A stretch of 64,000 nucleotides of DNA from Massalongia carnosa (Eukaryota), in the NCBI GenBank assembly GCA_965645245.1, contig OZ287080.1, forward strand, positions 930,001 to 994,000. Reading direction: 5' to 3'. The translations under genes and the position numbers were made by a program. Positions 1 through 64,000 of this stretch are shown piece by piece (positions within the stretch are counted from its first letter, which is position 1; each line of letters opens with the position of its first letter). Below the pieces are notes generated by a model, which saw only the letters and a list, made by a program, of their open reading frames with translations, did not search any database and had not been told where the DNA came from.

Positions 1-981
1 GAACTTAGAAAAAACGATTTGGATTTTTTCTGATAGCATAAAGGCGATAAACGAAATTCAGAACTTGACAAATCATATTTTCGCAAGACAAATTCGAAAG
101 GTCGCAAAACTCTTATTTGAAAGCAATTATCAGGTGATTTTGCAATGGATTCCGAGTCATTCGAAAATTACCGAAAACGAAATTGCAGACAAAACAGCAA
201 AGACGGGCCATAATCGAATCCTAATCGAGTCCTCGGCGATAACATTTGACGATGTAAAAGATCAATTAAATCGAAATATGCTAACTACACGGACGAATCA
301 ATGGCAACAATGCAAATCGAAAGGCAAATACTATGAGAAATTCGAAATGCAACCTGGCATATCGAGTTTTTATAATTTATCAAAAAACTGCTCCAAATTG
401 ATATTTGCCACTATTATGCAATTAAAATTCGGACACGGTTATTTTCGATCATATATACATCGATTGAAAGATTATAATTCGTCAAAATGCGCAAATAGAT
501 GCAATCAACGACAAACGCCAGAACACTTGTTATTGAATTGCATTCACTATTTCGATAAAATTCAAAACATGAAATAAAATGTCGATATTACTATCAACTT
601 GAATATGTTGTTTAATACAAAAATTGGAAATGACATTTTGATTAAATTCATTGTCAATAACAAAATCGCGACTAGAAAATGGATACTAGGTCAGCTTGAT
701 GACGAAATTGTTGAAACGGGAGGCTGTGGAGAGATCGAACAGTAAAATCAGATATGATTTATGTTGAAACATTTACGAACTTACTAAGACAAATTGTAAA
801 ATCGATAATTTCTCGATTACTATAGGTTGTTACTAACACGGAGTAAAAACGGGGGAAAATTGTCGATACATAGATGGGTTATAAAGGGTTGATTTATTTG
901 TATTATAGAAACATATCCTAAAATATTTTAGTTTCATAACCTTAGGTTGAATACACTTAATGAATAAATAAAAATAAAAAA
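1..981 (+). mobile_element. LINE-A (Tad-like) 3' part: RNase H, C-terminal Cys/His motif, 3' UTR, A-rich tail; runs off the window start
   Basis: ORF 65-577 (LQWIPSH..NEIAD; C..RC..QTPEHLLLNC) with premature TAA; 3' UTR ends TTGAATACACTTAATGAATAAA(A-rich) as in all other copies. Confidence 0.93.
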
Positions 982-1831
982 TTATCGGGTGGTTCTACAA
1001 TGGATTCCTAGTCATTCGAAAATCGTCGAAAATGAAATTGCAGATAAAACAGCAAAAGCGGGACATAGTCGAATCCTAGTCGAGTCTTCGATAATAACAT
1101 TTGATTATATAAAGGGTCAAATAAATCGAAATATGTTAGCCACATTGGCGAATCAATGGCAACAATGCAAGTCAAAAGGCAAATACTATGAGAAATTCGA
1201 AATGCAGCCGGGCAAATCGAGTTTTTATTATCTGTCGAATAATTGTTCGAAATTGATATTTGAGACTATTATGCAAATAAAATTCGGACACGGTTATTTT
1301 CGATCATATCTGCACCGATTGAAAGATTATAATTTGTCAAAATGCACAGGGCGCTACAACGAACGTCAAACGCCAGAACACTTATTGATGAATTGCATAC
1401 ATTATTCCAATGAAATCCTAAACATGAAACAAAATATCGATACCACAATTACTTTAAAAATGTTGTTTAATACTAGGATCGGAAATAATATTTTTATTAA
1501 ATTTATTGTAGATAACAAAATCGCGACTAGAAAATGGATGCTAGGTCAGCTCGATGACGAAAATATCGAAACGGGAGGTTAGGGAGAGATCGAACAGTAA
1601 AGTTAGAAATGATTTATGCTAGATTATTCACGAGCTTTACAAAAACATATTGTAAAATCGATATTTCGATTATTAAAGGTTGTTACTTACACGGAGTAAA
1701 AACGGGGCAATATTGATGATACATAATTTGGTTATAAAGGGTTGATTTCTTTGAAAAATAAAAATAAATCTTAAAATAGTTTAGTATCATAACCTTAGGT
1801 TGAATACGCTTAATGAATAAACAAAAAAAAA
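982..1831 (+). mobile_element. LINE-A 3' part, more diverged subfamily
   Basis: ORF 989-1582 homologous to RNase H/C-terminus; TGG>TAG stop; same 3' UTR and A tail; starts directly after the tail of the previous copy. Confidence 0.92.
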
Positions 1832-3737
1832 CTAGTAAATCAGGCCCAAATCGACAAATTTTTCTAAAGTTTTGCTAATGCCCTGCTCGGCGCGTTTTAT
1901 TTGTACGGCCTTCCGTTTATTATCCTTTTCTTTCTGTTTATTTTTTGCCCATTGCTATATCTGTTATCACTTTGCTGGTAATTGGGCAGCCATTTTGTTA
2001 ATATTCAATTTTACACGCGCCGTCTCCGGGTAATGACTAATAACTTTAATCTGGCCAATAAGATTTTCCCTTTCAACGATAATGGGTACAACATCTCAAT
2101 TACCTCTCATGATCTATGTAAAATTTCCCAACATGCCTCCTTTTTGCAACATGGTCCACAGCTCTTACATTGCCATCTGGTCTGACTTGCACGTCGTCTT
2201 TTGGTGCAATTTTCATCAATTTCCGCAAGTGGTCGGCGTTGTTTAAGTCTTGGCACTTGCCTTTTGCAGGCCAAACAATAGTCCTTCTTACTCAAATGCT
2301 CCTATTTGCAAGTTGACTCGACGTCTTTATTAACGTCTTGATTAGTAGTAACTATGACATCTGTCGGACGTTTCCGTAGGGCACCGGCTTGATTGGATAG
2401 TAGGGCATTTACTATTTCTTTTTGAAAGTCCAAATGGCTGAGTGTTGAATTCGGATACAGAATTCTCCACAATTTGAAGGCATTTAGAACGGCTGCATCC
2501 AGAAGAAAGATGAAAATTTACCACCAGTAGCGACGATCAGATCTTTGAGGTGAATAATATGCTCTTTGCTGAGCATTCCTATCTGACCCGCCCATGTGCT
2601 GGTTATATTCCACGATCGGCATGGGAAATGGAAGCTTTTCTTCTTCATCATCAACGATAATTCTAGAATTCGAAGGAATTCCATGACGTCGACGGGAATT
2701 CTTGTAGAAAGAAGTCTTCAAATCCTCAATTGTATAAACAGTGGTCATGAATTGCACGGTATTTAAATCCACCCATGTCATACACAGAATGTCCCCGTCA
2801 TCAATGTTTGATTTTTTACTTTTATTTGCAGGTACCGTCATCAATGCCTTCTATCCCCAGTCCTTATTCTTGGTGGCTGCAACCCTCAGACGTAGAACAT
2901 CAACAGGAAAACCGCATCCTGATTTAGCCGTCCCACAGGCACCAATTCCAATGGATTTCAGAGCTTTGAATAGTTTTGTATTTGTGAAGAAGTTGTCTAG
3001 AAAGATGACGTATTTCAAGCCTTCATCAGAAGGTAAACTTCGAGCCAGTTGAATGACGACTAGGGAGGAAGGAGACAAATCCCATTTAGTTGTCGGAAAT
3101 TTCAATTGTCCAGGCGTTTTTAACTCACTAATTTTGGACACCTGTCTTGCAATTAGTACGATGCAAATTGAGGCCATTTCTACTCACCTTGGAGGTAATT
3201 AAGAAGTCAAAAAGATAATTTTCCTGACATAAACTATAGATTTTGAAGCCTACACCAGCCGCCTTGGTAGCTATTTACATAGTATGGCAGCTCCTACCCC
3301 TGAATAAAATCAATTGCTCCTCAACTGACACATGACTTCCAGGAATCCAGTATTTCTTTGATACTTTTCGAAAGTCTGTGGCCAATGGTTCCAGCTTTTT
3401 CCACCAATCAGGGCCTCGAGTATCAATGATCTCATCTTCGTCGGGGTTGGATATCTTCAAAAATCGCATGAGTTGCTCCCATCTTCGAAGACTCATGGCT
3501 TGAATCACCATGTCATGTATGGCAAATTTAGGAGACGTGTTCCAATAGTCAGTAAGACGTGGCATCAGTGTATACCCCATATATAATAGAATTCCCAGAA
3601 AAGCTCCTACTTCAGAAGAAGAGATGTCATGCCATTGACGTCTCTTGATGTCGTTTAGGGCATACTTCTTTTTCGCTTAAAGATTGGTATTTTTAGCTAT
3701 GATTTCAAGCATTTCAAAGCTAAAGAAGAGGCAGAAT

Positions 3738-4970
3738 ATGAAATGAGTCTTTTTTTTATATTATTTATTCATTAAGTGTATTCAACCTAAGGTTATGACA
3801 CTAAAATATTTTAGGATATGTTTCTATAATACAAATAAATCAACCCTTTATAACCTATCTATGTATCGTCAATTTTCCCCCGTTTTTACTCCGTGTTAGT
3901 AACAACCCATGGTAATCGAGAAATTATCGATTTTACAATTTGTCTTAGTAAGTTCATGAAATGGGTCTATAAATTGTCCAATACTAATATTTTATCGAAC
4001 TTAGAAAAAACGATTTGGATTTTTTCTGATAGTATAAACGCGATAAACGAAATTCAGAACTTGACAAATCATATTTTCACAAGACAAATTCGAAAGCTCG
4101 CAAAACGCTTATTTGAATGCAATTATCAGGTGATTTTGCAATGGGTTCCGAGTCATTCAAATACTACCGAAAACGAAATTGCAGACAAAATAGCAAAGAC
4201 GGACCATATTCAAATCCTAGTCGAGTCCTCGGCGATAACACTTGATTATGTAAAAGATCAAATAAATCGAAATATGCTAACCACATGGACGAATCAATGG
4301 CAACAATGCAAATCAAAAGGCAAATACTACGTGAAATTCGAAATGAAACCTGGCATATCGAGATTTTATTATTTATCAAACAACTGTTCTAAATTGATAT
4401 TTGCTACTATTATGCAATTAAAATTCGGACACGGCTATTTTCGATCATATTTACAGCGATTGAAAGATTATAATTCGTCAAAATGCACAAATCGATGCAA
4501 TCAACTACAAACGCCAGAATACTTGTTATTGAATTGCATTCACTATTTCGATGAAATTCAAAACATGAAACAAAATATCGATACTACGATCAACTTAAAT
4601 ATGTTGTTTGATACAAAAATCGGAAATGACATTTTGATTAAATTCATTGTCAATAACAAAATCGCGACTAGAAAATTGATACTAGGTCAGCTTGATGACG
4701 AGATTTTCGAAACTGGAGGTTGGGGAGAGATCGAACAGTAAAATCAGAAACGATTTATGCTGAAACATTCACGAACTTACAAAGACAAATTGTAAAATCG
4801 ATATTCTTCGATTACTATAGGTTGTTACTAACACGGAGTAAAAATGGGGAAAAATTGACGATACATAGATAGGTTATAAAGGGTTGATTTATTTGTAATA
4901 TAGAAACATATCCTAAAATAGTTTAGTGTCATAATCTTAGGTTGAATACACTTAATGAATAAATAAATAA
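3738..4970 (+). mobile_element. 5'-truncated LINE-A with an inverted 3' fragment at its 5' junction
   Basis: TSD AAAGAAGAGGCAGAAT at 3722-3737 and 4971-4986; RNase H ORF to 4741; 3' UTR and tail. Confidence 0.93.
3750..3955 (-). mobile_element. LINE-A 3' UTR fragment (206 bp), inverted
   Basis: PolyT plus reverse-complement 3' UTR, flanked by ATGAAATG(A/G)GTC at 3738-3749 and 3956-3967. Confidence 0.9.
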
Positions 4971-6244
4971 AAAGAAGAGGCAGAATTAACTGAAAGGAGT
5001 CTGATTTATCAAGCGCAACGTCTCGTCGGCTATGGTTTTCGAAATGGGATCGAAATTGGAAAATAATTTGATGACGGAGGGGGCATGGAGTCAGTTATGC
5101 TTTGTACGCTGGGTTTATCCTTTTTGGCCTGTTCTTTCAAAATTGAGGTGGGCAAAGCGTCTGATTGGTTAAGAACTTCTATCTCAATGCCTCTCTTGAT
5201 TATTCGAAAGAAATTGTAGATGTTTTAATGATTTTCAACTGATGTTTACCTTCTTATTTAACAAAAAAAGGGAAGAATGTTTTGATGTTCGCTATTCAGC
5301 CCTACGGTATCTCACTAAGCCTATTTAAGGTGGCTGCCAAATTGCCAGACGAAGGGATACGTCTTTAAGGCTCAATACTCGAGCCTTTCTACCATAATGA
5401 GCCCCGCTATGATTTGCTCGATAATTCCGCCGTAAATTGGCCTGAAGAAGTTCGCTATTGGTAATTCGAAGTAACGTAGAGTCGGCAAAGGCATATTTGC
5501 CCCCTTTTATCAATTTATTTAAAGCTGGGGCGGATGTTGAGTTCGAATTTTTATTCTTTCAAATTCGACAAACCAACTGATTTATTTAATTGATATTTGC
5601 AGGTGTCTTTTCTACTCCGATAATAGCTTTATGAGAGTTCTGAAGTGTTATCGGAGTACCATGATTAGAAGCAGACGCGATCTCCGTATTATTTCCAACA
5701 CTAGAGTTTCTTGTGACGGTAGTAGTAGTGGTGATGCTATTAATGCTATTAGTATTTAGTAATACCGATTTTTTATTAGTCAGTTTCTGAAGAACCAATG
5801 ACGGATTAAATGATACTAATCCGGTAATTCTCCATGCAGTAAGTACGTTTTTCTCGCTGATTTTATCCTTTCTTGCCTCTGGCATGATCATTAAAAAGTC
5901 TATCTTATCAATCAAGCAGATGTTGGACAGGGTGACGACCTTTAGTCATTTTTTATACTCCCAGGACAGAGGCCCAAAAATACTTACATCTAGATTTTTT
6001 ATTTTTATTCATTAAGTGTATTCAACCTAAGGTTATGACACTAAACTATTTTATGATATGTTTCTATAATACAAATAAATCAACCCTTTATAACCCATCT
6101 ATGTATCGTCAATTTTCCCCGTTTTTACTCCGTTTTAGTAACAACCTATAGTAATCGAAAAATTATCGATTTTACTATTTGTCTTTGTAACTTCGTAAAT
6201 GTTTCAGCATAAATCATTTCTGATTTTACTGTTCGATCTCTCCC

Positions 6245-6981
6245 TGTAACGGTTGGACCAAGCGTGGTGCGGACGGCAGGACCTACAGCGAACATAGCAG
6301 GAGTCCCAGTTATAGTAGAATTTTTTTTATTTTATTTATTCATTAAGTGTATTCAACCTAAGGTTATGACACTAAACTATTTTAGGATATGTTTCTATAT
6401 TACAAATAAATCAACCCTTTATAACCCATCTATGTATTGTCAATTTTTCCCCATTTTTACTCCGTGTTAGTAACAACCTATAGTAATCGAAGAATATCGA
6501 TTTTAAAATTTGTCTTTGTAAGTTCGTGAATGTTTCAGCATAAATCGTTTCTGATTTTACTGTTCGATCTCTCCCCAACCTCCAGTTTCGAAAATCTCGT
6601 CATCAAGCTGACCTAGTATCCATTTTCTTGTCGCGATTTTGTTATTGACAATGAATTTAATCAAAATGTCATTTCCGATTTTTGTATTAAACAACATATT
6701 CAAGTTGATGGTAGTATCGATATTTTGTTTCATGTTTTGAATTTCATCGAAATAGTGAATGCAATTCAATAACAAGTGTTCTGGCGTTTGTCGTTGATTG
6801 CATCGATTTGTGCATTTTGACGAATTATAATCTTTCAATCGCTGTAAATAAGATCGAAAATAGCCGTGTCCGAAGTTATAGTAGAATAGAGCTTGGTCTG
6901 CGGACTAAGTATTGTGCCTTTTGGTCGGGAAGGAAAGGTAGCGCAATGGTAGAAATCTATTCACTATCTCGCTTCGTCACA
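6245..6981. mobile_element. ~171-bp solo mini-LTR (TG...CA) interrupted by LINE-A
   Basis: TGTAAC...GTCACA ends; 5-bp TSD CTCCC at 6240-6244 and 6982-6986. Confidence 0.88.
6321..6873 (-). mobile_element. 5'-truncated LINE-A (553 bp) inside the mini-LTR
   Basis: TSD AGTTATAGTAGAA at 6308-6320 and 6874-6886. Confidence 0.92.
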
Positions 6982-8891
6982 CTCCCCAACCTCCAGTTTC
7001 GATAATTTCGTCATCAAGCTGACCTTGCATCCATTTTCTAGTAGCGATTTTGTTATTGACAATGAATTTAATCAAAATGTCATTCCGATTTTTGTTTTAA
7101 ACAACATATGCAAATTAATCGTAGTATCGATATTTTGTTTCATGTATTGAATTTTATCGAAATAGTAAATGCAATTCAATAACAAGTGTTCTGGCGTTTG
7201 TCGTTGATTGAATCAATTTGTGCATTTTGACGAATTATAATCTTTCAATCGATGTAAATATGATCGAAAATAGCCGTGTCCGAATTTTACTTGCATAATA
7301 GTAGCAAATATCAATTTGGAACACTTGTTTGATAAATAATAAAACTTCGATAATCCAGGTTTCATTTCGAATTTCTCGTAGTATTTGCCTTTTGATTTGC
7401 ACTGTTGCCATTGATTCGTCAATGTAGTTAGCATATTTTGATTTATTTGATCTTTTACATAATCAAATGTTATCGCCGAGGACTCGACTATGATTCGATT
7501 TTGGCCTGTCTTTGCTGTTTTATCTGTAATTTCGTTTTCGGTAATTTTTGAATGACTCGAAATCTATTGCAAAATTACCTGATAATTGCTTTCAAATAAG
7601 CGTTTTGCGAGCTTTCGAATTTGCCTTACGAAAATATGATTTGACAAGTTGAGAATTTCGTTTATCGCGTTTATACTATCAAAAAAAATCCAATTCGTTT
7701 TTTCTAAGTTCGACAAAATATTAGTATTCTATAATTTTTAGACCCATTTCATTGCTTGTAAAATTGCATTCAATTCGCATTTTTAATGCTTGACTGTTTG
7801 CTTAATTTCTAGCTTTTCTACTTACATCTAGAGGTTGTAGTATATGTGTTGTATGAGAAGGTAAACATAGTAAAATGATTTTCTTTTTATTGCAGAACTT
7901 GATAAATTCGGTAGAAATATAGGAAGCATAACCCAAACCGAAACAAAAACGTTTTATCATGTTTATTACTCGATGTCAAAGGAGCATTTGAAAAAGACCA
8001 CCTATCGAAACACAAGTACCGCAACTTTTGATACTCTATAACGTTCACAGTCAATTGAACATCTCTTTCTCAGTCATTTGAGCTCCTCCAGAGCAAAAAC
8101 GGACTCAGATTGAGTGTAGGAGAGCTCCAGCAAGCTCCAGCAGAGATTTTATGCTGGTCGCACGCGACAGACGTGATAAAGCGCGCTCAAGAAGTTATAA
8201 AAAATAACAAATACCAACAATATCACCAAAAATCGCTCTTTTTTCTCACTTTCTTCTGTTCTGTTGTCGCATTACCCTCAATTATTACTACAAGAATTAT
8301 CTACAAAAAATATCTACTGTCGCGGTACTGTACAACAACTGTCGCGACGACCAACTTTTTTGAAGTTCATTTCTCATTTAAGGTTACGGGAACTTCCGCA
8401 AGCACAAATTTTCACAGTATATTTCACGTATAATTTCTGCATATACCATTTTAGGCTTTATCGATCTCTATTGAACGGCCGGTCAACAGATCACTGAAAA
8501 GAAGGGGAAAAACGTCTGGAATAGGATTATACCAAAGATCCTATTTCAGATTAATCAGAATAGGAAGTCTCTTATTATCTTACCTTGCCTTAGATCTATT
8601 TTTATCGCAAAAAAGCAAAAAAAAACCTTTCATTATTTTTAACTATTGTAGTGTCTGGTAAAGGGTTAAATAAGATTTACTGCCTAAGCGAGGAACGGTC
8701 TATTTTAACCCGATTAGGATTTATTTGACGAGTTATTGTGATATAAATAGGGATAGGAAAGCAAGAGTCGTTAGACATGTAAACTGGTGTAAATTTCTAT
8801 TCTGATTAGTACGTCCGGGGAACATCAGAATAAATTATTTGGTGGTGATAAAAGGGATATTGAAAAGGCATATCGATTTATTTATTAAATC

Positions 8892-10466
8892 ATGTTCAAT
8901 CCGGTACTCCCTAGGACTCGACGAATTATATCGAGAGCCTCCCCGGGAACACCCCTGAGCACTCCTCAAAACCCTCCCCAAATGGAATCTCCGGGGCTCT
9001 CGTCAGTAGGACTTATAGAAAAATCGCCTGTACTTGAGGAGCCTATGGATCAATCACATGAATATTCGTCCGCCCCGACTACGCCGACCCCAAAAGCAAC
9101 CAAATTCCCATCTGGACAATTTACTACCAATCTACCCATGCCATCGTTAAATTCTAATATAGAATTAAGCCCGCCCATCAAACGTAACAAACGAAAAACA
9201 TTCGACGAACGAGTAGAGGAAAGCCAAGAAGCAATCAATCGAGCACAATCGATTGGATTACTCAAAACGGCTAAAACCGCGTTATTGAAGTCATTTGTCT
9301 TAGATCAAAATCCAGAAACAGCAATAGTCATTGATAATGTCAATTCCTTATTGACAAAAAAATCAATTAATATCAAAACAACACTAGACATGATGAATTG
9401 GAAATTGGACAAGGTAATTGATCAGACTAGTAATCGAACCTCAGAAACAACGCGAAAATCGACTCGGGTTCAACAAGTCAATATGACTGAAAATCCAAAT
9501 AAAGTCGTCAACACGAACGCACGAAAGGAAACCGCCGGGGTTACGAGTACAAAGGTCAATAACACGCCTCCATCCTGGAGTCAAATGCTTGGAAAAGCAA
9601 CTGCGAATTCCGAAAATTGGACCACTGGTTCCAGATCGAAAAATTCGAGTCAAACCTCGAACAAACTCGACAAAACCGATGAATTAAATGCAATCAAACT
9701 CAGACGACTGATAATTACACCAAAAATTCAAATCGGCGATATCGACTCATTGAAACTTCGAGATCAAATCAACGCGCAATTCAGCAACGCGAAGTTAGAT
9801 ATCGTAATCAACACGGTCGAAAAATCGAAAACCGGTCAGAATATCGTCCTCACTACTAGTTCGAAAAACACTGCTGCAGAATTGTTGGAAAACAAACCTA
9901 TATGGGAACATATGTTCGATGCACAAAGAATTCGAAAAGACGAATCCTGGTTTAAAGTGATCGCACATGGAGTAAATATTGCAACGTTTGATCAAAATAT
10001 GCAATATTTGCCAAATGAAATCCAGAAATTCAACCTTAACATGGAATTGTGCGATTTACCCAGATGGCTAGCGCGAGATCGCGAAAATAAAGTCAATTCT
10101 TCGGTCGTTTTGACTTTTAACGATCGAAATCAGGCCTTAAACGCGTTAAAAGGCGTAAATATCGCGGGAAAACACTGTGACACGGAAATATTTACTTCCG
10201 TTCGTCCGAATACACAATGTATTAACTGTCAAAAATTCGGACACAAGCATTATAAGTGTCGAAACAAATCAAAATGCAATATTTGTGCACAAAATCATGA
10301 AACACGTAATCATGAATGCATAACATGCAAATCGAAAACTGCGTGTGCACACGTTGTTGTGAAATGTGCAAACTGCAATAAAAATCATCAATCAAATGAT
10401 GAACATTGTGAAATGTTTACTGCATTAAATCCACGAAAATCGGCTGACGAATTATCCGCCTTATAA
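8892..10466 (+). CDS. LINE ORF1 gag-like nucleic-acid-binding protein
   Basis: 524 aa; C-terminal zinc knuckles CINCQKFGHKHYKC, CNICAQNH, CANCNKNH...C. Confidence 0.92.
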   Translation: MFNPVLPRTRRIISRASPGTPLSTPQNPPQMESPGLSSVGLIEKSPVLEEPMDQSHEYSSAPTTPTPKATKFPSGQFTTNLPMPSLNSNIELSPPIKRNKRKTFDERVEESQEAINRAQSIGLLKTAKTALLKSFVLDQNPETAIVIDNVNSLLTKKSINIKTTLDMMNWKLDKVIDQTSNRTSETTRKSTRVQQVNMTENPNKVVNTNARKETAGVTSTKVNNTPPSWSQMLGKATANSENWTTGSRSKNSSQTSNKLDKTDELNAIKLRRLIITPKIQIGDIDSLKLRDQINAQFSNAKLDIVINTVEKSKTGQNIVLTTSSKNTAAELLENKPIWEHMFDAQRIRKDESWFKVIAHGVNIATFDQNMQYLPNEIQKFNLNMELCDLPRWLARDRENKVNSSVVLTFNDRNQALNALKGVNIAGKHCDTEIFTSVRPNTQCINCQKFGHKHYKCRNKSKCNICAQNHETRNHECITCKSKTACAHVVVKCANCNKNHQSNDEHCEMFTALNPRKSADELSAL

Positions 10467-13400
10467 TGGCAGGACAGCATTCGTTGGCAAATATAGAAAA
10501 TACTCACAATGTCAAATTTATTCAACACAACTGTGGAAGGTCAACGAATGCAATGATTTCGTGTTTGGAATATGCTTTATCAAATCAAATTGATATTGTT
10601 TTGTTTCAGGAACCATGGACACGAGATCAAAAAACAATATCACATCCTTCATTTACATGCATTATGCCGAAAATAGCAACTTATCGCTCGAGAGTAGCTA
10701 TATTTGTCACAAAATGCAATCACAAACTGCAATGCACGCCTAGAACGGATCTTATTGACGATTCCGATATGCAAATTATTGAAATTACAATTGATGAAGT
10801 TCAAAAAGTGCAGATTTTCAATATTTATAACGAAAAAAGTCAAAATGATCGAGAAACATACACGATCGATCGACTTTTAATCAAATATCAACCTACATCA
10901 ACTAATCAATTCATCATATGTGGAGATTTCAATACACATCATAACTGGTGGAATTCGAAAATTCAACATGCAATTCGATCAGAAAATTTAGTCAAATGGT
11001 TGAAAATAAACAAATGTAGTTTGATAAACACACCTGATTTATGCACATTCTACGCCCATTCTGGAAGTTCATCATCTGTTATTGATTTAACATTTGCAAA
11101 TTCCAAAATCGAAAATGCAATTACAAACTGGGCAATCGATGAAAACGCAGTCACAGGTTCAGATCATGAAGTCATCCGATTTGAACTAATCGCATCTTTC
11201 AAGAATTTGACGTCACATGCAACCGCATTATCGAATAAATACAATTGTAATAAAGCCGATTGGAATAAATTCGCGAAGTTTCTAGACGAAAATTCAATCA
11301 ACTACGAATCAAAAGTTCAAAGTTTATTGAATAATCATCAATTCGACGAATCAGCGATACATTTGCAAAAAATTATCAAAAACGCGGCTGAAATGTTTAT
11401 TCCGAAAACAAAAATATGTGCAAAATCGAAAAATTGGTGGTCGCAAGATTTAACCGAACTTCGAAAAATCATGTGCAGGCATCGTCGAGAATGGAAGAAT
11501 TATCCGTCCGATTTTAGTCATCGGACGTTTAAACATAGTCGAATCGAGTATTTTCATGCAATTCGAAAAGCAAAACAACAAACCTGGTTGACTTTTCTAG
11601 AAAATGCAGCGAATAAAGACGTGTTTACCGCGTATAAATATACTAAACCGCGCATATTCGAAAAAATACCGCCGATTCTACATGAAAATAAGCTTAATGT
11701 TCAGTTTGATGACAAATGCGATGCGTTTGTGTCAGCAATGTACACAAAAAACCCATTTATAGACGATAATGTCGAAGATTTACCAAATCAAGACAGCGAA
11801 AATGATGATAATTGGCCAGATTTGACCGAAAACGAGCTGCAAAATGCGATTAATTTATTTAATCCGAAGAAAGCATGTGGACCTGATGCAATCAATTTTA
11901 CAATTGTTCAAAAATCGTTTCAATCGTTGAAAAACGTGTTTTTCATGATTTATTCGAAATTCATTCGAATCGGTTATCACCCGTTATGCTGGCGGACAGG
12001 ACTCGGTGCAGTTCTGAAAAAACCTAATAAATCAGACTATTCGCTACCAAAATCATATCGAATTATCACATTACTAAATTGTCTTGGTAAAATTGCTGAG
12101 AAAATCGTTGCAAATCGACTAGCCTACTTCGGCGAAAATTCGAATTTACTAGATATCGAACAGATGGGCGGACGCAAAAATCATTCTGCAATTGACGCAG
12201 TAATGAACGTCGTTCATGATATCGAAATTGCGAATCGAAATAAAAGCGTTTTATCCTGTTTATTACTCTATGTCAAAGGCGCATTTGACTTTGTCTCGAT
12301 TAATCAACTGCTAAATGTCATGAAAAAGCTGAAATTATCTCGCATAATAATTCAATGGGTCAAGCATTTCATGACTAAACGATTGATCAATTTGATATTC
12401 GATGAAAACAAAAGCAAAACATATTATGTCGAATCAGGAATTCCACAAGGTTCACCAATCTCGCCTATTCTATTTTTGATTTACATTCGTCACTTGTTTC
12501 CGAAAATACGAATGAAATTTAATGCACATTCTCCCAGTTTTATTGACGATGTTGCAATATATGTCGAAAATAAAACTGCAAAACAAAATTGCGAAGAAAT
12601 CGAAATCATAGTCAAAACAGCTTTTGATTGGGCCGCATCGAATAATGTCAAATTTGATGACGATAAATCCGAGCTGATTCACTTCGAAAAGACAAGAAAT
12701 GTATCGAAAGACACATTGGAATTACCAAACGGAACAGTACTAGAACCGAAAAATGTAGTCAAATGGTTGGGCGTCTGGTTAGACCGGAAACTGAATTTCA
12801 AAAAACACGTCGAAACGCGAATCTCTTCTGCGAATCGATCGTTTTTTGCAATTCAGAATTTGATGAAATCCGAATGGGGTCTGAAACCGACCGCATGCAG
12901 ACAGCTCTATTTATCATGCATTATTCCTATTTCGGACTATGGCTCAGAAATTTGGTATAATGGTCAAAAGAAATATGAAAAACTATTTCAGAACCTACAA
13001 AATCGAATGATTCGAAAGATTTTAGTAACTTTCAAAACCACACCTATTCAGGCGATGGAAATTGAACCACATGTTTTACCAGTTAAACTTCGATTATTAA
13101 TGAAAAATCAAAAATACGCAATTCGATTATTGAAGATTGCCGAAAATAACCCTATTTGTCAAAGAATTCCAAATACATATTCGATAAAATTCGAAAACAT
13201 CGGTTTTGACACTAGTTTATGGAACAACAAATATGCCGAATGGAACGAAGACGAAAAACAAGCAAATAAACGACATCCTAGTCAGATCCTTCGCGTTCTT
13301 CATTCCGTTTCCGAAATAGTTCACAAAACTGATGAGTTTGAACAATCAAATCATTTTATTAAACCTTGGAAATCGCCGTGCAAAATCGAATTTCAAATCG

Positions 13401-15617
13401 AAAATACAAAGGAATCTGCTAAATCAAGTTATTATTCGACCTTATCCAAAATTCAATCAATGAACTCCGATAAATCCCGAGTTTTACTTTGTACGGATGG
13501 ATCAAAAATCGAATTTGCAACGTCTGCAGTCACATTTGCGCCAATTATGAGGAATTGGAGTAGTATTATCAATAGTTTTGATCGATTTATCGAAAAAGAT
13601 TGTCTGATCAAGTATCATACGATTTCGAAAAGGTGGAAATTAAGCAAACAGTCAAGCATTAAAAATGCTGAACTGCATGCAATTTTACAAGCAATGAAAT
13701 GGGTCTATAATATGTCTAATTCTAATATTTTATCGAACTTGGAAAAAACGATTTGGATTTTTTCTGATAGTATAAACGCGATAAACGAAATTCAGAACTT
13801 GAAAAATCATATTTTCGCAAGATAAATTCGAAAGCTCGCAAAACGCTTATTTGAAAGCAATTATCAGGTGATTTTGCAATGGGTTCCGAGTCATTCGAAT
13901 ATTACCGAAAACGAAATTGCAGACAAAATAGCTTTTTTATTTTTATTTATTCATTAAGTGTATTCAACCTAAGGTTATGACAGTAAACTATTTTAGGATA
14001 TGTTTCTATATTACAAATAAATCAACCCTTTATAACCCATCTATGTATTGTCAATTTTTCCCCATTTTTACTCCGTGTTAGTAACAACCTATAGTAATCG
14101 AAGAATATCGATTTTAAAATTTGTCTTTGTAAGTTCGTGAATGTTTCAGCATAAATCGTTTCTGATTTTACTGTTCGATCTCTCCCCAACCTCCAGTTTC
14201 GAAAATCTCGTCATCAAGCTGACCTAGTATCCATTTTCTTGTCGCGATTTTGTTATTGACAATGAATTTAATCAAAATGTCATTTCCGATTTTTGTATTA
14301 AACAACATATTCAAGTTGATGGTAGTATCGATATTTTGTTTCATGTTTTGAATTTCATCGAAATAGTGAATGCAATTCAATAACAAGTGTTCTGGCGTTT
14401 GTCGTTGATTGCATCGATTTGTGCATTTTGACGAATTATAATCTTTCAATCGCTGTAAATAAGATCGAAAATAGCCGTGTCCGAATTTTAATTACATAAT
14501 AGTAGCAAATATCAATTTGGAACAGTTGTTTGATAAATAATAAAATCTCGATATGCCAGGTTTCATTTCGAATTTCTCGTAGTATTTGCCTTTTGATTTG
14601 CATTGTTGCCATTGATTCGTCCATGTGGTTAGCATATTTTGATTTATTTGATCTTTTACATAATCAAATGTTATCGCCGAGGACTCGACTAGGATTTGAT
14701 TATGGCCCGTCTTTGCTATTTTGTCTGCAATTTCGTTTTCGGTAATATTTGAATGACTCGGAACCCATTGCAAAATCACCTGAAAATTGCTTTCAAATAA
14801 GATTTTTGCGAGCTTCCGAATTTGTCTGGCGAAAATATGATTTGTCAAGTTCTGAATTTCGTTTATCGCGTTTATACTATCAGAAAAAATCCAAATCGTT
14901 TTTTCTAAGTTCGATAAAATATTAGTATTCGACAATTTATAGATCCATTTCATTGCTTGTAAAATCGCATGCAGTTCAGCATTTTTAATGCTTGACTTTT
15001 TGCTTAATTTCCAGCTTTTCGAAATCGTATGATACTTGATCAGACAATCTTTTTCGATAGACAAAATAGCAAAGACGGGCCATAATCAAATCCTAGTCGA
15101 GTCCTCGGCTATAACATTTGATGATGTAAAAGATCAAATAAATCAAAATATGCTAACCACATGGACGAATCAATGGCAACAATACAAATCAAAAGGCAAA
15201 TACTACGAGAAATTCGAAATGAAACCTGGCATATCGAGATTTTATTATTTATCAAACAACTGTTCCAAATTGATATTTGCCACTATTATGCAATTAAAAT
15301 TCGGACACGGCTATTTTCGATCATATTTACATCGATTGAAAGATTATAATTCGTCAAAATGCTCAAATCGATGCAATCAACGACAAACGCCAGAACACTT
15401 GTTATTGAATTGCATTCACTATTTCGATGAAATTCAAAACATGAAACAAACCATCGATACTACGATCAACTTGAATATGTTGTTTAATACAAAAATCGGA
15501 AATGACATTTTGATTAAATTCATTGTCAATAACAAAATCGCGACTAGAAAATGGATACTAGGTCAGCTTGATGACGATATTTTCGAAACTGGAGGTTGGG
15601 GAGAGATCGAACAGTAA
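10466..15617 (+). pseudogene. LINE ORF2 (APE endonuclease, reverse transcriptase, RNase H), disrupted
   Basis: APE (QEP, GDFNTHH, IDLTF, GSDH), RT (GIPQGSPISP, FIDD), RNase H (TDGS, AELHAI, FSDS, WVPSH); TAA at 13823-13825 where other copies have CAA; inverted copy at 13933-15058; C-terminus ends 15617. Confidence 0.93.
13933..15058 (-). mobile_element. 5'-truncated LINE-A inserted antisense into the RNase H region of the full-length copy
   Basis: TSD AGACAAAATAGC at 13921-13932 and 15059-15070. Confidence 0.93.
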
Positions 15618-16323
15618 AATCAGAAACGATTTATGCTGAAACAGTTACGAACTTACAAAGATAAATTGTAAAATCGATAATTTTCGATTACTATAGGTTG
15701 TTACTAACACGGAGTAAAAATGGGGAAAAATTGACAATACATAGATGGGTTATAAAGGGTTGATTTATTTGTAATATAGAAACATATCCTAAAATAGTTT
15801 AGTGTCATAACCTTAGGTTGAATACACTTAATGAATAAATAAAAAATAAAAAAGGAAGCATAACCGTCTACCACAATAAGACGATATTTACCGTGTAAAT
15901 ATTTTGCAGTAGCAGGTTCAAAGCATTTTTCAACCAATTAAGTCCTAATTTATTGTTGGTCTATCTATTTTCACTGGTAGCGATTTCACTTTTGACGTCA
16001 TTTAAAATATCGTACCAGGCCTTCTGCTTGTTAACACCTTTGAAAATAACGAAAAGTGGTAAACTTCGACCGGTGGTACCAATAGCCTCAATTAATGACA
16101 CCTATTCTCTATTACCTGATTCCGCTGTAAAGGCTTGCTTTTCATGTTTAGAAATTACTACTTTTGTACTACCGGCTCCTCCTATCATAAATCCCTTTTC
16201 GTCTATGTTGTAAATATCTTCATCGAGAATTCCGTGTTTTTGTTTGGTAGAAAGAATGAGGTCAAACCAATGCTGAAAAACCTCTTTATTCTCCGCGAAT
16301 AAACGATCTTGATCAAAGGTGCA

Positions 16324-16494
16324 TATGACGAAGCGAGATAGTGAATAGATTTCTACCATTGCGCCACCTATCCTTCCCGACCAAAAGGCACAATACTTAG
16401 TCCGCAGACCAAGCGCTATTCTACTACAAGTAGGATTCCTGCTATGCTCGCTGTAGGTCCTGCCGTCCGCACCACGCTTGGTCGAACCGTTACA
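16324..16494. mobile_element. 171-bp solo mini-LTR, opposite orientation to the 6245 copy
   Basis: Reverse-complement match to 6245-6981; TSD GTGCA/GTGCG at 16319-16323 and 16495-16499. Confidence 0.87.
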
Positions 16495-16756
16495 GTGCGA
16501 CTGTATTTAGCCTCCAAATCGGAACGAGAATTCAAAAAATGCTGTTGCCAATTGACCCCTAATACAGTATAACTTCCCCTAGCTCTTAATTACTCGATAG
16601 ATATCTGACGTAACTGAGCGATTTTAGCAGGCTAGCCCCAGGCGTACAAATAAAGAAGGCAATTCTTCAAAGATTTCTCCTCCTCGAATGTCAACAGTTG
16701 TTTGATTTAATCCGAAGAAAATCGTGGTTGACGGCCATGACTGCGAGAATAACGAG

Positions 16757-17087
16757 TGTGACGAATCGAGATAGTAAACAGATTTCTACCATTACGCCAC
16801 CTGTCCTTCCCAACTAAAAGGCACAATACTTAGTCCGCAGACCAAGCTCTATTCTACTATTACTGGGACTAACACGGAGTAAAAATGGGGAAAAATTGAC
16901 GATACATAGATAGGTTATAAAGGGTTGATTTATTTGTAATATAGAAACATATCCTAAAATAGTTTAGTGTCATAACCTTAGGTTGAATACACTTAATGAA
17001 TAAATAAATAAAAAAACTATTACTGGGACTCATGCTATGTTCGCTGTAGGTCTCGCTGTCCGCACCACGCTTGGTCGAACCGTTATA
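16757..17087. mobile_element. Mini-LTR interrupted by a LINE-A 3' end
   Basis: Same sequence family as 16324-16494; flanks do not form a TSD. Confidence 0.85.
16871..17015 (+). mobile_element. LINE-A 3' UTR fragment (145 bp)
   Basis: TSD ACTATTACTGGGACT at 16856-16870 and 17016-17030. Confidence 0.9.
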
Positions 17088-17316
17088 CTACCGCCCGTCT
17101 AGCTGCGGCTAGCCCCTAGCCGCTTCCAGTTATAGTTAGCCCCGAAGAATAGGCTCTTCTTAGCGTACGGCCCTCGCCGATCCGACTTAGAGAATTTTCA
17201 TCCAACGCTTTCCCGTTTCGTCCTAGCTTCAGTCCGTCGAAGCAAGGCGAAAAAACTAGAAACTCAGGTCAGGAATCGAACTCACGACTAGTATACCGAT
17301 TGATAACTAAGTATTC

Positions 17317-17487
17317 TGTGACGAAGCGAGATAGTGTATAGATTTCTACCATTGCGCCACCTGTCCTTCCCGACCAAAAGGTACAATACTTAGTCTACAG
17401 ACCAAGCTCTATGCTACTATAACTGGGACTCATGCTATATTCGCTGTAGGTCCTGCTATCCGCACCACGCTTGGTCGAACCTTTACA
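17317..17487. mobile_element. 171-bp mini-LTR
   Basis: TGTGAC...TTTACA; same family; no matching TSD. Confidence 0.85.
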
Positions 17488-17548
17488 GAGAGTAGTCTTC
17501 GAAACAGCGTATAAACTAGCTTTCATTGTGATAGAAATAGCTCTATCA

Positions 17549-18092
17549 TCGGACACGGCTATTTTCGATCATATTTACAGCGATTGAAAGATTATAATTC
17601 GTCAAAATGCACAAATCGATGCAATCAACGACAAACGCCAGAACACTTGTTATTGAATTGCATTCACTATTTCGATGAAATTCAAAACATGAAACAAAAT
17701 ATCGATACTACGATCAACTTGAATATGTTGTTTAATACAAAAATCGGAAATGACATTTTGATTAAATTCATTGTCAATAACAAAATCGCGACAAGAAAAT
17801 GGATACTAGGTCAGCTTAATGACGAGATTTTCGAAACTGGAGGTTGGGGAGAGATCGAACAGTAAAATCAGAAACGATTATGCTGAAATATTCACGAACT
17901 TACAAAGACAAATTTTAAAATCGATATTCTTCGATTACTATAGGTTGTTACTAACACGGAGTAAAAATGGGGAAAAATTGTCAATACATAGATGGGTTAT
18001 AAAGGGTTGATTTATTTGTAATATAGAAACATATCCTAAAATAGTTTAGTGTCATAACCTTAGGTTGAATACACTTAATGAATAAAAAAAAT
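17549..18092 (+). mobile_element. 5'-truncated LINE-A (544 bp)
   Basis: TSD ATAGCTCTATCA at 17537-17548 and 18093-18104. Confidence 0.92.
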
Positions 18093-18342
18093 ATAGCTCT
18101 ATCAGCTTGTTTCTAAGCCAGACGGGCTGATTAAACGCGTTATTCATATGCAGAGGGGAGTTAAGGATAGAAGGACTTGGAGGTTTGTATAAGGTAGATT
18201 TTTTACAAATACATATTATAATAATCTTTAAATGATAAGTATATGCAATTATAATATTTAAAGGTAGATTTATATAAAATATGTATGAGGTAAAGGCTTC
18301 AGCATCTAGAACGGTAAATAAATTATATTTTCGGGATTTCTT

Positions 18343-18602
18343 GGTTACGTTGAACGGGTTATTCCGTTGTCTAGTGAGTTACATTAGTCCAATTTATCAT
18401 ATCTAACTGAAAACGGATCTAATACTACATATAGTGATTTTATTAATAGTTATAGTTCAACGACGGTGATAAAAACAAGCATTAAGCTTAGCACGGGTAT
18501 GAGTGTTAATTAACCGGCGATCTGTACATAGCTTTCATTCTTCATCTTACTAGTTTTTATGCATATTCCCTATTAGATTTCTATCTAGGTCGACGTCTTA
18601 CA
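18343..18602 (+). mobile_element. Degenerate solo LTR related to the chromovirus LTR at 22192-22459 (left limit approximate)
   Basis: 18400-18602 is a diverged reverse complement of 22192-22410; ends TACA. Confidence 0.7.
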
Positions 18603-18769
18603 TAATTTCACATTAAAGACTAATGCACAATATACATAAAAGAAAATTTTCGAAATAAATTCTTCACTGATTAAACAATTTTACAAATAATCGTAGCACT
18701 ATTTTAATTATAAATCGAAAAACAATCGAACGATTCGCGATAAGAATTGACATATCACAAGACTCATCT

Positions 18770-19269
18770 TGTAACGGTTCGACTATGCGTGGTGTGGAAG
18801 GCAGTACCTATAGCGAACAGAGAAGTGTGAAGGGATAAATTGGATAGAGGCAAACGATAGAAGAATAAAATAAACAAATAAATAACCGAATCAACAGAGC
18901 CTCACTGCATCGATGAATGAATCGTCACGCCTATCAATAGCCGACTAGCTATATAGATGAATATGTCTATAATAGCAATATGAATAGAATGATCCGAAGA
19001 TAGATATCAAGAAAGGTGAGAAGAAAAGTGCCAGAAAAAGACTCATATAACCGGAACGCCAAGACGCCAGTGCCCGACCACATGAATAATAACCTGACTC
19101 ATTACCTGACTTGCTACCGACCCGGTGGAGTTCCACTCTACCCTTCCACAGCAGCAGTCCCAGTTATAGTAGAATAGAGCTTGGTCTGCGGACTAAGTAT
19201 TGTGCTTTTTAGTCTGGAAGGACAGGTCGCGCAATGGTAGAAATCTATTTATAATCTCGCTTCGTTACA
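18770..19269. mobile_element. 500-bp long form of the mini-LTR family
   Basis: Same ~60-bp left and ~120-bp right ends as the 171-bp copies; TGTAAC...GTTACA; TSD CATCT/TATCT. Confidence 0.85.
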
Positions 19270-20165
19270 TATCTTTCTTACACATTTTTTATTGATTCTA
19301 TAATACAGATCTATTGAATGATCAAATACAAATACAAGTTTTATAGGCTTTTTAAACGATATCAAAATTTTGCCAAACGGAAAATACATCGAAGAAAATT
19401 GCAAGACACTGAAGTCAACACATTGACAATGCGAAAAGTAAACTTCTCATAGAGTGACCGTCGGATAAAATTTCGGGTTTTTGTCCGATCAAGATATAAA
19501 CTTCAGTCTTAGTAGCAAGTTTTTTATATTATGTCACATAGTACTTCAGAATAAGAGCTACAAAATAATTAAAATTTTTCCTTTTTTGGACTAGTACTGA
19601 CTGAGTAATACTAATTATACATAAAAAATTTGAAAAATCTTTTATCCGATTATTTTTAGTAATAGCCGATTACTCAACAACGCCTGACCCGAATTACGTT
19701 ATCAGAGAATCGTTTGACAGAGAATCTTCTGTTTGCTGACTAATCATGAGAAATTTTCTTCAATTAATAATTACTTAATTTTATATAATAATTTAATGTT
19801 TTGTTAGACGGTCAGCCTAAACTTCTCGACACGAATTCTTATTCGCTCGACGAAGTCCGAACTCAGTCACACTTGTTCAGAAATTTTAAAAGATCTTATA
19901 TGACTGCATTCATCAATCTTGCAAGTATCGAAATTGAATTTAAAATGAACATTAAAGTCTTAGATTTACAAATTGACATCAAATTAAAATAAGAATCGCA
20001 CGTTCGCTAAACTCCAAAAAAATGTTTAAACAATTTATGACATCTGTCACGATTCTACTCGGCACGACCTCGGCACCGCCTAGGGCAATCGTAGATAGAA
20101 CACGCAGGTGCTTTCGATTTCCTTCCCGCACCTACTAGAAGATTCTATGACGACTATACCACATG

Positions 20166-21424
20166 TACGCCGCGTAACGGGTCGGGTTGGACCCCCTCGA
20201 ACCCGACCTGACGGGTTCGGGTTTTTTATGTGGGTTTCCGGTTTAAACCGTTCAACCCGGTCAGTTTTTTCTGCAAATTTAATATGAAAATTCGACGAAA
20301 ATATAACGTTTAAAGTAAATAGCCAATAAACTTCGAGGTCGGGCAGGACGCAAGAGGGCCCCAGTTATCACTCCAGGAACGCTGATATACGCCTGGGCCA
20401 AGAGAATCACATCGGAGGCACATAACCCTCCAACACCGACACCAAATCCACCATGGGCCGAATCCCCCTCGAATCTCGCCTGAGAAATAGGGGAGGCACG
20501 CGCCGCTCATAACAAAATAACTGCTCAAATAAAAAAATTACACACATTAGCATTGCAGGCCTCGTGGAGATCATATCAGGAACACACACCCGTTCCCACC
20601 CCGGCACAATCAGGTTTACTCTCCAAAAAACGCATCAAATTGCACCAAACTCTAGCCAAAGCGGACAGCGCGCTAGCCATTCAGATACGCTCAGAAAAGA
20701 TAGGCCTAGCCGCCTTCCTATATAGACACCGAGTCACAGACGTCTCGTCCCCGAACTGCTCATGTGGCTGGCATATACAGACTGCAAAACATGATCATTT
20801 TTTGCAAACTCAACGGCAACAGAAAAACTCTGCTAAATACGATAGGCACAAACAACTATCGATTAATCACAGAGTTATCTAAAGCAATAAAATTAGTCAC
20901 AAAGTGGCTAATGAAGACAGGTTTGTTGTCACAATTTTCGCTGACAGCATAGCATCTATACTGCTAACAGTAGGCATGCTTTGTTTCATTTTTCATACTT
21001 GTCTTAGGTCAAAGGTTTTTTCATGGAGCACACGGCTGGGACCCGGAGGGTCCTCGGCCGGACACAGGATTGCATGGTTTTTCTTCCTCAAAAGGTTTTC
21101 CATGTACTATAAAACTAGATAGACTCGCCCGCATGGGCCGGCCTTCGGCCGGTACCATATCGGAATCATCATCATCATTATTATCATAACGTTTGAAGTG
21201 ATAAATTTTTTGCTTACTAATCATCATTTCTTGATGACTAATTTTCGGAATTTTCGGAATTTTCAAATGTGTTTAAAACGTCTAAAAATCACGTTTAAAT
21301 TGACATAAAACTTCGACGGGTCGAACGGGTCAAACGGGTTTACCCGGGAACGGTTCCCCAACCTGGTAGCAGGTCGGGTTCGACTAGACAAAATCCGAAT
21401 CAACCCGACCCGTTGCGCGGCGTA
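20166..21424. mobile_element. hAT-type MITE interrupted by LINE-B
   Basis: TIR TACGCCGCG(T/C)AACGGG; 8-bp TSD ACCACATG at 20158-20165 and 21425-21432; subterminal ACCCG repeats. Confidence 0.88.
20317..21185 (+). mobile_element. LINE-B 3' fragment with (ATC)n tail
   Basis: QIRSEKIGLAAFLY...CSCGW..QTAKH; tail ATCATCATCATCATTATTATC; TSD ATAACGTTT(A/G)AAGT at 20303-20316 and 21186-21199. Confidence 0.85.
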
Positions 21425-22058
21425 ACCACATGGGTACTAGCGCAGTAGAGGATATATAGGAGCAGGTTCTAATTATCGATTGTCTTTTTCCTTTTTTATC
21501 TTTTTTTGTATTCGTTTCTAGTGTCCCTACGACTTGTCTCTAGGTAGATCATGACAATATCGAGAAAAATCTTCATATCGGTCTGAAATATCATTTTTAT
21601 CAAAATAAGACAACTTTACAGCGTCGTAATGCGTTTGATCATGATATACGAGTCAATCGTAAGACATATGTTTAAAGAAGTCAAAAAGTCAAAAACGTTA
21701 ACGAGTAATCTTTTCTTTATGCAAAACAACTGTCTTCGCATCGTAATCGATATCTTTAAAGTTATTCTTATTTGAATTATTAAAGCAGAGACATATATAA
21801 CATTCATAAATATATATCTCGACACGTTACAAACGCAGGTAAGACATCGACTTCGAGACGAAGATCAGTCGAAGATTATTTCTTTTGCATACAGTAAAAT
21901 AGTTAACCAACTCTGTTGAATATCTAACACCTTTTAGTATAGTATCTAGGAAGCTGTAGAAGCCACATTAGACCTAGTCTCAAGATAAGATAAAGATCAC
22001 CTCGCTTAATAGAAGGTGACCAGTAATAGGATATAGACTGCCGAATATCACTCTTTAT

Positions 22059-22191
22059 TACGCCGCGCAACGGGTCGGGTTGGGTCGGGGTTTTTCTAGT
22101 CGAACCCGACCCGCTACCGGGTTGGGGAACCTGTAGGGCTCAACCTGCTGGGTTGGGGAACTGTTCCCGGGTTAACCCGTTTGACCCTTTC
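22059..22191. mobile_element. Truncated hAT-type MITE end
   Basis: Matches 23704-23835; cut by the LTR at 22192. Confidence 0.8.
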
Positions 22192-23668
22192 TGTAGCTCG
22201 TCGACCTAGATAGAAATCTAATAGGGACTATGTACGAAAACTAGTAAGATGAAGAAAGAAAGCTATATATAGATCGCCGGTTAATAAACACTCATACCCG
22301 TGCTAAGCCTAATGCAGGTTTTCATTACCGTCGTTGAACTGCTTATACCACGAGTATTGACAATGTCACTACAGGCAGTGCTAGATCCGTTTTCGGTTAG
22401 ATAAGGTAAATAGCAAATGTCATGTGTTGCCTGAGGTTAGAGCGGTGTAATCCGTGACATTACCCCCTTCTTTAGATCGCGAATCACCTGATCGCGATTA
22501 GCGCCATTCTTGTCAGTTGACGTAATTCCAGTTTAACCTGTTCCACCGTGGTTTGCTAGGATAGCGCAAATAGAAAGCCTCTACTATCTCCTTAGCATTT
22601 TCAAATCCATCAGCATCGTACCAATCTGGATCTTCCGGATGGTCCTTCCATTTGACTCGAAATTGCACCTTTCCTCTTCGCCTTCTAGTATCTAGCACGT
22701 CATCAACTTCCCATTCTTCCTTACCTTCTATCACTACCGGAGGGGTTAGATCATTGAACTGCCCTGGTAATGGATCCTCCGCGGCCTTTCTCAATAGACT
22801 AGTATGGAGTACATTATAAATTTTCATCGATTCGGGCAGAGCTAGCCTGCATGATGACCCGATTATCTTTTCTATTCGGTACGGTCCGATCATCTTGTGG
22901 TCCAGTTTCTTCGAAGTTCTATCGGTATGGATATTTTTTATTGACAACTAAACTATATCGCCCTCTTCATAGCTGACCTCCTTTCGATTCTGATTAGCCA
23001 CCCTTTGCTGTCTATCCTGAGACTTCTTCATGTTTTCCTGGACGAACTCCCAGGTTTTCTTCATCCTTTTAATGATATTTTGGGTACGTTCCTTAGCTAA
23101 CCTTTCTCGAGTAGTATCTGCATAGAGATTCACCACATCGAAACTTATCCTTGGTTTATTTATATCCCTTTGTGGCCATAAACGGTGTCAACTTGGTAGA
23201 GGCCGATTCGCAAGCATTGGCTGCAAACTCCGCCATCGGTAGTAGCATCATCCAATTATCCTGGAAATAGTTTACATAGCTGCGGAGGTGCCGCTCTATT
23301 TCCTGATTAGCTATCTCGCTCTAGCCATCTGTTTCCGGATGAAAGGCTGTAGAGAGTTTAGCCGTTATACCCAATATTTTGCACATCGTTTTCCAGACCG
23401 CCGATACAAACTGCGGTCCTCGATCGGATACTATGCTACTGGGCAACCCATGGTATTTCCAGACGTTAGTAATCAACAGCTTCGCCGTTGCTTCGCTCGT
23501 GATTCCATGTTCCTCGGTAGTGCATGGTATGTAATGCCTTTCCTTCGATAATCGATCTACCACCATAAGAATCGCATTGAATCCTTCACCCGACAGTGGA
23601 AGGCCCGTTACGAAGTCTAGTGATATATCCTGCCATAGTTGTTCGGGTATAGATAATGGCCTCAACAT
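22192..23668 (-). mobile_element. Chromovirus (Ty3/gypsy) 3' part: integrase-chromodomain, PPT, 3' LTR (22192-22459)
   Basis: WQDISLDFVTGLP, IVSDRGPQF, STAFHPETDG, KLDHKMIGPY, EWEVDDVL...VKWK chromodomain; PPT AAAGAAGGGGGTAA at 22460-22473; TG..CA LTR; several stops. Confidence 0.9.
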
Positions 23669-24211
23669 ATATAATATAACTTAGATAACTTTGCCCGCAT
23701 GGGTACGCCGCGCAACGGGTCGGGTTGGGTCGGGTTTTGACTAGTCGAACCCGACCCGCTAGAGGGTTGGGGAACCTGTATGGCTCAACCCGGTAGGTTG
23801 GGGAACCGTTCCCGGGTAAACCCGTTTGACCCGTTCGACCCGGTCGATTTTTTATGTTAATTTTAAACGTGTTTTTTAGACGTTTTAAACACATTTGAAA
23901 ATTCTGAAAATTCTGAAATTTAGTCATCAAGAAATGATGATTAGTAAGCTAGAAATTTATCATTTTAAACGTCATATTTTCGTCGAATTTTCATATTAAA
24001 TTTGCAGAAAAAATTACCAGGTTGAACGGTTTAACCCGGAAAACCCGCATAAAAAACCCGAATCCGTCGGGTCGGGTTCGAGGGGGTTTAAGCCGACCCG
24101 ATAACCCGACCCAAACCCGACGGGTTTAACTCAATCCGTTGCGCGGCGTACGCATGGGCCGGCCTACGATCGATGATATATCGAAGTATAAATACATTAT
24201 TATTATTATTA
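23669..24211 (+). mobile_element. Mutated LINE-B 3' end with (TAT)n tail, interrupted by a MITE
   Basis: ACTTAGATAACTTTGCCCGCATGGG|CCGGCCTACG...TACATTATTATT matches the reverse complement of 62625-62716. Confidence 0.75.
23704..24150. mobile_element. Complete hAT-type MITE (447 bp)
   Basis: TIR TACGCCGCGCAACGG/CCGTTGCGCGGCGTA; 8-bp TSD CGCATGGG at 23696-23703 and 24151-24158. Confidence 0.9.
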
Positions 24212-24506
24212 TCTTTTTACGGTATGTGTTTTATTTAATTAATAATTCCAGAACAATTTCAATTAAAATTTCTCTTCCAACTCTTATTTATATGTCGGTT
24301 TAATTGTGTTAATAGAAGTTAAATAATCAACAATTTAAAACTCGAATCGATGATTAATTGATTTAATTTCAATTTCAATTTCAATCCCGATTTCGATTTC
24401 GATTATATTCACGGTTTATTTTTAATTCATTATTTTAAACTCGTTATAACTGAAAATATTTTTAAGATTTATTTTTAACGATATCGATAATTAATTTATT
24501 AATTAT

Positions 24507-27495
24507 TCAAATATCATAAAATCGTCGAATGTGATGTTGATCAATTTGAGAAAGTTGATCAAAGAACGCTTCAAAATCAGGAATCAAAGACTTGTAACCT
24601 ATAAGATTCTGAAATCATATTATTAGTTTCTTATTTTGGTGATATGAATACTTAGATATGTACATACCCGGTGAAATGATCCGCCAATACTTTCGTGATG
24701 ATAATTGAAACTATTTTTAGAGTAGGCGGCGCTTGCTCTAAAGTAGTCAACTAGGCACCCTTCTAATGCCTGAGGGTTCTTCTCTACGGTTCGGTTGAAG
24801 CCAAGAAAAGCGTGGCCTTTCTCATCAGTATCGTCAACGGGCTCAATAGTTTGTAAGAACAGTTTGGCAAACTCAGCAAGGTGGGGTGCCAGTGCCTGAG
24901 AACAGTCCACACCCAAGCGCCCTAAAGCTATGGCTGCGTTTTCATTCACAGAGGCTGGGATCTCGGGGTTGCTGATGATATTCATCAGATGGCGATAGAG
25001 CTTCTCGATAAAAGGAGCCATGCCCTGCTTTTCATTCATGGCTATTTCCCCACATGACCAACAAGCATTGTTGATGACACTAAATCCCGTATGTACATCT
25101 TCATCGCGGACGTTTTCCAGGTCTAGCTGCTGGATCAATATAGGTAGGAGATTGGGAAGGTATGGCTGTAGCTGAGGGAAGATATTTACTGCACAATCTC
25201 CCAGCAACGCATAAGACGATTGCCGCACATCGTTGCTCGCATCCTCCATACAAAACAAGAGGAGGTCGAAAAACCTGGGCTGAGATAACGACACAAGTTC
25301 CCCGCTTTTTGAAGAATCCAACGCCTGGATTATGGCACTTATGAGATCTAAACTTGTGACTAAGAAATCTTTGTTTGGCTTGTCTATTGGTCCGGTATTA
25401 ATGGCCAGAAGGTACTGCTCCAAATTTTGATGGATGATACTAACACATCGTGTAAAAATTTGAACCGAGAATGGTGCAAATGCATCACCCAGTGCAGTGG
25501 CTATGTAGGATAGGCACTCCAGTAACGGGAATAGTTCCTGAGACTGGTCTGATACTTTAGTCCACCGCTGCAAGATGGCTGGCATCAAAGTCTCTATGAG
25601 ATCATTCCTTGCCAATACAGGACCAACATGTTCTGCCAGAGTCTGAACACAGTCGTATAATATGAACATATTGCGGTCCTTGTATCTGTTAAAACATTGA
25701 ACAAACTGTCGAATTATGGGGGCACAATATGGTGTAAGTTCCTTTGTTGCCTTCTCTTCCAGATTGGCAAACGCTGAGGCTGCAGATTCCTGCACTCTTT
25801 TATTCTTATCCAGCATTCTATTGAGAATGCCTTCCATCATTGGTTCAAAGTATTGCTTTTTATCATTAACATTCCCCAGGTGTACCGCCCATCCTGAATA
25901 TCTCCCGAGTGCCCAGCAGGTGATGAGTCGAACAACAGGCTCAACATCGCTCAACAAAGAGATAAGATAAGGAATCAAATCAGGCAAGTGCGGCGTAACC
26001 GCCTTCATACATCCATCAGCAACGGCACCAAGGGCCAAGACTGCGGCTTCCCTATTAGGCCATTCACGGTGCGTGAGATTTTCTTTTAGGTAAGGTAAAG
26101 TTATGGCAAACACGGGTTCGTGAAAGGTTGACGCAAGGACATCCAATGCCGCTGCGGAACATTTCCGAAGGTTCCACCGCTCCTCAAAATCAGCTTCGCC
26201 ACCAATATCTTCCTCGATTTCACCCTCACTTGAAACGTCAGTATCAGCCATTGAAGAGAGCTCTCCTCGCATCACTTCTGTTCCGTTGCCATTTGAGTTT
26301 AGATCAAGCCCATTTGTAGCAAGCCTGCTGCTCTTCGATTTGGCGAACTGAGGTTTCAGATCCTCCGGTCTGTCTTCCAAATCTGCATCGTCGGAGCCCC
26401 CTTCGAAGCGCAGTACGTCTTCCTCATCATACACCATACTCTCCAATAGAACAGGGACTATCTTATTGAGATAGGGTCCTAATGTGTTACGTAGTTGATC
26501 ATTCTCGCCGATACATAGCCAGAACTCGGCAGCATCTAATGCCAAGTCTGGATCATCTGTATTTCGCTGTTGCAGAAGTATGTAATCTACTAATCCTTTC
26601 ATATGTGGCTGAACTTTGTCCGGTCTAATGTCGACAAGCTGCACAAATGAGCGGCAAACATTGCGACGGACGTCGTTACTAGGATCACCGGCCATTTGGA
26701 AGAGTCGCGCCAGAATTTGATCGATAGATGATAAGATAGCATGGGACTTTTGAGGGATGAAGGAATTGATGCTTGCCAAAGCAAAAGCTCGGACCTTGGC
26801 CAGCGGACTTGTTGTAATCTCAAGAAGCCTTGGAACGATGACACTTAAAGGTCGCTGACCTTGATACTCCTTCTCCAACGGTTTCTTGTTATCCTCGCAG
26901 ACCTTCGCAAGGGCGCCCATCGCTCCCTCTTGTGCTCCAGGCGATGTATCGCCGTTCTGGTTACTCGCTAAGGAAAGCAGCTCTGGGAAAAGTTCTGGCC
27001 AACCTAGTACACCTCCTCGCTGAACGATCTCAGTTATAACCGTCCCAGCAAAATTCCTTATCTGAGCGTTGTGATCTTGCAAACAGGATAAAGCCACTTC
27101 TCTTACGTAAACCTGACTGGCGTTGGACAACATTTTATAAGTTGTCTTAATGCTGTTTTTAAGATTGATCGCTGCGGAACTCCGGACAAGGATACTAGCC
27201 TCTAGGTTCAAATTTAACTCTCCTAACGATGCTTGATCTGAGAATATGTAGGCCAAATAATTGACAATGTCGGGGGATGATTTTGCATGGCCAAGCATCT
27301 GTGAGCCGTTCATACATCAGTAAGATTCAACTTGTAGAAATGAGGCAGTTCTATCAATATCTGAGCGGGTTGATATCTTACTAAGAAGCTTACCATTGTG
27401 GCGTGTTTCTGGGCAGCAGGATCACGACCATCTAACGCATCCCTTAGATATTTTGCCAGCTCTAGGACTGTTGCTTGCTCTGGTTGCCATGCCAT
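24507..27495 (-). CDS. KAP104: Transportin-1 / importin beta-2 (karyopherin Kap104), 3 exons
   Basis: MAWQP start; HEAT repeats; EDRPEDLKPQF acidic loop; WNLRKCSAAALDVLA; introns ~27393-27299 and ~24667-24610. Confidence 0.9.
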
Positions 27496-28216
27496 ATTCG
27501 CAAAATGCGAGGTGTGGTCAGTCAGCGACCATTCACAAAAACATATAGCCTCGAGGCTAGTTAAAATCCTTCCGTTTTGTGATCCAAATTAAAGGGAATA
27601 GGTAAGAAAACCGTTTCAATTAGTTGCACTGGCTGTCGTCTTAGAGAAAGATCATGTGAGTTAGCGTCGTTGTTGCAGTCATGAACAATTTTCTTACCTA
27701 CCTTTGGTTGCAACTACTTATGGATGCGCCCAACCATGAACAACGATTCTGAACGATTTCTGTGATACCTCAGGATACCTCAATTAGCTTCAAACTCAAG
27801 TGGATTAGAATGTGATGTATTCAAATGTAATAACTATTTATCGTTTTATCGATAGGTACAAAGTGCCAGTATAGTGTCCTGTTGAGTCGAGTGGATAACC
27901 AGGATACAGCAAGAATGAAAAAGAAAGTCTCGCGACAGAGTCTTAGCATTAATGGTCCGGGGGAGATCTGAAAGACAATAAATTTTATCTCGAGATGACT
28001 ACAACATTTTAGTATTTACATTCCACATGTCTACGTATCTTGAAATTTAAAGCCATTAAATTACCAACTTTTCACGCCTCAATAAGCCTATCCTTTACTT
28101 CCCGAAATTTTCATGAAGTTCGATACAGAGGTGGGTGAGTATGCATGGTTCAGCTATATCTTCAGCGAAAGCAGCAAATGTGTGTATCAATGTATGGAAT
28201 TTCATGACCCACATTC

Positions 28217-30250
28217 TCATGAGGTCGCCGACCATTCAACGATCTCTAACGCACACATGACGAGGATAAGCGTTGAAGGAAGTATCCTGTGAACTGTCAG
28301 CATAATATATAGTGTGTAACAAAGCAGAGACAAACCAAACTACATAGCTATGGAACAGAATTTTCGTCATAGCACCCATGTAAACCTCGTTGAGTTGACA
28401 AATTTGGGCCAGTTGCAGCGCGCTTGGCGCTCCTGCAAGTAGGAAGCAAACAATCACAAATATTGGATCATCCAAAATGCTGATAGGGATGTATTTGGCA
28501 GTAATTGCGAGAAGTGGGGCCATGACGATGGTCGGAAGCACCATTCTACTAAGGAGAGAAGCAATCAAAAGCCTAGTCTCCTCCTTCGAATCTTCCATGG
28601 GACACTTATCAGGCCGCTCTCGCTGTGAGCCTCGAGCCAAGTTGGCCCCAAGAACCACAAGAATGAGAGGGACAGCTACACCACCACTTTGACGTATGGC
28701 GCTAGTTATCGAGTTTTTGACAAAAGTGCCGTCTCTGAAAAAGATATTTTGCAAAGCCGGTATTGAAGCTACTATCAGCGCAGCTCCCATAGCCAATAGT
28801 GGCGGGTTTAAGGAGTTTAAAATAGCCCTCAAGATCTTTCGAAGAGTTGTATTGATATTTGCGAGGCCTTTCTGTACGACAGGAGGCAAAATTCTTAATA
28901 TCCTATAGAAAACCAACTGACACATGTTGATGATGGTTTTAAGCGATTCTTTTGATGAACGCCTCCAGTAGGCCATCATACTCCATTGGCTTTGTCGATG
29001 GACTTGACCATCATCGGTATTGGCGATTGAGGGGCTCGACTTGCCAACATCAACGGTAGGAGCAGGTGGCATGATGTTCCCATTGGCTGGGGTTGCCAGC
29101 AAACCATCATACAACTTATGATGACGTGGATTACCTCCAAAAGATGCTTTGGATGAAATAGAGGAGGTATATTGCTGTTCCGTAATGGGTGTTTGTTCTC
29201 CAGAATTAAACTCATTCTCCGAGCGAGAGTTACTTATAATTCCTTCACTTTGCATCTGTTGTCTGACAACAATACTACTCTCAGCACCACTTGCCTCAGC
29301 TGGATGATGGTTGTCATCGCTCGCATTGGCTGTGTCGGTTGAAAGGGGTTGGTATCCATCCACAGTCGGATCAGAGCTTAGTTTATTACCTCGTTCTAAC
29401 CTAGAGCCTACGCTCTCATCTGCAAGATCTTCGGCGGCTGGCTTTTTAAGTAGCACGTTGATGCCCCAGCTCCATCTCAGCAGTTGGCCTAGTTGCTGGA
29501 AGATCAAAAGGTACAGAATCCCACGGGCGCCAACTTCATCGTCGTTATCACCAGGTAACTTATCCCAGTGCAGGCCCCTAATAGTTCGAGAAAGAGATAG
29601 CACCAGGGATATTGGGAGCGAGTTTGAGTTGGCAAAGACCTACAGATAGTTTAGTTTGAAGCCACGCTAAGAAGATAGTCATCTACGGGTGACAAATTCT
29701 TACTCCCATAGCAATTACAAAATTGCGTGGTCTTTTGCTGAAGCCAAAAGCTTTTGCGATAATGAGGGAGCACAAGTAAGATACGCCAACCTGAACAGCG
29801 TAAATGAGTGGTATCACCGCAAGATCTGCGAGTTTGTCCGCTGTCAATTGAGATGCTAATTTGGTGAAAACTAGGTTGTTTGTTAGCACAGACTAACGAG
29901 GAAACGGTGCACATACTTAAACACGGGGTAAACAAAAGAATGTTAAGATAGGCAACAAATTTTTGCATATCCTCGCTGAATAATCCTTGCCTTGCGAGGA
30001 TGTAGCCCGGCAAGCTTACACATACTACCTCCAAAACAGCTTCGAAGACAAGTAATGTTAGATGGCTAAAGTTTGGGTGTGAAGAGTGAGGAGGAAGAAT
30101 TTCTGAATACGCGGGCGACATTGATACCTGAGGATAACGAAGGTGTGGGTGTATGTTAGGCAATATGGATGAATCGCCATTGGAATAATGAGCATTGGAA
30201 TTCCTGAAGGAAGATGGGCTTGTGAAATAAAGCATGGTTGCACATGTCAA
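28217..30250 (-). CDS. Auxin efflux carrier family membrane transporter, multi-exon (start uncertain)
   Basis: LFTPCL, FTKLASQLT, FANSNSLPISLV, GGVAVPLILVVLGANL, DDPIFVIVCFLL motifs; last exon WILPSTLILVMCALEIVEW. Confidence 0.82.
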
Positions 30251-30828
30251 ACCTGTTAAGTTTTCACCGTCGGGAATCTTATTGGGTTGAGGTTTTCTTT
30301 GATTGCATTGTTTATGTTGTGGTCTTTGAGTCTAATGTGCTCCGAGATTCAAAACAGCCAAGAAATATCCACCATATTGACGTCATATATCTACCCATTT
30401 GCATAAAGCTTGGTTGCTGTTATGGAGTACTCTGTATTCCTCGCAGATCGATTTATGCGAACTGTAAGGCAAAATCGGATTTCTAATGTATGATATGATA
30501 GAAAGCGTTAAGATAATGATTCGTAAATGGATGTTTATTCAAGTGATCTCTGTAATGTTTTTATTTTCATATGTCAGGACCCTAGAAATATTCGTGCACT
30601 ATTCGAAAATTGGCACACAATTATATAAACGAATCTAGCCTTTCGATTTATGTTGCCTTGGACAAAGTTATGCCCATCTTCAGCGCACACGTACAACCAA
30701 TCTATCAGATACCCAACTGGTAGCAAAATCACATCTTTTATCAGACTTTTCAAATCACACACCTTCTTCCTATTGAGATATGACGTCGTACACTTTTACC
30801 ACTATCCTACAGTCTCAGCCCCCACAAA

Positions 30829-32926
30829 ATGCCTTTTCCTATTGAAGCTGCAAAGATGAGCTCTCCCTCGAATACCTCAGTTCTGCCTGAGCCTCTACCA
30901 GAAACCACTTCTCCACAAGCAGAAATCCATGTAGACTCCTCAGCTTCGTTCAGCCAGCCACGGCTACCATCACTTAAAAACGCGGGCGATTCACCTGGGA
31001 CTGCTACAATGACCTCATCTTTGACTCCTTTAGGGGCTATCAGTGCAGCACGAAGACCAGGTGTTCTGCAGTCTTCGCTGTCCCATGCTAGGACAGGTAC
31101 GCTTCCGCAGGATATGCAAGCAAAGATGAGGGCATTTCACTTGTCAAGGCAAGGCGCACCACCAATACAAACCACTCAAATACCTCTGGAAGGTCCCTTG
31201 AATGATGCTCTAGTTGCGCAGCTATCTACATCAGCTTCCCCGGTTCCTAGCGGAGCTATAGGTGGGACTAGTACCCAAAGCCCAGGGGCTTCCTTCCCTA
31301 CCGGGACTGTTGCTTTGAACCTTGCGCCTTGCGGTAGACCAGGAGCGCCTAATTTTAACTCCGCTCCTGCCGTACCCCATGTGACGATAAATCCCAAGAT
31401 GGGATTAGCAGCCAAACGAGGACTAAACCGAGGGATGAAGCTATCGGATGCGTCTGGACAACAAAAGCTCTCCGATCCTTCAAATAATCCAGAGACAGCT
31501 CCACAAAACTCTAATGGAGTTGGTGCAGCCTCAACCAACGCTGATTCTCAACATTCTAATAACGCTATATCTGGTTCGCTGTTTAACAGGTTTTCTGAAT
31601 TTGTTGACACTAAAACCGGGACGTTAAAATTTAAAGGCAAGGCCACCATCCACGGTAAAGGAATTGATTTTTCAAGCGGTACCAGCTTCAGCATCTCTTT
31701 AGATGAGGTTGATAACCTTGAAGAGCTAGGGAAAGGTAACTATGGGACTGTTTACAAAGTACGACACAGTCGACCTCAACTACGAAGGCCTGGATTAGGG
31801 CCAAATAACCAGAAGCATTCTTTACCCCAAGGTGTACCCTCAATAAGAGAGCTGTCTGATGCCAATACTATCTCTACCCCCATGTCAAACTCTCCTGGCG
31901 CCAGTAATACAACTGGTATGGTGATGGCCATGAAAGAAATACGTTTAGAATTAGACGAGGCCAAGTTTGCTGCAATCATCATGGAACTTGATATACTTCA
32001 TCGCTGTATTTCGCCGTTTATCATCGATTTCTATGGCGCCTTTTTCCAAGAGGGCGCTGTGTATATTTGCATGGAGTTTATGGATGGCGGATCGATTGAT
32101 AAGCTCTACATGGACGGTATTCCCGAAGGCGTTCTTCGAAAGATTACATTGTCAACTGTGATGGGCTTGAAGGTGTTGAAGGACGACCATAATATTATAC
32201 ATCGCGATGTCAAGCCTACAAACATACTCGTCAATAGCAGAGGTCAGATCAAAATATGCGACTTTGGTGTCAGCGGCAATCTAGTCGCCAGTATTGCAAA
32301 AACCAATATTGGATGTCAAAGTTACATGGCTCCAGAGCGCATTGCAAGTGGAGGTATCGCGCAGGCTGGAGCTAATCCAGGGGGAGGAACTTACAGCGTG
32401 CAAAGTGATATATGGAGCCTTGGGTTAAGTATAGTAGAGTGTGCTATGGGCCAGTACCCTTATCCCCCCGAAACCTACAACAACATCTTCAGTCAGCTTA
32501 GTGCAAGTGATAACCTTTCCAAGTCCATGAAATCTAATTTACTGACAATCATAGGCCATCGTGGATGGAGATCCGCCCAATCTACCCATGGAGGGTTTCT
32601 CAGACGCAGCAAGAGATTTTGTCCGTGGCTGCTTAAACAAAACCCCGAAACTCAGACCTACATATGCACTGCTGCTACGGCATGTCTGGCTTGCACCTCT
32701 ACTCAAACCGCCAACTATATCCGAGGACAACGAGGAGGCCGCGGATGATTTGAATGACAATGAACATGATGCACCCCCGACTGCCGACAAAGAAGTGGCA
32801 CGATGGGTACGGGGAGCTATGGAAAGGCGGCACAACGGAAAAACAGGTAATCGAACAAAGCCAGCATTACATGCGGCACCACTGTATGCTGCCTCAAGCC
32901 CATCGTTAGATTCTGTAAATTCATAA
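30829..32926 (+). CDS. PBS2: MAP kinase kinase of the HOG pathway
   Basis: GKGNYGTV, MAMKEIRLELDE, HRDVKPTN, DFGVSGNLVASIAKTNIGCQSYMAPE; intron 32503-32554. Confidence 0.93.
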
Positions 32927-33295
32927 ACTTTCGAACATTTCACTCTTGTTCGAGGTTTTTCATGATAGCCAACTTTAAATATAGGGTCGGGATACGGGCA
33001 CACCCTATTAGCTACCTTAACACCCTACTTTGCTACCTTCACACCCTACTTGGATAAATTCACACCCCCGAAAAAGTAACCGCAAAAGGAAAAGTTTCCG
33101 CCCCCCGTTTCCCGAGTAGGGTAAGCGGTGCGAAATTCTGTCGCCTGAGATGGGGAAGGAAGAAATTCCATGTTTTCGAACCTCAGGAATCGGAGTCGAT
33201 TGGCACCATGTTGGCCATTCGCACCTTGATTTCAAGCTACTTAACTTAAAGCAGACTAGCTACCTCATTTCCTGCCTGATCTATCGCTGCTTCAT

Positions 33296-35563
33296 TCAAC
33301 CCTCATTTTCGCCGTCTCCATCTCTGACATCTCCCTCACCTCCCTGATTCTCTCGCGCATTCCGAGCACTTCTTCGAATCCCTCGCGCACCTCGAGTCCC
33401 TCGAGTCTCCTGCGCATCCTGCGTCCCCCGCGTCCCCCGCGTCCCCCGCGCATCTCCACCACCTCGATCAGCTCGATCAGCTCGAGCTCTTCTGCCTCGC
33501 GCCCTTGTCGGGGCTGGATCCGCCCGACGAATGACCCGTTCCACATCCGCTGGCACCTCTTCATCTTCTGCCGTCTCCATAATAACTCGCTCGAATTGAG
33601 AAGGTTGTCGACCCGTAGAGGCATTGAAAGCTTGAGTTCTTCTGTTTTCCGCTCCCGAAGGTCGTCCACGAGGTCGAATAATGTCTGGTTCTTCCACTAT
33701 CAGCAGATGGAAACCATTGGCGGGAGCGTTTCTTTCAAATCTCCAATGTGGATGAACGTCTTCCAGCAATAAACTTCCTTCGCCATATAATCTTTCCTGA
33801 ATTCTATGACTGCAAGGCAGTCCGGTGCTGGCTGTAAAAGAATTCGTACATGCTGGCAGAGCCGTCGGTCTCCCGGTCAGTAAATCGTACTGAGAATTAA
33901 TTCTTCAGATTGCCTTAGTACTGATGAATGGAGATATTTGCTGAAAAATTGATTTCCGAAGATCTAGCGGATATCGCGTTTTGTCCTCATTCAATTTGAT
34001 CCAATAGTTATGATGCTCGTTCATCAATAAAAGACTGATTCCGTCCACCACCGTTTTCAGATCTCCGGTCGACGTTCCTAATTGACGTTTGATCACTGCA
34101 TGCCCTCCCTCACCTCGAGAAGTAGTGGTGGTGTCAAAATGCAGTACTCGATTGGTAAAGCATCTTACGAAATGCTGAACATGAGTAATGTAGGTGGTAG
34201 CCAGATATTCCACTACCTCATAGTCCTTGTATTTGATCGAAAACTGACCCCAGAGCTCCCATAGTATGACTTCCGATGAGGCGTAAGTTATCGCTTTCCA
34301 TTCCGCAAAGGTGTCCCATTCTTCCTTGCTGAATTGTCTTTTGCAATTGGCGACGACATTCTTACTGATATGCCAAATGCAAAGCAGATGATTGGTACGA
34401 GGAAATTGCGCACGAAGAGCAAGCATCAGACTTCTTTCCATGTCGGTGACAATGACGGTCGGATCTGGAAGCTCCATTTGCAAATATAGAGCTTTGACTT
34501 GCCTCAAAACCCAGGTGTAGTCAAATTTTGTCTCACTGGCCATGAAGCAAAAAGCCACATAGAAATTGGTATGCAATGCGGTTTGACCGCTGATGATCAG
34601 AAGAGGCATTTTGTAGCGATTGGTTTTATAAGTGCAATCCATGATCAGAACCTCATAGTTGGACTTTAAAAAAGTTCGGGAACTTCCTTTTACAAAGAAT
34701 AAATGAGTTATCTGATTGCGATCCTCGTCATTCTTTTGCATTTGATACAACCAATCGTCGCTCTGATCAAGCTCTCGAATCAATGCCTGTATGGGAGTCA
34801 ACGGTCCCAAAGCCTCGCGACGAAGTTGAGCCTTGAGATTGTAGATGTCTCGAGGTTTGATCATGGGATTGACGACTCGAGGATTGGCCGGATCCTCCCA
34901 ATTGATTCCGGTGGTAAGATCAGGTATGCGCAGACTCGAAATCACTTTCGATGGAGCAGTCTGAACAGTTAGCTGACGCGATATCTCATCTTTTACCTCG
35001 GCGGTGATAGCCATCTTTCGATGCACTGGATGAGCCCCTGCCAAACTCGAGCCATGATTATGTTCCGATTTGACCACTTCCAAAAACCAGATATCAGACT
35101 CTTTTTCCCGAATCGCAATCATTGAAAAGGGACAAGCAATGGCTCTGCTGGCAGTATGACGACGACTTTGTCCGCGAGGTTCTCTCACTCTGCCTCCTCG
35201 ATCGCAAATCAACCAAGCTTTGCGCGTATTTCCATCCTTATTCTTCTTCGTACGAGCGAGAACAATTGCATAACCGCGCGGGCCAGCATGCTCATTGACT
35301 CGTTGAATCAAGTCTTCCAAAGACTCAAAGGATTGTCCTTCTTCCGGAGCAGCAAGAGGTGCTGAAGCTGACGAAGGGGGAGAAGCTGGCGGAGGGGGAG
35401 AAGCTGGCGGAGGGGGAGAAGCTGGCGGAGGGGGAGAAGCTGGCGGAGGGGGAGAAGATGGCGGAGGGGAGGCAGATGCGACTCTTTCGAGGATGATGAG
35501 ATTGGGAGCGGAAGAATTGGATTCGGTATCAAAACCATTGAACGTGTCATCGGAAGATGACAT
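33296..35563 (-). pseudogene. MULE transposase with one in-frame stop
   Basis: FAR1-like CDRGG/CPF/HNH, MDCTYKTNRYKMPL, IVTDME, LCIWH, TTSRGEGGH, GLPCSH; TGA at 33905-33907, same frame continues to 33296. Confidence 0.88.
35376..35475. repeat. 21-bp tandem repeat encoding (ASPPPP)n within the MULE transposase
   Basis: GGGGGAGAAGCTGGCGGAGGG-type unit repeated ~4.5 times. Confidence 0.9.
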
Positions 35564-37849
35564 TGTGCACGAGTAAGAAGAAGGTTGCGGCGAAATTCCA
35601 AGATGCGACGAAATTTTGCGAAAGATGCAGCGAAATTTCAGGTGCGGCAAAATTTCGCGCCGCTTACCCTAATTGGGAAAGGGAAGGGGGCGGAAACTTT
35701 CCCTTTTGCGGTTACTTTTTCGGGGGTGTGAATGTATCCAAGTAGGGTGTGAAGGTAGCAAAGTAGGGTGTTAAGGTAGCTAATAGGGTGTGCCCGTATC
35801 CGCACCCTAAATATATCCATTTACAATGTCAGGGATGATTTATATTTCAACTAATAGTTTAGATATGTTTTGATTAGGTATTTCGTTCGAAAACCAATCG
35901 AGACATATCTGTTTAGCTGTATACCGATGTAATACTCTAAAGAAAAACAAACTGATCAATAAGTTTTTCGAATCAAATTTTCTTAAGGGTACAATCAATG
36001 ACAGGTTGGTATCCCTGTCTTCCATTAGTGCGGGGGCGGGCCAAGAATAGATTAGGGAGCTTCTCGCTTAGGATAAGAATGATCCATTTCATATCTATAA
36101 ATAACATTGGGACTGTACACTTGACATACCAGGGCACAAGCCTCTCCGCAGGCTCCGGATGATATGTACAAATAACGTGCGATCCGAAAAATCATCTAGG
36201 CATTGTTACCCGTGAAGTGTGTAGAAGGAAGGGGAGCAAATGGAACTAGCAAAATGTTTCAAGGAATCAGAAACTTGCTTGCCTCATCGTTCAACGTACA
36301 GAGTAGAGTACTGCGTAAACGCTTCATGTGCTGTTCTCTGTATTATACCCATAGGTAGTTAGCTATGCAGTACGGAGTACAGATTACAAAGAACAGAGTA
36401 CAAGCATTGGTCAGTACAGTGTACAGGGGTAATGTTACAATTTCAAAGATATCTAGCTACCTTTAGCTTCATGACCCGTAGAGAGCGAGACCCTCATCCT
36501 TTGCTAGTAGTGTGAGGTGAGACATGACCTATTATACAGTAGGAAAGGCAATAGGTACGTTGGGTATTCAAAATATCATTCCATTGGACCCATCCGCGTC
36601 CCATCCGGTGTGATTCCATACACCCCAGTGTTTCCATACACTTCAAATATCATAATGTGTACAGAGTAATTCACCTTCAGCTTAGCGATGGTAATCATGT
36701 CTAATAAGCAGCCACCAACACACCGCTGTTCCTGTTGTAATAAGTTAGATCCGATAGGTATTTCATAATCCAAACTTGAAACCAAAGAATACTACTAATG
36801 CCAATAATTCGATATGTTTCTGTTTGACGTAAGGATTTCAGCCCATAAACACGTTTAAAGTCTGAAGTCGGATTATCCTGAGACTAGTGTCTTGGACATG
36901 CAACGTTCAGAACTCGCCATTAAGTACAGAGCACCTACTCAAAAATGCCTCTCGCTATATAATCCCATTCCGTAATACAGAGTACATACATGTCTTACTT
37001 ACAATAACTTACCATACCCCTCTCCGAACAAAACCTTTGGAGCTTTACCTCAACTTTACGACGCTGCAAGGCTACCTCACTTTGGACCTTGATGTCACGT
37101 CTTAAGGGGGCTATGTCATGATTACTTGACTTGAATGTGCTGCACAGGATTGGACAGAGCTGCTCTGGACTGGCACCATGAATCCCCTCTTCGTCCCCTA
37201 GTACTTTACCACTCCGGGTGGCTTTCCTGACGGGACTTTGGTACTAGGTGCTTTGTGTTCTGTAGTTGTCCCGTTCTTATCAGCCAATCGTGTCGGGACG
37301 TTCCACGCAGATCTCCGTGAGGCTGCTTTCCTCTTATATTGCCTCTGTTGCTATTTTTGACGTCCTATTGACGATATTAGGGTGTCGATGCTTTGATCCG
37401 CTCATGGCCGCGGAGAGGCCTTTCCCCGACCTACGGTTGACAAAAATGGTCCCTTCGCCTGAGCGTTGTTATTAACCATCTTACATACACTCCGTTAAGA
37501 GAGCCTTCGCCCGGATCACATATTATCGGTCGTTATTTTATCCTACACATTACGCTCGTTTCTAGTCTTCCTTCTTTACTTTCGTTGCCAAAAAGCTTAG
37601 GCTTGGAGGTTCCCATCTCGCCTCTTCTGTTTGATTTCTACCTATGTTTTGGCTTTTCCGTAATACTTACCTCAAGTCATAGCCGTTTTCGTGCTGTACA
37701 CAACCCTAGCTCCGAAATCTAGCAGAGAGCATTTCGCCCAAGTTGCTCTACATTTCCTATCCCAAGCGGCTTTAAGCGACAATCCTGATTAAGGGTGTAA
37801 ACTGCAATCGATTATAGAGGCGATTCTAAGAGTCTGGCTCTCGAAAGAC

Positions 37850-39831
37850 ATGGCTGGCCCAGGTGGGGGTCCTCCACGAAAAAGTCATACGAAATCGCGC
37901 AAGGGCTGTAAGACATGCAAAAGACGGCATATTCGCTGTGACGAGAACTTTCCTCAGTGGTACGTTACCAATATGAGAAAAGCTACTCGCGTTGTTCTTC
38001 CTTAACCAATACTAACTCTTATATTAGCCGGAACTGTACTAAGCACAACTGTAAATGCGATTACATGGATAGTTTTATTCGACCAGAAGAAGCCACTAAA
38101 AGTTCTCAAGGGCCGAACCTACTCTGGACAGCTAAGATCGAACGTGAGGTAGAGCAATGGCAACGTACTGGGGTTTTCCCATTCTTCGACCTAAATCTGG
38201 AAGTATCTAGTCATTTTAATGGCCTGTCTTTGGTAGACTTACGTTTGATCCACCACTTATCAAGCATCTACGAAGATATGCAACGCAAAGACTTCATTCG
38301 TTGTACCTTATGGGTAGAAGAAATTCCCAGGTGAGGATTTAAGTGGTTAAACCACCGTAGCCATTCAAAGGCTAAATTATTCGTACCAGTTTTCTTAATG
38401 CTTCTGTTGGCTATGATTTCGTCATGAGCTCTATACTGTCGTTTTCAGCCACCCACCTTGCCTGGACGACTAAGTCAGTTGAGACGAAAAACCTTGCTTA
38501 TTACCATCGAGGAGTAGCTCTTAAAGGCTTGCATGGAGCGATTGGAAACTTCTCAAGAGAAAACTCCGATCCCATCTTGGCAGCGTCGATTTTGTTGTCT
38601 TGGCAGGCATCGGATTGGTAAGAATCGGTGCTGAAAACTGGGAGCTGGACTGACTGGCTCTTTGCAGGGGAGGCTGGACGTCGTTGATGCGCGGGATCTC
38701 TACGGTAGGGCTCTCCTTATCATCGTCAGAAATCTTCTGATTGTCTATTAGGTTATTTCCTCCATGAGTCAATGGAAAGAGCAGTCGAAGTTTTTCCTTT
38801 ACGTCGAAGATCACCCGGAATTCTTTTCAAGAATATCTTCGCACCCGCCGTCGCTTTCCTTTGATGACGAATCCCTCCTTCTAGCCACGGATGCGTTGGA
38901 GAGGCTTTCAGATAGGCTTATGAAAACACATCCTCTTTCTCGGCGATTGAAAGAAATATTGGACTTCACCAAGGAAATTCAATCCTGTAGTGCTACCATG
39001 CAAAGTGACCAACTCTTTGGAAAACTGCAACCTCTACGTGCGTGGCTATTCTGGATGCCTGTTACCCTTATTCAAGCCGAAGATATCGATAACTCGGAGA
39101 TGATTTTGTTGGCTCAGCTGTACACAATTGCTCTCGCGATTGATTCTTCAATACCCGAGCTTGGTGGAGCGGCCCTTGGATCTCTCACAGTTGATCCAAT
39201 TCGTCAAATCGACAGCAAACTTAGGTATAGCCAGATCTCCCTAAGCTCGGATACATCGGATTCGGATCAAATGATGCAATTCTCTCGCCTCATGATTGCC
39301 AGATGCTGCCTTGAGAATACGTCAAACCACGATGCACTATCAGCACATATTCTTGGCCCACATAGCCCGTATGGTTTTCAGCATCTCTCTATCGGATCCC
39401 AACCTAGCACGCCTGGGTTTGCCCCCGGGACCCCTGCTGGATTTTCTCCAGGTACTCCAGGATTCTCTGGTCCGTTCTCGACGATGCTAAATCCAAGCCT
39501 AGAAGATCTAAGTATCCCAGCATCTCCATTCCTTCGTTATGCGAGCCCCAAGTCTCGACCAAGCTCCCAACTTCTAGATATATCCCCGAGACTGAGCGAG
39601 GCTTCTTTCGAGAATGGATCCGTCTCTGCTTATAGCTTCAAAGGGGAATCTCCTGCATATTCTCCCCGACTTGCTGAGGATGAGCAGCTCCTGGTGTTTG
39701 GAGGGCATTCGCCGGGCTATACGGGAGGGTTAGTATCTCTACTCCATAACTGATGTAGGCTCTGACCAAAAACTAGAGATTTTCAATACGATGATTTCTC
39801 GGAGAGAGGCAAGAAACGAAGAACCACTTGA
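37850..39831 (+). CDS. Zn(II)2Cys6 transcription factor (Upc2-like C6 domain), multi-exon; last exon tentative
   Basis: MAGPGGGPPRKSHTKSRKGCKTCKRRHIRCDENFPQC|RNCTKHNCKCDY across intron; ILSFSATHLAW; GT-AG introns with CTAAC/CTGAC branch sites. Confidence 0.88.
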
Positions 39832-40251
39832 ACGGTCGGGTCTTTCTTTAACAAAGATAATTTTGAATTACAGATTTCTTGACCTGCCAAAAATAATCTT
39901 AATGGGCAGTACAAGATGATACGATTTCTACGAAGTAACGACGGGACTGATGGGCTTTTGCATAAGACATATGATATGATTGCTTTGCTGATCCATGCCA
40001 GCGGAGTGATAATATGAGCGTGGGTTTGAGGTTGCCACAATATTATCACCCTATTAGGTCTGTATTCATTCGTCCACTAAACTTAGTAGGTAGAGTTAGT
40101 TAATTAGCTTTGTAATCACAACTGGGTCACGGCAACAATATTAAAGACAATCAAATCGCTTTCTTAGAATCATCGGTACGTTTCTGTTCTTTGTATATTC
40201 AAGATATGTAGGCACATTTGAAAAATGTATTTACAGATGAGGGGAGGGGCG

Positions 40252-41574
40252 CACGCGGGTGACAAAATAAATTGCAACGTGTAAGCGAATTTACCCCCCC
40301 TTTTTTATTCAAATTTTCATCTCATCATCAACCATCATCTGCATAGCTGATAAAATTCATCTAAATTACATGAGATCAATAACCAGTCATCGCCCCCTTT
40401 GCATCTTTCACCTCTTTCAATCTTTTGGGCATGGATAACACCCTTTCATTGATAAATTCCTGACTGACTCGAGCCCATCCCTCCCTAATCAGCTGCTCCA
40501 AACTTGCATCGTCCCAATGAGGAAATTTACGAACATGCTGCTTTGCGGGCTGCCAGCAATTTTCAATGGGAGCTAGATCAGGAGATGAAGAACAATTGAA
40601 ATAGTGCTCTAATCGTGATCTAACTTCCACTTTTTGACTGCGTTTCGTCTCTTGCCCGTGCCATGACCAGAGTCTCCATCTTCTTCAAGTACGAAGTCAT
40701 CTCCACGCTCCAACCAGGGCTTGACGACGGGATCAAGAATAGCGTCAATATACACCTGATGAGTCATTTTTCCATTGCTATTGCTGGGCACATCGTAGAA
40801 GTAGATATCCGACTTGAAATTGTAACCAACTGCTGCCCAGCAGTGCTTTCTTTTACGATCTTTCTCAGGTGGTGCATCACGATGCTGAATACAATCCCAA
40901 CGATATCTTGTTCCGGGCTTACGAATGATTCGTAACTGTCCTTCAGGCCCGTAGCCAAAATGAATCTCATCGCTGAATCGTACGCGATGCCAGTCTTCGG
41001 ACCGAGGATATTTATTTAACATAACTGTAGCAAATTCTTCTCTTCTTTCTTCTGATGCCATTGCCAGCCACCCTTTGACACAGGCTAGACATTTGTGATA
41101 ATTCAAGGCAGCTGTAAGAGTTCTCTTCATTGTACGTCCCATCACGTCGGCCCCAATCTCCTGTGCTAAAGCATCCCATGTGTAGCGTTTTCCTTCCAAT
41201 TGTAGATCTTGATCCTGCAGAATGTGATCTGCCTCCTTCAGCTGATCATCACTAATCTTTCGCTTTCGACCCCGAGTCTCAACGAGAGAAGAATTGTGAC
41301 GTGTGCGAGAAGAAGCTCCGCTTTTGATGATGTTATAGCCCGCGCGCTCGGCCACGCCAAATTCCTGAAAAATGGCCCGGGGATCGAATGGAATTGCATG
41401 TGAGATGAGAAATTGATAAGCTCCTTGAACTTTGGCCTTTGTGGGAGTATCATAATGAGGCTTTTTGGGTCGAGACATTGATGATGAGATAAAAAGTTGA
41501 AAAAAAGGGTGTTTTGATGGGGCATTCAGGGGTAAATTCGCTTACACGTTGCAATTTATTTTGTCACCCGCGTG
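40252..41574 (-). mobile_element. Tc1-like (DD38E) DNA transposon, 1323 bp, frameshifted transposase
   Basis: Perfect 46-bp TIRs; RVRFSDE, LEEDGDSGHG, SPDLAPIENCW; ORFs 40609-41478 and 40376-40630 joined by a 1-nt frameshift; flanks GGGCG/GGGCG. Confidence 0.92.
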
Positions 41575-41656
41575 GGGCGTTACTTAATCAAGTTTCTTAA
41601 CATCTAATCATGTACAATAAAAAACCGCGCTACTGCATCTGAATAAACTACAAAGA

Positions 41657-42775
41657 ATGTCGGGAGGTTGGAACACCATCGAGTCGGACGCTGTGAGGGG
41701 CTTCTTTCAGGGACATACTTCTCATGCTGACTGCGAAAAGGGTGTCTTTAGTCATCTTGTTGCTCAACTGGGCGTGAAAGACGTCCAATTTGAAGAACTT
41801 GTTGCACTTGACGCCAACTATCTTGCAGCCCTGCGGTTTGTGATATCCATTGATTGTCGCGTGGCATGACTGAGACTCTTTGCTCTGGATAGTCCAGTCT
41901 ACGGAGTAATTTTTCTGTTTAAATATCCCACAGGAGAAAGCCAATCGACTAAGACCCCGGCGGATGGTACCTTTGATCTTGATGGCGCACAAACCCTCTT
42001 TTTTGCTGCGCAAACCATTCAGAATGCATGTGGCACTCAAGCCTTACTTTCGGTCTTGTTGAATCAGGAGGCGCACCTAGATATTGGACCGGATCTCAAA
42101 GCGTTCAAGGATTTCACCGGAGCTTTTCCATCAGACGTACCTTACACTTTCTAGCCATTATATCCTCACAATAGACGGACGCTGATTTGAGGAGCGTAGC
42201 TGCGAGGAGAAGCGCTGTCAAACTCGGAGGTCATCCGGGACGTTCATAACTCATTTGCCCGGTCGTCCCCTTTTATCAACGAAGCACAGCAGGTCGCCTC
42301 TAAAGAAGATGACGTCTTCCATTTCATTGCATACTCTTCGATCAATGACATACTCTACGAGCTAGATGGCCTACAGCCAGCCCCCATTTCACATGGCAGC
42401 TGCGCCTTTGATGAGTTTCCAACCAAAGTTATACCCGTTCTTCAGCGCCGGATTGAGAGGTATCCTGCGCAAGAAATTCGATTCAACCTACTAGCTATGG
42501 TGCGCGACCTAAGGCTCCGGGCTCGGGAGATCGGAGATCAAGAGTGGTTGAATCGAGAAGAACGGAAGCGGAAGGGATGGCAATGGGAAAACACGCTCAG
42601 AAAACATAACTTTGTTGGCTTCACGGGCGAATTGTTGAAAGGAGTGGTACGAGCTAAATTACAGGGTGATAGAGGCGCATACGCAGTTTGGGTTGAAGAT
42701 GCCATAACCAAGACTCAGGAACGAATGGAGCACGAAGGCCGTGTAGAGGGAGCTGGTAAAAATGTTAAGCCATGA
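41657..42775 (+). CDS. Ubiquitin C-terminal hydrolase, UCH37/UCHL5-type, multi-exon
   Basis: MSGGWNTIESDA|GVF, AAQTIQNACGTQA, FHFIAY, LYELDGLQPAP, IRFNLLAM, ENTLRKHNF. Confidence 0.9.
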
Positions 42776-43421
42776 AAGGTGTGGATGGGTTAAATGTGGT
42801 ACACCGATTGAGAGTTAAGATATAGGTGGTACCTCCCTTGAGCCTATATCCTGGATAAAATACCTTCTCTGGATAGAGCAGCAAATCGTCATTGACATCA
42901 ATATAAACAATGTCTATTGAACTGTTTCGAAGAGCTTGAAATTTATCTATACCTAATCAATAAATACAAAGTAAATACTCCGTATTATTAACCGGAAAGT
43001 TTTTGACCTTTTACACATTACTTTTATTTTTCAAACGTGACAACTTTACTGATTGTACAGGGTCAATAATTAGTACAGAGTAAGGAGTGGTCAAATTCTC
43101 CTAAGTTGACTTTTGTGAGTTATGTATGATTTTTCTCCAAATATGGAATCCGATTTGAAAAGTCTGTACCAAGTAACTTACTCCATAAGTAGTTATAAAA
43201 ATATAATACTAATGTCAAGGATGTATGATTGCGTACATGAAACTAAACCGCATGAACGTAATTTATTCAACGCAGTTGCAAGCAAGCCCCGCCACCTTGC
43301 CAGCGGTCGCATTCATGTTATCGCTTCTGTTCACGAATATAATGAACGGGTATCAAGGAGTAGTCATACACCAGTCTCTAATCTAGAGCTCTTCAAGCTG
43401 AAAGCAACCCGGAAGCCATTG

Positions 43422-45092
43422 ATGCTGATGGGAGCAAAGAAGGTGATGATGAGAGGCGATATCACGAATTCCTTCACCACCTTATCCACTTCGTATGCTC
43501 TTCACCTGTCCCCTACACCCGTACCAACCGACAATCTATCTCCTTGGCTGCAAGCACCCCATGAAGGCACGAATATTGTCATCCATATAACTCGCAATAA
43601 TGGTTCAATCGGAAAAGGAATACTCATAGGAGTACTTTCCGCCTTCGGATCTGCAGCCTTTGTCGTGGTCATCTTCGCTATTTTTTATTTTTTCCGACAC
43701 ACAAGCCGAGGAAGAATATTCCTTGATCGTATCGGGAGGCCAGGCGAATATGACGACGAGCAGGCATTGGCAAGAGAGGAGGCCGAGGCCTTGGAGAGCA
43801 TGGACGACCTTCATCGGCTCGAATACTTAAGAGCAAAAGGTTCGAGAAAGCTCTGTCTTCATCACATCCATCACAGTATGCTTTTTTGATTGCTGACATT
43901 TTCACTTATAATAGCCTTTATTCAAGCTAATCCGCCAGAGACAATGCAGACAGACATCTCGCTTTCACAATTTCTTGCCATACAAGAAAAAGGCGTCTCC
44001 GCTTGGGAATTTGAGCCTGAACTTGAGATTGCCAACTGCTTCGTTGAGGCACGAACGGAGATAGAGTTTTTCGATTCTGAATGTAGCGTACAGAGCAACT
44101 TACCTATTCCCAAGCAGAACGAGGTGTATTATTGGGAAGCTAAAATTTATGATAAACCGGAATCCGCTTCAATCAGCATTGGAGTCTCAACAAAGCCCTA
44201 TCCACTTTTTAGGCTTCCAGGTAAGAACGTCCATATGTGCTCAAGCAATGGCTAATCGGTTACATTAGGATGGCACAAATGCTCTATAGCATACACTTCC
44301 AACGGATTCAGACGCTACAATCAGCCATTTACCGCTACAAGCTATGGGCCAGAATATGTACAAGGTGATGTCATCGGAGTTGGTTATCGACCTCGTACTG
44401 GGACGGTGTTCTTTACACGTAATGGAAAAAGGCTTGATGATGTCGTGTACGGTCTTAAAACTCAAAACTTTTTTCCAACTATCGGCGCGAATGGGCCCTG
44501 CACAGTTCACGTCAATTTTGGCCAGAGCGGTTTTGTTTTCATTGAAGCAAACGTCAAAAAATGGGGTTTGGCTCCCATTACCGGCAGTCTGGCGCCGCCT
44601 CCACCTTATGGCAGCGAGCAGGATAGTATTTTGCTTGAGGCTGGAAGGGACAGCAATTATGCAAATCATAGCAGATCCGGTGCTTTGGGACACTCCAGAT
44701 CCCGAAGCAGAAATCCAAGGCTGGGTCCGCCAGGAAGTCCAGGCCCGATCCGATCACCAACGGACATTTCGCTGGCACAGCTTGCTCATATTCCTTCGCA
44801 TGACGATATTGGGGAAGGTAACAGTAGCGATATGGAGACAATGGCTAGAGCATCATCTTTATCTGCTCATGACCAGCAATATCCCGACTTCGGCCGGCAA
44901 GATTACTCAGCACCTCCTCCTGAGTACACAAGCCCTGAGATATCTGACACCGCTAGCACGTCTAGTAGCCAGGACGATGATACTGAGGCGAGGCCTCTGG
45001 TTCAATCCACATCGCCGAGGCCACCGATACCTAGCTATGATGTGGCTGTTGCCAATGACTCGCGAATGAACATTGAGGATATTGCACCTTGA
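43422..45092 (+). CDS. Single-pass SPRY-domain Rsp5 adaptor (Ssh4/Ear1-like), 3 exons; start uncertain
   Basis: TM segment, IQEKGVSAWEFEP, SNLPIPKQNEVYYWE, KPYPLFRLPG, FIEANVKKWGLAP, PPxY motifs. Confidence 0.85.
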
Positions 45093-45880
45093 TGCTGTTA
45101 ACGATTTTGATGCGGTGATGTGAATTATTGGTCAAGAGACTGGGTCGAGCCTGAAACCTCATGCATTGGGAAGAGCGTGAAGGCGCAAGAGAAAATCAGC
45201 GTGAAAGGTTGATGAGACTTAGTGGACCTATTCTCGCAGGCAAATAGTGGCAATATTGGGTCTTTTCTATGTACTATTACATCTATCATATAAGCGAACA
45301 TATCCTCTATTCATAGTTTTAAATTTATTTTCCTACTGTGAATTTTTGCCGATGTTCTGCAAGGGGGTGGGGAAGCTGTAGTTCACTCTGCAGAACCATT
45401 CATACCACAAGTATGCACTACTTCACGCCCTGCCCACCTATCGCATTCCTGATGGCAGAGTCAACAGAATATTCATTAGAGGAATCTCTACTTAAACCGA
45501 CGAAAATCTTTCAGGAAAGAAGCGCAACTCAACCATTTTGCCGGGCCGTTTGTCGTACAAAGCTATCTGTTTTCATTTCCATGCCACGGTTCTCCTGGGT
45601 ACTTGCAGCGCGTCAGGCCAGCACCCGTTAATAATGAGCCCAACGCCGGCAACCCTACCAGGACAGCCGGTGCACATTCTGTAGCAGTACTGGTATGCCT
45701 ACGCATCATTCTAGGGCTCGAAGATTGATGCTAACGGTTGGGTTATGATAAACCCGGAGCCAGGTGGAAGAGTACGTGCTGTTTGCTGAGCGTTAGAGGC
45801 GTGTGGAACCAACTGTTTCTTGCTGCTGTTGAGCGGACGGTCTTTAGTGCAAAGTCAGGACAAACAGCAGGTGACATTCA

Positions 45881-47846
45881 ATGCGAAGTGCTGGAGCTGG
45901 AGCAGCAAATGCTGGGGGTACACTATTGCAACCACCGGCATTTCACATTATAGTCTTGGTAAGTGTCTTATACGTATCGCGTGCGCAAGCTATGGACTGT
46001 TTGATGCAGCCCAAGCTTGCCTTTGTCTTTTGGGGAAGATCGAATCAGGAGGGATGATCGGAAACTTGATCGGTGTCTCGGGATTTTTCTGCACTGCCCC
46101 CTAGGATGCAACTTTCGCCTGCATACTCACGGCATCTGGCTTTGTTTGTGGGCGATGTCTAAGTTTGATACTTGATTTCCACCTCGCACAATTGACTGAC
46201 GATTTACAAAGGGCGCAGGAGGTGGACCCAATGAAGACAATGTCATGGGACTTCTGGTGAGGTCATCCGCAACGCGCTGGGCGAAAGATTCTGTGCTTGC
46301 GGTGGATGCTGGAATACATCTGGCAGCCATTATTAGGATATTTGAGGAGCACCTTCCGAATGCAACATCTCGAGGCGATTTGCAAAGCGCCGACCAGCTG
46401 CGAGCTAAGACATCAGCGGCTAGCCTCCGTAACGATATAGATTCTCTGATCAGCCCCTCTACCTCGTTATGGCCTCCAGGATCTCGAGTTTCCTCTATGC
46501 CAGAACCAATAACCGGAGAATTTTCGTCCCTATCACCAACTGAACCTGGGAACCCTACGAGAGTCCTGGCGAGTGGGCCTTTCGCAAATCTTGAGTTTCC
46601 TCACGATTCTGCAAAGGCGAATGGGGCATACGTGCTTCGAAACCTGATTTCAACCTATCTAATAACCCATCCTCATTTAGACCATATATCAGGATTTGCT
46701 GTCAACACAGCATCACTCAAATCGACATCACATCCAAAACGCTTAGCAGCACTACCTACGGCTGTCGACGCTATCAAAACCCATATATTCAACAATGTCA
46801 TTTGGCCGAATTTATCAGATGAGGATGGGGGTGTTGGTCTGGTTACTTTCCTTCGTTTAACAGACAGTGGAAACCCTACGCTAAAGGATGCAAACAAGAG
46901 CGACTATGTTGAACTTTGCGAAGGACTATCTGTTAGTTGCTGGAGTGTTAGCCATGGTCAACATAAAACCAGGCATGTTCCAAATGGAAGTAGTGAAGGA
47001 GCAAATAAACCCGAGGGATTGAAGCCCTCATCCCGGAGAGCATTGCGAACAACATCATCAATAGAAGCAGAGCATTCACACAGACTCGACCACATCCATC
47101 ACGGCGCTGAAATGTGTGTCTACGACAGTACGGCTTTCTTCATTCGTGACCATCATACGAGCAAGGAGGTTTTGATATTCGGCGACGTTGAGCCTGATTC
47201 CATCTCTCTTTCCCCAAGGACCGCTCGGGTTTGGAGCGAAGCTGCACCTAAAATCCTCCTTGGGACACTCACTGGTATTCTTATTGAATGTTCCTATGAC
47301 GACTCTCAGCGGGACGAGATGCTCTATGGGCATCTCTGTCCTCGCCATCTTATAGTAGAGCTTCAAGTATTAGGGGAAATGGTAACGTCGTTGAAACGCA
47401 AGAACAATCCGGTGCCTAAGCGCAAGCGTAAGCGAGCAGATATTGGTGCAAAGATACGCGGGGACCCCGAAAGCTGCGAACATGATCCCAAGCGACCTCT
47501 GCGGAATGTCATTCGCGCAGGCGGCGGTTCGATCACTCGTGCAATCATGCAACCTCCGTCAGTTGCTGACTCGAAGACAAAAGCATCAGGTTTTGATGAA
47601 GACAGCACCGACACTCAAGACCAATCTCTTCCTACTCAGCAAGGTCACGCTCAGCCACCCAACCCTTTAGACGTAACAAGACCCCTGGAAGGATTGCAGA
47701 TTGTCATAATACACATCAAGGACACGTTGGAGGACGGGCCCGAAATCGGCGACACCATCCTAGCGCAGCTGCAGGAGCTTGAGACGACGGCGCAGCTGGG
47801 CTGTGTTTTTGCTATATCCAAGCCTGGAACTTCCATCTGGCTCTAA
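45881..47846 (+). CDS. PDE1: Class II (low-affinity) cAMP phosphodiesterase
   Basis: Exon 1 45881-45958 (..AFHIIVL), intron to 46211, GAGGGPNEDN, VDAG, ITHPHLDH, IFNNVIWPNL, FGDVEPD, IECSY, GHLCP, IIHIK. Confidence 0.87.
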
Positions 47847-48700
47847 GTTTACTCTTAGGGTGTCTTGCAAGTAGGGGAGAGTACGCAGCATGTGATTGGT
47901 AATTGTAGTAGTGACGCTTAAGATTTTCCGTTTCTTGGGGGGAGCGGGTTGCATTTCCAGATAATAACATTCCCGCGTTCCCTCACCTTGGGTTTCCCAT
48001 ACCCATAATTTGCTCGCGCTGTGGTTGGAGCAAAGCTTTCAAGGACTACTACGCCAGGGATGGGGCGGCGGCCGCTGAACGCTAAATGCTCCAAGTTTGT
48101 GTGCTCCGCTGGATCGCCAGGATTCACTTGATATGTTCCAATGGAAGCAGGGTTCTGTTTCAGAAGGGGTTGAAAAGGGGGGGGGTCTATGGGCGTTGTG
48201 CTTCTTGTTCATTATGCTGGAGGGGTTAAGATGATGTGTTGGTCTGGGTTGGTTGGTTGGCTATAGGTGCTGATACATATTGTTCTCGGGCCTGCTAGAT
48301 AGAGATTCGAGCAGCAGCAGCAGTAGGAGCGCAAGCGGCTCCATAACTAGCTCTTCAAGAAGCGTGCGTTTTTAAAATTAAAACAAGGAATACTCTGCAC
48401 GTCGAAGTGCGCTGCAAGCTCTGTCTAGATGTTGGAAGTTTCTGTTGTAGCCAGCGGCACTGAGCTATCATGTTTTAGTGAGTTACTTACCTACTTGCGT
48501 TACGCGTCACGTTCGCTTCTTATGATTTGTATTCATTCATTCACCACATCCAGCGTGTCAGATTCATCGATAGGAATGTATGAAATAAACAAACAGCCGC
48601 AATGCTCGCATCGAGGCCCTCCGCCACTCGAGGATAAACTAAATCTCGCTCGTCTCATTCATCCATGCATTCCCACGCCATGCCGTTTGTCCCGTTTCCC

Positions 48701-51700
48701 TCACGCCCACACGAGTTTCTTCAGCGAATAGCCCCATTGCTCCAAGAGCCCTGTGCTCCTCTTCGCCTCTGCCAGCGAGATGATGTCTCGCTCCTGTACG
48801 AAACGTGCCGCATCCCACATATCGTCTTCGGCGGCGGCGGCGGCACCACCGCATTTCCGCAAGGCCAGGGCGGCCTGTTCGATCGCGTCGCAGATACTCC
48901 TCACCGTGGCAGTTTCGCTCGCGCCGAGCGGGCCGGGTTCATCGGCAACCCCGGTCGAGCTGGAGCGTGCGGGGAGGGATTTAAACGCTAGGATCTTCAG
49001 CGAGGAAGCCGTGTTTCTTCCGCTTAACAGGGCGAGCGCGCCGTCTAGGCTACTCTTCGTGGGCGAGCTGGAGGGTTCTCCGCTTTGCTGCTTGGCGGTT
49101 TCCTTGGAGTTGCCGGGTTTGCCTGCCGCCGTATCCAAGGACCTAGTGTTGGACCTCGTGATGTTCTTCTTCCCCGAGCGGTATTCGATGACAAGACCCA
49201 CGTTTCTATCTTCCTCCATCTGCCCCGATGCAAGGGTCGAGGTAATGTAGGTTCCCCGCATAACTCGCGTAATGCTTGGTAAATCGATCCTCTCAAATGA
49301 CGAAACCATCTCCACATTCCAGTCAAAACGGACGGTGTATATAGCTGAATTGGTGAGAAGTAGAACGATTTCTCTAAACGGGAAAGTGCGGATCGTATTC
49401 TCTTGCTGCGGAGCCATGAGAACCCAACCGCCAAGAAGATCTTCGCTAGAATCAACAATAACAATTTGGGAACTAATGTTGATCGCGTTGATACGGACTT
49501 TCCGCAGGGACATTGCTGGGTCACCGCTCATCATATTGGCCTCAAAGTCTTCAAAAACTTGGGAGGTCACGTTGCCAAGCAAGTAGTCAGTTGCCGCTTG
49601 CGAGAAATAATCATTGACGATATTGTGGAAGTACCTCGACAACGTGAGACCAAAGTCTTTGATTGCACCTCGATAATCACGTTTTCGAGTACGGGTGTAG
49701 TCTCCTTTCAGCGCAGCCGTTGAAGAGTAAATTTTGGAAATAGCGTCCCCGTTGTCCGCCCAGAGTGTGTTAAGCCATCGCGTAGAGGGATCTGTCTGCA
49801 AATTGACTTCAATGCCTTCGTCTTTTAGTTGCTTTTGTAAAGCTAACTGCCCAAAAGCGCTCTGCACAACGTTGGTTCTGTCTAGACAGTCCATGCAGTT
49901 TGTTCGTATGACACCGACTTGTCTTCTTTGAATAACATCATCAGCCTTTATAGCAAATCCAAAATCTTCCAGTACTCCCCCGAGAGAATCCATTAGTAAG
50001 CTCACGTTAGTAAAATTGAAGCCTCTACATTTTTCATGAAAATCAAACCATTCGAATCCGATCTTTTGCCCACTAATACCGGTCTCTTCTTCCAACTGAT
50101 GCATGTGCTTTTCATACTGTCCGCCAATGCTTGCTTCCCCGCCAGTTTTATTGACTAGGGACACCACCTGAGCTCGACCATATCTGACAGCTAAATCTTT
50201 GAAATGGAGCCTAAGTGCAGAGTGGTTGGTTTCGTAAGACAGTTGTAAAACGGGCACAGGTTTAAAGGAATAGGGGGACTGGGAAAAGAATAAGGGTATT
50301 GAGCCTCGAACTTGGGTGAACGAATGCACTTTGCTCAGGGTTGTCCAAGAAACTGACGACATAATCTGTTCGGTTTCAACGGCATTAGCTGTATGGCCCT
50401 CCTCATCTATTCCTCGCCGAAGGTAGCGAAGCCCAGATCTCTTGACCGATCGCCGGGAAATCAAAGTCATCAAGAACGACTCCTCGTGTTCCTTATTCCG
50501 GCTTTCCTCAATGACATATGATACATCATCTTTTTCTTTAAAAGGCAACCCTTCCATTGAATCGTCTGTAGCCTCCAATTCTACTACAAAGGTTTGTTGG
50601 CCAACAAACCCTTGCATTAGGGGCAAAACAAAAGCGTGATATCCCACACCAATGAACGGTTTCGCTAAATGACGGTTCCAGAAATACTTTGTAAGGTGTC
50701 AGTTCTGAACGCTCCAAATATTCAATGTGCTTTAGAGACGTTGAATACGAACCAATGGATCGACAGAACAATGCAGTGGCATGCCTGATTTCCCGCCTTC
50801 ATAACTCCCCAACCTCCTTGTAATATCACAGTCATATGAGAAAAAAAAGCTTCCTGAAGCCAATAGTAACTTAGTGGTTCGAAGCAACTTGGGCAACAGC
50901 GTATTAACAACATCCCCCCGGGTTGGAGCTCTGGCTTCTTGCACATCAGACGATTTCTCTAAGGATTCTTCATCATCTCCGGTCTGAGCAGTTTGATCTC
51001 TGGACTTCCTCTCTGCTGCAGGCGACGGGTTCGGTGTTTCTTTGGCCTTTGTTACTGGCATATCTGATGATCTGATACGGCCGTCATCGTCGGTGCTCAG
51101 CCCGAGTACCTTTCGGCTCTCCGTGCTCCATCCCTTTTGCGAGAACCATCTCTCAGCAAAACGTCCATAATGGCCCTTTCTGCCGATGACATCCTTGGCA
51201 ACAGTTCTGGTCACCTCTGGCTTAACTTGGGGAGTTCTTGAGGATATGACGGTGGATTGCTCTGAAGGAGGCAAGTCAAAATCGCCACATTTCCAGGTAG
51301 CATCATGCTCGGCCAGCTCATCATTTTCATCGGAGGTATCGCTGTCGTCTGCGGGCAGGTCAATTTGCTTATCGGATTCACTCTGCAAGGACTCTAAGGT
51401 GTGACTGATAGCTTTTGCAGCATCGACTTGGGAGCTTAGAGGGACGAGAGAAACCCCGGTAATTCTGTACACGGGTGCTCCCTGTATCTGTGCTACTTGC
51501 TCTCGGTGCGAAATTGAAATCAAGTAGCACACAGAGGCAATGTTCAAGAGCCCTTCATAACTCTTCTTAGCAACGAAGCTTTATATGGCATCAAAAGGTC
51601 GGATACCAACAAGACCATAAGACTCGAGAGATGCAATAGAGACATCCTCTGGTGCAGTGAAACCCAAAGATGTAATTCTGTGGCTGGAGTAATAGATTTG

Positions 51701-51799
51701 GAGGCTTGGGATAGTCCTATATGCGCGTGAGCTTACGGGTTGTAGGACCAAGCCGTCAACGGTAGCATATATAACTAATTTTCGAACAATGCTAGGCAT
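48701..51799 (-). CDS. Sac-domain phosphoinositide phosphatase with C-terminal hSac2-like domain, 3 exons
   Basis: LISRRS..RSGLRYLRRG, RGSIPLFFSQ, catalytic RTNCMDCLDRTNVVQ, WADNGDAIS. Confidence 0.9.
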
Positions 51800-52589
51800 A
51801 TTGATAGCCGTAAGAGGAGCTTCGGAGACTAGGAGTGATTATACTGTCCGCTTGTACATCGTATTGTACGCCTAGTTAGAAAGACGGCGCATGTTTTATG
51901 TGATTTAATTAGATATTCTTCACTCACTCTTTCTTCCACCAATTACCTTCCTCTTTCTCTTCCCCCAACGTTCCCTTTCTTCATATGGGTATATATCTGT
52001 AAAGATCGTTAATCTTGGAGAATGATATAAAAATAGCTGAGGCTGTCGATCTCTTTATTTCCTCTCATCCTCTCCTACAAGACTCACCGGTCTCAATGGG
52101 GCAACATGCTGCTTACTTCAGCTTCTACCAGCGCTTAAAGCGCTCAGCAAGCATCTTTGACGCGAAGCTTCCTTAAGATTGGTTGTTGAGAACCCATCTG
52201 TTACTTGTGTATCTATATATACGGAACAAACACGGAGACTCAATGCTCAATTAGAACTCTCATATCCCAATGAAAATATAGATACATGATGGGCGAAGAC
52301 ACATCGAAAAATCCCTCCTTAAGTAGCTCACACATCATGGACTGGGGTATGCTCCCAGTACTCCCTTCCCGACCTATACATAGACCTACGTAATCGTCGG
52401 AGGACATGAATACGCCGCTTCAAGAACGCCAACCCATGCAACAGAAATGCAGCACTCTGGACGCCCCGAGAAGAAAAGCGATGACACGTGAATCTGGATG
52501 AAAGAAAATCCCCGAAGAGGCATCGGTCGCCCGCCCTAAACTACCTCGTAAGGGATAACTGCAAAGCCAAACAGCCGCCAACGCTTGCG

Positions 52590-53893
52590 CTACCGACTTT
52601 GACTTTTGGACTTTCGGTGATTATGGCCGGCGTGTCCATTGATACTCGGGCGAAGCTGATCCATGCCTTCGTCGCTGTCCTCTGTTAGGTCTGTCATACC
52701 AAATCCCCCGTTCTCCTCGTCGTACGAACGGATTAGGCCTTGCCTATCTTCACTATTTCCAAAACCAGCGCTTCCAGAACTGGCCCGATGCACCTCAACA
52801 CTCCGACGAGCCTGCATGCTAAGTCTGGTTTGCAGGCTGGCAATACCGTCTGTAGGTACGCCATCATTCTGATTTCCATTCAGGAGACGACGGCCCTCAG
52901 GGTCTCCGCGCGATAGGTTCAGCAGATACACGCCTGTGAATATAACGAGAAACCCGCTGAGCAAAGAAATAGTGTTTACAGCATCAGTGGTGTTGAACCC
53001 TTGAAACAGAATAAATGAAGCACATAATGTAGCCGTAGTGAACGTCACGTAGTATAGCGGATTCACCCTTTCGACTTCGTTAGTTCTTTGAATCTCGAGC
53101 ATCGTCTGAGTTTGCTTACAAGTTCGTTGAAAATTGGCTCAGAGCTTTGTTGAAATAATTCATCTGCGTTAATATACAAACAACAATGACAATCGCAAAG
53201 GCGTAAGTTGACGGATGAGTAAACTGGTTTTTCCCTTGGATCGTGAGTTTCAAGGCAATGCCGAAGGCTTTCACTGACATGACTGTGACGGATCCAACGG
53301 TTGAGCAGATTGAGATATAAATCAGTGGGTTTTTCTTGCCGTGCTTTGGAGCAACCTTGTAAATCATTACACTTGAGAAAATTGCCACGGCCAGGCAGTA
53401 GAGAAGAAATGCTACAGCGCACAGAGTTATGAGCTAAAACCATCACAACGCATGGGAAATTCGTACCTGGATGTATGGCGTATTCAAGCAACTCTTCCAC
53501 GAACTTGATCTCTTTATCCGGAGGCGCATGCAACACAATGATCACAGACCCTATGAGACACATAGCACACCCGAGTTTTCCTAACGTCCCTAATTCCTCT
53601 TTAAGAAAATATGACCCTAAGACCGCACCAATCAACACACTGAGAGCCCCTAACGGCGTCACCAGAATGGCCGGCGCAAATGCGTACGCTGCAAAATTGG
53701 CCACCTCCCCAATGACAAGTGTAACGATGCCTCCCCACCATGTTGGACTCTTTAGGTAGGCGAAACCATCTCCTTCAAACCCATGACGCTCGCTTGCCTC
53801 GAGAAGGCCCTTCTTGGTGATAACGAAACTTGTGCCAATAGCCATGGTTGACACAATGGCCAGTGCCAACCCAACATATTTCTCCTCCATCAT
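52590..53893 (-). CDS. NIPA-family magnesium transporter, 3 exons
   Basis: IGTSFVITKKG, GEVANFAAYAFAPAILVTPLGALSV, QMNYFNKAL, VNPLYYVTFTT. Confidence 0.92.
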
Positions 53894-55314
53894 TGTGCTC
53901 TGGAAACCCAGAGGCTGACCTGTAACAAAGACCCTTGGCGTGAACAATTCATCCACACATAAAGGGTAAGCAACGCCACTTCAACCTCCAAACGAGACTT
54001 CTTTCAGGTGTCTCGCTGGTGCATTAGATAAGGCACATTGAAGGGTGTTTTGAGGGGGGGGGGATCCACAGGGCCCCACGAAACGATTCTGGACTTTATG
54101 CGCCGATGAGGATAGATACCCCAAAACGTGGACGACCGCCGATAGACTAAAGCGCCATGTAGAGGTTCAATAAATAAAGTATGTAGAGGAGTTGAAGGCG
54201 ATTGTTTATTCAAGAGAGCATAAAATCGCTATTCGCTGCCTTCAGGCCAACGTATCTGTAGCAGAAAGAGACTTATAAGGTTCAGGTACAGTTCTCTTTC
54301 GGGTACTATATGTGTTTTAGGATAAACTCTGACGCTAACGGTTTGTAGTCTAGCGCAGCGGGCTTCAGGGATTAAGCAGCTTTAGGGGCATGTACCAATA
54401 TACTCGTACACTTTTGGCCACGGCGGAGTACCTACAGAAAGCTTCTACAGTCAAGCAAAGATCATATTTGCGCTCTTCGAGGGATCTATTTATATATTAA
54501 GGTCCACCCGGAATTAACACAGGCACTGAAAGTCAGACCACCCCGTTCAAGTGCTGCAATCCCTTCATGTAAGCTGTCACAAGAAGACAAAGTACATTGC
54601 GGAAATTCCTGATTCAACATAAATTTGATCTGGGAGTGTTTTGGATTCCAAGGTTAATGCTGGCGCTATTGACACATATTTCAACGAAAATCTAGGGAGT
54701 GCGCGTAGCCTTAGATCATCCTCAAGCATTCTTATCCAGATGCCAAAAACCGCTCCTCTATCATGACCAAACGATCCTTGCTTACAGTTCCCACAATTAT
54801 TCGGAAACTTATTAGATGGAGCGAAGACAGCGGCCTTGATAGCAGTCCAGTACGGGCAACACTATCGTAGCCATTTTGGTTAGTGTAGCGGCGCTGGAAG
54901 GAGTACGAAGTAAACTCTCAGCTTGGTCAGAAACGCTAGTAATAGGATATCGCAAGCAAATCAGGGGGTATCTGAAATAAGCACCACCGGGAGGGAAAAT
55001 ACAAAATGGCATCTTCTATGAGTGCCAGGAACTTACCGTAGACTTACCTTACCGAATCACCGATTCCGAGACACAGTACAACTCCATGGTGTTCCAGGAC
55101 TCTATCGACGGGCCCAAAGAAAGTAGCTACGATACTGTCCAAGCCTCAAGAAAACGATAGGGGTGAAGCCCTTCTCAAATTTAGGACGAGTACCTTGGTG
55201 CTTGTCAAAAAGATGTATGTCGACCGTGCGAAGTTGATGCTATGTGAGTGCTCGAGCACTAGTCGAAGGATCCTGAGAAACATATTCATAAAGACAGCCA
55301 TTCGTAAGGACTGA

Positions 55315-57971
55315 TTATTCGGAGCGAAGGCGCTTTGCATATGCTTAAAATGACTATCAGTTTTGAAAATGTATATGGGAATGCCAAGCCTTACTTTGCA
55401 AACTACTACCAGCCGCATAGCTATCATCGTGGTGGTTTCGTGTACGTTTCAGTGTACCGGGGCTTAAATCTTGCTTTTGCTCCGAATGATACGCTTGCGC
55501 CGGTTCGAAGTCATTTCCGTCATCTTCGTACGTTATTTCATCAGTGTCAGTAAGCTCTTCTAAATGGTTTCTTATTGGCTGCACGGGCTGAGTTGTGGAT
55601 TTCGATTTGGTAGCATTTGCCTCTGCTTCCATTTTGCGTTGAAGAGCATAAGAAGCATTCTGATTTCTCTGGCTTGTTTGGACAATGCTTTCATCCTTTG
55701 TGGTACACGCATGACCATTCGTAGAATCATGCGTGATAATTTTTGCGCTTTCAAGCTCAAAATCCAGTTGGATTTTTTCACTAGTCTGATTATTGTCGAT
55801 TTCTTGTAGGCCAGCAGGGCCGTTATCAAGTTTTGCTTCTTTTACAGTGGATGACTCGTTTTCTTGAACACTCCCCTGAGTCTTAGATGCGTCGAAGTTA
55901 TATATGTGTCCATCGTTTTTGCTATAACTTATCTCTAGGTTATCCAAATACTCGGATTCAAACCCTACCTCCCCATCCGCCATTTGTGTGCTTTGACGTT
56001 TTTCACCGTCTGCATCAGCAACATCAACAACACCTTCTATATCTGGGTTGCTTAAAAGTGTCGATACGAGTACCTGACCATCAGGCGAACTCGCTAGGTC
56101 GTTTCCCACAGATTTGTGTCTTATAATCACATTTGCATCTTTGGTAGGTGAAGTAGACCCCTTAATAGAAGAGTTTGATGAATCAAATTGACTTTCATTT
56201 ATCTCAGCTTGAACTGTAGACGAAGATCTCTCAGAGGACCCGTGATTCAGTTCAGCTTCCTCTTCATAGTAAATGAAATCCCGCTCTTCAGTTGTACTTT
56301 GATTGTTGTTGGTTGTAGACAACGCATCTATATCGGGCCCAAGGGATCCGGTAGATTGCTTTGTAGTCTGTACTACGTTACTTAGTCCATCAGAGGCATC
56401 TAAGGATCCATTTGCTGCTTGGGATTCCTCCGCTTGACCTTCCTTGTCTGTATTGAGATTATTCTTTAACGGTGGACTATCGGTTTGATCATTTACCTCA
56501 TACTGCTTCCTGTCGGACGTCAAATTATTTGAATGAGGAACACCGGGTGGTATTTGACAAATTTGAGGAGCATTATGCAAGAAATCTTCATCCGGCTCCA
56601 AACCAGATATCCAGTTTGATGCGTCTATATCTTCGTCACGAACTCCTCTGTGATCAAAACCGACTTCCAAATCCTGGCCTTCTTGTTCGTCGCTTTCTGA
56701 TGGAGTCAAGAACGATAAGCCTTTACCCTCCGTGGCAGCTCTAAAGAGATGGTCCATGCGAGCAGAAAAATTGGCTCTAGTACTCAGAGTCAGGTACAAC
56801 GGTCCAGGGTTATCAATCCCATCCTGCTGTTTCAATTGCACGTAGAGATCCAATATTTCTCCAAGAGTAGTAGTAGAGCATTCTGATGTTGACTATAAAC
56901 GCCGATCAGCTTTGCAGCGCAATTCCAGATGCTATTAACACTTACCTCACTAACATGAAGCCCCATCGTTGCGATCTTAATTTCCAGCTCATCCTCTTCT
57001 GCAACACTTCCAGCAAGTACGACCCGACAAGCACTAAACAACTTCCTGATACTATCCCCTGCAAGCGACTCATCATCTAAAAGATAAGTCTGAGGATGCT
57101 CCTGGTCCTGATCTAGCGGAGGGAAAAGCGACATCTCGCTGCCCAGATAAACCACTATGACCGGATGCGTACGAGCAGAAGTTGCCGATGTCGTTTCTTC
57201 TAAAGTAAAGTCATTTTTAGGAGCAGCTCTTTCATCTAAATCTGAGGAGCGAATAAAGCTTTCTCCCTCATTCTTAGGGGTCGTTGTATCCCATGGGGTT
57301 TCATTTGTCTGCACACCCGCTGTGGTCAATGCCAATATTTCAGTAGAATTTGTTTGGCTTGGTGTTGCGTTATCAGCACTCTCAAAGTGATGCGTAAGTT
57401 GTTGTGGCTCGATATCATTACTTCGTGGTGACACTGGCAAATTTGAAGCTGCGTTAACCAACATTTCCTCTTCTGATTTTTCAATAGTCTCAGAATGATC
57501 TGATCCCGGGCTGGGCTGTACATGATCTAAAAATATTGAATCGCTAATCGTTTGAATCTGTAATATGTTACCTGGATCGTCGAAACTATCCTCCACATGG
57601 CGCACTAATGAGTTTTCGGGGGGTAAGCTGTCGGTTTTTTGGGGTATAGAATATGTAGCGTCCTCGAGATCCTCGTCCTGTACGGAGGAATGATCGCCTG
57701 TTTCTCCCAGCGAATAATTATCATCATCCAGCATCTCATCATCTCTGCCTCCCAAAACCAAATAATCATCAGGGGAAGCTTGATCCATTGATGGGTTGAG
57801 ATCATCTCCCATATAATCATCTTCCGCGTCGAGAGTTTGGTCACCGGTAAGATCAAGATCTATATCAATATCCTCTTCATTTGTCTGACGCCGCTCTATA
57901 TCCAAAGACAGTTCCATTGGATCCTCTACAATTGGCACGCCCGTTTTCACATCCGATGAACCACGCAACAT
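55315..57971 (-). CDS. Acidic conserved fungal protein, central domain resembling DUF2420; multi-exon
   Basis: ORFs 56832-57971 and 55357-56853 joined by an intron (~56946-56885); HPVIVVY..SEMSLFPP, LYVQL...DG..NPGPLYLTL; short last exon ending KRLRSE. Confidence 0.7.
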
Positions 57972-58725
57972 TGTCGTGAAACACTAGACTTTGTATAGCT
58001 CCAAGTGATATAGCATGCAACCCCATTCAAGGCTTTTTTCCGTTGCCTATTATGGGTGTGATTTTCTTAATAGAATGTTTTTCCAAATGAGTATTACGGA
58101 TGGATTTGACCACCTGTTCGTGGCGGGAAACAGGTCGCTGTGTTGTGAAAATCTTCAGAGGACTTAATGAAAGGTTAGCATGCTCCACAGTGCACTAGTC
58201 AATGTGAAAAGGTGTCTTTGAGAGAATCTGGTCAAGACTGGCTAGTAAATGGAGCTTGGACTATGGCAATTTGATAATGCTCTGTAGGATCAGGTTAACT
58301 AGGGTTCATACTAGACGGTGACCATGGTTAAACGAATGAAGGCAGAGAGGTTATGAACAGAAATTATCTAAATGATACGGAATAGGTTAGTTACTTGGCG
58401 CCTAGCTAGTCTTAATTTACATACTGAGCTAGTCATAATGACTTTACTTTGTACTTCGTACTTTGTATGAAATCTACATCTAAAAAATACCTAGTTATCG
58501 CTTTTGTTTCATAGATAGAAAGTTACTTAACGTTACTTACCTACACGGCTCTATCTATCCGTGGAACTTTTTGAGCCAGATTCATACTTGGAATTATATT
58601 ACTATTTTAGGGCGTTAGGACACGAGACTGATTATTCCATAACTTCTCTTAGCAACTCAGAGCAGTTCAGTGGTTGTACTCAGTTGCGAACTTTGGACTC
58701 ACTGATCTCAGATCTAGGTGTTAAA

Positions 58726-60488
58726 ATGGTTTGTTACTAACCCTCAGTAGCCCATGAAAGTATCTATTCTGACTTTCTTTAGGTCGTCCTTGCAGCTTCG
58801 ATATGTACTCGAGGGGGAAAAGCGGTGCTTTCCCGCCAATTCCGTGAAGTTGCCCGTTCTAGGATCGAGGGGCTACTGGCCTCGCTCCCAAAGCTCGCTG
58901 ATTCCAGCACACAGCATACAACTGTGGAGCAAGACAATGTTCGATATGTATATCAACCACTTGATGAGCTATATATGGTTCTTATCACCAATCGCCAATC
59001 AAACATTTTGCAAGACATAGATTCTTTACACTTATTTGCTCAAGTAGTCACTAATGTATGCAAGAGCCTGGACGAAAGGGAAATACTACGCAATGCATAT
59101 GAGTTACTTAGTGCTTTTGATGAACTTGTGACGTTAGGCTACCGGGAGAACTTGTCCTTAGCGCAGATCAAAACGTTTTTAGAGATGGAAAGTCATGAGG
59201 AGAGAATACAAGAAATAATCTCAAGAGTACGTCAGCGCCTTTCCGTTCTTTGGAGGTTAAATTGCTTAACAAAGTTCTCTAGAACAAGGAGCTTGAAGCC
59301 ACCGAGGAACGTAAAAGGAAAGCGAAGCAGCTGGAGCTCCAACGGAAGGAAATGGCCCGAAGCGGCCGTAGTGCGCCTCCTCGAACCCCTTCCTACCCTG
59401 CATACACTCCACCCTCTCGACCTGCTGGCCAAGATACTTACGATAGCTATGAGATCGAGAAGAACAAGTTTACCAAGTAAGTTTTTGTGCAACGTGGCTT
59501 AAGATAATACTCATGTGCTATCAGAACCGCCGTCCTCAAAGGCAAAGGCATGCAGTTGGGGAAAAAGTCCAAAACCACGGATATGTTTGAGAGAGTTAAA
59601 GGGGATCTGGTCTCACAAGCCCCGGATAATTCACCTCTCATATCGAACTCGCAGCCTATCATGCCAGCAGAAACGCCTACCTCAGCACGTGTGTCTACCT
59701 CCGTGGATCGTGAGGCTATTCATGTTACTGTCGCCGAAACTATTTCAGCAAAATTGTCAAAAGAGGGATCGCTGAAGTCTTTCAATGTTAAAGGCGATTT
59801 ACAGCTACGAATCTTGGACTCATCTCTGACGAAAGTCAAACTGGATTTAGTTGCCAATGCCACCCATAATGCCCAATTTCGAACTCACCCAAATGTAGAT
59901 AAAGCGTTATTCAGCAAGTCCAAAATGATTCAGCTACGGGACAATTCGAAAGGCTTTCCTGCAAACAACTCTGTTGGTGTGCTTCGATGGAGTGCGACTG
60001 CGACTGCCGATTCCATTAATGCACTACCAATCACCTTCACGGTGTGGGTAAACAAAGGCTCTGATGACACTTGGACTGTCACGGTGGAGTATGAGTTGAC
60101 GGGGGGAGATAGCCTTCATGATGTGTCTGTGAGCATCCCGTATGCAACAAGTGAGCCAGCTGTATCAAGCTTTGACGCTATTTACAAAGTGTCCGGGGAC
60201 AGCTTGGAATGGTCTATCGGGACAATTGACGATACTAATGCCACGGGCAACTTCGATTTCGAAGCACAAGCAGAAGATGATGCAGAATTTTTTCCCATGA
60301 GCGTCCGCTTCTCAAAGAGCAAACCCTTCGTAGACGTTGACGTAGGATCTATTCTTCTCCAGCTTAACGTCTATCTTATGCTAAATCATTATTTCCAGGT
60401 TACATCCATCAAACTATTAGACATGGATCAGGATATGCCGTTTACCAAAGATATTAAGTCGGTTGCGGATTCGTATCTGATTGAGTAG
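58726..60488 (+). CDS. RET2: Coatomer subunit delta, multi-exon
   Basis: ATG|intron|VVLAASICTRGGKAVLSRQF, NRQSNILQDIDSL, LEMESHEE, GKGMQLGKK, FRTHPNVDK. Confidence 0.93.
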
Positions 60489-61095
60489 AGATTTGGTTGA
60501 ATCAGGTCCACGGGACGTGGAGTAGGAATAAGTTTCGTCAATGAGGAACAAATTCTATAAGATCATATCATCAATATCATCGAAATTGAAGTTCATCGTG
60601 CTTTGTTGTGACTAAAAACTTAACCTCTCTCAGCCAGCAAACAGCTTGATAACCTTGAGTTATGGTATTTAAGTACACTCCATGTGTTGTTTCACCGATT
60701 AAGCAAAAAGCTTCGAGCATCAAACCCGAAACTCTCCCTAACCCCAAGTAACTGGGCCTCCGTATTTCCATGCTCCTATGCTATATGATTGTTTGTTCTT
60801 GTTCCTATGTCTTTATTGACCTGATGATCTACCACTGATGCATTTCAAACCCCCTTTCCCTTCATATGTTATCAGGCCATTACCTATCCTTTACACTGCT
60901 TGCATTGTACTCGCAATCACCTATCTCCAACGCTTAATCACGTTCAGTTTTGAGAATATTTTATAAAAGCTACAATCCAGACAGACTAGTTATAGCAACT
61001 GAAATTATAACTATTGCGAGCAACATCAGCGAGACTGCTGTATCCTACTTTGGATTTCCTTAAATGCTCCATCTTATTATGTCGGTATATCTAGC

Positions 61096-61715
61096 CACGC
61101 GGGTGACAAAAAAACGAGAACACCGAAATTTCGCTTGCTATCTAATTATCTCACATCTTATTTACATCAAACAATTTACCATCGAGTCATTTTACCCTCC
61201 ATATCAAGCACATCATCAATTCTTTTGGGCATTGATGCTACCCATTCGTTGATCTTGGTCTGAGAAAGCTTCGCCCACCCCTTTCTAATTGCAGCTATTG
61301 TGATTTGATCATCCCAATGAGATTGACGACCAACGATTTGCTTGGGGACCTGCCAGCAGTTCTCAATTGGCGAAAGATCGGGAGAATGAGAGCAGCTGAA
61401 ATAGTATTTCAATTGATGCTCGTCTTTCCATCTTCGTACGACGTTGTCTTTTCCTGAACCATGCCCGGAATCTCCATCCTCTTCCATTATAAAATCATCA
61501 CCTCTTTCCAGCCATGACTTGAGCTTGCTGTGCAGAATTCCTTTCGCCTGAGCATATTCCATAGCTCCCTGAACATTATCTTTAGCGGGAGTAGTAAAAT
61601 CACCATATTTAGTAGAATTAGCGGCTGAATTGAGCTCTATTATTATAATTGCGAAGGTTAGAAAGGTTGAGTAGCAAGCGAAAATTTTGGTGTCCGCATT
61701 CTTGTCACCCGCGTG
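61096..61715 (-). mobile_element. Internally deleted Tc1-like (DD37E) element, 620 bp, related to 40252-41574
   Basis: Termini CACGCGGGTGACAA; ORF 61176-61562 fuses N-terminus to MEEDGDSGHG...SPDLSPIENCW; flanks CTAGC/CTAGC. Confidence 0.9.
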
Positions 61716-62371
61716 CTAGCTAATGCCCGCGAATTATTAGTCGATTGTTTTATAGGATCCTACTGTCGCTATATCTCCTTGTCATGCTGCTACATCTTTC
61801 TAGTTAATGTTGCTAAATCTTTCCACTCCAAAGAAAGACTTGAAATTACAATCTCCAATCAATCGAATTTTCAATCTTGCCACTTAGTGAAGACTTTTTA
61901 CATTTTCATTATAAATTACTCCATTCCTCATTTAATCTTCATTCTCCACTTCTTTATTTTCACTCCTTATCTCGTCATATCGGCATTATAAAGCTAACGC
62001 GAAACACAAAATGAGAGTTATCGCAAAGATACTTGCAAAGAAAATCTGAAAGTGATATGGATAAGCGAGAAGATAAAGACAAACAGAGGCAGAAATGAAC
62101 CCGAAGAACCTAAAGAACGAGAAAAGGGGGATAGACGTAAAAGTGAAGAAAGATAAAAGGAGACGAAAAGAAGTCTTCATGAAAGATCTCGATAAAAAGA
62201 AGTGCAACAACATATCAAAGGGGTAGAGCGATAGCAATATCCTATTTGTACGGAGGTCTGAGTCAAAAGTAATCGGACACGCTAAATTTTAGCCCCAGAG
62301 CTAGCTGTTTTAATACGTGTTAGTCATTTTTAGCGTGAGAATATATTACATGTAGTAAATCCTACTTCTAA

Positions 62372-62492
62372 ATGGTATCCTCATGGTATCCTCATGGTAT
62401 CCTCATGATATCCTCATGATATCCTCATGGTATCCTCATGATATCCTCATGATATCCTCATGGTATCCTCATGATATCCTTATGATATCCTC
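62372..62492. repeat. 11-bp minisatellite ATG(G/A)TATCCTC x11
   Basis: Direct reading of tandem units. Confidence 0.95.
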
Positions 62493-62624
62493 ATGATGTC
62501 TATTCGTACTATTTAAATCTTGCCTTATTAGATAATCACGAGGATTCAGAAGAACTTGTGTACAGATAATATCTATCATAAAACTAATAAGAGGTACGTT
62601 ATTATGCATACAATAGTCAGAAAA

Positions 62625-64000
62625 GATAATGATGATGATGATGTATTCATACTCCGATATGACACCGGCCGTAGGCCGGCCCATGCGGGCAAAGCTATCT
62701 AAGTTATGTTACATGGAAAACCTTTCACAGGTGTAAAAACCATGTCCCTTGATACCCGTCCGATGTGACTACGGGTCGACGTCGGGCGGGAGACGCAGTG
62801 CAAAAGACGTGTGGGAACTGTAATGCCTTGTGAAAAGAGAAGAAAGAAAGAAAGGTTCAACTATTGTTGATTTTACAATAATGTTGATGCTAGTGAGAAT
62901 TGATTCAATAAGCCTGTTTTCATTAGCCAAGCAGTTAGTATCTTCAGAGTTTTTGATGATTTGGTCAGCTGCTGATAGTCGCTCGTGCCGGCGGCGCGAA
63001 ACATCTGTTCTCTATTGTCAATAAGTCTGCAGAACATGATTACATGTTCTGGAGTTTGTCTGTGCCAGCCACATGAGCAGGCCGGTGAGGTGACGGAGGG
63101 CACCCGTCGCTTGTAGAGGAAGTCAGCTAATCCGATCTTGCCAGTGCGGATTTGTGCTGTTAGAGCGCTTTCTGTCTTTTTTAGCTGCGTGTGTATTTTC
63201 AGCCGTTTTTTGCTCAGTGGGACTGATTGTGCTATGGAGGGTTCGATGACGCGATTTTGATTATGCGCACCACGAGTCGTTCCAGACCTTCATTTGTCGT
63301 GCTTTGATTGTTTGCATCTGCTTGTGTCGGACCGTTGCCGCAACGGTAGCTTCGCGGTGCCACGCCGGGTAGACTTCGAACCATGATGGGTGTGCCTTTG
63401 GTGGTTGAACTATTTTTGAGTCGATCAGTAGGCTTTTGGCCCAGATGTGTTTCAGCTCTCCCGGGGTGGGCTTTTGAAGTCGTTTGCGACCTGCCTTGCC
63501 TCGAAGTTTGTCAGCTATTTTGTTGCATGCGGAGGAGATGATCTTCAATTGGCCTCCGGCTCGGAGCCGGTGCCTTGCCTGTGCTTGTAGCATGTCGAGA
63601 TGCGTGTCTATCGGCGCTATGAATGTCTCTGCTTCTAGTACTGAGATGGGAGTGGCTTTAAAGGCACCGGCTATGGTGCGAAGGCAATTGTTTTGCATGA
63701 CGGAGAGCTTGCTCGTTGACGTTTTTGACTTTTTGACTTCTTTGGGCATGTGCCATACGGTTGACCCATATGTCATGGCCGGACGCACCACGGCACTGTA
63801 AACCTGCCTTGCCTTGGCGAAGGTGGCACCCCAGGTTGATGTGGAAATTTTTGTCAATGCCATGGATTGTTTGACCATTTTCTCTTGCGTTTTGCGAACG
63901 TGCGGTCCCCATTTCAATTTGGTGTCGATTTGTAGGCCCAATACTCTGATGTCCATTTTAGGTTCAATTTCGGTGCTAGCAACATTGATGGATGCAGTCA
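62625..64000 (-). mobile_element. LINE-B 3' part (end of RT, Cys/His motif, 3' UTR, (CAT)n tail); continues beyond the window
   Basis: VLGLQIDTKLKWGPH, LRTIAGAFKATP, QIRTGKIGLADFL, CSCGW..QTPEHVIMFC; 1-nt frameshift near 63261; no RNase H motifs. Confidence 0.9.

Follow-up and report, generated by a model that had tools for sequence, protein, structure and literature searches.

To the best of our knowledge, all characterised Tc1/mariner enzymes cut their target DNA with a 2-bp stagger at TA, and the solved structures of Mos1 and Sleeping Beauty account for this stagger. The DD38E/Intruder and DD37E/TRT families duplicate TA as well. Retroviral integrases, Mu and the Transib/RAG enzymes use staggers of 4-6 bp, and CAC...GTG ends combined with 5-bp duplications are the signature of Transib/RAG. 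The TA duplication also serves as the textbook mark by which Tc1/mariner elements and their miniature derivatives are recognised and classified. In a 2023 paper, ITm elements are said to "generate 2 bp TSDs of TA in general" (Kojima, 2023, PMC10045372). Tc4, an ITm element of nematodes, arthropods and tardigrades, has the palindromic target CTNAG, of which only the centre TNA is duplicated, as given in the portion of the preprint that is available (bioRxiv 10.1101/2023.11.06.565293). The accessible sections of another paper describe hAT5, hAT6, hAT7, PHISTA and ESTA as groups in which the transposase of the superfamily was kept while the length of the duplication changed, hence their separate names (PMC12730594).

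The window analysed here (the whole stretch of DNA, 64,000 nucleotides in length) contains a complete Tc1-like DNA transposon, element A, and a divergent, internally deleted member of the same family, element B (Table 1). The TIR arms of element A are 100% complementary over their 46 nt and carry the termini CAC...GTG. Inward of them the inverted similarity is weaker, with a 29-nt arm at 90% and with 78% identity over 97 nt. In their layout, with a CA start and a stretch of A roughly twelve bases from the end, the TIRs are presumably like Tc1/impala ends. The flanking repeat GGGCG is exactly 5 bp long, the sixth base outward being unlike between the two sides, and no TA was found on inspection of the two junctions of element A. 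An earlier note on this DNA had described perfect 46-bp TIRs with GGGCG on both sides and TA at neither junction, and it is confirmed in each of these points. Element A precedes a ubiquitin hydrolase gene, its distance from the gene start being 82 bp.

Table 1. Positions in the window of elements A and B, their flanking duplications and the parts of the element A transposase gene.
Feature	Positions	Strand	Remarks
Element A, complete Tc1-like DNA transposon, 1323 bp	40252..41574	-	Transposase gene on minus strand
Left TSD copy GGGCG	40247..40251	.	Single copy in the empty site of run X1
Right TSD copy GGGCG	41575..41579	.	Adjoins right end of element A
TIR arm at 3' side of transposase gene	40252..40297	+	46 nt, perfect, begins CACGCGGGTGACAA
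TIR arm at 5' side of transposase gene	41529..41574	-	46 nt, closes with CCCGCGTG
Transposase C-terminal part, 84-aa ORF	40376..40630	-	SPDLAPIEN, including catalytic E
Transposase N-terminal 289 aa	40609..41478	-	Putative DNA-binding helices and first two catalytic D (FSDE, EEDGDSGH)
1-nt deletion site splitting the transposase frame	40609..40612	-	Relative to intact copies
Element B, 620 bp, divergent and internally deleted family member	61096..61715	-	Same 14-nt termini, 17-nt TIR
Left duplication copy CTAGC of element B	61091..61095	.	5 bp
Right duplication copy CTAGC of element B	61716..61720	.	5 bp

The transposase gene of element A is split into minus-strand ORFs of 289 and 84 aa that lie in different reading frames, and the Tc1-type motifs recognised earlier (FSDE, EEDGDSGH and SPDLxPIE, the last in the form SPDLAPIE) are present in these two frames. 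Contigs of runs X5, X2 and X4 with other copies of the element carry one extra A behind position 40610, and P0001, a natural intact relative of 367 aa with 99% identity to the element A transposase, has no break at the point of the frameshift. The copy in element A therefore has a 1-nt deletion. The D-to-E spacing of 38 that had been deduced after repair of this frameshift is found in the intact P0001, where 38 residues separate D267 and E306. When P0001 was used as a tblastn query, its residues 270-367 were covered by the C-terminal frame of element A. The broken pieces of element A match Pfam DDE_3 weakly, with at most 19.7 bits, and P0001 matches it with 39.2 bits at a cut-off of 28.6.

The catalytic triad of P0001 is D170/D267/E306. 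Across 33 aligned sequences of the family D170 and D267 never vary, E306 is kept in at least 90%, and the D-to-E spacing corresponds to DD38E in the clade of element A and to DD37E in most relatives. The sole match in a sequence search of the PDB with the family profile is the catalytic domain of Sleeping Beauty (E 2.4e-17), with the three motifs in register; compared with Sleeping Beauty, the family has 3 extra residues directly after the second catalytic D motif (DxDxxH). The AlphaFold model, with a mean pLDDT of 78.7 and low-confidence loops at residues 58-68, 129-136 and 178-200, places N-terminal helices at residues 11-125. By fold it is closest to Sleeping Beauty (TM 0.76-0.78 on target, E 5.5e-11), Mos1 and SETMAR; the full-length Mos1 fold alignment has a high rmsd. 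Retroviral integrases and IstA come in only at E values greater than 1e-3, and the listed fold matches include neither RAG nor Transib chains. The earlier placement of the element as Tc1-related is borne out by DDE_3 and by Sleeping Beauty, in sequence as well as in fold, and the enzyme is not of the Transib/RAG kind.

Four members of the family scored 59.6, 48.0, 34.4 and 59.8 bits against NCBIfam NF033545 (IS630 transposase), for which the cut-off is 100, in an alignment that includes residues 34-338 of P0001 and almost the entire profile. The family is homologous to IS630 but no IS630 equivalog. For PF01498 (HTH_Tnp_Tc3_2), P0097 reaches 27.6 bits, under the cut-off of 31.5, and P0001, P0005 and P0066 give no match; the precomputed PF01498 annotation is found in a minority of the 120 relatives listed. 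The matching clusters of the protein atlas are DDE_3 / HTH_Tnp_Tc3_2 clusters, from Ascomycota where taxa are recorded. The family is a member of the ITm superfamily by homology of its enzyme and departs from the superfamily in the TA duplication. None of the TA-duplicating families described so far can accommodate element A.

Element B provides a second case in the same window. The window contains 4 occurrences of the 14-nt terminus, where 0.24 are expected from shuffles, and the two that do not belong to element A bound element B. Element B retains only the C-terminus of the transposase (residues 246-365, at 59% identity). Its flanking repeat, CTAGC, is exactly 5 bp long too, and inspection of both of its junctions revealed no TA.

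A counterpart of the element A site that lacks the element was found in run X1, which is labelled lichen metagenome. A contig of 32,907 nt from this run spans window positions 38800-40245 and 41574-43000 uninterrupted, with element A missing; compared with the window sequence, its two flanks have 3 and 4 deviating letters and one 1-nt gap. The joint omits 1328 bases, equal to 1323 + 5, with 6 ambiguous letters that fit either side. Because the element and one repeat are omitted at the joint, a close relative has an unoccupied site with a single GGGCG, not with the two copies that the earlier note had named as evidence against its own reading. The filled site is present in runs X2 and X4, where the contigs end inside the TIRs, as expected of a multi-copy element, and contigs of other copies diverge from the window sequence at 41575/41576, where they form loose ends. 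In run X5 the element occurs at high depth and its flanks only at a depth of 2-6, some bins being empty. Element A is polymorphic between closely related fungal genomes.

Relatives were gathered by a protein-alignment scan of metagenome contigs, which yielded 80 loci at 40-63% identity, and their termini were placed by a position matrix that was trained on the ends and blind to the flanks. The terminus consensus is CACGCGGGTGACAAAA, found at 110 ends of relatives. Both termini were placed in 36 of the 80 loci, with relatives' element lengths of 1240-1506 bp. Together with the two elements of the window these make 38 elements, which were reduced to 33 unique sites once identical flanks had been merged; the independence of the metagenome relatives was judged by flanks alone. 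The other 44 loci were left unscored, 7 of them with too little flank and the rest with an end that the matrix had missed (short contigs, degenerate ends), and no TA flanks were seen in their inverted-repeat output, in which the ends are too uncertain to count.

Tabulation of the flanks revealed an exact adjacent 5-bp repeat at 22 of the 33 unique sites, or at 23 with the hand corrections of both the L003 group and L049 and at 21 with neither of them. The anchors concerned were hand-corrected after inspection of the data: the terminus of the L003 group is 1 nt longer, and its corrected repeat, CGTGG, is exact, while the left end of L049 was adopted from an inverted-repeat search. Adjacent repeats of 4 bp and of 6 bp are found at 0 of the 33 sites, those of 2 bp at 4 and those of 3 bp at 3, and TA flanks both sides at none of the 33. 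When the pairing of the flanks was shuffled 10,000 times, the number of exact 5-bp repeats averaged 0.76 and never exceeded 6.

Nine of the 33 sites (L002, L012, L014, L016, L019, L027, the L037 group, L051 and L077) lack an acceptable 5-bp repeat where their ends were located, and at L024 the repeat matches in 4 of 5 bases. The repeat becomes exact at L012 after a 1-nt slide of the right flank and matches in 4 of 5 bases at L014 after a 2-nt slide. Flank sequence common to L002 and L037 suggests neighbouring copies and recombination, and the sites that fail the 5-bp repeat may be copies that have decayed or recombined or whose bounds are imprecise. Exactly 5 bp of target are duplicated on insertion of element A and of relatives with as little as 40% protein identity, and the second element of the window, the empty site in run X1 and the family-wide count independently support the 5-bp repeat as a true TSD.

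The target logo was drawn from all confidently located ends, of which 38 left and 42 right ones are unique. The duplicated bases favour C-C-W-G-S, and on either side 24-26 ends have C as the first and second TSD base. TA is found at positions -8/-7 in 13 of the 38 left ends (binomial P 1.2e-6) and at +7/+8 in 14 of the 42 right ends (binomial P 1.7e-8), whereas its frequency is about 5-7% elsewhere in the flanks and duplication. On each side a single base separates the enriched TA from the duplication, and the TA is itself not duplicated. The insertion sites fit the 11-bp palindrome TA-N-[CCWGG]-N-TA, which has the middle base of the TSD as its centre and is new in this analysis. The sample is modest and its sources metagenomic, and some of the insertions may lie in copies of one repeat, which would inflate the logo. 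Such a symmetric pattern is expected of a two-fold symmetric transpososome that cuts 5 bp apart. The lack of a TA requirement, which the earlier note had proposed, holds for the duplicated bases and is less secure for the choice of target, in which the TA just outside may have a role despite the non-TA duplication.

The profile search of 1.84 billion representatives returned 455 clusters (50% identity) at E<=1e-30. Relaxing the limit to E<=1e-10 gives 3575 clusters, and the 12,914 obtained with E<=1e-3 represent the wider superfamily. The named relatives (Bimuria, Botrytis, Orbilia, Geopyxis, Pseudogymnoascus, Clathrospora, Pyrenochaeta and Watsoniomyces) are all Ascomycota. At 90% identity the cluster of P0001 has 43 member sequences, and in run X2 the word depth is 5554 and 5681 inside the element as compared with 171.5 and 148.8 in its flanks, a ratio of ~30x that describes depth and not copy number. 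The perfect TIRs, the 43-member cluster and this excess in depth point to recent activity. As element A is polymorphic and lies 82 bp upstream of a gene start, its family is probably still shaping these genomes.

We propose that element A is very probably a young, insertion-polymorphic cut-and-paste transposon from a large ascomycete lineage of ITm elements, with a Tc1-like enzyme and a 5-bp TSD. A transposase dimer would hold both ends and move the element by cut and paste. The 3'-OH ends (...GTG-3') would attack phosphates 5 bp apart on opposite strands of the target, on each strand immediately 5' of the first C of CCWGG, and gap repair afterwards would give rise to the 5-bp duplication. Such a spacing would set the family apart from the 2-bp stagger at TA and bring it close to the 4-6 bp of retroviral integrases, Mu and Transib/RAG. 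The 3-residue insertion after the second D motif is a candidate determinant of the stagger that may, speculatively, alter target capture. It may likewise be speculated that the TA steps flanking the cuts either represent TA contacts that were retained and have moved outward or, being flexible, permit bending of the target. A broader proposal, to which we give an even chance, is that an undescribed Tc1-like clade found throughout the Ascomycota uses an integrase-like 5-bp stagger at TA-N-[CCWGG]-N-TA, its TA contacts possibly pushed out by 3 bases per side.

Because TA duplication is the rule of the superfamily, as the available text of PMC10045372 also has it, and because TA is enriched close to the insertion sites, element A might be taken for a conventional TA-duplicating member of Tc1/mariner with misplaced ends and a GGGCG repeat that arose by chance. 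However, the enriched TA lies outside the duplication and is not duplicated, elements A and B are without TA at their junctions, and TA on both sides occurs at 0 of 33 sites as opposed to exact 5-bp repeats at 21-23 of 33, where 0.76 are expected. The empty site, short by exactly 1323 + 5 bases in run X1, refutes this explanation, and we give it next to no credence. It is also very unlikely, if slightly less so, that the ends and the 5-bp duplication come from another superfamily (Transib- or CACTA-like) that acts in trans, with the Tc1-like gene as a passenger or a nested insertion. The combination of CAC...GTG ends and a 5-bp duplication is that of Transib/RAG, but a single terminus consensus surrounds the Tc1-like gene in relatives ranging from 99% to about 40% protein identity, and variant termini follow the subgroups of the transposase. 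Moreover, elements of 1.24-1.51 kb are filled by a gene of 1.1 kb, with no space for a host element, a second, nested pair of ends with TA was not seen around the gene, and RAG and Transib are missing from the listed fold matches. An ancestry in Transib, considered on the basis of the CAC/5-bp signature, was rejected, the enzyme being Tc1/mariner-like by sequence and fold. On this evidence from the enzyme, the likeness to Transib arose by convergence.

A weightier alternative accepts the mechanism as proposed and holds that the lineage, 5-bp duplication included, is already on record, for example as a Mariner/Tc1 family of Repbase or Dfam. With its 455 clusters at E<=1e-30 the family is a large one that occurs widely in Ascomycota, and curators routinely record TSDs and have given names to the length variants hAT5, hAT6, hAT7 and PHISTA of other superfamilies (PMC12730594). 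This alternative is possible, at a chance of about one third. In contrast, searches of the open full-text literature revealed no description of a Tc1-like element that duplicates 5 bp, and a search for the terminus sequence brought up unrelated papers only. The available part of the 2023 paper by a Repbase curator keeps TA as the general rule for ITm elements (PMC10045372), and a survey of TEs in lichen fungi (PMC8773270) is silent on TSDs in the part of its text that is accessible, as is the accessible part of a paper on fungal Tc1 elements (PMC9977792). The suggestion that the lineage is possibly undescribed, made in the earlier note, stands with respect to the open full-text literature and is tempered by the chance, about one third, that it is already listed.

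If true, the proposed 5-bp stagger of the ascomycete lineage would amount to a natural experiment on what sets the stagger of DDE transpososomes, and its occurrence in a close relative of Mos1 and Sleeping Beauty would offer a handle on active-site spacing and target bending. It would also provide a compact Tc1-type vector (1.3 kb, with a 367-aa enzyme) that is not bound to TA duplication. Annotation pipelines that rely on TA would mis-bound or misclassify this fungal family and deletion derivatives such as element B.

Among the known systems, the Transib/RAG1 type has the CAC...GTG termini and the 5-bp duplication in common with the present family, but its enzyme is unrelated: the present transposase is 367 aa long, and its matches in sequence and fold are DDE_3, IS630, Sleeping Beauty and Mos1. 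The hAT5, hAT6 and hAT7 groups, PHISTA and ESTA belong to other superfamilies, and a 5-bp counterpart of them for ITm was not found in the literature. Within ITm, Tc4 is the known precedent for a duplication other than TA; according to the available portion of its description, it has a DDD triad and a 3-bp duplication and is found in animals (bioRxiv 10.1101/2023.11.06.565293), whereas the present family has a DDE triad and a 5-bp duplication and is found in fungi. The DD38E/Intruder and DD37E/TRT families share the class of D-to-E spacing with the present family, which may be coincidence. P0001 has the DD38E spacing of Intruder (D267 to E306) and most relatives have 37, and Intruder has been described from animals in the part of the source that is available (PMC7731502). 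Elements of the Tc1 type (DD34E; Sleeping Beauty, fungal impala) are, like those of the present family, single-gene elements of 1.3-1.6 kb with TIRs, and their transposases likewise have an RNase-H-like core of the DDE type, preceded by N-terminal helix-turn-helix domains that are putative in the present family. Sleeping Beauty and the present family align residue for residue in the motifs xSDE, xxDxDxxH and SPDLxPIExxW, and the fold agrees. Unlike elements of the Tc1 type, the present family duplicates a varied 5 bp instead of TA, at the centre of an 11-bp palindrome in which TA lies outside the duplication.

The insertion sites of this transposon family, taken from the flanks of the 80 metagenome loci with relatives (L001-L080) and of the elements in the window, fit the palindrome TA-N-[CCWGG]-N-TA. 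TA is in excess one base beyond either end of the duplication, and this flanking TA does not become duplicated. At loci L012, L014, L028, L056/L057 and L061, the 5-bp repeat is exact or near-exact only when one to three spare bases are allowed to separate it from one terminus; these bases could stem from small indels, from termini that vary, or from ends that are not precise.

Element B, the second family member in the window, shares its 14-nt termini with element A, the Tc1-like transposon, and carries a 5-bp duplication of its own, CTAGC. It belongs to a different subfamily, with 59% protein identity across transposase residues 246-365, and may be a non-autonomous derivative. Contigs from other copies of element A (public sequencing runs X2, X4 and X5; window 40210-41619) carry variant letters at 40570, 40571, 40591, 40908 and 41380 and an AGG inserted behind 41505. 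These sequence variants indicate that several subfamilies of element A coexist in the source organism.

Coordinates of features in the window and in metagenome locus L049
Feature	Position	Description	Basis
Element B with duplications	window 61091-61720	620 bp, internally deleted	termini, flanks, protein remnant
Gene flank region	window 41575-41869	holds the first exons of a gene, weakly similar to ubiquitin C-terminal hydrolase	Peptidase_C12 match
Complete element of L049	L049 379-1707	84-nt TIR, duplication GTACG	

The gene beside element A starts with an ATG at 41657, 82 bp past the end of the element, and the match of its first exons to Peptidase_C12 is weak (20.8 bits, under the cut-off). 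Run X1, labelled a lichen metagenome, lacks the insertion at this site upstream of the ATG; element A is therefore a polymorphic insertion in what is likely a promoter.

The left flank of L002 and the right flank of L037/L039 have the sequence cattccggat... in common, and the elements at both lack matching duplications. Judged from this shared flank, the two may lie next to each other in the genome, and some elements may therefore have no duplication because copies have recombined. Locus L049 has an additional good match to the family terminus at about 240, and the left end of its complete element follows 139 nt downstream; the additional match may represent an adjacent or nested insertion. 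In the alignment, residues 1-75 of P0026, a predicted protein, bear at the N-terminus ...SPDLNPIEHIW..., the C-terminal motif of another, canonical Tc1/mariner transposase, and P0026 is probably a gene model joined across nested transposons.
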